Made by a program: the position numbers and the translations under genes. This document shows positions 1 to 46,754 of a stretch of DNA of 46,754 nt, in pieces. The notes under the pieces were generated by a model that worked only from the letters and a program-made list of their open reading frames with translations, did no database searches and was not told where the DNA came from. Every line of letters starts with the position of its first letter. The first letter of the stretch is position 1. Origin of the DNA: a virus (Duplodnaviria; Caudoviricetes); the IMG/VR virus record IMGVR_UViG_3300020044_009410, positions 1 to 46,754 of that record, one strand, 5' to 3'.

Positions 1-734
1 GTTAATGTCAAAAATTACTTTGGGGGTATGGGGTGGTATATCCACCACTCACACTCCAAATCCCCCCCCCCTACCTTCTCCTCTGCTAAACCCCACCAAA
101 TGGGCGATTACGATTAAATAGCGAGCAATCCTCTCTAAACGCGTTTAAACACTATTATCTGTAAGATACGCACACCCTACCCTTACCATTGACCACCCAC
201 TGAAAACTCAACCACGGGGCTATACGCAAGCCTAGTTATTAACCAACACTAATTAATGCACAGCAAATATACAATAGTGTTGCGAGAATACAACACTATG
301 CCTCGACACAATAAATAATGCAGTAGTTAATACAGCGTAGATATACACACTAATATATATAGTTGATGCAATGCGTAATAATGATTGCACTAATATATAT
401 AGTGTATGTTGATTGATAGCGTTGTTGTGAGTGAATGCGAGTGATGCGATTGTTGATGTGGTATGTGGTATGTAGTATGTGGTTGTGAGTGCAGTGATTG
501 ATGCAGTGCTCGATATGAATAGTAGTGTGCGTTAACCACACACTATATATATAGTTACTCTAGTCTAAACTTCTTCTTCATGCGCTTGAGCACTGTGATG
601 TTAAGATTGTGGTCATCGATACGTTTGTTAATGCGTGCAATGTCTCGTAGCGTCGCACAACGCTGCTTGCAATAGATCAAATCGCTGTATTTAGTAGCTA
701 CATCATCGAGAAGATTGAGAGAATGTAGTGAGAA
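1..734 (+). repeat. Left inverted terminal repeat (734 bp)
   Basis: Reverse complement of 46021..46754; ends and spot checks match, ORF 350..541(-) equals 46214..46405(+); identity stops at 735/46020. Confidence 0.95.
456..483 (+). repeat. 4 x 7-bp tandem repeat (atgtggt) in a GT-rich low-complexity tract
   Basis: atgtggt atgtggt atgtagt atgtggt. Confidence 0.85.
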
Positions 735-932
735 TATATACACTACGCAAGAAAACTTAGCTTTATTTCTCACAATTTTCCTCAAATCCCCTTCAATTCC
801 CACGAATCTCGCAATTTCCGCATCAGAATATTTAGACTGTAGTATGCGCAACATAGACACTATGCGCATTTGAGAGTTATTCAGCATTGATTCATTTAGT
901 TGATCAAGTGTATTAATTTGCTGTTTAGCCAT
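555..932 (-). CDS. Putative HTH DNA-binding protein (candidate repressor)
   Basis: GGAG RBS; YSDAEIARFVGI resembles an XRE/Cro HTH; divergent from the early promoters. Confidence 0.55.
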   Translation of the reverse strand: MAKQQINTLDQLNESMLNNSQMRIVSMLRILQSKYSDAEIARFVGIEGDLRKIVRNKAKFSCVVYIFSLHSLNLLDDVATKYSDLIYCKQRCATLRDIARINKRIDDHNLNITVLKRMKKKFRLE

Positions 933-1024
933 AGCTTCGCTCCATTTCTGTCTTAATAAAACAACACAACAAAATTAAATCATATATTAGTGATAAATAC
1001 AACACTATTTTATTGATATAGATA

Positions 1025-1053
1025 TTGACAATGTCATCGTGATGACATATACT
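1025..1053 (+). promoter_or_regulatory. Sigma70 early promoter P1 with palindromic operator in the spacer
   Basis: TTGACA-N17-TATACT; atgtcatc-gt-gatgacat at 1031..1048. Confidence 0.85.
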
Positions 1054-1109
1054 TTAATTACAGTAGTTAAACAGATTGATTAACACAACAGTAGTTACCT
1101 GGAGCTAAC

Positions 1110-1196
1110 ATGATTGAATTACGCGACAACATAGCACTAATGATTTTATTTGTAGTGCTAACATCAGCAGTATTAACTCTAATCGTTACATATTAA
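1110..1196 (+). CDS. 28-aa hydrophobic single-TM peptide (not in ORF track)
   Basis: GGAG RBS at 1101; MIELRDNIALMILFVVLTSAVLTLIVTY; first ORF after P1. Confidence 0.65.
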   Translation: MIELRDNIALMILFVVLTSAVLTLIVTY

Positions 1197-1241
1197 ACAA
1201 CACATTATCAAAAATACAACACAACAGACATGTAAATAATA

Positions 1242-1270
1242 TTGACAATGGCATCACGATGACATACAAT
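1242..1270 (+). promoter_or_regulatory. Sigma70 early promoter P2 with the same operator
   Basis: TTGACA-N17-TACAAT; atggcatc-ac-gatgacat at 1248..1265. Confidence 0.85.
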
Positions 1271-1314
1271 ATAAATGTAGTAACAATAAACCAACTAATT
1301 TCAGGAGCAACAAG

Positions 1315-1611
1315 ATGCATAATAATTATTTAAAACTAATTAGCACAGTTGGTTTATCTGTTTTCATTAATGAATTAGAAAAATATGCAAAAGTAAAAGT
1401 TTGGTTTGGAAAGCGTGGAGACGGGGCGTGGGAATGTTGGCTGGCTTCAGCAAATACTGGCGGACAAATTAAAAAACTTGGCACTAAGTCAGTGACACAA
1501 GAATGGATGTCTGAATCTAGCGACGATGATATTGAATTCGCAAGAGAAGCATTAGCTTTGTTTTCAATAGAATTTGAAATTAACAAACAGGAGCAAACAA
1601 AATGGAATTAA
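1315..1611 (+). CDS. Hypothetical early protein
   Basis: AGGAG RBS, 98 aa, downstream of P2. Confidence 0.75.
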   Translation: MHNNYLKLISTVGLSVFINELEKYAKVKVWFGKRGDGAWECWLASANTGGQIKKLGTKSVTQEWMSESSDDDIEFAREALALFSIEFEINKQEQTKWN

Positions 1612-1856
1612 CAAATAATCAAAAAGTTTATTGCGTATTAAGACGCGTTAGCAATAGCGGGATGTCAAGAAATATAAGTTTTTTTGTGATGGATGACGAT
1701 TGGTTCCGCTGCATTGACTACATGTTCAAAGACATATTTAGATTAACTAAGGACGGCTATGTGCAAGTGCGTGGCTGCGGAATGGATATGGGATTTCATG
1801 CGGTTAGCACTCTAGCATCAAAGTTAAACATCAATTTAAAATATGAATGGGTTTAA
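1602..1856 (+). CDS. Conserved-looking phage hypothetical protein
   Basis: AGGAG RBS; VSNSGMSR and GCGMDMGFH motifs recalled from other phage proteins. Confidence 0.75.
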   Translation: MELTNNQKVYCVLRRVSNSGMSRNISFFVMDDDWFRCIDYMFKDIFRLTKDGYVQVRGCGMDMGFHAVSTLASKLNINLKYEWV

Positions 1857-2145
1857 CATGAGCACTTATATTCTTCAACTCGTCATACATCACAATGATG
1901 ACGAAAAAGTATTCGATTTAATACCGTCTGAATTTAGATCACTAGAATATCTGCATGGGTTCATAGATGCGATGGGGTTTGGAAGACTTAGGCTAACTAG
2001 CATTGATGATTTTGTAGATGCTGTAAATAAAAGAAGCACAACAATAGATAAATCAAAATTTAAAGTTGTTTCAGTTATTCATGGCGAAATAAAGGAATAT
2101 TCAGTTTCAACTGAAGATAATGATTTTTTGAATAGCTACAGATAG
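1843..2145 (+). CDS. Hypothetical protein (start may be 1858)
   Basis: Fits operon packing. Confidence 0.65.
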   Translation: MNGFNMSTYILQLVIHHNDDEKVFDLIPSEFRSLEYLHGFIDAMGFGRLRLTSIDDFVDAVNKRSTTIDKSKFKVVSVIHGEIKEYSVSTEDNDFLNSYR

Positions 2146-2193
2146 CTGAAAACCGATCTTGCCAGAACAAAACTTACAAAAAAGGATGAAATA

Positions 2194-2445
2194 ATGAAAA
2201 ACTACGAACTAGCACTAAAATCAAAAAAAATAAGAGCAGATCATTTGGATGGGCTTAACGCAAGGTTTTTAACAAATACTTATCGAGTGATCGGTGAATG
2301 AGTTGACATCTTGGGACTAAAATGCTTAATAGCTCAAAAAGGCACAGAAACTCCAATTGTTTTCCAATTTGTAGACGATTATCATGTTTATGCAAGCATG
2401 CCAAACAGACCCCTTTTAAACATAAAATCAGTCGAGGAGGAATAA
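2194..2445 (+). pseudogene. 83-codon frame interrupted by one in-frame TGA (2299..2301)
   Basis: AAGGA RBS; frame stays open 47 codons past the TGA and ends 2 nt before the next ATG. Confidence 0.55.
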
Positions 2446-2447
2446 AT

Positions 2448-2684
2448 ATGAGAATGCTACCAATTTCATTACAAATACAAACAAAAGAGGAAGCAGCTAA
2501 AAAGTCAATCGCTCGAAAACAAGTAAGTAAACACACAACAGATTATTTTTTTAGTGATGGTTCAAAAATAAGAATATATTTTAGGCACTTCTTAAAAAGA
2601 GCTTTGACGATTGAATGGCAAAAAGCTTCATATGGAACATTTATGCTACACAAAAAACAAAACGGCTTTAGATCATGGAAATAA
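2448..2684 (+). CDS. Hypothetical basic protein
   Basis: GAGGAG RBS before ATG 2448, preferred over 2322. Confidence 0.7.
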   Translation: MRMLPISLQIQTKEEAAKKSIARKQVSKHTTDYFFSDGSKIRIYFRHFLKRALTIEWQKASYGTFMLHKKQNGFRSWK

Positions 2685-2699
2685 GAAAGGGGCATTAAC

Positions 2700-3038
2700 A
2701 TGGGATTAGACATTAAAATCACGGCTCAAGTAGAGCTTGAAGAAAACATAGTAAAAGATTTACTAAAAAAACATAACATTTTTTTTAATAAAATACAAAC
2801 TAATGTAGCCAACTTAAGAAATGATTACAATCTGCATAATACAATTTGCACTCATGAAAACGTTGAAGAAACAGCAAATAATCAAATAGAATTTGATGAT
2901 TTTGTGCTTTATCTAGAAGATGCAATCGTTTCTTCTAATGAAGTCAGCGAGAAAGATTTGTACAAAAAAATACTAGATAAATTAAACTCAATGCAAAGCG
3001 AGTTTGGGTATGTTGATGTTTTCTATAGGTTTTATTAA
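2700..3038 (+). CDS. Hypothetical protein
   Basis: RBS AAGGGG, 112 aa, MGLDI start common in phage proteins. Confidence 0.75.
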   Translation: MGLDIKITAQVELEENIVKDLLKKHNIFFNKIQTNVANLRNDYNLHNTICTHENVEETANNQIEFDDFVLYLEDAIVSSNEVSEKDLYKKILDKLNSMQSEFGYVDVFYRFY

Positions 3039-3050
3039 AAAAGGTGCTAT

Positions 3051-3200
3051 ATGAAATACCAAATTATTAGACACTCAACTAGTGGCGAATATTTGTTAAA
3101 AACTTTTGAAGACGCAGAGCAAGCACTCAAATATCTAAAACAGCTTTCATTCGCAAGCAAATATTTTCACACAATGAGAGAGATTCGCGATGATAAATAA
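3051..3200 (+). CDS. Hypothetical 49-aa protein (not in ORF track)
   Basis: AAGGTG RBS; MKYQIIRHSTSGEYLLKTF...; fills the gap. Confidence 0.6.
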   Translation: MKYQIIRHSTSGEYLLKTFEDAEQALKYLKQLSFASKYFHTMREIRDDK

Positions 3201-3510
3201 TCAAATTGATTACCATAATCACAAACTAAGCGAGCATGACACAGAGCTAGACTACGACTATGAAACACAAAACGAAATAGACAAGCTATATAAACATTTG
3301 TCGAGAACTAAATACGATAAAGACAAGCCAGAAAACATACAACGCGCTTTAGAGTTGATGAGCGATTCATACGCTGAAGTTATTGTAGAAAATCGCAAAA
3401 ACGGGATGTATGAGCAATGCGCGCATTTATTCTTTGAATTCATCGACCAAACTTTACAAGAGTTAGCGTATGAAGAAGCGGAAATCGAAATATTAAGCGA
3501 GAAAACATGA
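3190..3510 (+). CDS. Hypothetical acidic protein
   Basis: 106 aa, ATGA overlap with next gene. Confidence 0.7.
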   Translation: MINNQIDYHNHKLSEHDTELDYDYETQNEIDKLYKHLSRTKYDKDKPENIQRALELMSDSYAEVIVENRKNGMYEQCAHLFFEFIDQTLQELAYEEAEIEILSEKT

Positions 3511-3725
3511 ACCAAAAAGAATTTGATAGGCACTTCATCAGCGCAAGCGAACTAATGAAACGCGCGAAAATAACAGCAAAACGATTACAGCGGCTTAGAG
3601 AGGCAGGACGCTTGCCAGAGGGTTTGCTATGTAATGGCAGACATCTATGGCTTAGAAAGCCAATAGAACAATTTATAGAACAATGGTTGCATCGTGAAAA
3701 GACAATACGCGCGCTTACGAAGTGA
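3507..3725 (+). CDS. AlpA/excisionase-like winged HTH protein
   Basis: ISASELMKRAKIT...REAGRLP...RHLWLRKPIEQF pattern. Confidence 0.65.
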   Translation: MNQKEFDRHFISASELMKRAKITAKRLQRLREAGRLPEGLLCNGRHLWLRKPIEQFIEQWLHREKTIRALTK

Positions 3726-3942
3726 ACCGCCCGAATTTCACTGTTTAACAGACCATCAAAAAAATTTGATATATGAAACATCTAAAATTCATGAGAATTA
3801 TGGTAGGTTAAAAGCGATATTTTGGCTATATACAAAGATGAACTACGTTAACAATGGAAGAGAGCGTGAAGCGTTTCAGGACGGGATGCGCGCATATTTC
3901 AAATGGCATGGGATAAAGGGTTTTTATGAAATCGAAAGATGA
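3694..3942 (+). CDS. Hypothetical protein
   Basis: 82 aa, operon packing. Confidence 0.55.
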   Translation: MKRQYARLRSEPPEFHCLTDHQKNLIYETSKIHENYGRLKAIFWLYTKMNYVNNGREREAFQDGMRAYFKWHGIKGFYEIER

Positions 3943-4183
3943 CGAAGGGGTAAGCATAAAAACATTCAGAGCATCAATAACTCTGCTATTTGAAGCAATG
4001 ATAAGCATCGGTATCAATGCAAATATACTTGTTTTAATTCATGAAGAAGTATTAAAAGTAATTTTTGACCTCGCAGAAGTCCATTGCCTAGGTAACGACA
4101 AAAAGACAGCGGAACTTCTTGGTTTAAGTAAGCAGGCATATCTGCAACTGCGTGCAGAAATGAAAATAGACCGCAAAATTTAG
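3926..4183 (+). CDS. Divergent Fis-like protein
   Basis: EEVLKVIFDLAEVHCLGNDKKTAELLGLS aligns gaplessly with Fis [29 protein letters not shown]. Confidence 0.65.
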   Translation: MKSKDDEGVSIKTFRASITLLFEAMISIGINANILVLIHEEVLKVIFDLAEVHCLGNDKKTAELLGLSKQAYLQLRAEMKIDRKI

Positions 4184-4191
4184 GAGCTAAC

Positions 4192-4416
4192 ATGATAAGC
4201 AACCATTTAATTAAATTTTCAATTTTAAATTTTAAAATAGCGCGTGAATCTATCAACAAAGATGAGTTTGATCTTTACGCCGTCGGTTTGTTTGACGGTA
4301 TGCTTGCAGAGTTCTACATGGATGGTGATATGGTTTTTGTACGGGACTATGAACATTTTATTAAAACTAACCCACCACAGTTTTTTTGTGTCCTCAGAAA
4401 GGAAAAACAATCATGA
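4192..4416 (+). CDS. Hypothetical protein
   Basis: AGGAG RBS, 74 aa. Confidence 0.7.
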   Translation: MISNHLIKFSILNFKIARESINKDEFDLYAVGLFDGMLAEFYMDGDMVFVRDYEHFIKTNPPQFFCVLRKEKQS

Positions 4417-4637
4417 GCATTTATGACCAATTGTCACTATATATCACAGAGCAGGAATGCAAAGAGCTTTCACTAGCTGTAAGCTTCGCAGAATCAAATA
4501 CAAATGATGAAAACCTAAAAAAAATAGGAATTATCATCACAAGACACCAAGCGAAAGCAACACAAAGAAAGCATGAGCGTCAACAAGAAATTTTAGACAT
4601 CGCCTTGTCTGAAGCAGAAGCGGAATGGAGGAACTAG
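4413..4637 (+). CDS. Hypothetical protein
   Basis: AAGGA RBS, ATGA overlap. Confidence 0.7.
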   Translation: MSIYDQLSLYITEQECKELSLAVSFAESNTNDENLKKIGIIITRHQAKATQRKHERQQEILDIALSEAEAEWRN

Positions 4638-4838
4638 ATGCAAACCCACGATGAATACATGCGTGATTGTGAAATACACTATTTTGCATTAATGCTAATG
4701 AAATACCAAAATGACCCAGGAGGAATCACACAACTTGTAAAAGAAGCGGGGATGACCAGGGCAACTTATTATCTACGTTTTAATAAAGTTAAAGATGAAG
4801 TACACGCTTTAATCCGTGATAGAGCAAGAAAACAATAG
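4638..4838 (+). CDS. Small HTH protein resembling the Fis/NtrC C-terminal HTH
   Basis: GGAGG RBS; CEIHYFALML...GGITQLVKEAGMTRATYYLRF. Confidence 0.5.
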   Translation: MQTHDEYMRDCEIHYFALMLMKYQNDPGGITQLVKEAGMTRATYYLRFNKVKDEVHALIRDRARKQ

Positions 4839-4844
4839 GTTTAG

Positions 4845-5144
4845 GTGATTGATATGCCAGAATTTGAATTTTACAAACGGTTTATTATTGACGAAATCAG
4901 AAAAACAACAGTGCATAAAAATAAACTCAAAAAAGAGTTGGCGAATATGCAAGAAACTGGCAGTATAAGTGAACTAGCAATTGAAATGCACAATAAAACG
5001 CTTAAAAAGAATCGACCGATATTTCAGTCATCACTGAAAAAAATCGATGAACTAAGAAAACAAAACAAGCAACTAATGAGAGTTGTATCAGACTTAAAGA
5101 TACAGCTAAGAAGTATGAACCAAAGCGAAAAGGAAGCAAAATGA
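4845..5144 (+). CDS. Hypothetical coiled-coil protein
   Basis: 99 aa, K/E/L heptad character. Confidence 0.65.
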   Translation: MIDMPEFEFYKRFIIDEIRKTTVHKNKLKKELANMQETGSISELAIEMHNKTLKKNRPIFQSSLKKIDELRKQNKQLMRVVSDLKIQLRSMNQSEKEAK

Positions 5145-5599
5145 CTAGATTTAGAGCGGTTGACATTAAAAATGGAGTATTGGAGGTTGGCGATATTATT
5201 TTTGAATATACAGATGAAGGCATAGCCAGGGAAGATAAGACAATAATTGCAATAAAGCGCTCCATACATGCAGGCGTTGAGGTTGTTTACTTTGGCGAAA
5301 ATGCTGGATTTATGATTGCCCAATTTGAAGATTTAAGACATTGGAAAAAGAAAATCCCAATTGAGCAAATCCCATTTGATTTAGAACTATTCCGAACTGG
5401 CAAATATGATGTTGAAATACGAGAAGGAAACCGTGTAGAAATATTTGTGCCAGAATTTGCTATAAGAATGGGCAATATATATCCTGTGCATGTAACAACA
5501 CCAAATGAAGGATATTTTTTTTGCTCAGCAAATGGCAAGTATAGCATTGGTTCTGATAGCGAATTAGACTTATTTTTAGTTGAAAAGGAAGCAAAATGA
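5141..5599 (+). CDS. Hypothetical protein, paralogue A1
   Basis: Shares MTRF start and KIPIExIPFDLELF with next gene. Confidence 0.8.
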   Translation: MTRFRAVDIKNGVLEVGDIIFEYTDEGIAREDKTIIAIKRSIHAGVEVVYFGENAGFMIAQFEDLRHWKKKIPIEQIPFDLELFRTGKYDVEIREGNRVEIFVPEFAIRMGNIYPVHVTTPNEGYFFCSANGKYSIGSDSELDLFLVEKEAK

Positions 5600-6066
5600 C
5601 TAGATTTAAACTTGTGGAAATAACTGAAGACAACCTCAAAGTGGGAAGCATATTTGTTAACCCAAAGACTGGCAAAGAGTATGAAATTATTGCGGTCAAA
5701 GATAGTGAGACATACGGGACAGAAGTAGTTTATTACAATAAAAAGTGTGGGTTTTACTGTAAAGAACTCAATGAGTTTACCGACTACAAGGGTGAGAATT
5801 ATCATTGTAGGTTGAAAATCCCAATTGAGCGAATTCCTTTTGATTTAGAACTATTCAAGACATGCAATTATGATGTTATGAGTAGAGCAGGGGAATCTAT
5901 GGAGGTATTCTTATCTCTTGTCAAATTAAATCTGGGGCATGCCTTTCCCATAATCGGTATAAACGAAACGGGAATGCGAAATGAATACACGGTGCATGGA
6001 AAAATAGAAAAACTTCGTTTTATTGGAAAAGATGAGGACGATTTATTCTTAATTGAAAAGGAATGA
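5596..6066 (+). CDS. Hypothetical protein, paralogue A2
   Basis: Shares MTRF start, KIPIExIPFDLELF and DLFLxEKE end with previous gene. Confidence 0.8.
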   Translation: MTRFKLVEITEDNLKVGSIFVNPKTGKEYEIIAVKDSETYGTEVVYYNKKCGFYCKELNEFTDYKGENYHCRLKIPIERIPFDLELFKTCNYDVMSRAGESMEVFLSLVKLNLGHAFPIIGINETGMRNEYTVHGKIEKLRFIGKDEDDLFLIEKE

Positions 6067-6329
6067 AGATGAGTGAATTAAACTATGTAGACGCATACAA
6101 CACATGTGTAGAACAATTAATTGAAGAACTTGATTTAAAAACAAACATGGAGCATTTTAAACATTGTTTTAGAAATCTTAGCGGACACGACATCGAGACT
6201 TTATTTAAAACAAAAAGTGTTTATGGGTTTTTTAACTTTTTCAATGAAGCACTTAAGCGAGAATCAAAAGACCGCATACAACGCCTTGCAGAAATTAACG
6301 CACATGCACTAATGGCAGAGTTATCATGA
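6063..6329 (+). CDS. Hypothetical protein, paralogue B1
   Basis: TCVEQL-DLKTN-HCFRNLS-ALMAELS shared with next gene. Confidence 0.8.
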   Translation: MKMSELNYVDAYNTCVEQLIEELDLKTNMEHFKHCFRNLSGHDIETLFKTKSVYGFFNFFNEALKRESKDRIQRLAEINAHALMAELS

Positions 6330-6586
6330 ACAAACCAAACTATGATAATTTGTACACAACATGCGTAGAACAATTAAGAGAAGAAGTTGATTTAAAAACA
6401 AATTTAAATCATTACACGCATTGTTTTAGAAATCTCAGTGAAGAATATATTGCGCGTTTATTTGAAAAAAGAAATGCTGAACTTTTTTATTCACTTTTAA
6501 ATGATTTTTTAACGATAGAATCAGAAAATCGCATACAACATCTTGCTGCAATGAAATTAAAAGCACTAATGGCAGAGCTATCATGA
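6326..6586 (+). CDS. Hypothetical protein, paralogue B2
   Basis: Same motifs as 6063..6329. Confidence 0.8.
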   Translation: MNKPNYDNLYTTCVEQLREEVDLKTNLNHYTHCFRNLSEEYIARLFEKRNAELFYSLLNDFLTIESENRIQHLAAMKLKALMAELS

Positions 6587-6663
6587 GCGCGGGCGACTTC
6601 GCATTGTTAGTGTGTCTATTTGTGTTTACCACAGTCCTGACGGTTATGATTTTTAATTATTGA
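6583..6663 (+). CDS. 26-aa hydrophobic peptide (not in ORF track)
   Basis: ATGA overlap; MSAGDFALLVCLFVFTTVLTVMIFNY. Confidence 0.55.
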   Translation: MSAGDFALLVCLFVFTTVLTVMIFNY

Positions 6664-6672
6664 GGTTTTCGT

Positions 6673-6951
6673 ATGGACACGCTAGCCAATGATATCATCT
6701 GTACTTTTTTTAAAGACAATGTTGTAAAAATTGAAATTACGTCATATCGAGCATTGCGATTTTTTGAAGATATTGTAGAAATAAAACCTATAGTTGGGTT
6801 CTTTATTGTTAAAGAAGAAAATCTAGCCGAATTTATGGATTTAATCGAAGGGCTACGCGTTTTGAGAACGGTTGGTGTTGTTGATATGCAAGAACAAGAC
6901 GAATTAGCATCAAAAATAAAACAATTAATTTTGAAGGAGAGTAAAAAATGA
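6673..6951 (+). CDS. Hypothetical protein
   Basis: GAGG RBS, 92 aa. Confidence 0.7.
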   Translation: MDTLANDIICTFFKDNVVKIEITSYRALRFFEDIVEIKPIVGFFIVKEENLAEFMDLIEGLRVLRTVGVVDMQEQDELASKIKQLILKESKK

Positions 6952-7292
6952 GTAAATCAAAATACGAACAAGAAGCTAAGAGTTTAATTGAGGCTATGCT
7001 GAATTTTCAGACTGAAAAAATAAAAGAATCTGAAGAGCGGGTAAAAAAATTAGAAGGGGTGGCTGCGGCACAAAGAGAAAAGATTAAAGATTGGATTAAG
7101 AACGTACTCGATGTTCGAGAAAAGTTAGATAAAGCAGAAGAAAAAATAAAGTGTTTGGAAGAAACAATAAAACAAAAAGACAAACAAATTATAATGTTAC
7201 AAGAAACTATTACAAATTTATTAAAGGAAATTAACGTTATGAATACAGCAATTGATGAGCCGCATAGTTTACTATATAAAAAATTACGCTAA
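6948..7292 (+). CDS. Hypothetical coiled-coil protein
   Basis: AAGGAG RBS; long K/E-rich heptads. Confidence 0.75.
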   Translation: MSKSKYEQEAKSLIEAMLNFQTEKIKESEERVKKLEGVAAAQREKIKDWIKNVLDVREKLDKAEEKIKCLEETIKQKDKQIIMLQETITNLLKEINVMNTAIDEPHSLLYKKLR

Positions 7293-7317
7293 AACACTTA
7301 TTAGATTTTAAAAAAAT

Positions 7318-7770
7318 CTAGGTCTTGATTAATTTTTCACTCAAAAATAAATGCAATATTGCAAGTGCGTCAGCTTGGTTATCATCCAATACATTAAAGC
7401 CACGCCTTGCAGCCTCTTCTATCATATCCTCCTTTTTAGCATTTCCCGCACCAGTCCAAAACTTCTTGATTGTTCCAACCGCATATCCTTGCAACTCAAT
7501 TTTCTTATCCAAAGCCACTAACTGCAAAACCCCCTCAAACGCGCCATAGAGATGCGCCGCTGCACTAGATGAGTGGTTATATACCTTCTCATACAAAACA
7601 TGGTCTACGCCCTCAAAAAGCACCTCAAAATGGCTTTTAAATGTTGATAACCTCTTGCCAGGATGATCATTCTTTTTTGGCGTAGTATTCAGGGTAGAAA
7701 ATGATATCTTGCCATGATCATAAACGGCAATACCGCACTTAGTCCCAACATCAACAGAAATAATTTTCAT
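7318..7770 (-). CDS. ruvC: RuvC-like Holliday junction resolvase
   Basis: IISVDVG..CG, YEKV, IKKFWTGAGNAKKEDM, DDNQADALAI. Confidence 0.85.
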   Translation of the reverse strand: MKIISVDVGTKCGIAVYDHGKISFSTLNTTPKKNDHPGKRLSTFKSHFEVLFEGVDHVLYEKVYNHSSSAAAHLYGAFEGVLQLVALDKKIELQGYAVGTIKKFWTGAGNAKKEDMIEEAARRGFNVLDDNQADALAILHLFLSEKLIKT

Positions 7771-8561
7771 TTTAAATCCCCCATTTCAATGATAACCCCA
7801 TCATAACCTAAATCGCCATTATCTGCAAAAGCGTCGTAACGAGCCTGTGTTGAGTTTTTATTGCCAAATGTATGCCTATGTATATATTCAGCCCTAAAGC
7901 CCCTCCATTGACTCTCTATGACAATCCTAATGGCATCTTCGATTGATATGCCAGCCTTATTTTTTTCTGTAACAAGTAAATCCATAACTCTATGCGTCAA
8001 AGGAGGCTTAATCTTCATTGTTTTGATACGATGGTCAACATATTCCGTTGCAAGCGATTCTTCAACGCCGTAACTTTTAACAATTTCTATTTGTTCTTCA
8101 ATTTTTTTATCTGCAAAACTTTTTTTATCTTTTTTATATACTTCAGTATTAGTTATATATTCAGTATTAGTTATAAAGTCAGTATTAGTTATATCAGTCG
8201 ATTTTTCACTGGATGTATTTTTCATGGCATGTATTTTACGTGGCATGTATTTTTCATCCAGTGTATTTTCGACCGTACGAATTTTTGATTCACAAACAAT
8301 CATTTGTGATTTGATTGAGCCATACCCGCTAGAGTATTTAACAACCTGCACGTAACCAAGCGTTTTTAACTCATTTACCAACGCTTGCAAACGTTTTTCA
8401 CTGATACCAAACTGTGAACACATCTGAACTCTATTGAATTCCCAATTATCGGGCTTGGACAACATCCAGCAGAGCAAGCCAAGCGCGCCAAGACTAATTT
8501 GCTCATCTAAAATTTCTTGTGGTATTACTGTAAACTGTTGCTTTACTTTGCGTACTATCAT
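7767..8561 (-). CDS. Phage replication initiator (lambda O-like, N-terminal winged HTH)
   Basis: FTVIPQEIL...ISLGALGLLCWMLSKPDNWEF...VNELKTLGYV; internal iterons; QWRGF C-terminal motif. Confidence 0.8.
   Translation of the reverse strand: MIVRKVKQQFTVIPQEILDEQISLGALGLLCWMLSKPDNWEFNRVQMCSQFGISEKRLQALVNELKTLGYVQVVKYSSGYGSIKSQMIVCESKIRTVENTLDEKYMPRKIHAMKNTSSEKSTDITNTDFITNTEYITNTEVYKKDKKSFADKKIEEQIEIVKSYGVEESLATEYVDHRIKTMKIKPPLTHRVMDLLVTEKNKAGISIEDAIRIVIESQWRGFRAEYIHRHTFGNKNSTQARYDAFADNGDLGYDGVIIEMGDLK
8143..8276. repeat. Putative replication origin: two iteron arrays inside the initiator gene
   Basis: tcagtattagttata at 8143, 8161, 8179 (18-bp period); rtgtatttt units at 8213, 8229, 8245, 8261 (16-bp period); T-rich tract 8090-8140. 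Confidence 0.75.
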
Positions 8562-8595
8562 TTTTTTCTCCTAAAAAAATAAATTATATTTTGTT

Positions 8596-8623
8596 TGTTG
8601 TATTTTTGCTGTTGTATTTTTGC
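8596..8623. promoter_or_regulatory. Tandem 14-bp repeat between divergent rep and fis genes
   Basis: tgttgtatttttgc x2; shares tgtatttt core with the iterons. Confidence 0.6.
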
Positions 8624-8714
8624 TGAATTTTAAATTAATTATTGCAAAATAAAAAAGCTTGAATTAATATGTATTTAAGCAATCAAAATGCTTTTAAAAA
8701 CGAAAGGAATAAAA

Positions 8715-8972
8715 ATGGACACTGAAATTAATTTTCAAGAGGTTGCAGTAAAATGCATTGATGCGCATGTTTTAAACTTTAAAAACATTACACCAGATAA
8801 TCCTAGCACATTCTACAAAGAGTATTTAGAAATTGTTTTAACACCTTTATATGAGCGGGTAATGAAAGAAGCCAGAGGTAATCAATCAAAAGCTGCATTA
8901 ATGCTGGGCATTAATAGAAATACGTTAAGAAAAAAACTTTTAGAACTTGGCTTAATTAATAAAACTTACTGA
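8715..8972 (+). CDS. fis: Fis family DNA-binding protein
   Basis: PLYERVMKEARGNQSKAALMLGINRNTLRKKL is a near-canonical Fis HTH; AAAGGA RBS before ATG 8715. Confidence 0.9.
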   Translation: MDTEINFQEVAVKCIDAHVLNFKNITPDNPSTFYKEYLEIVLTPLYERVMKEARGNQSKAALMLGINRNTLRKKLLELGLINKTY

Positions 8973-9121
8973 AGCCACGAAAGAAGACCGCATACTTCAT
9001 CGGGGAACCAAAGAGCATAGGCAATCGTAACCTAGAAACACAAGAAAGAGAGGCAAGCAAAATGTAACCCGACACGCAAACCAAATAATAGAGACAACAT
9101 AAATTTAAAATCAGTACGTAA

Positions 9122-9260
9122 CCCAGCCGCGTAAGTGCTGGGGCTAAGATTGAAGCGGCGGCGTGGAAGGACACGCCAGAGACGGCACTTGTGGCGGTAG
9201 GCGCAAGCTGAACAACACCAGAGTGAGCTGGTATCAAGCCCAGCCCGCTTCAATGTTAGT
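9122..9260 (+). ncRNA. Candidate structured tRNA-like RNA
   Basis: Closing stem 9143-9158/9245-9260, D-like hairpin 9160-9177, T-like hairpin 9227-9244, upstream hairpin 9122-9142; GC-rich intergenic DNA. Confidence 0.6.
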
Positions 9261-9280
9261 AGTGCAACTAAGGATTGATT

Positions 9281-9595
9281 ATGCAAAATATACAAATCGT
9301 TTTTAACGTAAACCTTCCGCAAACAAATGACACTAAGAAATTTTTAAAATCTCTATTATCTATTGCTGGCTCAACTGTTGACATAAAAGTACAGCCAGGA
9401 ACAACTACTAAAACAGAGTTGTTTTATATTGAAAATCTTAAGAATTTAGGTGTTAAAGAACAGACAATAATAGAAAACACTCCAAGCCTTAGAACGTTTA
9501 AAAGAGAGTACCAGCGCAAAGACTGGAGTGAAAAGAAGTTGTTTAGGTTTAAGGAGCTTTCTAATAATAAAGTATTGGTTTTTAGATTTTATTAA
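9281..9595 (+). CDS. Hypothetical protein
   Basis: AAGGA RBS before ATG 9281. Confidence 0.7.
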   Translation: MQNIQIVFNVNLPQTNDTKKFLKSLLSIAGSTVDIKVQPGTTTKTELFYIENLKNLGVKEQTIIENTPSLRTFKREYQRKDWSEKKLFRFKELSNNKVLVFRFY

Positions 9596-9623
9596 TAATT
9601 TCAGTACAACTAAGGGGATTTAA

Positions 9624-9806
9624 ATGGAACTTGAAAAAATAAACGAAGAACTACCAGAGCATGACAAAACAAGTTGCGATGATATAAACCTACAGAATAA
9701 AGGGTTTAGTTTTGATGGTGGGTATGTTTGGTGCAGGCGGTGTATGGCGTTGTATATACATAGATTAGAAAACGAAAGGAATAAAAATGAGCCTCCAAAT
9801 AATTGA
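9624..9806 (+). CDS. Hypothetical Cys-containing protein
   Basis: GGGGA RBS; H..SC...CRRC possible metal site. Confidence 0.65.
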   Translation: MELEKINEELPEHDKTSCDDINLQNKGFSFDGGYVWCRRCMALYIHRLENERNKNEPPNN

Positions 9807-10134
9807 TGAAATGATAACAGAGCTTTACATCCTAAAAGAAGATATTGAAAACAAAGCGGTAGACATTGAATATGCTATTGAAGGGCTTGCCAGGATATTG
9901 CCAAAGCTTGACCAGGCATATAAATCAATGCAATGGCAGCCGATTGAGAACGCCCCAAAGGACAAGTTGATCAGATGTTGGTGTGGAGATAGCAAAGAAG
10001 GCCGAGAGGTTAATCTATTCTATAGCTCAACAAATGGGTGGTGGGTATGTGGTGATACAGGAACAGTTCTAGCCCCTATGTTTGAGCAGCCTACTTACTG
10101 GATGGAAAAGACACAGCCACCGAAGGAAATTTAA
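9787..10134 (+). CDS. DUF551-like protein
   Basis: QWQPIENAPKD...PTYWME..QPP. Confidence 0.7.
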   Translation: MSLQIIDEMITELYILKEDIENKAVDIEYAIEGLARILPKLDQAYKSMQWQPIENAPKDKLIRCWCGDSKEGREVNLFYSSTNGWWVCGDTGTVLAPMFEQPTYWMEKTQPPKEI

Positions 10135-10461
10135 ATGGAACTTGAAGATGCAATTAAAAACATTGATGAAGCGATAGACGATGGATTTTTGCAGTTTTGC
10201 TATAGCCTCAATGCTTTACAAATATTAGTTGATTTTGCCAAGTCTATGCAATGGCAGCCGATTGAGACTTTGCCACAAAGAGAATTAGTCTTGATGAGGT
10301 GCGCAGGCAGTGACGTTCCTTTTGTAGGTAGCTTTTTCTGTGGAAATTTTTTTGAAAATTACGAACATATTGCCATCGTTGGCGAGGGGGTAGAGGTTAG
10401 CACTAAAGTTGAAGCTACGCCAACCCACTGGATGCCATTACCACAACCACCGAAGGAGTGA
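10135..10461 (+). CDS. DUF551-like protein
   Basis: QWQPIETLP...PTHWMPLPQPP. Confidence 0.8.
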   Translation: MELEDAIKNIDEAIDDGFLQFCYSLNALQILVDFAKSMQWQPIETLPQRELVLMRCAGSDVPFVGSFFCGNFFENYEHIAIVGEGVEVSTKVEATPTHWMPLPQPPKE

Positions 10462-10464
10462 TGA

Positions 10465-10557
10465 ATGAGAACAGCAGATTTAGCATTAATTGTATGTTTT
10501 TTGGTTTTGTTTGCGGCGATTTGTTTTGCGATTTTATTGCCGTTTTTTGAGTTTTGA
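10465..10557 (+). CDS. 30-aa hydrophobic peptide (not in ORF track)
   Basis: AAGGAG RBS; MRTADLALIVCFLVLFAAICFAILLPFFEF. Confidence 0.6.
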   Translation: MRTADLALIVCFLVLFAAICFAILLPFFEF

Positions 10558-10567
10558 AGGAGTGATT

Positions 10568-10930
10568 ATGAAAATAGAACTTAATTTAAAAAATGACGAG
10601 CTTAATGCAGAAATTAAAAAACTTGTTGAGGCGCATTGCAAAACGATTATTCGGGAAGAATTAAGCAAGCTAATCGATTTAAATTTAAATCTTAAAAAAA
10701 TAACAAATGAACTTATGGAAAGAATAGTTAGCGAGACAAGATCAAATAAAGATTTAGCTACAGCAATTTGCGCTCACATTGGCAGCTTTGAGCCTGAATT
10801 TATGAAAATTGTAAGGGAAGAGGTTGGAGTTAGACTTGATTCAAGAGAGTATCTTCTGACCGACGCAATGGAAAAGATTTTAAACCTAAAAGCAGACAAA
10901 ATTATAGAGATAAGAGGTCTCCTTAAATGA
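10568..10930 (+). CDS. Hypothetical protein
   Basis: AAGGAG RBS before ATG 10568. Confidence 0.75.
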   Translation: MKIELNLKNDELNAEIKKLVEAHCKTIIREELSKLIDLNLNLKKITNELMERIVSETRSNKDLATAICAHIGSFEPEFMKIVREEVGVRLDSREYLLTDAMEKILNLKADKIIEIRGLLK

Positions 10931-11109
10931 AAGAACATCACTTCAATCCCAACGGATGCAACATTTCTGATTTTTTCAATAAGGATATGCATGGCACTTC
11001 TAAAACAACAGCACCGACTGATGAAAACAAAAAACGGATTGTGAAAATTATTTCAGATAGTTTTACAGTACAACACAAAAAACAATCTTGCAATAACACC
11101 AAAGGATGA
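10927..11109 (+). CDS. Hypothetical protein
   Basis: GAGG RBS, ATGA-type coupling. Confidence 0.5.
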   Translation: MKEHHFNPNGCNISDFFNKDMHGTSKTTAPTDENKKRIVKIISDSFTVQHKKQSCNNTKG

Positions 11110-11112
11110 AAA

Positions 11113-11796
11113 ATGAAAGAACGCCCAATACTTTTTAACGCCGAAATGGTAAGAGCCATTTTGGACGGCAGGAAAACGCAGACAAGGCGACTGTTGAAGC
11201 CGCAACCTGCGGGCGGTCTAAACTTTGCGGGCTGGTGCATTGCAAGTAGCGAACCAAAAGACGAAGGGAAAGCAAATTTTGCACGAGGGGAGCATCCGTT
11301 TTTGACTGATACTCAAAGATTTAGATGCCCACTCGGCAAACCTGGCGACGTACTTTGGGTGCGTGAGACTTGGCAACCTAAATCTGCTTATTGGTGGGAT
11401 ATGTTGAGTTCTGGGAAAGATAGAACAAATGTAGCAGTAAATAACGCGGTTACATTCGCAGCAACTTGCCCTGCGCCAGAGCATCAGGGTCGTTGGAAAC
11501 CAAGTATCCACATGCCACGCTGGGCATCACGCATAGATTTATTGATCAAAGATGTGAGGATTGAGAGGTTGCAGGATATTAGCGAGGAGGATGCAAGAGC
11601 AGAGGGTAGTTATTTAAGGAGGTGTGACTGCTCGACGATGCAATCAAAGCCAAAAACACCTATAGAAGCACTTTTTATTCAGCATTGGTGTATGTACCAC
11701 GGAACTGAATTTAAAAAGCTATGGAATGACCTTTACAAAAACTGGGACGCTAACCCTTGGGTATGGGTGATTGATTTTGAGAAAATTAAGGGGTGA
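11113..11796 (+). CDS. ASCH-like phage protein
   Basis: MKERPILF..EMVRAILDGRKTQTRR, GDVLWVRETW, WKPSIHMPRWASRI, ERLQDIS, NPWVWV. Confidence 0.85.
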   Translation: MKERPILFNAEMVRAILDGRKTQTRRLLKPQPAGGLNFAGWCIASSEPKDEGKANFARGEHPFLTDTQRFRCPLGKPGDVLWVRETWQPKSAYWWDMLSSGKDRTNVAVNNAVTFAATCPAPEHQGRWKPSIHMPRWASRIDLLIKDVRIERLQDISEEDARAEGSYLRRCDCSTMQSKPKTPIEALFIQHWCMYHGTEFKKLWNDLYKNWDANPWVWVIDFEKIKG

Positions 11797-11798
11797 TT

Positions 11799-11972
11799 AT
11801 GTTCATTTATACTACTCAAGATATTGGGCTGCTATTCCTTTTTGCGATTGCTTCATTTGTTCTTGTTTGCTATTTAATGCATAAGCCCGTGATTTATTTG
11901 TTTTATTTGATTGTTAAGCATCCAATATATTTTGCCATGTTATTAATTTGTTCGTGTTTATTTTTTTTATGA
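11799..11972 (+). CDS. 57-aa hydrophobic membrane protein (not in ORF track)
   Basis: AGGGG RBS; MFIYTTQDIGLLFLFAIASFVLVCYL... Confidence 0.55.
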   Translation: MFIYTTQDIGLLFLFAIASFVLVCYLMHKPVIYLFYLIVKHPIYFAMLLICSCLFFL

Positions 11973-11987
11973 TTTTATTATTAAAAA

Positions 11988-12326
11988 GTGATTATGATTA
12001 TGAAACTTAATATGTCAAAATCTAATTATTTGATTTGCAAATGGAATTTAATTGTAATAGAACTCCTTAATGAGCTTGATGCAAGTAAGGAGGTTTCCTA
12101 TGTTTGCGGCGCGTATTCAAAAGAACTCGCGCATACTTTTAACTTCCTTCCTCTTATCGATAAAAAAACTGGTATAAATTTTTCGGATAATGTTAACTAT
12201 AAATTTTACCTAGATTTTATATATGACGCTTTAGGCTTATCTTATGGTGACTTAATGAAAATACATAAAAACACAGTAGAAGAATTTGAAAAGACAAATA
12301 TTGGTTATAAAATTGTTGAGGAGTAA
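11988..12326 (+). CDS. Hypothetical protein
   Basis: About 110 aa, start uncertain. Confidence 0.6.
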   Translation: MIMIMKLNMSKSNYLICKWNLIVIELLNELDASKEVSYVCGAYSKELAHTFNFLPLIDKKTGINFSDNVNYKFYLDFIYDALGLSYGDLMKIHKNTVEEFEKTNIGYKIVEE

Positions 12327-12328
12327 TT

Positions 12329-12514
12329 ATGCCAGATATCTCGATGTGCGAACAAAAAGAATGTCCACGATCAAATGAGTGCTATAGGTTTACTGCGAAG
12401 CCAAATGATTTTGTTCAGGTATATTTTGTTCAGGTAAATTTTGTGCCAAAAGTTGAGGGCTGCGAATATTTTATTGATAACAAACAATATGCAAGAGGAG
12501 CGAGTAATGAATAG
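12329..12514 (+). CDS. Small Cys-rich phage protein
   Basis: MPDISMC....CP....CYRF...CEYF; GAGGAG RBS. Confidence 0.75.
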   Translation: MPDISMCEQKECPRSNECYRFTAKPNDFVQVYFVQVNFVPKVEGCEYFIDNKQYARGASNE

Positions 12515-12713
12515 ACTTGATGAAGTTCTGGAAGTAATCGACATAAAAGCCCTTGGTTTTTATTTGCAAAGAAATGATAAAAAAGACGTTAATAATTTCG
12601 TAAATACTTTCCTGGAGATAGCAAACTCAATACAACTGGGTATTGGTGCGGTAGATAGCATGATTGAAAGCATTAAAAAGACAATCGAAGGTGAAGACAA
12701 TGCCAGGGAATAA
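12507..12713 (+). CDS. Hypothetical protein
   Basis: GAGGAG RBS before ATG 12507. Confidence 0.65.
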   Translation: MNRLDEVLEVIDIKALGFYLQRNDKKDVNNFVNTFLEIANSIQLGIGAVDSMIESIKKTIEGEDNARE

Positions 12714-13125
12714 GAAACCAAGAAAGAAGATGCAACGCAAAGAGGTTAAGATACCAATCACTGGGCTACATTCTGAAATTGCATTACAACTCCATGGCAG
12801 CTTGGTTGCATTGAGATTAAACCCAAATGAAGAGGCTTTTTGCGCGGCTGCACAGATTTTTAATGTAGTTGGCTTAGCGTTGATGGGCAGTAAGTTTAAA
12901 ACTGAATCTAGGGTTGTTGACGGGGCTGTAAGGACTATGAATGTTGTGTCAGCAAAGTTGGATAATATCATTGCAGGTCATCAAAGTATATTGTCAGCAG
13001 AAATGCAAACAATAATCAATGGTGCAAATGCAATTGATAGCGTTTTGCCAAAGCTGACAGTGAATGAGCTGTATAAAGCGATGCAATTTGTCAATAAATT
13101 AAAAATGGAGAATGTAGATGGATGA
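12700..13125 (+). CDS. Hypothetical phage protein
   Basis: AAGGTG RBS; MPGNKKPRKK basic N-terminus. Confidence 0.75.
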   Translation: MPGNKKPRKKMQRKEVKIPITGLHSEIALQLHGSLVALRLNPNEEAFCAAAQIFNVVGLALMGSKFKTESRVVDGAVRTMNVVSAKLDNIIAGHQSILSAEMQTIINGANAIDSVLPKLTVNELYKAMQFVNKLKMENVDG

Positions 13126-13495
13126 TATAGAATTGCTTGAGTTTGCTGCAAAAGCGTGTGGGTATAAGTATTCTTTTGGTTATAGCAATGATGAATCGCT
13201 TGCAATCAGATATGGCATGACTAAAGCATTATGGGTTGAAGACCTTGATGAGGATAGTGACGATCATACATTCTATTGGAATCCTTTGGAAGATGATGCG
13301 CAAGCATTTAAACTTTTTGTCAAGCTAGGCATGAATGTTAGCATTTATGGAGATTGCGCAAACGTATTTTTATTCTCGCCAAATGGATGGTATAGCAAAC
13401 AATCTGAATTGTACAATAAATACAATGATGACAGGTATGCAGCAACGCGCCGCGCTATAGTCCGCACTGCCGCAGAAATCGGAAGGAGAATGTAG
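13118..13495 (+). CDS. Conserved-looking phage protein (NinX-like pattern)
   Basis: ELLEFAAKA...WNPLEDDAQAF...ATRRAIVRTAAEIG. Confidence 0.7.
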   Translation: MDDIELLEFAAKACGYKYSFGYSNDESLAIRYGMTKALWVEDLDEDSDDHTFYWNPLEDDAQAFKLFVKLGMNVSIYGDCANVFLFSPNGWYSKQSELYNKYNDDRYAATRRAIVRTAAEIGRRM

Positions 13496-13665
13496 ATGCC
13501 CAACTCAATAGAGATTGAAAGAGCGATAAAGATTTGTAAATTACTTGCCGTTGATTGGCAAGTAAAAACCAGTTAAACCAACTATTTTTAGAGCAATCTT
13601 TAGCAATTAGGCAACTAATTGATTATATAGAGAAAACTAAAAATAACTAACATAAACAAAAAGGA

Positions 13666-14316
13666 ATGATCATGGAAAAAAAGGCAATCTACGAATCTCT
13701 AAATGCGATAGCAACAGAGCTAAGCAAGTATGGCATTTCTAAAGATAGGAAAAACCAACATCAAGGCTACATGTTTAGGGGGATTGATGAGGTTTATAAT
13801 GTGGTTAGTTCAATCTTAGCTGCGAACAAAGTAATAATCAAGCCAGATGTTACAGAGCATTCAAGACATGAAGTTACAAACACGAAAGGGACATTAACCT
13901 TTTATCACTACATAAAAATAAAATATACTGTTCTATCCCTAATAGACGGCTCAACAATTGAGAGTCAATGGGTATCAGAAAGCATGGACACATCTGATAA
14001 AGGGTTAAGTAAAGCACTTTCCAACGCATATAAAACCCTGCTATTCCAATTGTTTTGCATCCCAATCGAAGGTGTAAACCCAGAGGATGACGACCACCAA
14101 GTTACGGCTTCGGATGCTCAAAAAATTCCAACTTTTCAAGACGTTATTGGGGCATTTGATCATTCGTTAGTTTCTAGCAAACTACGAGAGCTGCATTTGA
14201 AGTTGCACGGAACAGAAATGGAGGGCAATAGTTCAGAGGCTTTTTTCAATTCTCAGACAGATAAGATGAAGCAATCTATATTTAAACGGCTAAGTGACCT
14301 ATCAAACGGGGGTTAA
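13666..14316 (+). CDS. erf: ERF-family single-strand annealing protein
   Basis: GISKDRKNQHQGYMFRGIDEVYN...DGS...ESMDTSDKG.SKA.S.AYK..LFQLFCIP. Confidence 0.85.
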   Translation: MIMEKKAIYESLNAIATELSKYGISKDRKNQHQGYMFRGIDEVYNVVSSILAANKVIIKPDVTEHSRHEVTNTKGTLTFYHYIKIKYTVLSLIDGSTIESQWVSESMDTSDKGLSKALSNAYKTLLFQLFCIPIEGVNPEDDDHQVTASDAQKIPTFQDVIGAFDHSLVSSKLRELHLKLHGTEMEGNSSEAFFNSQTDKMKQSIFKRLSDLSNGG

Positions 14317-14317
14317 T

Positions 14318-14968
14318 ATGAATCGCCTTTTAGCTAAGCGCATGTTAAAAGGTGAAAGCGTCAGTCTGATGGAGATAATCTTCAGAAGGTTTGACGCATT
14401 CTTCCCTGGCAGGTTTTCAAAAATGTTTTCAAGTCAGGGTCAAAAAGCCAACTGGATAGAGGTTTGGGCAGAGGCACTTGATTCCGAAGGGGTAACAGAT
14501 GATGAGATACGGGTCGGGCTAAAAGCAGTCCAAAATAACTCTCAGTTTGTACCGTCTCTAGGAGAGTTTATTAAACTGTGTAGACCTCCTATAGATTATT
14601 TTTCAGAGCTAGCTTATTGCAAGGAACAATGGGCAAACAGAGCATCTGGAAAGCCAGAGCATTGGAAGAATTCTATATTTTTTTGGGCAACATCAAGATT
14701 AAGTTTTGAAATATCGAATTACCCTGAACTGGTAAATGAAAAAAGATTTGAATCAGAATGCAAGCTAGTTGGCAACATGATAAAAAACGGGATTCTTCAA
14801 AATGAGATACCGAAATTTGCGCCCCAACTTTTCTACAAAGAAAGCGCGTTTGACAAAGAAAAGGCGAGGAAGCGAATGGAAGAGATTATGAAAATAATAA
14901 AAAAACCCGCCGAAGCGGGAAAGGAGCAATATGACAAAACAAAATTAAATATAACTGATGAGAGTTAG
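14318..14968 (+). CDS. Lambda P-like replication protein (helicase loader)
   Basis: IFRRF...W.EVWAEAL..EGVT.DEIRVGL...F.PSLGEFIKLCRP. Confidence 0.7.
   Translation: MNRLLAKRMLKGESVSLMEIIFRRFDAFFPGRFSKMFSSQGQKANWIEVWAEALDSEGVTDDEIRVGLKAVQNNSQFVPSLGEFIKLCRPPIDYFSELAYCKEQWANRASGKPEHWKNSIFFWATSRLSFEISNYPELVNEKRFESECKLVGNMIKNGILQNEIPKFAPQLFYKESAFDKEKARKRMEEIMKIIKKPAEAGKEQYDKTKLNITDES
14899..14919 (-). terminator. Intrinsic terminator on the minus strand
   Basis: CCCGC-TTCG-GCGGG followed by T7 on the minus strand. Confidence 0.7.
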
Positions 14969-15212
14969 AATGTCAACAAAAATTTGTGATTGCTCCAGAG
15001 ATAAAACAATACAGCTTGAACTTGGTGGAGTATGTTGCTCGTTTTGTGAAAAACATAGAGCTGAATGCGAGGCTAGATATGTTCTTAACATGCCAACAAA
15101 AGTAAAGCGTAATATATATCTATCAAATGTTGAGGAAAAAAGAGGCTTACAGTCAAGGAATGCTTTACAAAAAATGGCACTTCTTATTTACCAAAAAAGG
15201 AAGCAAAAATGA
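14958..15212 (+). CDS. Hypothetical phage protein
   Basis: HRAECEARYVL...YL..VEEKRG motif. Confidence 0.7.
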   Translation: MRVRMSTKICDCSRDKTIQLELGGVCCSFCEKHRAECEARYVLNMPTKVKRNIYLSNVEEKRGLQSRNALQKMALLIYQKRKQK

Positions 15213-15886
15213 AATTTATTAGCGAAGAAAGTTATTATTTCAAGCAGCGGTCTGCTGAATGGCATGAGGCAAGAATGGGGATATTAACAGCAAGCAATTT
15301 TTACGAAGCAGTTAGATACTTAAAGAATGGCAACCGCCCAGCCAATCGCTTCCATTTAATGAAAAGAATGAGTTTAGAACTTATATCAGGAGACCTTCAA
15401 GGAACGTATGTTAATGATGCAATGCGACATGGTACAGAGATGGAAGAGGAGGTTATAAACCATCTTATATTGAACGAGCCAGGCGTAGTAGACAATACTT
15501 CATTTAAGCGCGTTCTAACTGATAGTGGGTATATCGGCATATCACCAGACCTGGTGATGCTGCACAATGGGATGAGGATTGGGTACGAAGTAAAATGCCC
15601 TTATACAGTAAGTTCGTTTGAAAAATTTAATGATGGAGTGCCAGAAATATACCTGTATCAATGTTTGGCATATATTGTGTTGCTAGAATGCGACGAAGTA
15701 AATTTAATCGCTTGCATGAGAAATGGTAATGATCTAACATTCATTAAACATAAATTAAAAAAAGAAGAATACAAAGAAGAGATAAAAAAAATGAAAAATG
15801 AGATAGCTTTATTTTTAAAGGAGTTTAGTGATTTTAATAAAGAAATTAGGGAGAATTGTAATGTTGATGTGGAGAGAGCTTATTGA
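15209..15886 (+). CDS. YqaJ/lambda-exonuclease family protein
   Basis: QRSAEWHEARMG.LTAS, AMRHGTEME, ISPD, EVKCP, YLYQC. Confidence 0.9.
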   Translation: MKFISEESYYFKQRSAEWHEARMGILTASNFYEAVRYLKNGNRPANRFHLMKRMSLELISGDLQGTYVNDAMRHGTEMEEEVINHLILNEPGVVDNTSFKRVLTDSGYIGISPDLVMLHNGMRIGYEVKCPYTVSSFEKFNDGVPEIYLYQCLAYIVLLECDEVNLIACMRNGNDLTFIKHKLKKEEYKEEIKKMKNEIALFLKEFSDFNKEIRENCNVDVERAY

Positions 15887-16022
15887 TAATGGGAAAGCAT
15901 CAAGACACATCTGGTGCGGGCAATACATGAACATAGACGGCGTTACAATGCTTTGTTATTACGATGAGTACGATATGCTGTACCCATTTTTCGGTAAAGT
16001 TCATAGTTTTATATCTAAATGA
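15861..16022 (+). CDS. Hypothetical protein
   Basis: GGGAG RBS; fills gap before ssb. Confidence 0.45.
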   Translation: MLMWRELIDNGKASRHIWCGQYMNIDGVTMLCYYDEYDMLYPFFGKVHSFISK

Positions 16023-16046
16023 AGTCTAATTAATTAAAGGACGGTT

Positions 16047-16496
16047 ATGGCATCAGTAAATAAATGGATTGGAATTGGCAACCTTGGGAAAGACCCAGAG
16101 ACTCGTTATAGTGCAGACGGCGCAGCAATTACAAATATATCAATTGCATGCACAGAATCATATAAAGACAAGTCTGGTCAGAAACAAGAAAAGACAGAGT
16201 GGATAAAAGTTTCATTTTTTGGGAAGATTGCTGAAATTGCTGGTCAGTACCTTAAAAAAGGGTCTTCTGTTTACATTGAGGGGAAAATACAGACCAGGAA
16301 ATGGCAAAACAAAGAAGGGGTTGATCAATATACTACAGAGATTGTTGCAAGCAGCCTGCAAATGCTTGGAGCTAAGGGCGAAGCCTCAAAAACAGATAGT
16401 GACGATGATGGTTTTAGCACGGCTCCTCCAAAAAAAACAAGACCAAAGACGTCAAGTAATAACATTGCTGATATGGATGATGATGTACCGTTCTAA
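16047..16496 (+). CDS. ssb: Single-stranded DNA-binding protein
   Basis: [12 protein letters not shown]...[18 protein letters not shown]; C-terminal DDDVPF. Confidence 0.97.
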
Positions 16497-16516
16497 TTAT
16501 TGATGAGGATATTTAA

Positions 16517-16798
16517 ATGGAAAATAACAAAGAATTATCTAAAAGAGCTTTGGAGTGGGTAGCTTTTTCTGATGATGTTAAATCGCATATTGAGCAGTAC
16601 ACTGTTCCGCAATATGGAGATTATCCGCATGACCAAGCAACAGAATGGACAGCACAACAGTGCGTTGATAGCATTAAAAGATATGCTAATAGACATGGTA
16701 GAAACGCAAGGGAAGGGCAGGATTTATTGGACATGATAAAGATTGCTCATTATGCATGTTTGGCTTGCATGAAGATGTTGGATAAAAACGACAAATAA
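16517..16798 (+). CDS. Hypothetical protein, weakly DUF3310-like
   Basis: IKRYANRHG...DMIKIAHY resembles the KY..R.G...DL.KA.HY pattern. Confidence 0.5.
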   Translation: MENNKELSKRALEWVAFSDDVKSHIEQYTVPQYGDYPHDQATEWTAQQCVDSIKRYANRHGRNAREGQDLLDMIKIAHYACLACMKMLDKNDK

Positions 16799-16834
16799 AA
16801 TATCTTTAGTTTGATTAATTTTATGGGGATTTAA

Positions 16835-17359
16835 ATGGAAGACAAGACGATTGAACAGGAAATTCTGGATAAAGGTTTAACTTTACCAAGAGTTACGCCA
16901 GCCGACATAGAGGCGAACATTGCCAGCGAACACTACTTCACTGCCGAAGATGGAGTTGGTCGTGCAAACAAAGGGCAAACAAGTTTTTGCGGCAAGAACC
17001 CAGTGAGCCTATCGCTTCTAACATTCTGTGTCCTAGTCCTACGTAACGGTTTTACTGTTGCTGGTGAAAGCGCATGTGCTAGCCCTGAAAATTTTGACGC
17101 TGAACTTGGTCGCAAGATTGCACGCCAAAACGCGGTTCAGAAGGTTTGGGGTTTAATGGGCTATGAATTAAAAAGCAGATTGAATAATCAAAAGATGATT
17201 GTGGATGATAACGAGGCTGTAACAATTACCAAACAAGAATATGATAGCTTTCTTTATTATTCTAGCAAACTTAATGCACTTGAACGCGCTGGCGTTGTTG
17301 ATAATTGGAGTGGCTATGATTATGCTATGGAGTTATTTAGCCAGAAAGTATGGAGTTAA
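16835..17359 (+). CDS. Phage gp49/gp66 family protein (possible Acb4-type nucleotide sponge) with extra C-terminal domain
   Basis: PRVTPADIEA...LTFCVLVLRNGFTV.GESACASPENFDAELGRKIA..NA..KVW.LMGYEL. Confidence 0.8.
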   Translation: MEDKTIEQEILDKGLTLPRVTPADIEANIASEHYFTAEDGVGRANKGQTSFCGKNPVSLSLLTFCVLVLRNGFTVAGESACASPENFDAELGRKIARQNAVQKVWGLMGYELKSRLNNQKMIVDDNEAVTITKQEYDSFLYYSSKLNALERAGVVDNWSGYDYAMELFSQKVWS

Positions 17360-17450
17360 TACCTAAAGTTCCAAACCAGCCAATTACAAACCAATGGAAC
17401 GACTTTATAAATAATTGCAAATATTTTGCATCAAGCAGGAGTGAAACAAA

Positions 17451-17951
17451 ATGACTAATTTTGACAGAACAAAACAGTGGCTTAAAGATGCTGGACAGAA
17501 GCCAGAGCATTTGAATGCGCAGATTGCTGCTAGTATCGAGGAGTTTGGCGAGTATTTAATGGCTGTAAGGTTGGTGACAATAGCCACAAAAGGCGTAGAT
17601 AGTGCTTATTTTGTTGCAATGAGAACTCTTGAGTTATTAAAGCATCTTGTAAAAGATGATGGGATAGAATTTAATAAAAATATATCCGTATCTGGATTGT
17701 GCGGTCTAGCAGATGCAATTGCAGATGTTAAAGTCACCGTTGATGGCGTTGCATCGATGTTCAATTTTGATCAAAATGAGATTGATAAGCGCGTGCTTGA
17801 TTCTAATGATGCAAAGCTTGTTGTTGTAGATGGTGTGCGTAAAGCTGTTAGGAATGAAAGCGGCAAGATAATGAAGCCAGAGGGTTGGCAAGCTCCAGAC
17901 TTTGAAGATTTATTTGATATTGACGCGCCTTGCTTTGATGAGGAAGAATAA
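17451..17951 (+). CDS. MazG-like nucleotide pyrophosphohydrolase
   Basis: IEEFGE, DAIAD, V.DSN.AK, GKIMKPEGW.APD. Confidence 0.85.
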   Translation: MTNFDRTKQWLKDAGQKPEHLNAQIAASIEEFGEYLMAVRLVTIATKGVDSAYFVAMRTLELLKHLVKDDGIEFNKNISVSGLCGLADAIADVKVTVDGVASMFNFDQNEIDKRVLDSNDAKLVVVDGVRKAVRNESGKIMKPEGWQAPDFEDLFDIDAPCFDEEE

Positions 17952-18161
17952 ATGGAAAAGATAAGTATTGACATGTTTAAGAAAGGGCTTAGCTACAACC
18001 AAATAGCTTCACTTTGCGGGCTTACTAGGGCGCAAGTAATCTATTTTGCGTTTAAGCATAATGTCAATACCAAAAACATTAGAATCGAAGCAAGGAAGCC
18101 AACGTATATACATGGGTCTTTCTACAATAACCCTTTCAACTTGGGAAAAGAAAATGCATGA
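17952..18161 (+). CDS. Small HTH protein (GcrA-like N-terminus)
   Basis: GLSYNQIASLCGLTRAQV. Confidence 0.55.
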   Translation: MEKISIDMFKKGLSYNQIASLCGLTRAQVIYFAFKHNVNTKNIRIEARKPTYIHGSFYNNPFNLGKENA

Positions 18162-18663
18162 AAAAATCAATTGCATTACTGCACCAACGCTAGATTTTCA
18201 TTTGGTGACAACCAAAGAGGCGTTCCTTAATCTTTTTGATGAGCATGGGTATGATTATGATGGGCATGCTGTAGATACGCCATGCGATGGTTTTGTTCTT
18301 GGGCTTTGGCATAAAGGAAACGAGGCTGAATGCGTGGTTTATATAAAAGAAGAGTTTATTCTAAAAAGCCCGATGTCTCATGTTGTGAACACTATTGCTC
18401 ACGAATCATCGCATTTGGCAGATAGGTTATTCAAATACATGGGCGAGCATGAGCCTTCAAAAGAGTTTAGGGCGTACACGATTGGCAATATATCGGAAGC
18501 CATTTTTGAGAGACTTGCGGTAAGGTATAAACAATACTTTTCAGATGCGCTTGAACTGCGTATTTTTGAAGACAAAGAAAGCGAGCAAGAGGATAAACAA
18601 GAGAAACACGCAGACGAAGAAAACAAAAGCTTCTTTGATGGTTGCGACGGAATTTTAGGATAA
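18154..18663 (+). CDS. HExxH zincin-like phage protein
   Basis: TIAHESSH...EFRAY. Confidence 0.65.
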   Translation: MHEKINCITAPTLDFHLVTTKEAFLNLFDEHGYDYDGHAVDTPCDGFVLGLWHKGNEAECVVYIKEEFILKSPMSHVVNTIAHESSHLADRLFKYMGEHEPSKEFRAYTIGNISEAIFERLAVRYKQYFSDALELRIFEDKESEQEDKQEKHADEENKSFFDGCDGILG

Positions 18664-18673
18664 GGGTCAAATA

Positions 18674-18859
18674 ATGAGAGACATTAAATGTGAAGTGTCA
18701 GAAGATTTAAAAAATGAGATAACGAAAATTCATAATGAATCAAAGCAAATTTTAGATGAAACTTTGTATCCCCTGGCATTTCTTGATTCGGATGGGTTGG
18801 TAACGGTTTCTCACCGAAGAATAGTGGTAATACCAAAAAGCATGTTAAAACAAACCTAG
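18674..18859 (+). CDS. Hypothetical protein
   Basis: RBS and operon packing. Confidence 0.55.
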   Translation: MRDIKCEVSEDLKNEITKIHNESKQILDETLYPLAFLDSDGLVTVSHRRIVVIPKSMLKQT

Positions 18860-18869
18860 GATAATAGAC

Positions 18870-19166
18870 ATGAAAATAGGGCTTATAGATATTATTTTTC
18901 TTGAATTGCAGTTAAACGATGAAGAATTAGATGATGTTGAAGACTATGGCATTTCTGAAGAAGGCAAAAATACATTTGTAGAAGTAATTAATAATGAGCA
19001 TTCTATTTGGTTTAATTTTACTAGTATTTCTTATGGCTGCTATCATCCATTGGCGTATACAAAAGAAAATATATATTTCTTGGTTTATGAAGATGATTTT
19101 GGAGCTGATGGAGTGCATAAAGGAAGTTATTGCCGAATTGAATCAATACCAAGAAACCCAGAATAG
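18870..19166 (+). CDS. Hypothetical protein
   Basis: AGGA RBS; ends IESIPRNP. Confidence 0.7.
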   Translation: MKIGLIDIIFLELQLNDEELDDVEDYGISEEGKNTFVEVINNEHSIWFNFTSISYGCYHPLAYTKENIYFLVYEDDFGADGVHKGSYCRIESIPRNPE

Positions 19167-19177
19167 GAGTAATTAAA

Positions 19178-19417
19178 ATGAAAGATGAAGATATTGTAGT
19201 ATATGAAGAGTCTGCAGAAGTAAAGCAAGAAGCTATGACAAGCATAACGGATATTTTTTTATCTGGCACTGGCTGGCAGGAAAGTATTGAAAATAGAATT
19301 TTTTGGGAAGATGTTCCAAGTACACCTCTTTTTTTATTTAAAAGAGTTAATGGGTCTATGTATATTGCGGTGGAAAAACAGAATGCGGAAGATGAATTGG
19401 CATTTTTAAAAAATTAG
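19178..19417 (+). CDS. Hypothetical protein
   Basis: AGGAG RBS. Confidence 0.7.
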   Translation: MKDEDIVVYEESAEVKQEAMTSITDIFLSGTGWQESIENRIFWEDVPSTPLFLFKRVNGSMYIAVEKQNAEDELAFLKN

Positions 19418-19425
19418 GAATTAAA

Positions 19426-19617
19426 ATGAAAAAAGTCATCCACAATATTACACTTATCATTCTTATGATAACCTATACTGTGATACTAGTACTAGGCTAT
19501 ACCTCACACCTAGGCACTGGAGCGCATGTGTTAATTACATGCACAATCTTTGTTCTTGCGTGGGAACTTTTAGATAATATGGAAGACTACTCGTTACTCT
19601 ACCAGCTCAATGACTGA
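19426..19617 (+). CDS. Small two-TM membrane protein
   Basis: AGGA RBS; two hydrophobic segments; overlaps end of o-spanin. Confidence 0.6.
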   Translation: MKKVIHNITLIILMITYTVILVLGYTSHLGTGAHVLITCTIFVLAWELLDNMEDYSLLYQLND

Positions 19618-19836
19618 TTTCTTCCTGCGCTCGCAGTCATTAATGATGTGGGCGTTTTCTACTGCAACCCTCAATAACTCGCCCATACTGTTGCCTTTGA
19701 GTTTGGCTGGAACGCACGGGGCTTTTAATTCATCTGGCACGGTAACTTTAACGACTGTTGGAGGCACGGTTGTAAAGCTGCATCCCGCTAGCTGGCAGCT
19801 TGCAATCGCGATACACAATTTTAGTTTTAATCTCAT
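19594..19836 (-). CDS. o-spanin (Rz1-like lipoprotein)
   Basis: LAGC lipobox, VP.EL..PC...C pattern, overlaps the i-spanin 3' end. Confidence 0.85.
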   Translation of the reverse strand: MRLKLKLCIAIASCQLAGCSFTTVPPTVVKVTVPDELKAPCVPAKLKGNSMGELLRVAVENAHIINDCERRKKSVIELVE

Positions 19837-20125
19837 AGTCTAATTCCTTGCTCATTAACGCTTTGATTTGTTCCGCTTTGGCTTGCGCTTCAATCTCTGC
19901 TTGCTTGAGCTGTAAAGTTTTACTTGATAACTCATCTTGTGCTAGCTTTACCGCAGCAGCTTGATCAGATTTGTACTTGTCAAAAACCACTTGCACTTCA
20001 GCTTTGCCTTGTTCGATTAGTCTAGAATCGTAAGCAGTTTTAAGCCAAAGTAACCCAATGATTGCAATAATACCTGCCAATGGTCTCCAGGCACTTAAAA
20101 CAAAGTTCAATAAGATTGTCCACAT
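19748..20125 (-). CDS. i-spanin (Rz-like)
   Basis: N-terminal TM, coiled coil, late Cys; follows endolysin. Confidence 0.85.
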   Translation of the reverse strand: MWTILLNFVLSAWRPLAGIIAIIGLLWLKTAYDSRLIEQGKAEVQVVFDKYKSDQAAAVKLAQDELSSKTLQLKQAEIEAQAKAEQIKALMSKELDYEIKTKIVYRDCKLPASGMQLYNRASNSR

Positions 20126-20550
20126 TATCTAATCCCAGATGAGTATTTGCCGTTACGCATAGTCAAGTCTTGCATGCTATGTCGTCCCTCTACACTGATA
20201 TGCACCCATGTGCCCTCTTCAATTAGCTGCCCATAACGTATTCCGCTATCAATGATTGCTTTGCAAATATCAGATGGTTTACCAAACTTTGGGGCGATGA
20301 AATCACATGCTAAACCACTGCAATGTTCGCTTGATTGCACGCCACCAACAGCACGGTTTAGTTTTGGAGACCTGTATCCACTCGTAATAGTAATCGGCAC
20401 ACCAAGAAGTGACCGAACCTCTTCCATAAGATCAGCAATTTTTTTAATATTACTTCTAAATTCCTGTGGAACAGAATTATCAATCTTAAGCCTTTTAGCG
20501 GTATCAGAGTCTTCAAACTCATTAATCTTAAAATGTTCGGTTAAGTTCAT
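20125..20550 (-). CDS. Endolysin, peptidase M15A family
   Basis: HF...EF, ITSGYRSPKLNRAVGG..SSEH..GLACD, WVHIS. Confidence 0.92.
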   Translation of the reverse strand: MNLTEHFKINEFEDSDTAKRLKIDNSVPQEFRSNIKKIADLMEEVRSLLGVPITITSGYRSPKLNRAVGGVQSSEHCSGLACDFIAPKFGKPSDICKAIIDSGIRYGQLIEEGTWVHISVEGRHSMQDLTMRNGKYSSGIR

Positions 20551-20584
20551 ATCAACACCTCAAAAAATAGGCTTTCGCCATGCA

Positions 20585-22708
20585 TTAATTGTACGTCCCA
20601 TTAATTTGCGCGCCAGCAGCAATAACTGTTGTATCGGTCGCAGCCGCTGCCCCAGTTACAGCGATGCCAATTCCAGTAGGAAACCGCTTCCCAAATCGAC
20701 CAAACTGAAAAGCAGAGAATGCTCCAGCAGAGACTGGAATTGTTAGCACAGGCACATCAGTTCCAACGGTAGGAGCAGTAGCCTTATTGTACAATTTAAC
20801 GTAGATTGTCGCAGCAGTCAAGTTTGAAATCGATATTTCCATGAAATTACCAGCAGTGCTTTTAATTAAAGCCCCGTTTGTTGATGCTGCCGTGACGACG
20901 TTGTATTGCGTGCCAGATACTGGAGTCCCCTCATTAGCGGTAACTGTGGTTATGCCACCAGAAACAATATTAACTGGAACGCCCTTATCAACGCGTGATG
21001 TGCCTTGACCATCAATCATCACTTGCGCTTCGTTGATGGTTTTTAACATTAAATCATGGCTGCGAATTGTTGTACGCAAAATAACAGAACCACCGCAATT
21101 TGTAAGCCCAAGAGACGGACTAAATGACGGGCTAACAGATTGACCAAGTATATTAACAATAGGCTTTAGAATCAATGTGGTGGTTGATACGCTTGCTACT
21201 TCCCATGCCCCATCTAACCCCATGTCTGCGCCAGTGAAATCGACCATAACACCATGCAGGTTAATATAATCACCAATACTAATCCCAGACCAAGATGCAT
21301 TCCCAGTTACTTGAAGCCATGAAGTATTTAAGCTGTATGCCTGAACAGATGATAGATACTGCCCAATAATCCCAGGCTGGTCAGAGCCGCCATTGCATAA
21401 AATAACAGAGCCACCATTTGAAGTTGCGGACGCAATAGAACCATGAACGATTGTGAATGTTGTAGCTGTCAATACAGCAACCTGTGTCGGTGTTGTGATT
21501 GACGCAAAGTTTGTTTGGTCTCTAACCCCTTTAATTGTTATGTAATTGCCAGTAGTTAAGCCATGCGCAACGTCTGTTGTAATTGTTGCAGTTGTAGACC
21601 CAGCTTTTGATATTGAAACAATCTTTGCAATTGGGCGAGACATACCTGGAGGGTTATATAATCGAAATCTAGGCTTTAATTCGGCAGATATTGATGGTTT
21701 TACAGCTGTGCGATTTGCCCTGTGAGACCAAAGAGCCGATGTAGAATCGATTGCTTTGTCTAAAAATGCAACTTCATCAGGTCTAACTTCAATCCTAAAC
21801 CTTGATGTAGCTTTCAGCTCATACTCGCCTAAAATCCCATTTAAATATTGCGGCGCAGTACTTCCAATTGTAACGCGATGATCTCCAAACAATGTTCCTG
21901 ATATTTGTGCATCCCCGCCACCAAATATAGAAAACAAAGCAGAACTTGTAGTAGTTGTTCCTGTAAATCTAAAACCAGCAGCATTTGCGGCACCTTTTGC
22001 ATTGTTGTAAAAATACAACTTTGCAGAGCCAAGAGATGGGTTGATAACTGGCACGGCGAGAGAGGGCAACGCCAGCTCATCTGAAAAACCAGCAGTTATT
22101 GTTTTCCTGTCTGGAGATATATATTTTATTGCCAAATTTTGATAATTCATTCTGCTATCGACAAGACCAACAACATGCACCCAGTCAGACAAATAAACCG
22201 CGCCTGGCTGATTCTTATCAGGGATTGCAGACTCTAGGTTTATTGTTACGATTGTGCCAGCCGCCGCGCTGTAAGCAGCCCCATTATCCGCATTGGATTG
22301 ATATATCGCGGTTATGTTTATCGGCGATGGGGCAATGTCTTCTCCAGTGTCAGCGTTCGCAAACAATGACGCACTAGCAAAAGAATGCCTCTTGCGAATC
22401 ATTGACCCCTCTATTTCAAGAACACATGGCATTCTGGCTGATTCATTAACAACAACGCTCGATTCACCAGTATTCAATGGAGAGGATGATAAGGAAAGTA
22501 TGGCTTGACCATTTGATGTTTTTTGAAGGGTGACAAAGTCCCCAGCAGAAACCCCACTGAAATTATCAAAAGAAGCCAATAATTCAGCAGCGTTCTGGTA
22601 ATCTGGAGCTTCTTGAATTATTGCCCCGCCACCACCGATAAACTCACCCTCAGTATTCACATGAACAACAGGTTTTGCGCTCGTCTTCCACGGTTGAGTT
22701 ACTGACAT
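20585..22708 (-). CDS. 707-aa beta-rich putative virion fibre/adhesin
   Basis: S/T/G/A-rich; TATITTDVAHGLTTGNYITIKGV module; C-terminal AASTN...YVKLYNKATAPTVGTDVPV...F.TGI module. Confidence 0.65.
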   Translation of the reverse strand: MSVTQPWKTSAKPVVHVNTEGEFIGGGGAIIQEAPDYQNAAELLASFDNFSGVSAGDFVTLQKTSNGQAILSLSSSPLNTGESSVVVNESARMPCVLEIEGSMIRKRHSFASASLFANADTGEDIAPSPINITAIYQSNADNGAAYSAAAGTIVTINLESAIPDKNQPGAVYLSDWVHVVGLVDSRMNYQNLAIKYISPDRKTITAGFSDELALPSLAVPVINPSLGSAKLYFYNNAKGAANAAGFRFTGTTTTSSALFSIFGGGDAQISGTLFGDHRVTIGSTAPQYLNGILGEYELKATSRFRIEVRPDEVAFLDKAIDSTSALWSHRANRTAVKPSISAELKPRFRLYNPPGMSRPIAKIVSISKAGSTTATITTDVAHGLTTGNYITIKGVRDQTNFASITTPTQVAVLTATTFTIVHGSIASATSNGGSVILCNGGSDQPGIIGQYLSSVQAYSLNTSWLQVTGNASWSGISIGDYINLHGVMVDFTGADMGLDGAWEVASVSTTTLILKPIVNILGQSVSPSFSPSLGLTNCGGSVILRTTIRSHDLMLKTINEAQVMIDGQGTSRVDKGVPVNIVSGGITTVTANEGTPVSGTQYNVVTAASTNGALIKSTAGNFMEISISNLTAATIYVKLYNKATAPTVGTDVPVLTIPVSAGAFSAFQFGRFGKRFPTGIGIAVTGAAAATDTTVIAAGAQINGTYN

Positions 22709-22710
22709 AT

Positions 22711-22848
22711 TTACACCTCTTCCATCGGCTTAGCAAGTTTAATTGCGTTTGGCAATAAGTCTGGCGTGATAGTATTGTTGATTCCTATCCGCTTTGATGT
22801 TGTGGAATCTTCTAATCCAAATTTAGAGAAGTGTAGCGTAAGTTGCAT
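22711..22848 (-). pseudogene. Truncated M15 endolysin N-terminus (45 aa; not in ORF track)
   Basis: MQLTLHFSKFGLEDSTTSKRIGINNTITPDLLPNAIKLAKPMEEV aligns without gaps to endolysin residues 1-45, 20/45 identical. Confidence 0.85.
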
Positions 22849-22871
22849 AACTTTGCCTTTCCGTGTATAAT
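22843..22871 (+). promoter_or_regulatory. Sigma70-like promoter antisense to the late operon
   Basis: TTGCAT-N17-TATAAT. Confidence 0.55.
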
Positions 22872-23093
22872 CCAGTTAACCCCCCACGTTGGAATGGATT
22901 AAGTTCCTGTACACTGTGGTTTAAGCCGCCTTTATTGGTGGCTTTATAATTTAAAGTATCCTACGGCATGCCGATGTTTAGCTGCTGTATCAGTAAGTTG
23001 CAAAGCCCTTTTAGCAACAGCATGGAAACCATGTGGGCGCAGTGTTAGAAACTTTCACTTGCATTGGCTTAGTAGTGGAAACCGCATAAAATA

Positions 23094-23318
23094 CTAAGCC
23101 GCATTCTTATTTTTTTTCTTTCTGCTAAAATCGATAATCCGAACTATATTTATCAGCAAAAAACTACCACAAGCCAGCCATCGTATTTCATCTGCTGTAA
23201 ATGCTTTTTTAAATTCATTTGGCAGGACTTCCCATGCGCCGCAAATTGTTGCTCCTAGACCAGCAACTTGCATACTTGACCATCTCCAACTTTGTTTCCA
23301 ATTATCAACAAGTTTCAT
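23094..23318 (-). CDS. Putative holin
   Basis: MKLVDNWKQSWRWSSMQ start, two TM segments, basic C-terminal tail. Confidence 0.75.
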   Translation of the reverse strand: MKLVDNWKQSWRWSSMQVAGLGATICGAWEVLPNEFKKAFTADEIRWLACGSFLLINIVRIIDFSRKKKNKNAA

Positions 23319-23806
23319 TTTGCGCTTTCCATCTTCTCAAGTTTATCAAGTCGATCAATTATTATATTTATTTTTGCTGGTGTTGATGCGACTTCTTTTA
23401 TTACAGTTCCAACCCATGCTCCAAACACCAAGAATACAACTCCAGCTACTTTTTGCAATGTTTTTAGTGTTTGTCTGTCTTGTTCAATCTTTAAAATAAA
23501 CCGCTCAAACATTTCTGTTTTTTCGGAGTAGTATTTAGATAGCTCATCGATTCGCTCATTTGCTTTGATTATCTGCAAATGTGTGTCTATTTTTATCTGC
23601 CCAAGGTCTTCCCTTATTTCTTTTTGAGCTGTCAGGCTTTCTCTGAAGAGTTCTTTTGATTCTGCTGCATGATCTGATAACTCCTCTAGCGCATGCATCA
23701 TAGCAGCATTAGTATGCCCAATCATTCTTAAAGCGGTTCTAAAATCATCTAGATTAACCGCTTTATCGAAGTCATTGTTAAGCCTCTGTAGAACTGGTTC
23801 AGCCAT
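23315..23806 (-). CDS. Coiled-coil single-TM protein (lysis-associated?)
   Basis: GGAGGA RBS; coiled coil then VAGVVFLVFGAWVGTVI. Confidence 0.6.
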   Translation of the reverse strand: MAEPVLQRLNNDFDKAVNLDDFRTALRMIGHTNAAMMHALEELSDHAAESKELFRESLTAQKEIREDLGQIKIDTHLQIIKANERIDELSKYYSEKTEMFERFILKIEQDRQTLKTLQKVAGVVFLVFGAWVGTVIKEVASTPAKINIIIDRLDKLEKMESAK

Positions 23807-24245
23807 CAACAATCCTCCCATGCGCTTGACAAATAAACAATAGATCTTGCGGTGTAATCCTGTTTAGGTATTTGCTTGGGATAAATGGTGAGCCGCTTTC
23901 AATAATTGATTTCGCTAATAGCTCACTACAAAACCACTTGTTATCCTTCTGCCAATCCCTGTGTAGAAATATACCGAATAAAGCAGATATATCATAATCT
24001 TTACCAATTTGCAATAGTAGGAAATTTTCAGCCTTTTGCTCGTCTTCTAAGTCTAATTCATAAATAATATATTTTGATGAGTCACTAATCACTTCGCTAA
24101 GCTGGTTTGACTGAACGCCAGAAAACTTAGCTTCAATAACCATATTGTTTTTTGAGATAAACCCGCAATGTGAGTATTCAGACCATGTGATGAATCTGAT
24201 TATAGGAGATAACGGTAAATGGTTTCTAGTAAAGATTATCTTCAT
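23799..24245 (-). CDS. Permuted papain-like amidase (YiiX/YebB, peptidase C92)
   Basis: YSHCG, IGKDYD, WFCSEL, ITPQDL. Confidence 0.88.
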   Translation of the reverse strand: MKIIFTRNHLPLSPIIRFITWSEYSHCGFISKNNMVIEAKFSGVQSNQLSEVISDSSKYIIYELDLEDEQKAENFLLLQIGKDYDISALFGIFLHRDWQKDNKWFCSELLAKSIIESGSPFIPSKYLNRITPQDLLFICQAHGRIVDG

Positions 24246-26233
24246 GCTGACCCAGCCACAGATAACGATAGTAAAGCCCCACTATTCTGCTGACATGCTG
24301 TGGTATGCATGTTTGCAGATGACTGGTTGATATTTCCCACTGTATTTGATACAAATGTTACGCCAGTGCAAAGCATAACATTAGTACCTGTTGAATCAAG
24401 CCCCCGACCAGTATTGGCAACCGATCTTCCACCAGAAATTGTTACCGTCGAGTTTGTAATACGGATGCCGTCCCCATTATTTGATTGCGATTTGAATTTT
24501 GAAATAGATACGCCGATTGCACTGGTTAAATGTATACCGTGGATATTTGCTGGGGCGTATGCTTGACCAACTCGCCCATTAACAAAAATGCTATTTACTT
24601 CATAGTCAGAACCGCCTGATATTGCTAACCCATGATCTCCACACAAGGAAGCAACACACTCTCCCAGGAAATAGATATATTGACATCCGCTAACAATATA
24701 AAAACCTTTTCCACCAACTGTGTCAGCCATGCAATTTGTAAGCCAAACAGCTTTGCAATTTTGGAAAGCAAAACCGTGGTTTGATGTTGTTGTACCGTCA
24801 ACTAGACCGCCAGTAACATCGCATGAGTATATAAACGCGCCTTCATTCCCCGTAATAGAAAACCCTGTATGATTGCGAGATGAAGAGCCTACATAATCTA
24901 TAGTAACAAAAAACATTTTTAAGTAAGCAAACACCTTTGAAAACGCCACGCCTACGCCTCTATGAACCCTGCAAGAAGCCTCATATAACGTAACGTTTAT
25001 TGCTGAATTAGCCCCGCCAGCATCTCCAATTAACTGTGAAGAATGGAAAGTAACAACCCTTGCCATTGTAAAACGCTCAATTGCAGACAAGTCTGTTCTA
25101 AGTAATACAACCCCACCGCCAAGAGTAGATGAGCCTGTAAATTGAAAATCAAATACAGCAGCATCACTCCCAGTAACATCAAACAGCCAATCACCATTTG
25201 TTTTTTTAAATTTTGCTTTATTGCCAGCAATTGTTTTATTTGCTGCAATTGTCACCCTGGATGTAAACTCATACTCACCAGCCGACGGGGAAAACTCAAT
25301 CCTGTTAAAATTTGCTAAAGCTGTTGTTAATAAAGATGAGTTATTAAAACCGATTTCTGCTTTAATTCCAGCAACTGCAGCATTAATAATGTCAGACTTT
25401 GTGAAAAGCTTCCATCTGCCACCATCAGCGGCAACGTGTACAGTAACGCCGTTGTCTATTGTTGTGGTATCTAAAGGGTCGAGTCTATAAATTGCAGCAC
25501 CACCATCGCCAGAGGCATAATACCCGCTGGTAACAATTGAGGCGTAGGAGGTTTTTAGCTTTGTTTTTAAGTCTGATATTGATTGCGCATACCCAACTCC
25601 ACCAGCATTTAAAACATCCCACACAAAACCAGTAGTAGCTAATCTTGTCGAGTCATTTGATATAGATTGTGTTGGGGCTGTTGGGTTTCCAAGAAATGCT
25701 GGACTATTAAAATACTCGCCAATAAAAGTTGCTTCACTAACAGTGCCTAATGAAACATTCCCGCTTCCATCAAACATGATTACCTTATCGGCAAGGGGCA
25801 TGTTTTGCGGGATGTCAAAATTCAATCCATCGCGTATTGGAGCAGCCTTCACGCACCGTGAAACAGTATCGGAAAGCTCATTAACTTTCAAGGTCAACTT
25901 ATCAAGAGAATTTTCAAGTGATTGTGGGTTATATGCATTTTGAGATGTTATATCGTAACCCTGATGACCAGGGGTAGATGAATAGATTCTTAAGTTATAC
26001 CCAGAAGCAAGTGGAGTAGTTAGTAAGATTGAGCCGCCAGGAGATGTGTCCTGGTTTGAATTTAAAGTAACTATATAATCAGAATCTTTAACTAGAAGAG
26101 TCGTATCGTTCCCGAAAAACTTATAAACATCTATGTTTTCTGCGGTTTTACACCAAAAAGAGAATGCAAATGTATTGGTTATGCCGTTGCCAATATATAA
26201 GCTGCTTTTTACGGTTTCGTTTCCAATTGTCAT
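24242..26233 (-). CDS. Tailspike/tail fibre with probable beta-helix depolymerase
   Basis: T7 gp17-like anchor (YIGNG...LENSLDKLT), SPAF.G.PTAPT linker, GYYASGDGGAA motif, beta-helix-like C-terminus. Confidence 0.85.
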   Translation of the reverse strand: MTIGNETVKSSLYIGNGITNTFAFSFWCKTAENIDVYKFFGNDTTLLVKDSDYIVTLNSNQDTSPGGSILLTTPLASGYNLRIYSSTPGHQGYDITSQNAYNPQSLENSLDKLTLKVNELSDTVSRCVKAAPIRDGLNFDIPQNMPLADKVIMFDGSGNVSLGTVSEATFIGEYFNSPAFLGNPTAPTQSISNDSTRLATTGFVWDVLNAGGVGYAQSISDLKTKLKTSYASIVTSGYYASGDGGAAIYRLDPLDTTTIDNGVTVHVAADGGRWKLFTKSDIINAAVAGIKAEIGFNNSSLLTTALANFNRIEFSPSAGEYEFTSRVTIAANKTIAGNKAKFKKTNGDWLFDVTGSDAAVFDFQFTGSSTLGGGVVLLRTDLSAIERFTMARVVTFHSSQLIGDAGGANSAINVTLYEASCRVHRGVGVAFSKVFAYLKMFFVTIDYVGSSSRNHTGFSITGNEGAFIYSCDVTGGLVDGTTTSNHGFAFQNCKAVWLTNCMADTVGGKGFYIVSGCQYIYFLGECVASLCGDHGLAISGGSDYEVNSIFVNGRVGQAYAPANIHGIHLTSAIGVSISKFKSQSNNGDGIRITNSTVTISGGRSVANTGRGLDSTGTNVMLCTGVTFVSNTVGNINQSSANMHTTACQQNSGALLSLSVAGSA

Positions 26234-29200
26234 TTTCTCTTATTCCCAAAAATTAGACCTGTATAATTACCTAACTCATTGTTGTTATTTTCCAACAATT
26301 TATCAGCGGCGTCAACAGTTTTATTGATTTGAGCAGAAGGAATTCCCGTTGCGTCTCCTGCAACTGTTACAAGTGCCTTTAATAGTTTTTTGTCAAATGG
26401 ATTCTCACCATTAAACCCTTTTGCTATTGAGCCAAAAATAGCTTTTGCAGCTTGTCCAGAGTCGTATATCAATGCCGTGCCGCTTGGTCCATTATAATCT
26501 CCAAAATTGCTAACTAATGATGAAGGAACAAAAGCCAATTCCCTTACAAATGGAAGCAACCCAATCGCATTGCTTGCAACATCAGCAGCTCCTTTTTTAA
26601 GTAAAGACTCTGCATCCATCTCATCCCCAGTTAAGGCTGCACGCAATATAGTAGCAACAAGCGTTGGCATAATTGAAACATTAATAACCGCCATCATAAA
26701 ATCAACGTTTGGCTTTGTTTTATAGGTGTTATAAAGGACGTTGTATTGTGAGTTCATATACCCATACAAAACACTAAATAGCTGCATCACGCCTTTTTTA
26801 CGCTGAAATGAAGACATATTGAAATCAAGCGCGCCTGACTGTGTTGAAAGCACATCAATTGATGCCTGTTTTGCAGCAGCGTCTTCGCCCATAGAAGAAA
26901 CATTTTTTCCGTAGCTTGCATTCCAAACAATCGCATCTGTTATTGCCCCTGTTTTTTGCATTAAAAAATATCCCCATCTTGTAGCAAATTCCCTAAACTT
27001 TGTAACGCTACGAAGAGATGCTTGTACCTCTGATATTTCTCTTGTCCTAGTTTGATCTCGAATTTGCATCATCTCTTGGCTAAGGCGAATATCTCTCATT
27101 CTGCTCGGGTTTGCAATTAGCGCAACAACCTCATTAAGTAGGTTTTTAAGCCCGACCTTTGGTGCCGCTTGCAAAAATCCGCTCAAATTCACAACGCTAG
27201 ATGTAACATTTGCACTAAGCCTTGCAAGCGCAATATTTTGACGAATCATGCCAGCTACTTTGTCTACTGCGGTTGTCACAGCCATATTTGCTGAAACGGT
27301 ATCCCGAAAATAATCCTTAATGACCTTCAGGGTTGAAATGCCATGAGTCTCCTCAATTGCATTAGTTATTTTTTTACTTCTTAGAATTCGAGAAACATCT
27401 ATTGAAGGCTTTTGGAAATTTATATAATGTATTGCCTGGCTTAGCCCAGAAAACATCCCATCCAAATCCAAAACCAATTCCTTCCCGATAACCTGGTCAA
27501 CGCGGCTTTTTAGGAACGACTGATTTACTCTTGCCTGCAGGGCTGCAATATGTGAGCTTGCTTTTATGCCTGTTTCGTCCACTAAATCTTGAACCTCGCT
27601 TGATTTCCAATTGTCATAAACAACTGGGTAATACCCCCCAGACAATGTAACTTCAGAACCATCATTAGCAATCAATGTTATTTGTCTGGGCGTAATCATC
27701 TCTGGCTCAACGCCATTTATTTCTCGGTACACATTGGTTATCTCTGGCTCAAGTCTAGCCATGATGTCCCAAATCTTTTGGGCTGCCAAAATATCTTCTT
27801 TCGATAATGTGGAAATAACCTCATTTATTTGCGCTGGTGTTATTTTTTTTCTATTTATGCCACCGCTAAGCAATCTGCTGTAATTCGATTCATTTCCAAC
27901 ATTAAGTAAAACAGCCATTCTGGCGCGCCAATTCAACTCCATGCCAAGCGAATCAAATTGAATTCCACTGCCTGTTTTTTCCGATACACTTTGTTTTTCG
28001 TATAATGGATAAAGTATTTTATAGACCTCTCCAGCATACTCTATATTCATTTTTTTTGACTTAACATCAGCATCGATCAACGGCTCTAACACGGATTTAA
28101 AAAAAACTCCCATATCATCGCCATTATCAATGATGTTTACCACATTACCAGCAGTTAACGCTTCGCTAATAAAAAAATCAAACCCATGCTGAAGCCGATC
28201 ACTCATCTTGCTCCTGTTGTAGGTCTTTTTCGTTTTTACTTTGCCAGTGAATTTTTTGATGTGCGATGACAGATTTTCTTCAATGTCCTTAAATGATTCA
28301 CCATTTAGCAGCGAATCCCTTTTTTTGCCAAGATTTTCAATATGCTTCACAACTGAATATAACCCGTCTATCTCCTCAACAGTCAATTCAGCAAATGGCA
28401 TCTGTTTTTTTTGTTCAATCATTGAGACAAGTAAGTCTATCTGCTCTTGCTCTGATTTAAAAATAAGATTGCCTTCTGAATCACGCTGTTCCATCATTAG
28501 CGCAAAGTTTTTACGTTGTTGCTTGGTGAGCAAAGAAAAAACAAAGTCTGGGACTCTTCCAGATTGAAGTTGTGTAAGAACAAACTTACGCAATGCCCCA
28601 TCATCGACATTTGTTTTTTTTGCAAAATCATAAGCATCAAGCACTTGTAAAATTGCCTGGTGGTAATCATAGCCAATGGCTTTTGCGCTAGATTTCGACC
28701 TAACTTTTTCAAAATATTTTAGATGTTGTTCAATGCGTTTTTTGGTTTTCACAGATTCTGAAAGCACTGATATATTAAATAATTGCGCACGTTTCTTTGT
28801 CAATGCTTCTTCATACTGCCCATTTTTAAAAAGCTTATAAAAATCTAACGCTGACTTTTTCGATGCTGCAATAAAATATCCATCTTTCAATTCTTTTATT
28901 TTCTTTGATTGGACATAGGTGTATGCAATATTTTCTAATTTTCCTAGCGTTATTTTCTTCTCTAGCGCACTGCTTTTACGCATTTCATTATTGATCGTAT
29001 CCACACGACCTTTTGTAATCGTTAGCTCTTCATAAAGTTTTAATAAATAATCTTTATTGCTAATTGCAGAATTTAATTCGCGTTCAGTAACAAATGCATT
29101 TTTAAGCTTGCCATATTTTTGGTACATCTTCGCGTCAACAGCAGCGTCAACCATTGTTTTCTCACCAGAAAAACTTGCAAGGTTTTCGAGTAAAGAGTTA

Positions 29201-31830
29201 GATGTTTGGAATAGACCAGTTAAGGCATTAAAGTACTCAATGGACATCCCATCTTTTTTTGTGTACTTCATTAAGCCAGATGGGTCTATCCCAAGTGCTT
29301 TAGCTATTGACCTGACCTCTTTTGAATCTAACTTCATTGAGTCTTTTCCATAGCTCTTGCCGCCAAGTTCGCCCGACTGGATTATTTTATGAGCTTTAAC
29401 AACTGGCAGACTGCTAATCTCAATTTTTGTTTTTTCGGTAGTAGCCGCCCTGAAGTCTTTGATTGCTTTTAATTTTTTAACTCTGTCTAAATTTGCGTTT
29501 ATGTATTTTAGGTCTTTTTCAACTCGGGCAAAAGATATTTTTGCATTTGGAGATGTGATAGCAATGTCCATCTCTGCAATAGCAGTCATTGTCTCAGATA
29601 CAGCATTAACCGCAGAAGACTTTGTCTGCGCATAGGAGGCTCTCTCGACTTCTGTTAAATCGCTCATATCAATGTCAATATCAAGCCCAGCCCTGTTTAT
29701 TTGCTTTGAAGATAAGTCTTCAAAATAAAACATTCTTGCAAAAATATCTTTTATATTTTGATCAAGCTGTATGTTATACACTTCTCCAACGTTTGTGTAT
29801 GATGAAGCATTTAAGTATTTATAAGAACCAAACATCCAATTTTTAAAAGCGCGAAATGGATTTTTTAATCTGTCTACTGGCGGCTTACCTTCAGAAAAAT
29901 AAACCTCAATCGACTCTGCCATTTTTTCATGCGCAGCCGTGCGCTCATCTTGAGGCGCGTTGATGAACGCTTCTATGCTGTCAAACCCTAAATATTTCAT
30001 TAGCCCATCAGCATCCTCTCTTAATTTTTGAGGGATTCCATCTTGCTTTGTAACCGTTGTATATAAGTCTAGGAAGAAGTGCCCAGACTCATGGATAAGG
30101 GTTGATGGGTCTGAATTTTGATAAATGCTAATTAGCCTTTTTTCAGCATCATACCCACCGCGAGATTTTTCTGATGTCCCAATCGTAAAGTCAATAGGCG
30201 ATTGGCTGTATAGCTCTTGTGGCGTAATTCCTATTTGATCAGCAAGGTTTGAGTAAATTTGGTCATAAGCAAGCGCAATAAATCCAGCCGATTTATCATC
30301 AGTTATGGACTTTAATTTTGTTTTAATCTCAGTGTAAACAAACGGTTTATCTTTTGAGACTCTGTCAATCTCTGTTTTGATTTCTTCAGTTAGCCTATTG
30401 CCTTCAGTCTCCAACTCTGAAAGCGTCATCCCGTCTGGCTCGACAGTAAGAAGCCTACTTAGCTTTTCCTGTGTGGCTTTGTCAGTAGCTAAAAAGTCTG
30501 CAATTGATACAGTAATTGCGTGAGAATCGTCTATAATAGAATCTATCTGCTCCTTGATTGAAGCAGGCATGCTATCGACTTCTTGCTGCGTAAACTCTTT
30601 AAGCTTTTCTTGAGATAGGTATAATTCTTTTACGTCATTTACAATTGTGCTTTCTGAAACAAATCGCTGCATTAGTTCAGGCGACCTAGTTTTTAATTTT
30701 GTTGCATCAGCTTCCTCGGACAGCCGTTTCAACCCTTCCTCAATGTTTGCTTGTGCGTCTATTTTTGACGCAATCTCTGCTTGCTCTTTGAATTTACGTT
30801 GATATATATTTGCTCCACCAGTCATCATTAAAGTTTGCCAAAATGTTGTGACAACTGTATCTCTCAAATCTGCAGGCAAGTTTTTTAAGTATTTTTCAAT
30901 ATTATTTGGGTTGCTAGGGTCTTCACCTGGGAGCATCAGATTTTCTGTTAAATTTTGCCCAATGGTAGTTGCCATTTCAGTAGGTATTTCAACTGCTAGT
31001 TGATTTACAAGCATCTTCATAAAGCCAGTATTTTTCACTAGGTCTTTAACAAAAACTTTTGCACCAATATATTCAAAACCAGATTCAATAGCAGCTTGTG
31101 CGCCACCATAAATCATTGCGTCGCCTCGACTTAATCCTTGCTTTAACGCCTGTGTTTCAGACTGCGTGTAGGTCTGGAAAAAAGCCCACCCAGCCATCAT
31201 AAAAGGATTTTTTTTTGCAATTGTGGCTAAAATCCCAGGGCTTTGCGTAGTAAGGCTTGAAACTGCATTGTAAAACCCTTTGCCAACAACCCCGTAATTT
31301 TTTGTGGCATCCAACGCCAGCCCCTGTGAAACTTCATACGATGCATTCTTTACGTCTCTAAAATCCCCAGCCGCATTCTCAAAGTCCTTTGCTAATTGGT
31401 CAGCCCCAACCGCGCTAGATAAATAAGATAGCCCATATCCAACATTTTCGGAAAGCCACGCACCAGAACCCACAATGGCAGATGCGCCAGACCCAACAGC
31501 TTTCATCGCATCTTTTACATTGTTCAGTCTGCGCTCAAAAAAACCAAGCTCGTTCCAGTCGTCCTTTATAATTGGGGCTGTTTTTTTATCAATAATCCAG
31601 CCAAGAAGACCAGGCGTGTATTTTTGCATCTCCTCATAATTAATCCCATCAATCTGCTGATTTAAAAGAATATTTTTTCTTGACTCAGCGTTTTTTGCAA
31701 TTTCATCGTCAATCGGCGCATTAATACGCTGAAGTTCAATTGCGGTCTCAGGCGAGATGTTTTGGCTAAGGTTGGCTTTTACCCTGCTTTTTAAGTCAAA
31801 TTCGATTTGATCAAAAATATTTTGGCTCAT
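26230..31830 (-). CDS. Large internal virion (ejection) protein with HExxH domain
   Basis: 1866 aa, position before tailspike, RGGYD...STLIHESGHFFL. Confidence 0.8.
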   Translation of the reverse strand: MSQNIFDQIEFDLKSRVKANLSQNISPETAIELQRINAPIDDEIAKNAESRKNILLNQQIDGINYEEMQKYTPGLLGWIIDKKTAPIIKDDWNELGFFERRLNNVKDAMKAVGSGASAIVGSGAWLSENVGYGLSYLSSAVGADQLAKDFENAAGDFRDVKNASYEVSQGLALDATKNYGVVGKGFYNAVSSLTTQSPGILATIAKKNPFMMAGWAFFQTYTQSETQALKQGLSRGDAMIYGGAQAAIESGFEYIGAKVFVKDLVKNTGFMKMLVNQLAVEIPTEMATTIGQNLTENLMLPGEDPSNPNNIEKYLKNLPADLRDTVVTTFWQTLMMTGGANIYQRKFKEQAEIASKIDAQANIEEGLKRLSEEADATKLKTRSPELMQRFVSESTIVNDVKELYLSQEKLKEFTQQEVDSMPASIKEQIDSIIDDSHAITVSIADFLATDKATQEKLSRLLTVEPDGMTLSELETEGNRLTEEIKTEIDRVSKDKPFVYTEIKTKLKSITDDKSAGFIALAYDQIYSNLADQIGITPQELYSQSPIDFTIGTSEKSRGGYDAEKRLISIYQNSDPSTLIHESGHFFLDLYTTVTKQDGIPQKLREDADGLMKYLGFDSIEAFINAPQDERTAAHEKMAESIEVYFSEGKPPVDRLKNPFRAFKNWMFGSYKYLNASSYTNVGEVYNIQLDQNIKDIFARMFYFEDLSSKQINRAGLDIDIDMSDLTEVERASYAQTKSSAVNAVSETMTAIAEMDIAITSPNAKISFARVEKDLKYINANLDRVKKLKAIKDFRAATTEKTKIEISSLPVVKAHKIIQSGELGGKSYGKDSMKLDSKEVRSIAKALGIDPSGLMKYTKKDGMSIEYFNALTGLFQTSNSLLENLASFSGEKTMVDAAVDAKMYQKYGKLKNAFVTERELNSAISNKDYLLKLYEELTITKGRVDTINNEMRKSSALEKKITLGKLENIAYTYVQSKKIKELKDGYFIAASKKSALDFYKLFKNGQYEEALTKKRAQLFNISVLSESVKTKKRIEQHLKYFEKVRSKSSAKAIGYDYHQAILQVLDAYDFAKKTNVDDGALRKFVLTQLQSGRVPDFVFSLLTKQQRKNFALMMEQRDSEGNLIFKSEQEQIDLLVSMIEQKKQMPFAELTVEEIDGLYSVVKHIENLGKKRDSLLNGESFKDIEENLSSHIKKFTGKVKTKKTYNRSKMSDRLQHGFDFFISEALTAGNVVNIIDNGDDMGVFFKSVLEPLIDADVKSKKMNIEYAGEVYKILYPLYEKQSVSEKTGSGIQFDSLGMELNWRARMAVLLNVGNESNYSRLLSGGINRKKITPAQINEVISTLSKEDILAAQKIWDIMARLEPEITNVYREINGVEPEMITPRQITLIANDGSEVTLSGGYYPVVYDNWKSSEVQDLVDETGIKASSHIAALQARVNQSFLKSRVDQVIGKELVLDLDGMFSGLSQAIHYINFQKPSIDVSRILRSKKITNAIEETHGISTLKVIKDYFRDTVSANMAVTTAVDKVAGMIRQNIALARLSANVTSSVVNLSGFLQAAPKVGLKNLLNEVVALIANPSRMRDIRLSQEMMQIRDQTRTREISEVQASLRSVTKFREFATRWGYFLMQKTGAITDAIVWNASYGKNVSSMGEDAAAKQASIDVLSTQSGALDFNMSSFQRKKGVMQLFSVLYGYMNSQYNVLYNTYKTKPNVDFMMAVINVSIMPTLVATILRAALTGDEMDAESLLKKGAADVASNAIGLLPFVRELAFVPSSLVSNFGDYNGPSGTALIYDSGQAAKAIFGSIAKGFNGENPFDKKLLKALVTVAGDATGIPSAQINKTVDAADKLLENNNNELGNYTGLIFGNKRK

Positions 31831-34391
31831 TTAATTTTCCCATTTCGAACTGCATCAATTAGAGTTTTGATTGGGTCTATATTACCAGATATTTGTTCAT
31901 TTATATTTGTTTTTTTAGGAGGAACAAATGCTCTATTGCCCTGATTCTGGAAATTTGACATTTGGCTTAACCTATCAGCTTCCTTAGATTTTATTTTGCC
32001 TTCCAAGTAAAATTGTAATAATTGCTCATCTGTGGGGTTTTGGACTCCACGAGCAAGTGCTATTGATTTTAATTTTTGCTTTTCATCAAAAGGTAAATTG
32101 CTAACATCTTTTTTAAATAATGGCTCACCCTCATTTGCTATGTTAAATGCCCGCGAGGCTAGGCTTGACAACTCAACATCAGTTGCTTTTTTCTTGTTCT
32201 GAAGTTGATAATCTTCTACTGCAGAAATAAACGCCATTTTGAAAGATGAAATCCTTGAGGCATTTTGGTCTTTATCTTTTTTTGAAATTATCCCGCTTTG
32301 GCTTAAAAGATTCGATAAATGGTAGTCAACTTTTGAATAATCAATTTTTGTAAAATCATTTGCTTGCTTTTCTTTTTCAGATTTTCCTTGCTGGCTCATA
32401 ATTCTTTGATTGCGCTCTTCTATCAAAGACTTATGCAACTTTGCTGGCAAGGCTGAAAGCGCATTTAAAAATTCCTTCTCTGGCATCTTGTCCATCGCGA
32501 AATGCAACTGCCCATAAAGTTTATTGTCAAAATTTATATCGCCTTGACTTTGATAAAAACTAATAATTTGCTTTGCTTGATCTGGGTCGAGGTGTCTTAA
32601 ATGGTCTTTAACTGCGTTTACATTCCATGCAACAGACTCTCCATTAAGCAATAAAGCTTTTGTAACTTCATTTTGCATTTCATCTCTAGCCTTTTTATCT
32701 CCATCAAACTTAGATTTAAGTTTGCCAAGAGTTAGTTTAAGGGCATCAGGGTTGTCCTTCAACTCTCGCATAGCTTGCTGTTGGGCAGAAACGTAGGATT
32801 CAGCCGTCATAAAGTTTGGGAATGATATAGAAGATGACTGCTGTTGAGCTCCTACAGTAGGTGGCTGTGAAAGCTGACCAGCTTCTGGCACTTCTTTACC
32901 ATTTATAATTTTTGTTTTTATTGTTGTTGGCGAACTTATTTTTTGCGCCTCAGAGTTATAACGCTGCAAATATTTTCTTGTCTCGTCAAATCCTTTTGGC
33001 GGCAACCCATTTGGAGTCTTAACGCCGTCAGGATTAAGCAAATACCTCTTCCCAGTTGATGGGCTTGTGACCCATGTTGGCTTACCAAAAAAATAAGCAT
33101 CAGCAACGCCTTGTCCAGCATTGTAGCTTACCAAAGCTGCTTCAACATTACCATTGTAACGCTTAACCATTTCTTCAAAATGTAAGTCGCCAAGTCTTTT
33201 ATTGTACTCAACCGCCTCAGCATCTTTCTTTGCGTCGCCAGTTCGTTTACGATTAAATAACTCTGGATTCCACGGTATACCATTTTTCTTAGCTGTTTCT
33301 TCAGCGGTCTTTGGGACTAATTGACTAATACCCCTTGCCCCCATATCTCTTCCGCTAGCACTTATCCCTTTAAGAGGGCTTCCATCTTTGCCAAAGTGCG
33401 TATTATTTGACTCAATCTTCCTACGTGCTTCGTTCGCAACGCTAATATTATGGGTAACAACTGGTTTACCATCTCCGTCCATTGTCACCGTCGGTAACGC
33501 TTTTATATTACTAGAAACGTTATTTTGGCTATAAATTTTCTCAACAGTCGCATCAGCCAAATCATTATCATCTTTTTCTTTTTTTATAGCTGACATTCTC
33601 ACAACAGTTGAGATTGGGAATTGACCAGGGTACTTATTGTAAAGGTCTATTGCGTCGTTTACTTTGCCTGATGCGATCTTTTGCTCGACAGCCCCAACCA
33701 TAACAGATTGGACTTCTTTTTGTGACTTATCATCTCCCCAAGCCAAAGGCTTGCCAAGAGACATTGCTAATTGTCTGTTCTTAGCATAAACTTCAGCCAT
33801 AAGCCCATCAAAGACTGTAATTGGGTTTCCATTATCGTCAACATGGCTAACGCCAAAAGCCCCACCTGTCTGAAGAGATAAAAGCATATTTTTTGTAGTT
33901 ATGCCGACTGAAAGGTTTAATGTTTCCTCGCTATATTTCTTCGTTTCATTCGCGACATGCGATTCAGCTTGCGTTCTAGTGCGCAACTTAAAATCGTTTA
34001 TTTGCCGCTTAAATGCTTCGCGCTGAACATCATTTGTTAAACTTTTTGAAACTTCTGCTTCCATACCATCCAGAGAGTCTGTAAAAAACTTACCAGCAGA
34101 TTGCTCACCTGTGAATGAAATGGCATCCCTGCCTTGTTTGTTTAACAGACCGTTTTTCTGGTCATACATCATCGCCGCAACTTTTTCTTGAAACTTGTTG
34201 GCGGCATCAATAGCGGCAATATTATTGATTTGGTTTTGCTCGTCAATGGCGATACCAAAAAGATTTGATGATGCCCTGTCCACACTTTGGGCAAAAGCAA
34301 CGACGTCCATCCCTGACTCGTTGAGTTTGTTTATAGAAGTTCCCGTAAGGCTGCCCTGTGTGAGTATATTGCTAGTATATTTTTGTACCAT
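31827..34391 (-). CDS. Internal virion protein with lytic transglycosylase domain
   Basis: IES, GARGISQLVPKTA, ALVSYNAGQG, ETRKY. Confidence 0.88.
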   Translation of the reverse strand: MVQKYTSNILTQGSLTGTSINKLNESGMDVVAFAQSVDRASSNLFGIAIDEQNQINNIAAIDAANKFQEKVAAMMYDQKNGLLNKQGRDAISFTGEQSAGKFFTDSLDGMEAEVSKSLTNDVQREAFKRQINDFKLRTRTQAESHVANETKKYSEETLNLSVGITTKNMLLSLQTGGAFGVSHVDDNGNPITVFDGLMAEVYAKNRQLAMSLGKPLAWGDDKSQKEVQSVMVGAVEQKIASGKVNDAIDLYNKYPGQFPISTVVRMSAIKKEKDDNDLADATVEKIYSQNNVSSNIKALPTVTMDGDGKPVVTHNISVANEARRKIESNNTHFGKDGSPLKGISASGRDMGARGISQLVPKTAEETAKKNGIPWNPELFNRKRTGDAKKDAEAVEYNKRLGDLHFEEMVKRYNGNVEAALVSYNAGQGVADAYFFGKPTWVTSPSTGKRYLLNPDGVKTPNGLPPKGFDETRKYLQRYNSEAQKISSPTTIKTKIINGKEVPEAGQLSQPPTVGAQQQSSSISFPNFMTAESYVSAQQQAMRELKDNPDALKLTLGKLKSKFDGDKKARDEMQNEVTKALLLNGESVAWNVNAVKDHLRHLDPDQAKQIISFYQSQGDINFDNKLYGQLHFAMDKMPEKEFLNALSALPAKLHKSLIEERNQRIMSQQGKSEKEKQANDFTKIDYSKVDYHLSNLLSQSGIISKKDKDQNASRISSFKMAFISAVEDYQLQNKKKATDVELSSLASRAFNIANEGEPLFKKDVSNLPFDEKQKLKSIALARGVQNPTDEQLLQFYLEGKIKSKEADRLSQMSNFQNQGNRAFVPPKKTNINEQISGNIDPIKTLIDAVRNGKIK

Positions 34392-34400
34392 CTTTATCTC

Positions 34401-34973
34401 TCAAAAAATAGGTGTTTCAAGTGCGTTGCCTTGGTCAAGACCAGCCTTTTTAGCTTTCAAGTAAGTGCCGTAAGTATTTGCTGTTGCCTCTACTGCTGCA
34501 CCAAGCACAGGCATCCATGCAGTACTGTTTTTCTTTTGAGTCTCGGATATTTTAGCAGAAGCCTTTAGTTCGTTTGATTTTGTTGTAAAGCCCAACGCGG
34601 ACATTGTAGAATTAAACCTAACAATATCAGCATCTCGTTGAACCTGCATTCTTGTCCGCCAAGAAACATCCTTTGTAGACCCATAGCCAAGTTCCGCCCC
34701 AGAAGCCCCATAACTTGCTATCTGCCCCTGAATTAATTCTTCGCCTTGAGCCAATACCTTGCTTGCCTGCTCCTTGCCCTTTTGCAACTCAAATTGGGCT
34801 TGCATCTCAGCAATTCGAGAGTTGCTAAGTGCAACATCTCGTTCAACTTCATTTTGTATATTCTTTAGAGAAAGCTGCCCAAATATAGCCCCAACTTGAG
34901 CAAATTGAGTAAACGACTTTGTACTTACAAAGAAGTCAGCCAAAGTAAAAGAATTGGTTTTATCATTAGCCAT
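34401..34973 (-). CDS. Small internal virion protein (T7 gp14-like)
   Basis: Position; QIASYGASGAELGYGS motif. Confidence 0.7.
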   Translation of the reverse strand: MANDKTNSFTLADFFVSTKSFTQFAQVGAIFGQLSLKNIQNEVERDVALSNSRIAEMQAQFELQKGKEQASKVLAQGEELIQGQIASYGASGAELGYGSTKDVSWRTRMQVQRDADIVRFNSTMSALGFTTKSNELKASAKISETQKKNSTAWMPVLGAAVEATANTYGTYLKAKKAGLDQGNALETPIF

Positions 34974-34982
34974 GATACCCCA

Positions 34983-37640
34983 CTATGAGAATTTAGTCAC
35001 AACAAACAATATGTTAGCACGCTTCTGGTTTTCTTGCCTTACAACAATAGTGCCATCATAATCAGCAGTTGCTTTCACTACAATTTCTTTAACACCAGTT
35101 TGAGGCAATGTCTTAGTGCCATGATCTTCATACGTTCTTTCTTTTGCTTCAAAAAAACTAACGCCATTATCAGCCGAAACGGATATATTATTAGACTCTA
35201 ATACCCTCAAAAACACATGACTAACTATTTTTGTTTTTGTAACCCCGAATGCTGGGTCACGTTGGTTATTATAAACAACTGGCAATGTTTTAAATTCAGA
35301 AATATATGGCAAGCCGCAAACAACACTTGAAGCAGGGTCGTCAAGTGAAATCGTACCTGTTTGGCTTACTATCTTTGTGTAGACATACCCATCAGCAATA
35401 ACTCTTATACTTTCACCAGCAAGATGAGTTAAACCAGAAATAGATGCTGTTGGCGCGCCGCTATATGACAAATAACAGTCTAAATAGTTCGTGTTATACA
35501 TTCCATCAACTCGTTCAATGTATCTAACATCGTTGCCATTTATATTGCGTTTCACTTCAATATAAACAAAGTCGTCCTTGCTTTCCCTAATAACCGAACA
35601 GCTTTCAATGCTTCCATCTACGGTCATAGTGTAGTATGCCCCTACGTCATCCTCTGGCATGTATGTATAGCATATTAGGACACCATCTGACCTCGTTACA
35701 TAAACCGTTCTATGAGGGCTGTATGCTACCGCCAAGTCACTTGTCTGAAAGTTTCTAAATAGGTGGCTGGCGCGCTTTGATAGGTCATCAATCGCCAATT
35801 GCCCATTCGCATTGTATGCAATTTGGTATAACTTATTATCCCTATTCCCGTTAAAAATTGCGGTATTTCCGACCAAAACAGGCTGAACATTGCTAGCCCC
35901 GTAATATGAATATGGTCTAACATTAAAAGAGTTTTGGGTTAAGGAGTCAGAGTTAACACTACTTATCCGATACTCACTACTATCAGTTAGTGCGATAAGA
36001 TAGCCAAGCGGAATCAAATGTTTAATCTTTGCAGATTCAGCAGAAGCAATCCTGAAATTAATCCTATCCGTGTCCAAAACAGTAGTTTCAGCATAACTGA
36101 TATTAGATTCAGTCCCTGTCTTGGTCATCCATATTGATAGCGGCTCTGTATTAGTTCCGCCAAAGCATTTACGTTGCTCATAATAGGTAACACATCCTGG
36201 ATAACTAGACCCAGTTAGTTCTATTGTTCCAAATACAGCACCAGAACCGCCGCCTGCAACAGTAATAGATATTGATGGGGCAGTATAATTCTTCCCTGGC
36301 TCACGAACGTAACATTGAGTTATTGTCCCATACGCATTGTAAACCAAGTCAAGCACCGCTCCAGAGCCAGTAGCATCAGTTACTGTGGCTACAGGTGTAT
36401 TATAGATTCTAGGGCTGACATTTGCAGTGAATTTTGCACCAGACCCCGTAGCTGTGCTCAACGTCAGAGTAACTTGAGAATAATACAAGCCACTTGTTAA
36501 TGTATTCACTGCCGAAATAGACCCGCCAGCACCGAAAGTTAAAGAGAATGTCGCTCCAGACCCAGTTGGGTCGCTGGCTGTTAATGTATCCGCAATGGCA
36601 TAGTCGCTACCAATTGCATCTGTAGTAACAGATACTATTGCCCCACCACCAACTGGGGTTGAGCCATAGTTTGTCCCTCCATTAACAATCTGAACGGACT
36701 TAATCCCGTTTTCGCCAAATGGCGAATCATAATTCGGTGGAGATATGCTTGGGTTCGGTGCAAAGTTCTCATCGGTAAATGTCAACTCTTTTGTTGACCC
36801 CAAAAGTCTAAATCCGCCAAATATTTTCAAGTATACATTGTAGTATTTAGCACCAGAAATAGCACCCCAACTGATAACATTTGATGTACCAAAAATGTTT
36901 AAATTGTTAACAACAGCACCTGCCGCGCTTGCCACGGATTCATTAGACCCATCATGACTTGTCACACAATAAATATATGGCTTACCAAGTGATATTTCAA
37001 CTCCATTAACGGCTGACACTAAAATACTAGGCGGTTGCAAGCTTGGTAAAAACGATATTTTTTCAAATCGCCAATCAGTAACGCCATAACGTATAAGGGT
37101 GTGAGGTGGGTATGAGTTATGGCAAAACGTCATCACATCTTTTGACTGTACAAATGTCAAATCAAACAAATCTGCTTCAAGATATGGCGCAGGTACCTCA
37201 TAAAAAGATTCTGGCAATAAATACCAATCACTAGGGTTTGTTGATGGTGTTTTATTGGTATTTATTGTTTTTGCTTGGTAGGCTTGCCCTGAATACAAAA
37301 CAATAGCACCAATTTGATAGCTAGTTACTGAAGACCATGCGGTCGTTGCTCCATGCAACAAAGTAAGACCAGAAGTGTGAAACCTGGCGTATAAATCACC
37401 AAGTTCAATAATCATCTGTTGAGAATTAGAGTATTTAAAAGGAATTAGCCTTGCTTTTTTGTTTGCATATTTTGTTTGCGCAACAAATTTTGTGCCGCCA
37501 CGATTAATTAATGCACCGTGTGGCAAAACAATAAAATTATCACAATACTCTACGCCATTCGCATATTTTGCGTCATCCGACTTAGCAAAAAACTCAGGCG
37601 TTAATATGCCGCCATTGAAGCTTCTTTGAATTACTTCCAT
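34983..37640 (-). CDS. Tail nozzle (tail tubular protein B / stabilisation protein)
   Basis: QRSFNGG.LTP, NFIVLPHG...RGGT.FV, RLIPF, QSKDVM, YPGCVTYYEQR, GLPY. Confidence 0.88.
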   Translation of the reverse strand: MEVIQRSFNGGILTPEFFAKSDDAKYANGVEYCDNFIVLPHGALINRGGTKFVAQTKYANKKARLIPFKYSNSQQMIIELGDLYARFHTSGLTLLHGATTAWSSVTSYQIGAIVLYSGQAYQAKTINTNKTPSTNPSDWYLLPESFYEVPAPYLEADLFDLTFVQSKDVMTFCHNSYPPHTLIRYGVTDWRFEKISFLPSLQPPSILVSAVNGVEISLGKPYIYCVTSHDGSNESVASAAGAVVNNLNIFGTSNVISWGAISGAKYYNVYLKIFGGFRLLGSTKELTFTDENFAPNPSISPPNYDSPFGENGIKSVQIVNGGTNYGSTPVGGGAIVSVTTDAIGSDYAIADTLTASDPTGSGATFSLTFGAGGSISAVNTLTSGLYYSQVTLTLSTATGSGAKFTANVSPRIYNTPVATVTDATGSGAVLDLVYNAYGTITQCYVREPGKNYTAPSISITVAGGGSGAVFGTIELTGSSYPGCVTYYEQRKCFGGTNTEPLSIWMTKTGTESNISYAETTVLDTDRINFRIASAESAKIKHLIPLGYLIALTDSSEYRISSVNSDSLTQNSFNVRPYSYYGASNVQPVLVGNTAIFNGNRDNKLYQIAYNANGQLAIDDLSKRASHLFRNFQTSDLAVAYSPHRTVYVTRSDGVLICYTYMPEDDVGAYYTMTVDGSIESCSVIRESKDDFVYIEVKRNINGNDVRYIERVDGMYNTNYLDCYLSYSGAPTASISGLTHLAGESIRVIADGYVYTKIVSQTGTISLDDPASSVVCGLPYISEFKTLPVVYNNQRDPAFGVTKTKIVSHVFLRVLESNNISVSADNGVSFFEAKERTYEDHGTKTLPQTGVKEIVVKATADYDGTIVVRQENQKRANILFVVTKFS

Positions 37641-38278
37641 TACCACCTCCTGGCTACACTAAATGAGCTTTTCCTTTCAAACTTATCTTTAGATTGTATC
37701 ACATCCTGACGCTTTGCCATCTCTGATAATGTTAAATAATTTTTGTAACAGTAGTCAGCGAGCCTTAACCCGTCTTGCTTTAGGATTGGTCCACACAAAT
37801 AATGAGCCAAAAGCCAAGACAATGCTTCGACAAAATGGCTTGAAAAACTTGTTGTATCTTGCTGATCAAAAATATATTTAATCTTACAATCAAGAAAATT
37901 ACAAAAAACGCTTTTAACCCCATTATGCATTTCAGTTGTATGCCCGTAGTATTCTTTGCCATACTGACCAATAAGCCATTCTTGGTTTAAAGGCTCGAAT
38001 GTTCCTCCATCCTCGTAAACGCTAATTAACTTAATTAAATCACTAGGCAAAGCGTACACATACTGATAATCATTAACAGACTCTGCAACAAGACCTAAAT
38101 CTACATGCTTCACAGCAAATGACCAATTAAAAGACTCAAGCATCAATTTTCGACTAATGTCATAAAATTTAGCGCAATGCTCGGCTTCCGCCGACGCTTC
38201 AGGGGGGTCAATGCTTGATACATTAGCTGCGTTACCGATTCGACTTAAGGCAATGTTGCAAATGTCTGTTTTATTCAT
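37640..38278 (-). CDS. Tail adaptor (tail tubular protein A)
   Basis: DICNIALSRIG...AEHC..FYD..R...L..FNWSFA...Y.LPSD...F.EAL. Confidence 0.88.
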   Translation of the reverse strand: MNKTDICNIALSRIGNAANVSSIDPPEASAEAEHCAKFYDISRKLMLESFNWSFAVKHVDLGLVAESVNDYQYVYALPSDLIKLISVYEDGGTFEPLNQEWLIGQYGKEYYGHTTEMHNGVKSVFCNFLDCKIKYIFDQQDTTSFSSHFVEALSWLLAHYLCGPILKQDGLRLADYCYKNYLTLSEMAKRQDVIQSKDKFERKSSFSVARRW

Positions 38279-38280
38279 GA

Positions 38281-38586
38281 TTAGCCTTTTTTAAGTTTGT
38301 CATTTGGAACGGGGATGACTCTGCGTCCAGAATCAAACTCATATCCAGCAGGCAAATCTTTTTCATCCAAAACTTCCATCCATCCACTGTTGACAACATA
38401 ACCAGCTGGGATATCAACAATTTCGCCGTTTTTTTTCAACTCACCGTGAACACCACTTGGTTGAAAAAAAGCATCAGCATGGAAGCGTACTTGAATTGGT
38501 TTGTCAGCAACAAATTCAAACTTTTTTAATTGCCGCTTTTGTGCAACTTCACGACTTGGCACGTATGCGGATTCAAATTTACTCAT
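38281..38586 (-). CDS. Hypothetical head-module protein
   Basis: GAGGA RBS; between cement and adaptor genes. Confidence 0.7.
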   Translation of the reverse strand: MSKFESAYVPSREVAQKRQLKKFEFVADKPIQVRFHADAFFQPSGVHGELKKNGEIVDIPAGYVVNSGWMEVLDEKDLPAGYEFDSGRRVIPVPNDKLKKG

Positions 38587-38605
38587 CGTTCCTCTCCTAA
38601 TTTAA

Positions 38606-39091
38606 TTAAGACGCACTAAATGTACCAGTAAAGCCGTCAGGATACGCAATGAACTTACCAGGGCTATCAGTCAAATAAACAGATAACTTGCCAGCAGTAA
38701 ACGCGGCAGTACCAGTAATTTGCAAAATACCAAGGAATCGTTCATAACCAACTGGGTGACGAGGCAATTTCAAGCAAAATACTTCATAACCAGCAACTAA
38801 AGACGCAACGGGCACAGCAGTAGTTGTGTAATGAACAGTAGAAGTAGTGGTGCTAACAGCGGCAGTATCATCACTTGCAACAGAAAGTTGAAGCGTTGCA
38901 GAACCTGCGCTTGTTGCTGTGGTCGTGACCTTCGCGACTAAATATAAATCGCGATAATCCATATCCGCCTGATTTAACGCTTGGGTTGCATACTTAAGGT
39001 CGAGCTGATCACCAACCAAGTAAGTGCCAGCAACACCTGTGTTTAACGCGGTATCCCATAAAAGGCACGCGAATTTATCAATAACAGCCAT
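38606..39091 (-). CDS. Capsid cement/decoration protein (Bbp16-like)
   Basis: Follows capsid; ID...DQLDL...LYL...SAGSATLQ..SDD jelly-roll-type pattern. Confidence 0.75.
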   Translation of the reverse strand: MAVIDKFACLLWDTALNTGVAGTYLVGDQLDLKYATQALNQADMDYRDLYLVAKVTTTATSAGSATLQLSVASDDTAAVSTTTSTVHYTTTAVPVASLVAGYEVFCLKLPRHPVGYERFLGILQITGTAAFTAGKLSVYLTDSPGKFIAYPDGFTGTFSAS

Positions 39092-39106
39092 GATGATTCC
39101 TTTCTA

Positions 39107-40117
39107 TTAGGCTACGCCAGATTCAGTTGTTAAGAGAGACTCACAACGTTTGATCATCACGCCGTGAATAGGAACGCCACGTTCTGTTCGCACGCTGTTA
39201 ATCGCTTGTTGAGAAGAAAGACCAAGGCTTGCATTGTTGCCAATCTGACGATCTAATGCCTCGATAACAGACGGGGCTGCATACCCTTTAATTGCGCCAC
39301 TATACCCGCTTGGGAAGCGATTTAAGCCACGCTTAATCAAATCAACCAAGTCTGGACCAGTAGAACCAGTTTTGGTAATGTCTTCGGCATTAAATTGAAT
39401 GCGTACAACATTTTTCCAATTCCTAAGCGCAAAGCCATAATACCAATCATAGTATTCTAAGATAGCTGGATATGTTTTACCACTGCCGTCAGATACTGAT
39501 GTGGCGTCAGCACGAACTTGCATACCAGCAGCACCACTGTATTGTGGCGTAAAGCCATATACACCATCAGGACCATGCATTACTAGCCAGATAGAAGCAT
39601 TGTCTGTACCGTCTGGAGCTGTACCAGATTCGCAAACAATATTCTGACCATTTTCAGCAGAACGATTGTTGTAGTATTGGCTCAAACCAGCGAGTTGAGT
39701 TACGCTGCCAGTCGCGCCATAAAAGAAGTCAGCCTCTAATTGCTGGCGGAAACCAAGCGCAATTCGTGCACGCTCCATGTCAAATGCCATTTTTGCTGCT
39801 TTTGCAGTTTGATACATGTTAGCATCAATAGCCTGCATCAAGCTGCGGCGATAACACTCTTGACGGATGGTTGTAGAACGGCTACGATCTGCATCATAAC
39901 CCTCATTAAACCGATTGCTAGTTGGAACAGGAATATATGTTGATTGTTGGAACTCATAACCAAAATCACCATAGTTACCCTTTGTCCACATAATATCATC
40001 GATCAAGCCACCATTATCCTTGGCGACCAAATCGATCATATCGCGGGCATCCCCATTATTTGCATTCCGCACCGCTTCTGGAAGCGACCAAAATGCTCCG
40101 TTTGAAATTGCAGCCAT
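39107..40117 (-). CDS. Major capsid protein
   Basis: 336 aa after scaffold; R.FNEG, FFYG, DNASIWLV, LRNWKNVVRI. Confidence 0.85.
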   Translation of the reverse strand: MAAISNGAFWSLPEAVRNANNGDARDMIDLVAKDNGGLIDDIMWTKGNYGDFGYEFQQSTYIPVPTSNRFNEGYDADRSRSTTIRQECYRRSLMQAIDANMYQTAKAAKMAFDMERARIALGFRQQLEADFFYGATGSVTQLAGLSQYYNNRSAENGQNIVCESGTAPDGTDNASIWLVMHGPDGVYGFTPQYSGAAGMQVRADATSVSDGSGKTYPAILEYYDWYYGFALRNWKNVVRIQFNAEDITKTGSTGPDLVDLIKRGLNRFPSGYSGAIKGYAAPSVIEALDRQIGNNASLGLSSQQAINSVRTERGVPIHGVMIKRCESLLTTESGVA

Positions 40118-40139
40118 AATTCCCCCTTAAAGTAGGCTA

Positions 40140-40814
40140 CTATCGACCCGCGTATTGCTTGTCGATAAGGTTATAGATAGCTGGCTGCGTTTTTTGTTCA
40201 GGCGCAACCGACTTACCAACGGGCAATGAAGTAGAAACCACACCATCACCAACTCTTTTTAAGAACTTTAAAAACGATGGGTGGTTAATTAACCCAGTTT
40301 GAGATAAAAGTTCTTTAAACTCTGAATCACCGTACTTGTTTACTACGGTTTTAATTTGTGTAAGCGAATTTGGATTGTTGATTTCCTTGTCGTTACTGGA
40401 TTTTGATTTCCAGTCTGAAACAAGCGATTGGAATTGCTTTTGGCTTTGCTCGGTAAGTGCGGCACTAACTTTAGATGCCACTTCCTTAGCCTTATCATTG
40501 CTCAACCCGCTATCCTTGATGGCGTCTTTGTATACGCTAATCACATCTTTATCAATAGATGACTCAAGATCAGCAAAATCATATTCAACAACTGGCGCAG
40601 GAGCGTCAAGCAATGAATCAATTGGGTCTTTTAAATCAATTGATATTTCATCATCACTGGATTGAGCATTGATTTGAGCATTGCTTTGCGCATTAGAATC
40701 AATACCAGAATCTACATTTGTATCCTGATCAGACGGGCTAGTAGCGTCGCCATCATCAGAATTATCATTGCTTTCCACAAAATTGCTTTTAAGCATTGAA
40801 TTTAAATCAGTCAT
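40140..40814 (-). CDS. Capsid scaffolding protein
   Basis: Acidic disordered N-terminus; GLSN.KA, L.QTGL.NHP.F.KF..RVG. Confidence 0.8.
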   Translation of the reverse strand: MTDLNSMLKSNFVESNDNSDDGDATSPSDQDTNVDSGIDSNAQSNAQINAQSSDDEISIDLKDPIDSLLDAPAPVVEYDFADLESSIDKDVISVYKDAIKDSGLSNDKAKEVASKVSAALTEQSQKQFQSLVSDWKSKSSNDKEINNPNSLTQIKTVVNKYGDSEFKELLSQTGLINHPSFLKFLKRVGDGVVSTSLPVGKSVAPEQKTQPAIYNLIDKQYAGR

Positions 40815-41073
40815 GTTTTACCTCCAAAAGTTCACTTAATTTTTGCGGAGCATGCTCGCGTACTAAGTTAATTATTTGCAACCCAAAAGATTGCTTCCCA
40901 TTTAAAAACCTACTTTCAGAAACATCCCCCAGCGCACTCGTCTGCTCAAGTAAGTACCTTAAAAAAATCACACCCTCTTGTGTAGCTACAATTGTTTGAA
41001 GCGCAGAAATATGACGCTTGTCAACTGGCTTATCATTTTTTATGCCATAGACCCGCTCATTAAACGTACTCAT
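40807..41073 (-). CDS. Bbp19-like small head-module protein
   Basis: T.EG..FL..LL....F.NGK...GL.I between portal and scaffold. Confidence 0.7.
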   Translation of the reverse strand: MSTFNERVYGIKNDKPVDKRHISALQTIVATQEGVIFLRYLLEQTSALGDVSESRFLNGKQSFGLQIINLVREHAPQKLSELLEVKHD

Positions 41074-42794
41074 ATTTGCTCCATCTGCTGTTGCGCCGCA
41101 GCCAAAGAGTCAAACCCGCCAGACGCCCCAGCCCCTCGAGATTTATTGAGCGACTCAACAACCTTTGCGCCCTGCTCTGCCATAGCCATCTGCTGTTGAG
41201 CTTGAATCATTTGCTGACGTTGCTCTCTCAATTTATCTGCATCTTCTTTCGAACGTAACACCTCTCTTGGTGGGTTATGCAAGTCAGCAAGGGCAGTGAT
41301 TGTATTATCAATGTCAATGCGATCAATAGCTTGCTCGCTACCTAACGCGGCAACGTTTTGAATAAACCCATTAATTGCCTGAATATCATTTGCGCGTTGA
41401 GCTGCCAAAAGCGGGCTTAAAAACTCAACATCAAACCCTAATTTATCAGCTTTATTCGTAAAAGACTCTGGCGGCTCGTCAAAAAGTCCGCTTGACATCA
41501 TGATATGGAATGTTTTTTCAACAAGTGGCTTAATAAAATCACTGACGATATACTCGATTGCTGGACCTATCATTGCCATTTTTTCTTCGCGACGCTCAAT
41601 TACTTCAGCAGCTTTCATATTGTCTTTATCTGCCAATTGAATCATCATAAACACATCAGCAAAAAAACCTGATTGAATCTCTTTTCGGGTCTCATCGACA
41701 AACATTTGAATGGCTTGTATGCCATTCCCGCCAGCCTGCAAAACATTAACACCATTGCCCGTCATCGGCGAAACAAACACTGCTCCTGGCTCGAATCTAA
41801 GACCTTGGTTGCCCATCTCATTCGGGACTGATATTGGCGGGCTAACAAGCAAATCAAGGACATGCCCACGCTTTTCAATTGCATGCTCAAGTGTCAAAAT
41901 ATCCCCAAGCGTATACATGCCAGGGCTATAACCATAAACACAGCCAGGGCGCACACCAAATCTTGGCGTTAAAACAGGGAAGTAATCATAGCCAGTTTCA
42001 AACAGCAAATACTCATTGTTTGAATCTTCATACCAGTATTCTGCATATTTCTTAAGTTTTACATTATCCTTGTCTGGCTCATAGTCCCGACGTGGCATAA
42101 TCCACTGGAATACATCAACAGTGTCGTTAAACTTTTTATTATCAAATTTTTCTTTTGATGATTCGCAAAGCGCGTCATAGCCAAAACGTTGCTCAAGTTG
42201 CCTGATTGTAAATTTTACTTTTCGGCAAAATGTATCAACGTTGTTGAAGTGATCAATATCCCAATAAAACTGCCCAACATCAACATGCTCTAAAAAAATA
42301 CCTTTTTTATCTTGGTCATGCAGGATTAAACAAGCACTGCCAAAAACAAGCAAATCGATGTACACTTCAAAAATAGTGCCATAGACATTATTTCTAGAAA
42401 AATAACCAAGCATTTTATTGCTTTGCGATTTAAGCCACTTTTTAGAATCTTCGTCTAGTGCATCAAGATTTTTTGAGCTTAGCTCAAACCATTTTCGGCT
42501 TGGGCTCGTACCTTTTGCATGAAACCCAGAAGCAGCTTTACGCACTGCGTCATAAGCAGTCTTATTGTTTGTAGAATTAAAGAAAGGGACTTTTCTAGAG
42601 TTGTCTTCAGAACGAACTCCATTGCTATCTATGCTACTTCGTCTTAGCGAACGAATAAATACGCCATTTGTCGGCATAATTGACTCGCTAAGTTTAATCC
42701 ACGTATCTTCCCAGTCCAGCCTTTCTTGGTCAAGTTCAGTAAACCTTGACTTTAGCTCCAGGATAAGGTCTTCTTGGTATTCGTTGTCTTCCAT
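41070..42794 (-). CDS. Portal (head-to-tail connector, T7 gp8-like)
   Basis: TSPSRKWFEL, DLLVFGSACL, YGYSPGM, AAEVIERREEKM..IGP, F.SPL..AQR. Confidence 0.93.
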   Translation of the reverse strand: MEDNEYQEDLILELKSRFTELDQERLDWEDTWIKLSESIMPTNGVFIRSLRRSSIDSNGVRSEDNSRKVPFFNSTNNKTAYDAVRKAASGFHAKGTSPSRKWFELSSKNLDALDEDSKKWLKSQSNKMLGYFSRNNVYGTIFEVYIDLLVFGSACLILHDQDKKGIFLEHVDVGQFYWDIDHFNNVDTFCRKVKFTIRQLEQRFGYDALCESSKEKFDNKKFNDTVDVFQWIMPRRDYEPDKDNVKLKKYAEYWYEDSNNEYLLFETGYDYFPVLTPRFGVRPGCVYGYSPGMYTLGDILTLEHAIEKRGHVLDLLVSPPISVPNEMGNQGLRFEPGAVFVSPMTGNGVNVLQAGGNGIQAIQMFVDETRKEIQSGFFADVFMMIQLADKDNMKAAEVIERREEKMAMIGPAIEYIVSDFIKPLVEKTFHIMMSSGLFDEPPESFTNKADKLGFDVEFLSPLLAAQRANDIQAINGFIQNVAALGSEQAIDRIDIDNTITALADLHNPPREVLRSKEDADKLREQRQQMIQAQQQMAMAEQGAKVVESLNKSRGAGASGGFDSLAAAQQQMEQI

Positions 42795-42795
42795 A

Positions 42796-43104
42796 TCAGC
42801 CCAATAACTTGTTGCCGCCTAATTGACCAGAACCAACACCAGCAGAACCACCAGTGACATTTGTTTTGCTACCAAAATTCGATGCCATCAATGCGCCAAT
42901 ATCTGTTGCAGACTTTTGCCTATCCTGCGACAGCAATGCCTCTTGTTGCGCTTTTTCATTTTGAGCAGCAAGCTCTTTTTGAACCTGCATTTGTTCTTTA
43001 GCTGTCTTTTTTTGATCGTTAGACTGCTTTACCGCAGTGCCTGCACCTACCAGCGCAGAAACTCCTGCAACAATCGCCCCAATAGAAACTTCAGCCATGA
43101 TCAC
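42796..43104 (-). CDS. Small virion-associated protein
   Basis: A/G-rich hydrophobic N-terminus, Q-rich helix, ends KLLG; just before portal. Confidence 0.7.
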   Translation of the reverse strand: MIMAEVSIGAIVAGVSALVGAGTAVKQSNDQKKTAKEQMQVQKELAAQNEKAQQEALLSQDRQKSATDIGALMASNFGSKTNVTGGSAGVGSGQLGGNKLLG

Positions 43105-43571
43105 TCCAAATCAAAAATTGTAGAGAATTTTGTAGCACCACGCTTTTTCATCAAAAAAAGCAGCTTTTCAAAACTTGAACCTGATATCGCTTCAAATCTC
43201 ACTGAATAAATGTCAAGTTTTTTTGCTATATCAATTTGATACTTTACAAATCTGTATCCGTTATACCACAGTCTATACTTTTTGTCAACAAAAAACAACA
43301 GGTTTTGTAGTATTTTATTGCTTTTTTTATTTAGTGTGCTTGTTCTCATCCCAATTGAGTACCCAACTATATTTCCGTTAGCAGTCATTTTTGAGCAAAG
43401 AAGCAGACCTAGTTCAGACATCTTATCGTATAGCTCAATGTTTACTTCAATGTTGTCCAAACCTAGCTCTTTGTAATGCGTTTCTTGAACTGATAGTGCA
43501 TATTCTTTAACTTCAGCGTACTCTGCCTGATGAAATTCTATTGTATTCGTATGGGTTGTATCTTCCATCAT
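43101..43571 (-). CDS. GNAT-like acetyltransferase
   Basis: GNIVGY...FFVDKKYR...G..F pattern; AGGA RBS. Confidence 0.65.
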   Translation of the reverse strand: MMEDTTHTNTIEFHQAEYAEVKEYALSVQETHYKELGLDNIEVNIELYDKMSELGLLLCSKMTANGNIVGYSIGMRTSTLNKKSNKILQNLLFFVDKKYRLWYNGYRFVKYQIDIAKKLDIYSVRFEAISGSSFEKLLFLMKKRGATKFSTIFDLE

Positions 43572-45078
43572 GCGTCCTTCTAATGTTCCCACCTATTGGA
43601 TTTGAGTATGTATCAGCTCTCACATCTTGAAACTTAACCCCAAACGTAACTGCTAATGCGTCTGCAAGGTCAGGAGATGATACGCCTCGGCTTTTCATAG
43701 CATCTTTTGATTCGAGTTGTATTTTATCTCTAGCGAGATACTCTACGGATATTAAATCAGCCCGTAATGTTTCATCTTTCCATAGTGCCGCGCCATCTTT
43801 TAGCCAGTCTCTCATCCTGCCCCATATCTCTGCGCGTTTATTTCTGTAATGGGTGCTATCATCTGCTGATGCTGCGAAGATGATTTCATTTACTGGGTAT
43901 CCTCTAGCGCGCATAATATCGAATATGGCTGCCCCTGTTAAACCATGATCAATATTTATTTGCACTTTGTATCCCAGGCTTGAGATAAAGTTGTATTCCT
44001 CTATTATTTTTGCGATAACCTCATTAGTATCTATCTTACTGAATATTTTAAATGGCATATTTGCATTTCTGCCTATTCTTGTACAGATTACCGTCTTGTC
44101 ATCGCCCATGCGCGCAACGTCAACACCAATGATTGCGGTATATTCAGTTGGTGATTGTCTATACTCTGGCGTGCTCATTGCTGAATCTACATAATTGCTT
44201 GGTATAAATTGTGCTAAGGATGTTGTTGGGAATTGACCTAAACAGCGTATCTTATACATATCGCTGTCTTCACCATACAATTCTTTCCATTCGTCATGCA
44301 GTGCTGTATTTCCGATTTGTACTTCTCGGCTTGATACTATTTGTGTTTGCCACATATAGCGCTTTGAATGGAAACAATCATAGAATGGTCCGCTAGATTG
44401 GGTTGGGTTTCCAAATGCAAAAATCATTGAATTTTTACCGCTTAGTCCGCCTTCGGCAACCTCAAAAATCTTTGGTGCAATACCAGATGCTTCATCAAGT
44501 ATGTATGCTGAAACGCCGCCTTCTGCCACTGCGGCATGTTGACCAGCGAAAGCTTCTGAATTGTGTTCATCAGATGATTGTGCTGATGCTATCCAATAGT
44601 CTCTACGCTTTGCATCTTTCGCTCGTAACAGCATATTGTTTCTTGAGCCTTGGTAATCGAATAATTCTGATACCAAACTCATTTTAAGCCATCTACCTAG
44701 CTCTGCCCATGTCTTTGTGTATAGCTGCCCCATAGTAACTGCTGTGACTGTTATCTTTGAGCCTGGCGCGGTAGACATTATCCATAGGTTAATCCATGCA
44801 GAAGCGGCTGATTTGCCGATTTGGTGCCCAGAAGATATAGCGTATCGAAATGGAGTGCTTACGCCAGATTTGCGCCATGCAGTGATTTTATCGCAGAGTT
44901 GACAAAACCAAACATCTGGTCCGTATTCACAGTTAAATCTTTCCTTCCACGGGCTTTGTAATTTTGCTCTTTGTATCCCTACATTCGTATCCCACGGAAA
45001 TGCCCACATGACGAAGCCTAAAGGGTCATCTTTGAACTTTACTATTTGTCTTGCAAGACTAACAAAGTTGTTATTCAC
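43513..45078 (-). CDS. terL: Terminase large subunit
   Basis: SGHQIGKS Walker A, ILDEASGI Walker B, FGNPT, GVDVARMGDD, SPDLADALA. Confidence 0.96.
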   Translation of the reverse strand: MNNNFVSLARQIVKFKDDPLGFVMWAFPWDTNVGIQRAKLQSPWKERFNCEYGPDVWFCQLCDKITAWRKSGVSTPFRYAISSGHQIGKSAASAWINLWIMSTAPGSKITVTAVTMGQLYTKTWAELGRWLKMSLVSELFDYQGSRNNMLLRAKDAKRRDYWIASAQSSDEHNSEAFAGQHAAVAEGGVSAYILDEASGIAPKIFEVAEGGLSGKNSMIFAFGNPTQSSGPFYDCFHSKRYMWQTQIVSSREVQIGNTALHDEWKELYGEDSDMYKIRCLGQFPTTSLAQFIPSNYVDSAMSTPEYRQSPTEYTAIIGVDVARMGDDKTVICTRIGRNANMPFKIFSKIDTNEVIAKIIEEYNFISSLGYKVQINIDHGLTGAAIFDIMRARGYPVNEIIFAASADDSTHYRNKRAEIWGRMRDWLKDGAALWKDETLRADLISVEYLARDKIQLESKDAMKSRGVSSPDLADALAVTFGVKFQDVRADTYSNPIGGNIRRTHDGRYNPYEYNRISSGRVR

Positions 45079-45081
45079 GCT

Positions 45082-45552
45082 TTATTCTTCCTTGACTCTT
45101 TGGCTTGCTCTGATAAGCTCGTCTGCAAAGTCTGAAGTGACAGATACTTCTGTTTTAGATGTTTCTCTTAGTCCTTTATTGAAGATTGCTGCTTGTTTCA
45201 TTTTAAGATTAGCATTATGATTTTTGTGTGACACCAGTGCATTAGATGCTTTTTCAGAATCGAACACATCATTATCGCTATCATACAAATCTGCTGCATC
45301 ATCCATTAAATGGAAAGCTGCTACTGATTTTGCTTTCATGATTTTTGATTCTAAATCTTGAGAGTTGATCAATGCTCTATTGAATCTTGAAACATCCACT
45401 TCTGCCATTTTGCATGCTTTGCGTATTGTAATACCATCCATAATAAATCTACAGATTGTATCCACTTCACCATCAGTTAATGGCGTATCTACTGTCTTAA
45501 GTCTTTTCGATCTATCTAGATCAATATCCAGTATTTCAATTGAGCTACTCAT
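45082..45552 (-). CDS. terS: Terminase small subunit
   Basis: Immediately upstream of terL; IC..I.DG.TIRKAC HTH. Confidence 0.8.
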   Translation of the reverse strand: MSSSIEILDIDLDRSKRLKTVDTPLTDGEVDTICRFIMDGITIRKACKMAEVDVSRFNRALINSQDLESKIMKAKSVAAFHLMDDAADLYDSDNDVFDSEKASNALVSHKNHNANLKMKQAAIFNKGLRETSKTEVSVTSDFADELIRASQRVKEE

Positions 45553-45586
45553 GTCAATTCCTTTTTCAAAATGCTTTTATATGTTG

Positions 45587-45620
45587 TTGTAAATATAATA
45601 CATGTGTTGTATAATGTCAA
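45587..45620. promoter_or_regulatory. Overlapping divergent sigma70 promoters
   Basis: Minus: TTGACA(45620-45615)-N17-TATATT toward terS; plus: TTGTAA(45587)-N17-TATAAT(45610). Confidence 0.7.
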
Positions 45621-45621
45621 C

Positions 45622-45935
45622 AATGGGGTTGATAGCCCGACCCTCGTAAAGGTGGTGAGACTAACCGATACGGATAAAATCAGGCATGGTCTAGCAATAG
45701 AACATGTAGCTCTGGATAGAATGAAGTAAAGCAACTAAGTTATCTGCAATAATGATACGCTTACAACATCTATGCTCTTACAGGCAAGTGCCAGACTTAC
45801 TGCTATAAACAAGGAGTCTCAATAGTTTAAATCTAGCATCTGTTTAAACTATTTAATACCGTATATATACGGGCTAGGTGCTATCCCTTCAGGGATGTCT
45901 TAACAGAATCTCAGATAGTGTTCTGCTTGGTTTTT
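45622..45935 (+). ncRNA. Candidate structured non-coding RNA or packaging element
   Basis: Own promoter, no credible ORF, several hairpins/palindromes. Confidence 0.45.
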
Positions 45936-45943
45936 GATAGTCG

Positions 45944-46025
45944 GTTAGTGGCAAAAATTACTTTGGGTGTATGGGGGGGTATATCCACCACTCACACTCC
46001 AAATCCCCCCTCCCCCTACCTTCTC
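45944..46025 (+). repeat. Imperfect direct copy of positions 1..80
   Basis: gttagtggcaaaaattactttgggtgtatgggggggtatatccacc...ctaccttctc versus 1..80; 4 substitutions and a 2-nt longer C-tract. Confidence 0.93.
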
Positions 46026-46754
46026 ACTACATTCTCTCAATCTTCTCGATGATGTAGCTACTAAATACAGCGATTTGATCTATTGCAAGCAGCGTTGTGC
46101 GACGCTACGAGACATTGCACGCATTAACAAACGTATCGATGACCACAATCTTAACATCACAGTGCTCAAGCGCATGAAGAAGAAGTTTAGACTAGAGTAA
46201 CTATATATATAGTGTGTGGTTAACGCACACTACTATTCATATCGAGCACTGCATCAATCACTGCACTCACAACCACATACTACATACCACATACCACATC
46301 AACAATCGCATCACTCGCATTCACTCACAACAACGCTATCAATCAACATACACTATATATATTAGTGCAATCATTATTACGCATTGCATCAACTATATAT
46401 ATTAGTGTGTATATCTACGCTGTATTAACTACTGCATTATTTATTGTGTCGAGGCATAGTGTTGTATTCTCGCAACACTATTGTATATTTGCTGTGCATT
46501 AATTAGTGTTGGTTAATAACTAGGCTTGCGTATAGCCCCGTGGTTGAGTTTTCAGTGGGTGGTCAATGGTAAGGGTAGGGTGTGCGTATCTTACAGATAA
46601 TAGTGTTTAAACGCGTTTAGAGAGGATTGCTCGCTATTTAATCGTAATCGCCCATTTGGTGGGGTTTAGCAGAGGAGAAGGTAGGGGGGGGGGATTTGGA
46701 GTGTGAGTGGTGGATATACCACCCCATACCCCCAAAGTAATTTTTGACATTAAC
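46021..46754 (-). repeat. Right inverted terminal repeat (734 bp)
   Basis: Reverse complement of 1..734. Confidence 0.95.

Follow-up and report, generated by a model that had tools for sequence, protein, structure and literature searches.

An intact Fis-family gene and a second, predicted Fis-fold gene with a replaced recognition helix in the genome of an uncultured phage

What does a phage do with a Fis-family gene and a second gene of predicted Fis fold whose recognition helix has been replaced? The question is posed by an uncultured phage (IMG/VR record IMGVR_UViG_3300020044_009410; the window is the whole stretch analysed, 46,754 nucleotides) that encodes both a Fis-family protein with an intact HTH and a second protein, predicted to adopt the Fis fold, in which helix D is no longer that of Fis. 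The initial annotation saw here a Fis set – a canonical copy plus one or two paralogues, the first of which might disable host Fis while the canonical copy replaced it. All three reading frames, and the motifs quoted for them, lie where that annotation put them. Near relatives of the whole phage were not found: the best terminase match is 46%, scans with the capsid and the initiator gave no loci, and HTH_8 was absent from the 49 loci searched (out of 80) among relatives by terminase, including all 17 that are near-complete.

The intact gene (8715–8972, + strand) encodes an 85-residue Fis-family protein of the short betaproteobacterial-like type, as judged from Pfam, NCBIfam and PDB matches and from residue alignment. 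It matches Pfam HTH_8 well above the cut-off (42.7 bits against 22, E 4.7e-11) and, among PDB sequences, E. coli Fis at E 7.7e-10, but falls short of both NCBIfam Fis equivalog cut-offs (PRK01905, 67.9 against 122; PRK00430, 54.3 against 99). N73, Q74, N84, R85, T87, R89, K90 and K91 are all intact, and the DNA-contact residues among them (N73, N84, R85, T87, R89 and K90) are those of E. coli Fis. Ahead of helix A there are some nine residues in place of the 26 of E. coli Fis, and the N-terminal beta-hairpin arms of enterobacterial Fis, which are required for Hin/Gin activation, are missing, as they are from the short cellular type and from 3926–4183. The best cellular matches are mostly from Burkholderiales and Rhodocyclales, at 40–53% identity. 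Helix A is unusual (Y38N, L35H), which suggests that the protein may pair poorly with host Fis, and E59 is replaced by leucine. Given the HTH_8 match, the sub-cut-off equivalog scores and the short N-terminus, this is a member of the Fis family with an intact HTH, distinct from Fis of the E. coli type.

The position of this gene beside the origin, as originally described, was borne out. Divergent from it lies a lambda O-like replication initiator (7767–8561, – strand; phrog_678, E 5.9e-17), within which an iteron-like array (8142–8273; three 18-bp and three to four 16-bp repeats in inverted arrangement) is, by analogy with the layout of lambda, the likely origin. The intact gene opens a rightward block that continues to a P-like loader, Erf, an exonuclease and SSB. 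The AT-rich intergenic region between initiator and fis (8562–8714) is a candidate target of the intact protein, although a site scan found no strict match to the Fis consensus within it. That the protein serves phage replication is in keeping with its location but finds no echo in the distribution of Fis-consensus sites (G-N13-C), which are not enriched across the window (seven against 9.9 expected). One such match, at chance level, lies at 8332–8346, 60 bp from the iterons. Sigma54 promoters show no excess either (five against 4.0 expected). Two sigma70 promoters that match at 11 of 12 positions occur at 1025–1270 (+ strand), and both spacers contain the palindrome ATGTCATC-NN-GATGACAT (1031 and 1248); the promoters head a packed block of small + strand genes that includes 3926–4183 and 4638–4838, and read-through from them would reach position 3926.

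A critical issue is whether the second gene (3926–4183, + strand; 85 residues) belongs to the Fis fold at all. It is an orphan: Pfam, PHROGs, NCBIfam and PDB sequences gave no HTH or Fis match (the sole Pfam match is unrelated, E 0.027), HTH_8 returned nothing at E up to 1, nor in a search of the phage's own genome, leaving the Pfam cut-off unreached, and no relative was found among 5.8 billion proteins, 1.84 billion representatives or, at E up to 1, the isolated phages. A single 16-residue match on a viral contig was taken as chance. Most genes around it match no Pfam or PHROGs family, so orphan status is normal in this region. Other comparisons point to Fis. Against a profile of 85 Fis homologues the protein scores 8.7 bits, which three of 5000 shuffles reach, and hhalign aligns it to Fis at E 2e-4 (probability 46%). 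A matrix of helices A, B and C, with helix D excluded, places it in register (z 7.3; 0 of 3000 shuffles) and second among the 213 reading frames of the window. Scored helix by helix, C is the best kept (0 of 2000 shuffles), ahead of B (91 of 2000) and of A alone (1086 of 2000); relative to the intact protein, 69% of the matrix score is kept on helix C and 39% on helix B. Features from the ESM Atlas are at 0.95 to HTH_8 clusters (TM 0.69–0.79). AlphaFold2, given the single sequence, predicts four helices (pLDDT 68.5), and the top Foldseek matches of this model are to E. coli Fis (probability 0.99, TM 0.54), at an E of 0.09 that is not significant; in a VIA search the best six rows are all Fis/NtrC domains, with middling Z of 5.7–7.2. 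These scores and the predicted model support helices A to D in Fis register, and the Fis fold, the structural check originally proposed for this gene having placed it closest to Fis/NtrC. The match first described for helices B to D extends to A as well; helix D scores under the shuffle mean. A frameshift hiding a canonical helix D was considered and rejected, since no other frame holds one; the annotated frame is intact across 85 codons and supported by normal codon use.

The claim that the recognition helix has been rewritten is supported by the residues themselves. At the helix D positions with which Fis contacts DNA, the protein carries N84S, R85K, T87A, R89L, K90Q and K91L, and ahead of them Q74D; N73 – an important phosphate contact of Fis (PMC4784862) – and the HTH glycine are retained. 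R85 is present in all 31 other small viral Fis-like proteins and in six Obolenskvirus proteins. The HTH carries a net charge of +1, whereas the 119 homologues range from +2 to +7 and TyrR has +5. Changes extend beyond the recognition helix: at seven positions of helices A and B (V31F, Y38L, Y51L, L55H, E59L, P61V and M67E) the protein differs from all 119 Fis homologues, and it lacks Q68, R71 and Q74, which in Fis form the patch that contacts RNA polymerase. The protein has lost more than any other case examined.

The two proteins are not shown to be paralogues. Identity between the two proteins is about 22% by eye, with the hydrophobic pattern and HTH glycines retained; over helices B and C it amounts to nine of 36 residues. 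Their DNA shows no similarity (79 of 500 codon shuffles do equally well), and they are not sisters in a FastTree phylogeny, albeit one of 48 columns with a very long branch for 3926–4183. A feature that does unite them is leucine at position 59, where all 119 cellular homologues have glutamate and none of 31 viral proteins has leucine; this hints at common ancestry or mutual pairing.

The third gene (4638–4838, + strand) encodes a 66-residue, three-helix HTH protein. The Fis profile gives it no score (3383 of 5000 shuffles do as well; hhalign E 0.21), it lacks helix A, and it resembles NtrC-type domains weakly, at TM 0.59–0.68 with none significant: the NtrC DNA-binding domain at TM of about 0.67 in the Atlas, and NtrC4 at 0.59 (E 1.4). 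With helix A absent and the equivalents of R85 and T87 retained, it is neither Fis nor "rewritten"; of the weak Fis/NtrC resemblance first noted, a weak likeness to NtrC remains. The gene is not part of a Fis set and probably encodes an unrelated small phage regulator. The protein search found no relatives; three Bacillus phage matches (E 0.7) were dismissed, and a Q-like/PA0613 identity, resting on E 0.099, was dropped.

Phages commonly carry Fis-like genes; variants whose recognition helix has changed are a recurrent and conserved type among them. The Obolenskvirus "HTH DNA binding protein" (Acinetobacter phage AP22 gp10, IME-AB2 gp33), which some records annotate as fis or Fis family, has the helix D SR[ST]GL[GS]GILKRV. 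It is present as a single copy per record in 78 Acinetobacter phage records, without a canonical second match beside it (115 places in 115 records), and pN/pS across six sequences is 0.16, indicating purifying selection. One further phage fragment (L258) carries a canonical-plus-altered pair; its altered copy (pN 0.051, pS 0.253) is shared with another, L260, on whose contig a canonical copy is lacking. Such pairs are rare, at least one in 44 Fis-bearing viral records; the co-occurrence initially suggested as a check was seen once more. Phage Fis-like genes with an altered helix D generally stand without a canonical one.

Our preferred explanation, to which we give about an even chance of being right, is that 3926–4183 encodes a regulator that binds DNA as a homodimer, has ceased to recognise Fis sites and acts independently of the intact protein. 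Helices A and B would dimerise it with itself; N73, K85, the lysines that open helix C and a basic tail would still grip DNA, and the new helix D would set another specificity or a weaker affinity. Made early, it would tune phage or host promoters. The intact protein would bind and bend ordinary Fis-type AT-rich sites, most likely in the divergent promoter region or the adjoining origin, and so lessen dependence on host Fis levels. The phage would have acquired each of the two genes independently, out of a common stock of Fis-like phage genes, with 4638–4838 a separate NtrC-like HTH. We favour this explanation because helix C is the best-kept segment and N73 is retained; because the Obolenskvirus altered proteins are single-copy, partnerless and under purifying selection; because the altered copy of L258 and L260 has low pN relative to pS and in L260 stands without a canonical copy; because the two window proteins share so few residues and are not sisters; and because codon use fits the annotated frame. 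Against it stand the loss of T87, R89, K90 and K91, R85K, an acidic residue for Q74, the low HTH charge, and the finding that R85A, T87A and K90A each lower binding by Fis several hundred-fold (PMC7166090, Table 1). The leucine common to both proteins also tells against independence. TyrR, on the other hand, speaks for it: aligned to Fis, the E. coli protein has H85, A87, A89 and N90, yet binds TyrR boxes (PMC10170061), so the residues of Fis are not indispensable for DNA binding by this fold.

The lost contacts and near-neutral HTH invite another reading, in which 3926–4183 is dead for DNA binding and swaps into host Fis dimers, which it weakens or redirects, while 8715–8972 supplies Fis activity to the phage. 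We consider this unlikely. It is physically possible: four helices are predicted, Fis subunits exchange fast, and Fis-R85A pairs with wild type in cells (PMC8421229). For a different nucleoid protein, H-NS, there is precedent in its truncated form and in T7 protein 5.5 (PMC6606824), and L258 offers a second pair. Yet seven positions of helices A and B carry residues that none of the 119 homologues has, and helix C is kept over helix B, the reverse of what is expected of a dimer-poisoning decoy; 84% of half-dead heterodimers remain on the nucleoid and some 20,000 native Fis dimers would have to be titrated (both figures from PMC8421229); and the phage's own copy would be expected to be poisoned too. 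Pairs are rare, the altered copy of L260 is alone, and most altered phage proteins have no canonical partner. Decoy plus replacement, as first proposed, is weakly supported. Its fullest form – a first phage-encoded Fis antagonist that exchanges early into host dimers and blunts the host transcription driven by Fis, while 8715–8972, its interface altered, escapes it and serves the origin – we regard as quite unlikely.

It is distinctly improbable that 3926–4183 is a once-functional Fis-like gene drifting without selection, redundant beside the intact copy. Its very long branch and want of relatives among billions of proteins would fit, as would the free duplication of genes in the region (5141/5596 and 6063/6326); however, the open frame, normal codon use and preserved hydrophobic pattern and glycines do not, and the adjacent genes are mostly family-less as well. 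Pairing with 8715–8972, the heterodimer reading one half-site or damping the intact protein at a defined time, would account for the common E59L and the odd helix A of the intact protein; low identity, the lack of a sister relation or DNA-level similarity, and the ease with which a single leucine can be shared by chance leave it a slim chance of being right. That the likeness to Fis is a coincidence, common to helical or HTH proteins in general, is scarcely credible: there are no library matches by sequence, and neither the Foldseek E nor a VIA Z below 8 is significant alone, but the in-register matrix score, the Atlas features and three structure searches that all place Fis/NtrC first argue against it.

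Were the antagonist reading true, the altered-helix genes of the 78 cultured Acinetobacter phage records would form a broader class of Fis modulators that has gone unrecognised, and poisoning of Fis would amount to a novel form of host take-over, directed at the growth-phase regulator; if altered Fis-like proteins instead bind new sites, a nucleoid protein has become a phage regulator through the swap of one helix.

Among known systems, the one studied phage mimic of Fis is lambda NinH, which retains the Fis DNA contacts. An early-expressed, Fis-like protein, it binds and bends DNA as a homodimer, keeps seven of eight contacts, lacks helix A, dimerises through its C-terminal region and has been proposed to compete with Fis or to replace it when host Fis is low; the main text of that paper never mentions heterodimers (PMC7166090). 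The window proteins lie outside its family (PF06322: 8715–8972 scores 13 bits against 29.8, E 0.1; the other two do not match). The literature searched (titles and abstract openings, in a library with few subscription papers) yielded NinH and described neither a Fis decoy nor a two-Fis phage. Compared with E. coli Fis (PDB 1ETY, 3IV5) and short betaproteobacterial Fis (PRK01905), 8715–8972 shares helices B to D and all main DNA contacts; it differs in being phage-borne and sub-equivalog, in lacking the N-terminal extension, and in E59L and its odd helix A. 3926–4183 shares with cellular Fis the register of helices A to D and differs by its replaced helix D. The C-terminal domains of NtrC-family activators and TyrR (PDB 3E7L, 4FTH) have the same HTH fold and are the best structural matches of 4638–4838, but are tails of large activators, whereas the phage proteins stand alone. 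H-NST and T7 protein 5.5 (PMC6606824), mobile-element proteins that pair with a host nucleoid protein, are the model for a decoy; their target is H-NS, and the entire DNA-binding domain is missing from H-NST, whereas 3926–4183 retains the HTH scaffold. Of the marks of such a decoy – a host-like dimer surface with DNA binding lost – the helix D contacts are indeed lost, while seven helix A/B positions lie outside the range of the 119 homologues. The Obolenskvirus protein, for which the literature search found no experimental report of function and which has no detectable sequence match to 3926–4183 in the isolated-phage search, differs in retaining R85 and E59, in its 65–66 residues and shorter N-terminus and in being single-copy with no canonical partner. 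Like 3926–4183, it is small, Fis-like and encoded in a phage block of small genes, and its helix D is altered beside intact helices B and C. While the window gene is a lone orphan, it makes the question testable with a gene of cultured phages.

A phage Fis that is intact, accompanied by an orphan protein of predicted Fis fold whose recognition helix has been replaced, is a real feature of this genome. The intact copy (8715-8972, +; 85 aa) bears out the Fis helix-turn-helix (HTH) of the initial annotation: it scores over the Pfam HTH_8 cut-off, aligns with residues 40-97 of E. coli Fis and retains all of N73, Q74, N84, R85, T87, R89, K90 and K91. It scores below both NCBIfam Fis cut-offs, does not have the long N-terminus seen in enterobacterial Fis, and combines E59L with an atypical helix A. 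Helices A to D are named as in E. coli Fis, D being the recognition helix; the beta-hairpin arms of that protein are needed for Hin/Gin activation, and its Q68/R71/Q74 patch contacts RNA polymerase.

The divergent copy (3926-4183, +; 85 aa) found no match in standard libraries and no relatives by sequence search. It aligns almost without gaps to Fis helices A-D, and scores 8.7 bits against a profile of 85 Fis homologues, a value reached by 3 of 5000 shuffles. A matrix of helices A, B and C only gave z 7.3 (0 of 3000 shuffles) and, across 213 window frames, placed it second, with just the intact copy ahead. ESM Atlas grouped it with HTH_8 clusters (0.95; TM 0.69-0.79), and AlphaFold2, run on the single sequence, predicted four helices; for this model the proposed Foldseek check ranked E. 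coli Fis first and VIA returned Fis/NtrC domains as its top six – neither ranking being significant alone. That the likeness to Fis is mere coincidence is very improbable.

Helix D is another matter: its matrix score lies under the shuffle mean, and the substitutions Q74D, N84S, R85K, T87A, R89L, K90Q and K91L leave N73 in place and an HTH net charge of +1. The rewritten recognition helix stands as first described; a frame check ruled out a frameshift as its cause. Since R85A, T87A and K90A each cost Fis several hundred-fold in affinity (PMC7166090, Table 1), the divergent copy very probably does not bind Fis sites.

The set as originally drawn does not survive entire. The two copies are not demonstrably paralogues on the sequences at hand: helices B and C share 9 of 36 residues, DNA similarity is no better than that of codon shuffles, and FastTree (111 blocks, 48 columns) groups the long-branched divergent copy, with weak support, with altered phage Fis-likes and not with the intact copy. 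Identity is 16/36 to the viral Fis-like of L180, a locus in another record; this figure is partly circular, because a motif of the divergent copy served to find L180. Against reading the two as unrelated, both have E59 replaced by Leu, a residue that none of 119 cellular or 31 viral homologues carries there; the 119 were gathered through words of the intact copy, which makes the invariance of helix D partly circular, but not that of E59. The supposed third member (4638-4838, +; 66 aa) is outside the Fis set. It gave no score against the Fis profile, its model has three helices with weak likeness to the NtrC4 DNA-binding domain, and the ESM Atlas clusters nearest to it (0.91, 146 shared features) consist of viral proteins without names; R85 and T87 are retained, and we take it to be a small phage HTH of the ordinary kind.

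Fis-like genes in other phages place the divergent copy in context. A viral scan with canonical words gave seven loci, none in a record with two Fis matches; a second scan, for just the helix C motif, found 48, of which 11 were left out (ten apparently unrelated, one already in the set). The Fis profile matched all 37 kept records, one of them, G086, twice. This lambdoid fragment (locus L258) is a second phage with canonical (2643-2864, −, in a leftward operon) and altered (SRCSVQQKY; 7898-8113, +, directly after O- and P-like genes named by eye) Fis-like genes, their positions swapped relative to the window. The co-occurrence looked for in other phages was therefore found, but in 1 of 44 Fis-bearing viral records – a lower bound, because whole-record searches miss proteins as diverged as 3926-4183, as happened in the window – and altered copies mostly stand alone. 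L260, a relative of L258, has the altered gene and no canonical one on a 10.9-kb contig covering the same slot. Among isolated phages, the canonical L258 protein has a single match in each of 115 records (a few being bacterial contigs). The AP22 gp10-type gene (L261:2422-2622) is carried by 78 Acinetobacter phage records and, in the three viewed, sits a few genes ahead of terminase; helix D, in six translated sequences, reads SR[ST]GL[GS]GILKRV, glycine-rich and altered. This type is under purifying selection (pN/pS 0.16 overall, 0.17 in helix D; uncorrected, non-independent pairs), and the literature searched held no study of it. From the single pair in 44, the solitary L260 gene and the 78 AP22 gp10-type records, altered recognition helices recur in phages, conserved and usually without a canonical partner. 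Of 31 distinct small viral Fis-likes, all have R85 and 29 have R85 plus T87, profile selection favouring intact helices; the divergent copy is the most extreme altered form seen and the sole one without R85. Near-canonical Fis-likes (NRGT[LF]R[KQ][KR]; L180-L227) are frequent in ~40-kb proviral records, a family for which the literature searched gave no name.

The intact fis gene lies divergent to that of the O-like initiator (7767-8561, −), inside which lie iteron-like repeats (8142-8273). Strict Fis-consensus sites are not enriched in the window (7 against 9.9 expected), so that position only suggests a role for the intact copy at the origin or the divergent promoters. The P-like helicase loader (14294-14968, +) lies ~6 kb from the O-like gene on the opposite strand, whereas in lambda the two are adjacent. 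At 9143-9260 (+), 170 bp 3′ of intact fis, is a cloverleaf with a tRNA-like fold (9110-9260: −65.3 kcal/mol, z −3.9, 0 of 200 shuffles as good) and no match in Rfam or ARAGORN. Two other viral contigs (L267, L268) share its first and last hairpins, with closing stems that differ in sequence but keep their pairing; neither element has a Fis-like gene within 700 bp.

The window is an entire viral record of 46,754 bp (CheckV completeness 100%) with inverted terminal repeats. It carries a podovirus-type structural block, O-like initiator, RuvC, P-like loader, Erf, exonuclease and SSB; a PHROGs scan of 64 ORFs identified no integrase. No close relative is known (top terminase match 46%). A betaproteobacterial host is probable, since intact Fis has its best cellular matches (best 80 of 566; scan over 15 of 64 parts) mostly in Burkholderiales and Rhodocyclales. 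The terminal repeat is perfect over 734 bp (1-734 and 46021-46754) and takes in the 3′ part of ORF 555-932; immediately inside its right arm, 45944-46025 is an 82-bp copy of the genome end (93% identical). These could be real ends, or an artefact of assembly or amplification. Two near-consensus sigma70 promoters (1025-1053, 1242-1270) each carry in the spacer the palindrome ATGTCATC-NN-GATGACAT, of which these are the only copies genome-wide. ORF 555-932 (−), divergent from them, shows by eye a stretch resembling an HTH, and its product is a candidate repressor. Small genes are duplicated as two tandem pairs (5141-6066, 6063-6586).

What, then, might the divergent copy do? The initial annotation cast it as a decoy for host Fis, and single-molecule work offers some encouragement, in that Fis-R85A subunits pair with wild type; the same source (PMC8421229) reports, however, that 84% of such heterodimers stay nucleoid-bound, among ~20,000 native dimers. 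A decoy should moreover preserve a surface that can dimerise with host Fis, while its HTH may drift. Here, relative to the intact copy, helix C keeps 69% of the matrix score (29.3/42.3) and helix B 39% (10.8/27.5), and seven positions in helices A and B fall outside the range of the 119 homologues. TyrR, which aligns as H85, A87, A89 and N90, binds boxes of its own (as given in PMC10170061). On these grounds we favour a re-specified homodimeric DNA binder, at about an even chance, and think a decoy improbable. The main evidence against a re-specified binder is that charge and R85 have been lost; the TyrR HTH is more basic. A decaying gene is a less probable reading than a decoy, and a partner for the phage's own Fis slightly less probable again.

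A decoy-plus-replacement system is possible, if rather unlikely, and not favoured. Its novelty holds in part: neither a Fis decoy nor a phage with two Fis proteins was the subject of any paper listed in the literature searched. The decoy concept is already covered for H-NS, by truncated H-NS and T7 protein 5.5 (PMC6606824). The replacement half was anticipated by lambda NinH, which PMC7166090 presents as the first Fis-like nucleoid protein from a phage; its authors suggest there that NinH competes with Fis or is important when host Fis is low.
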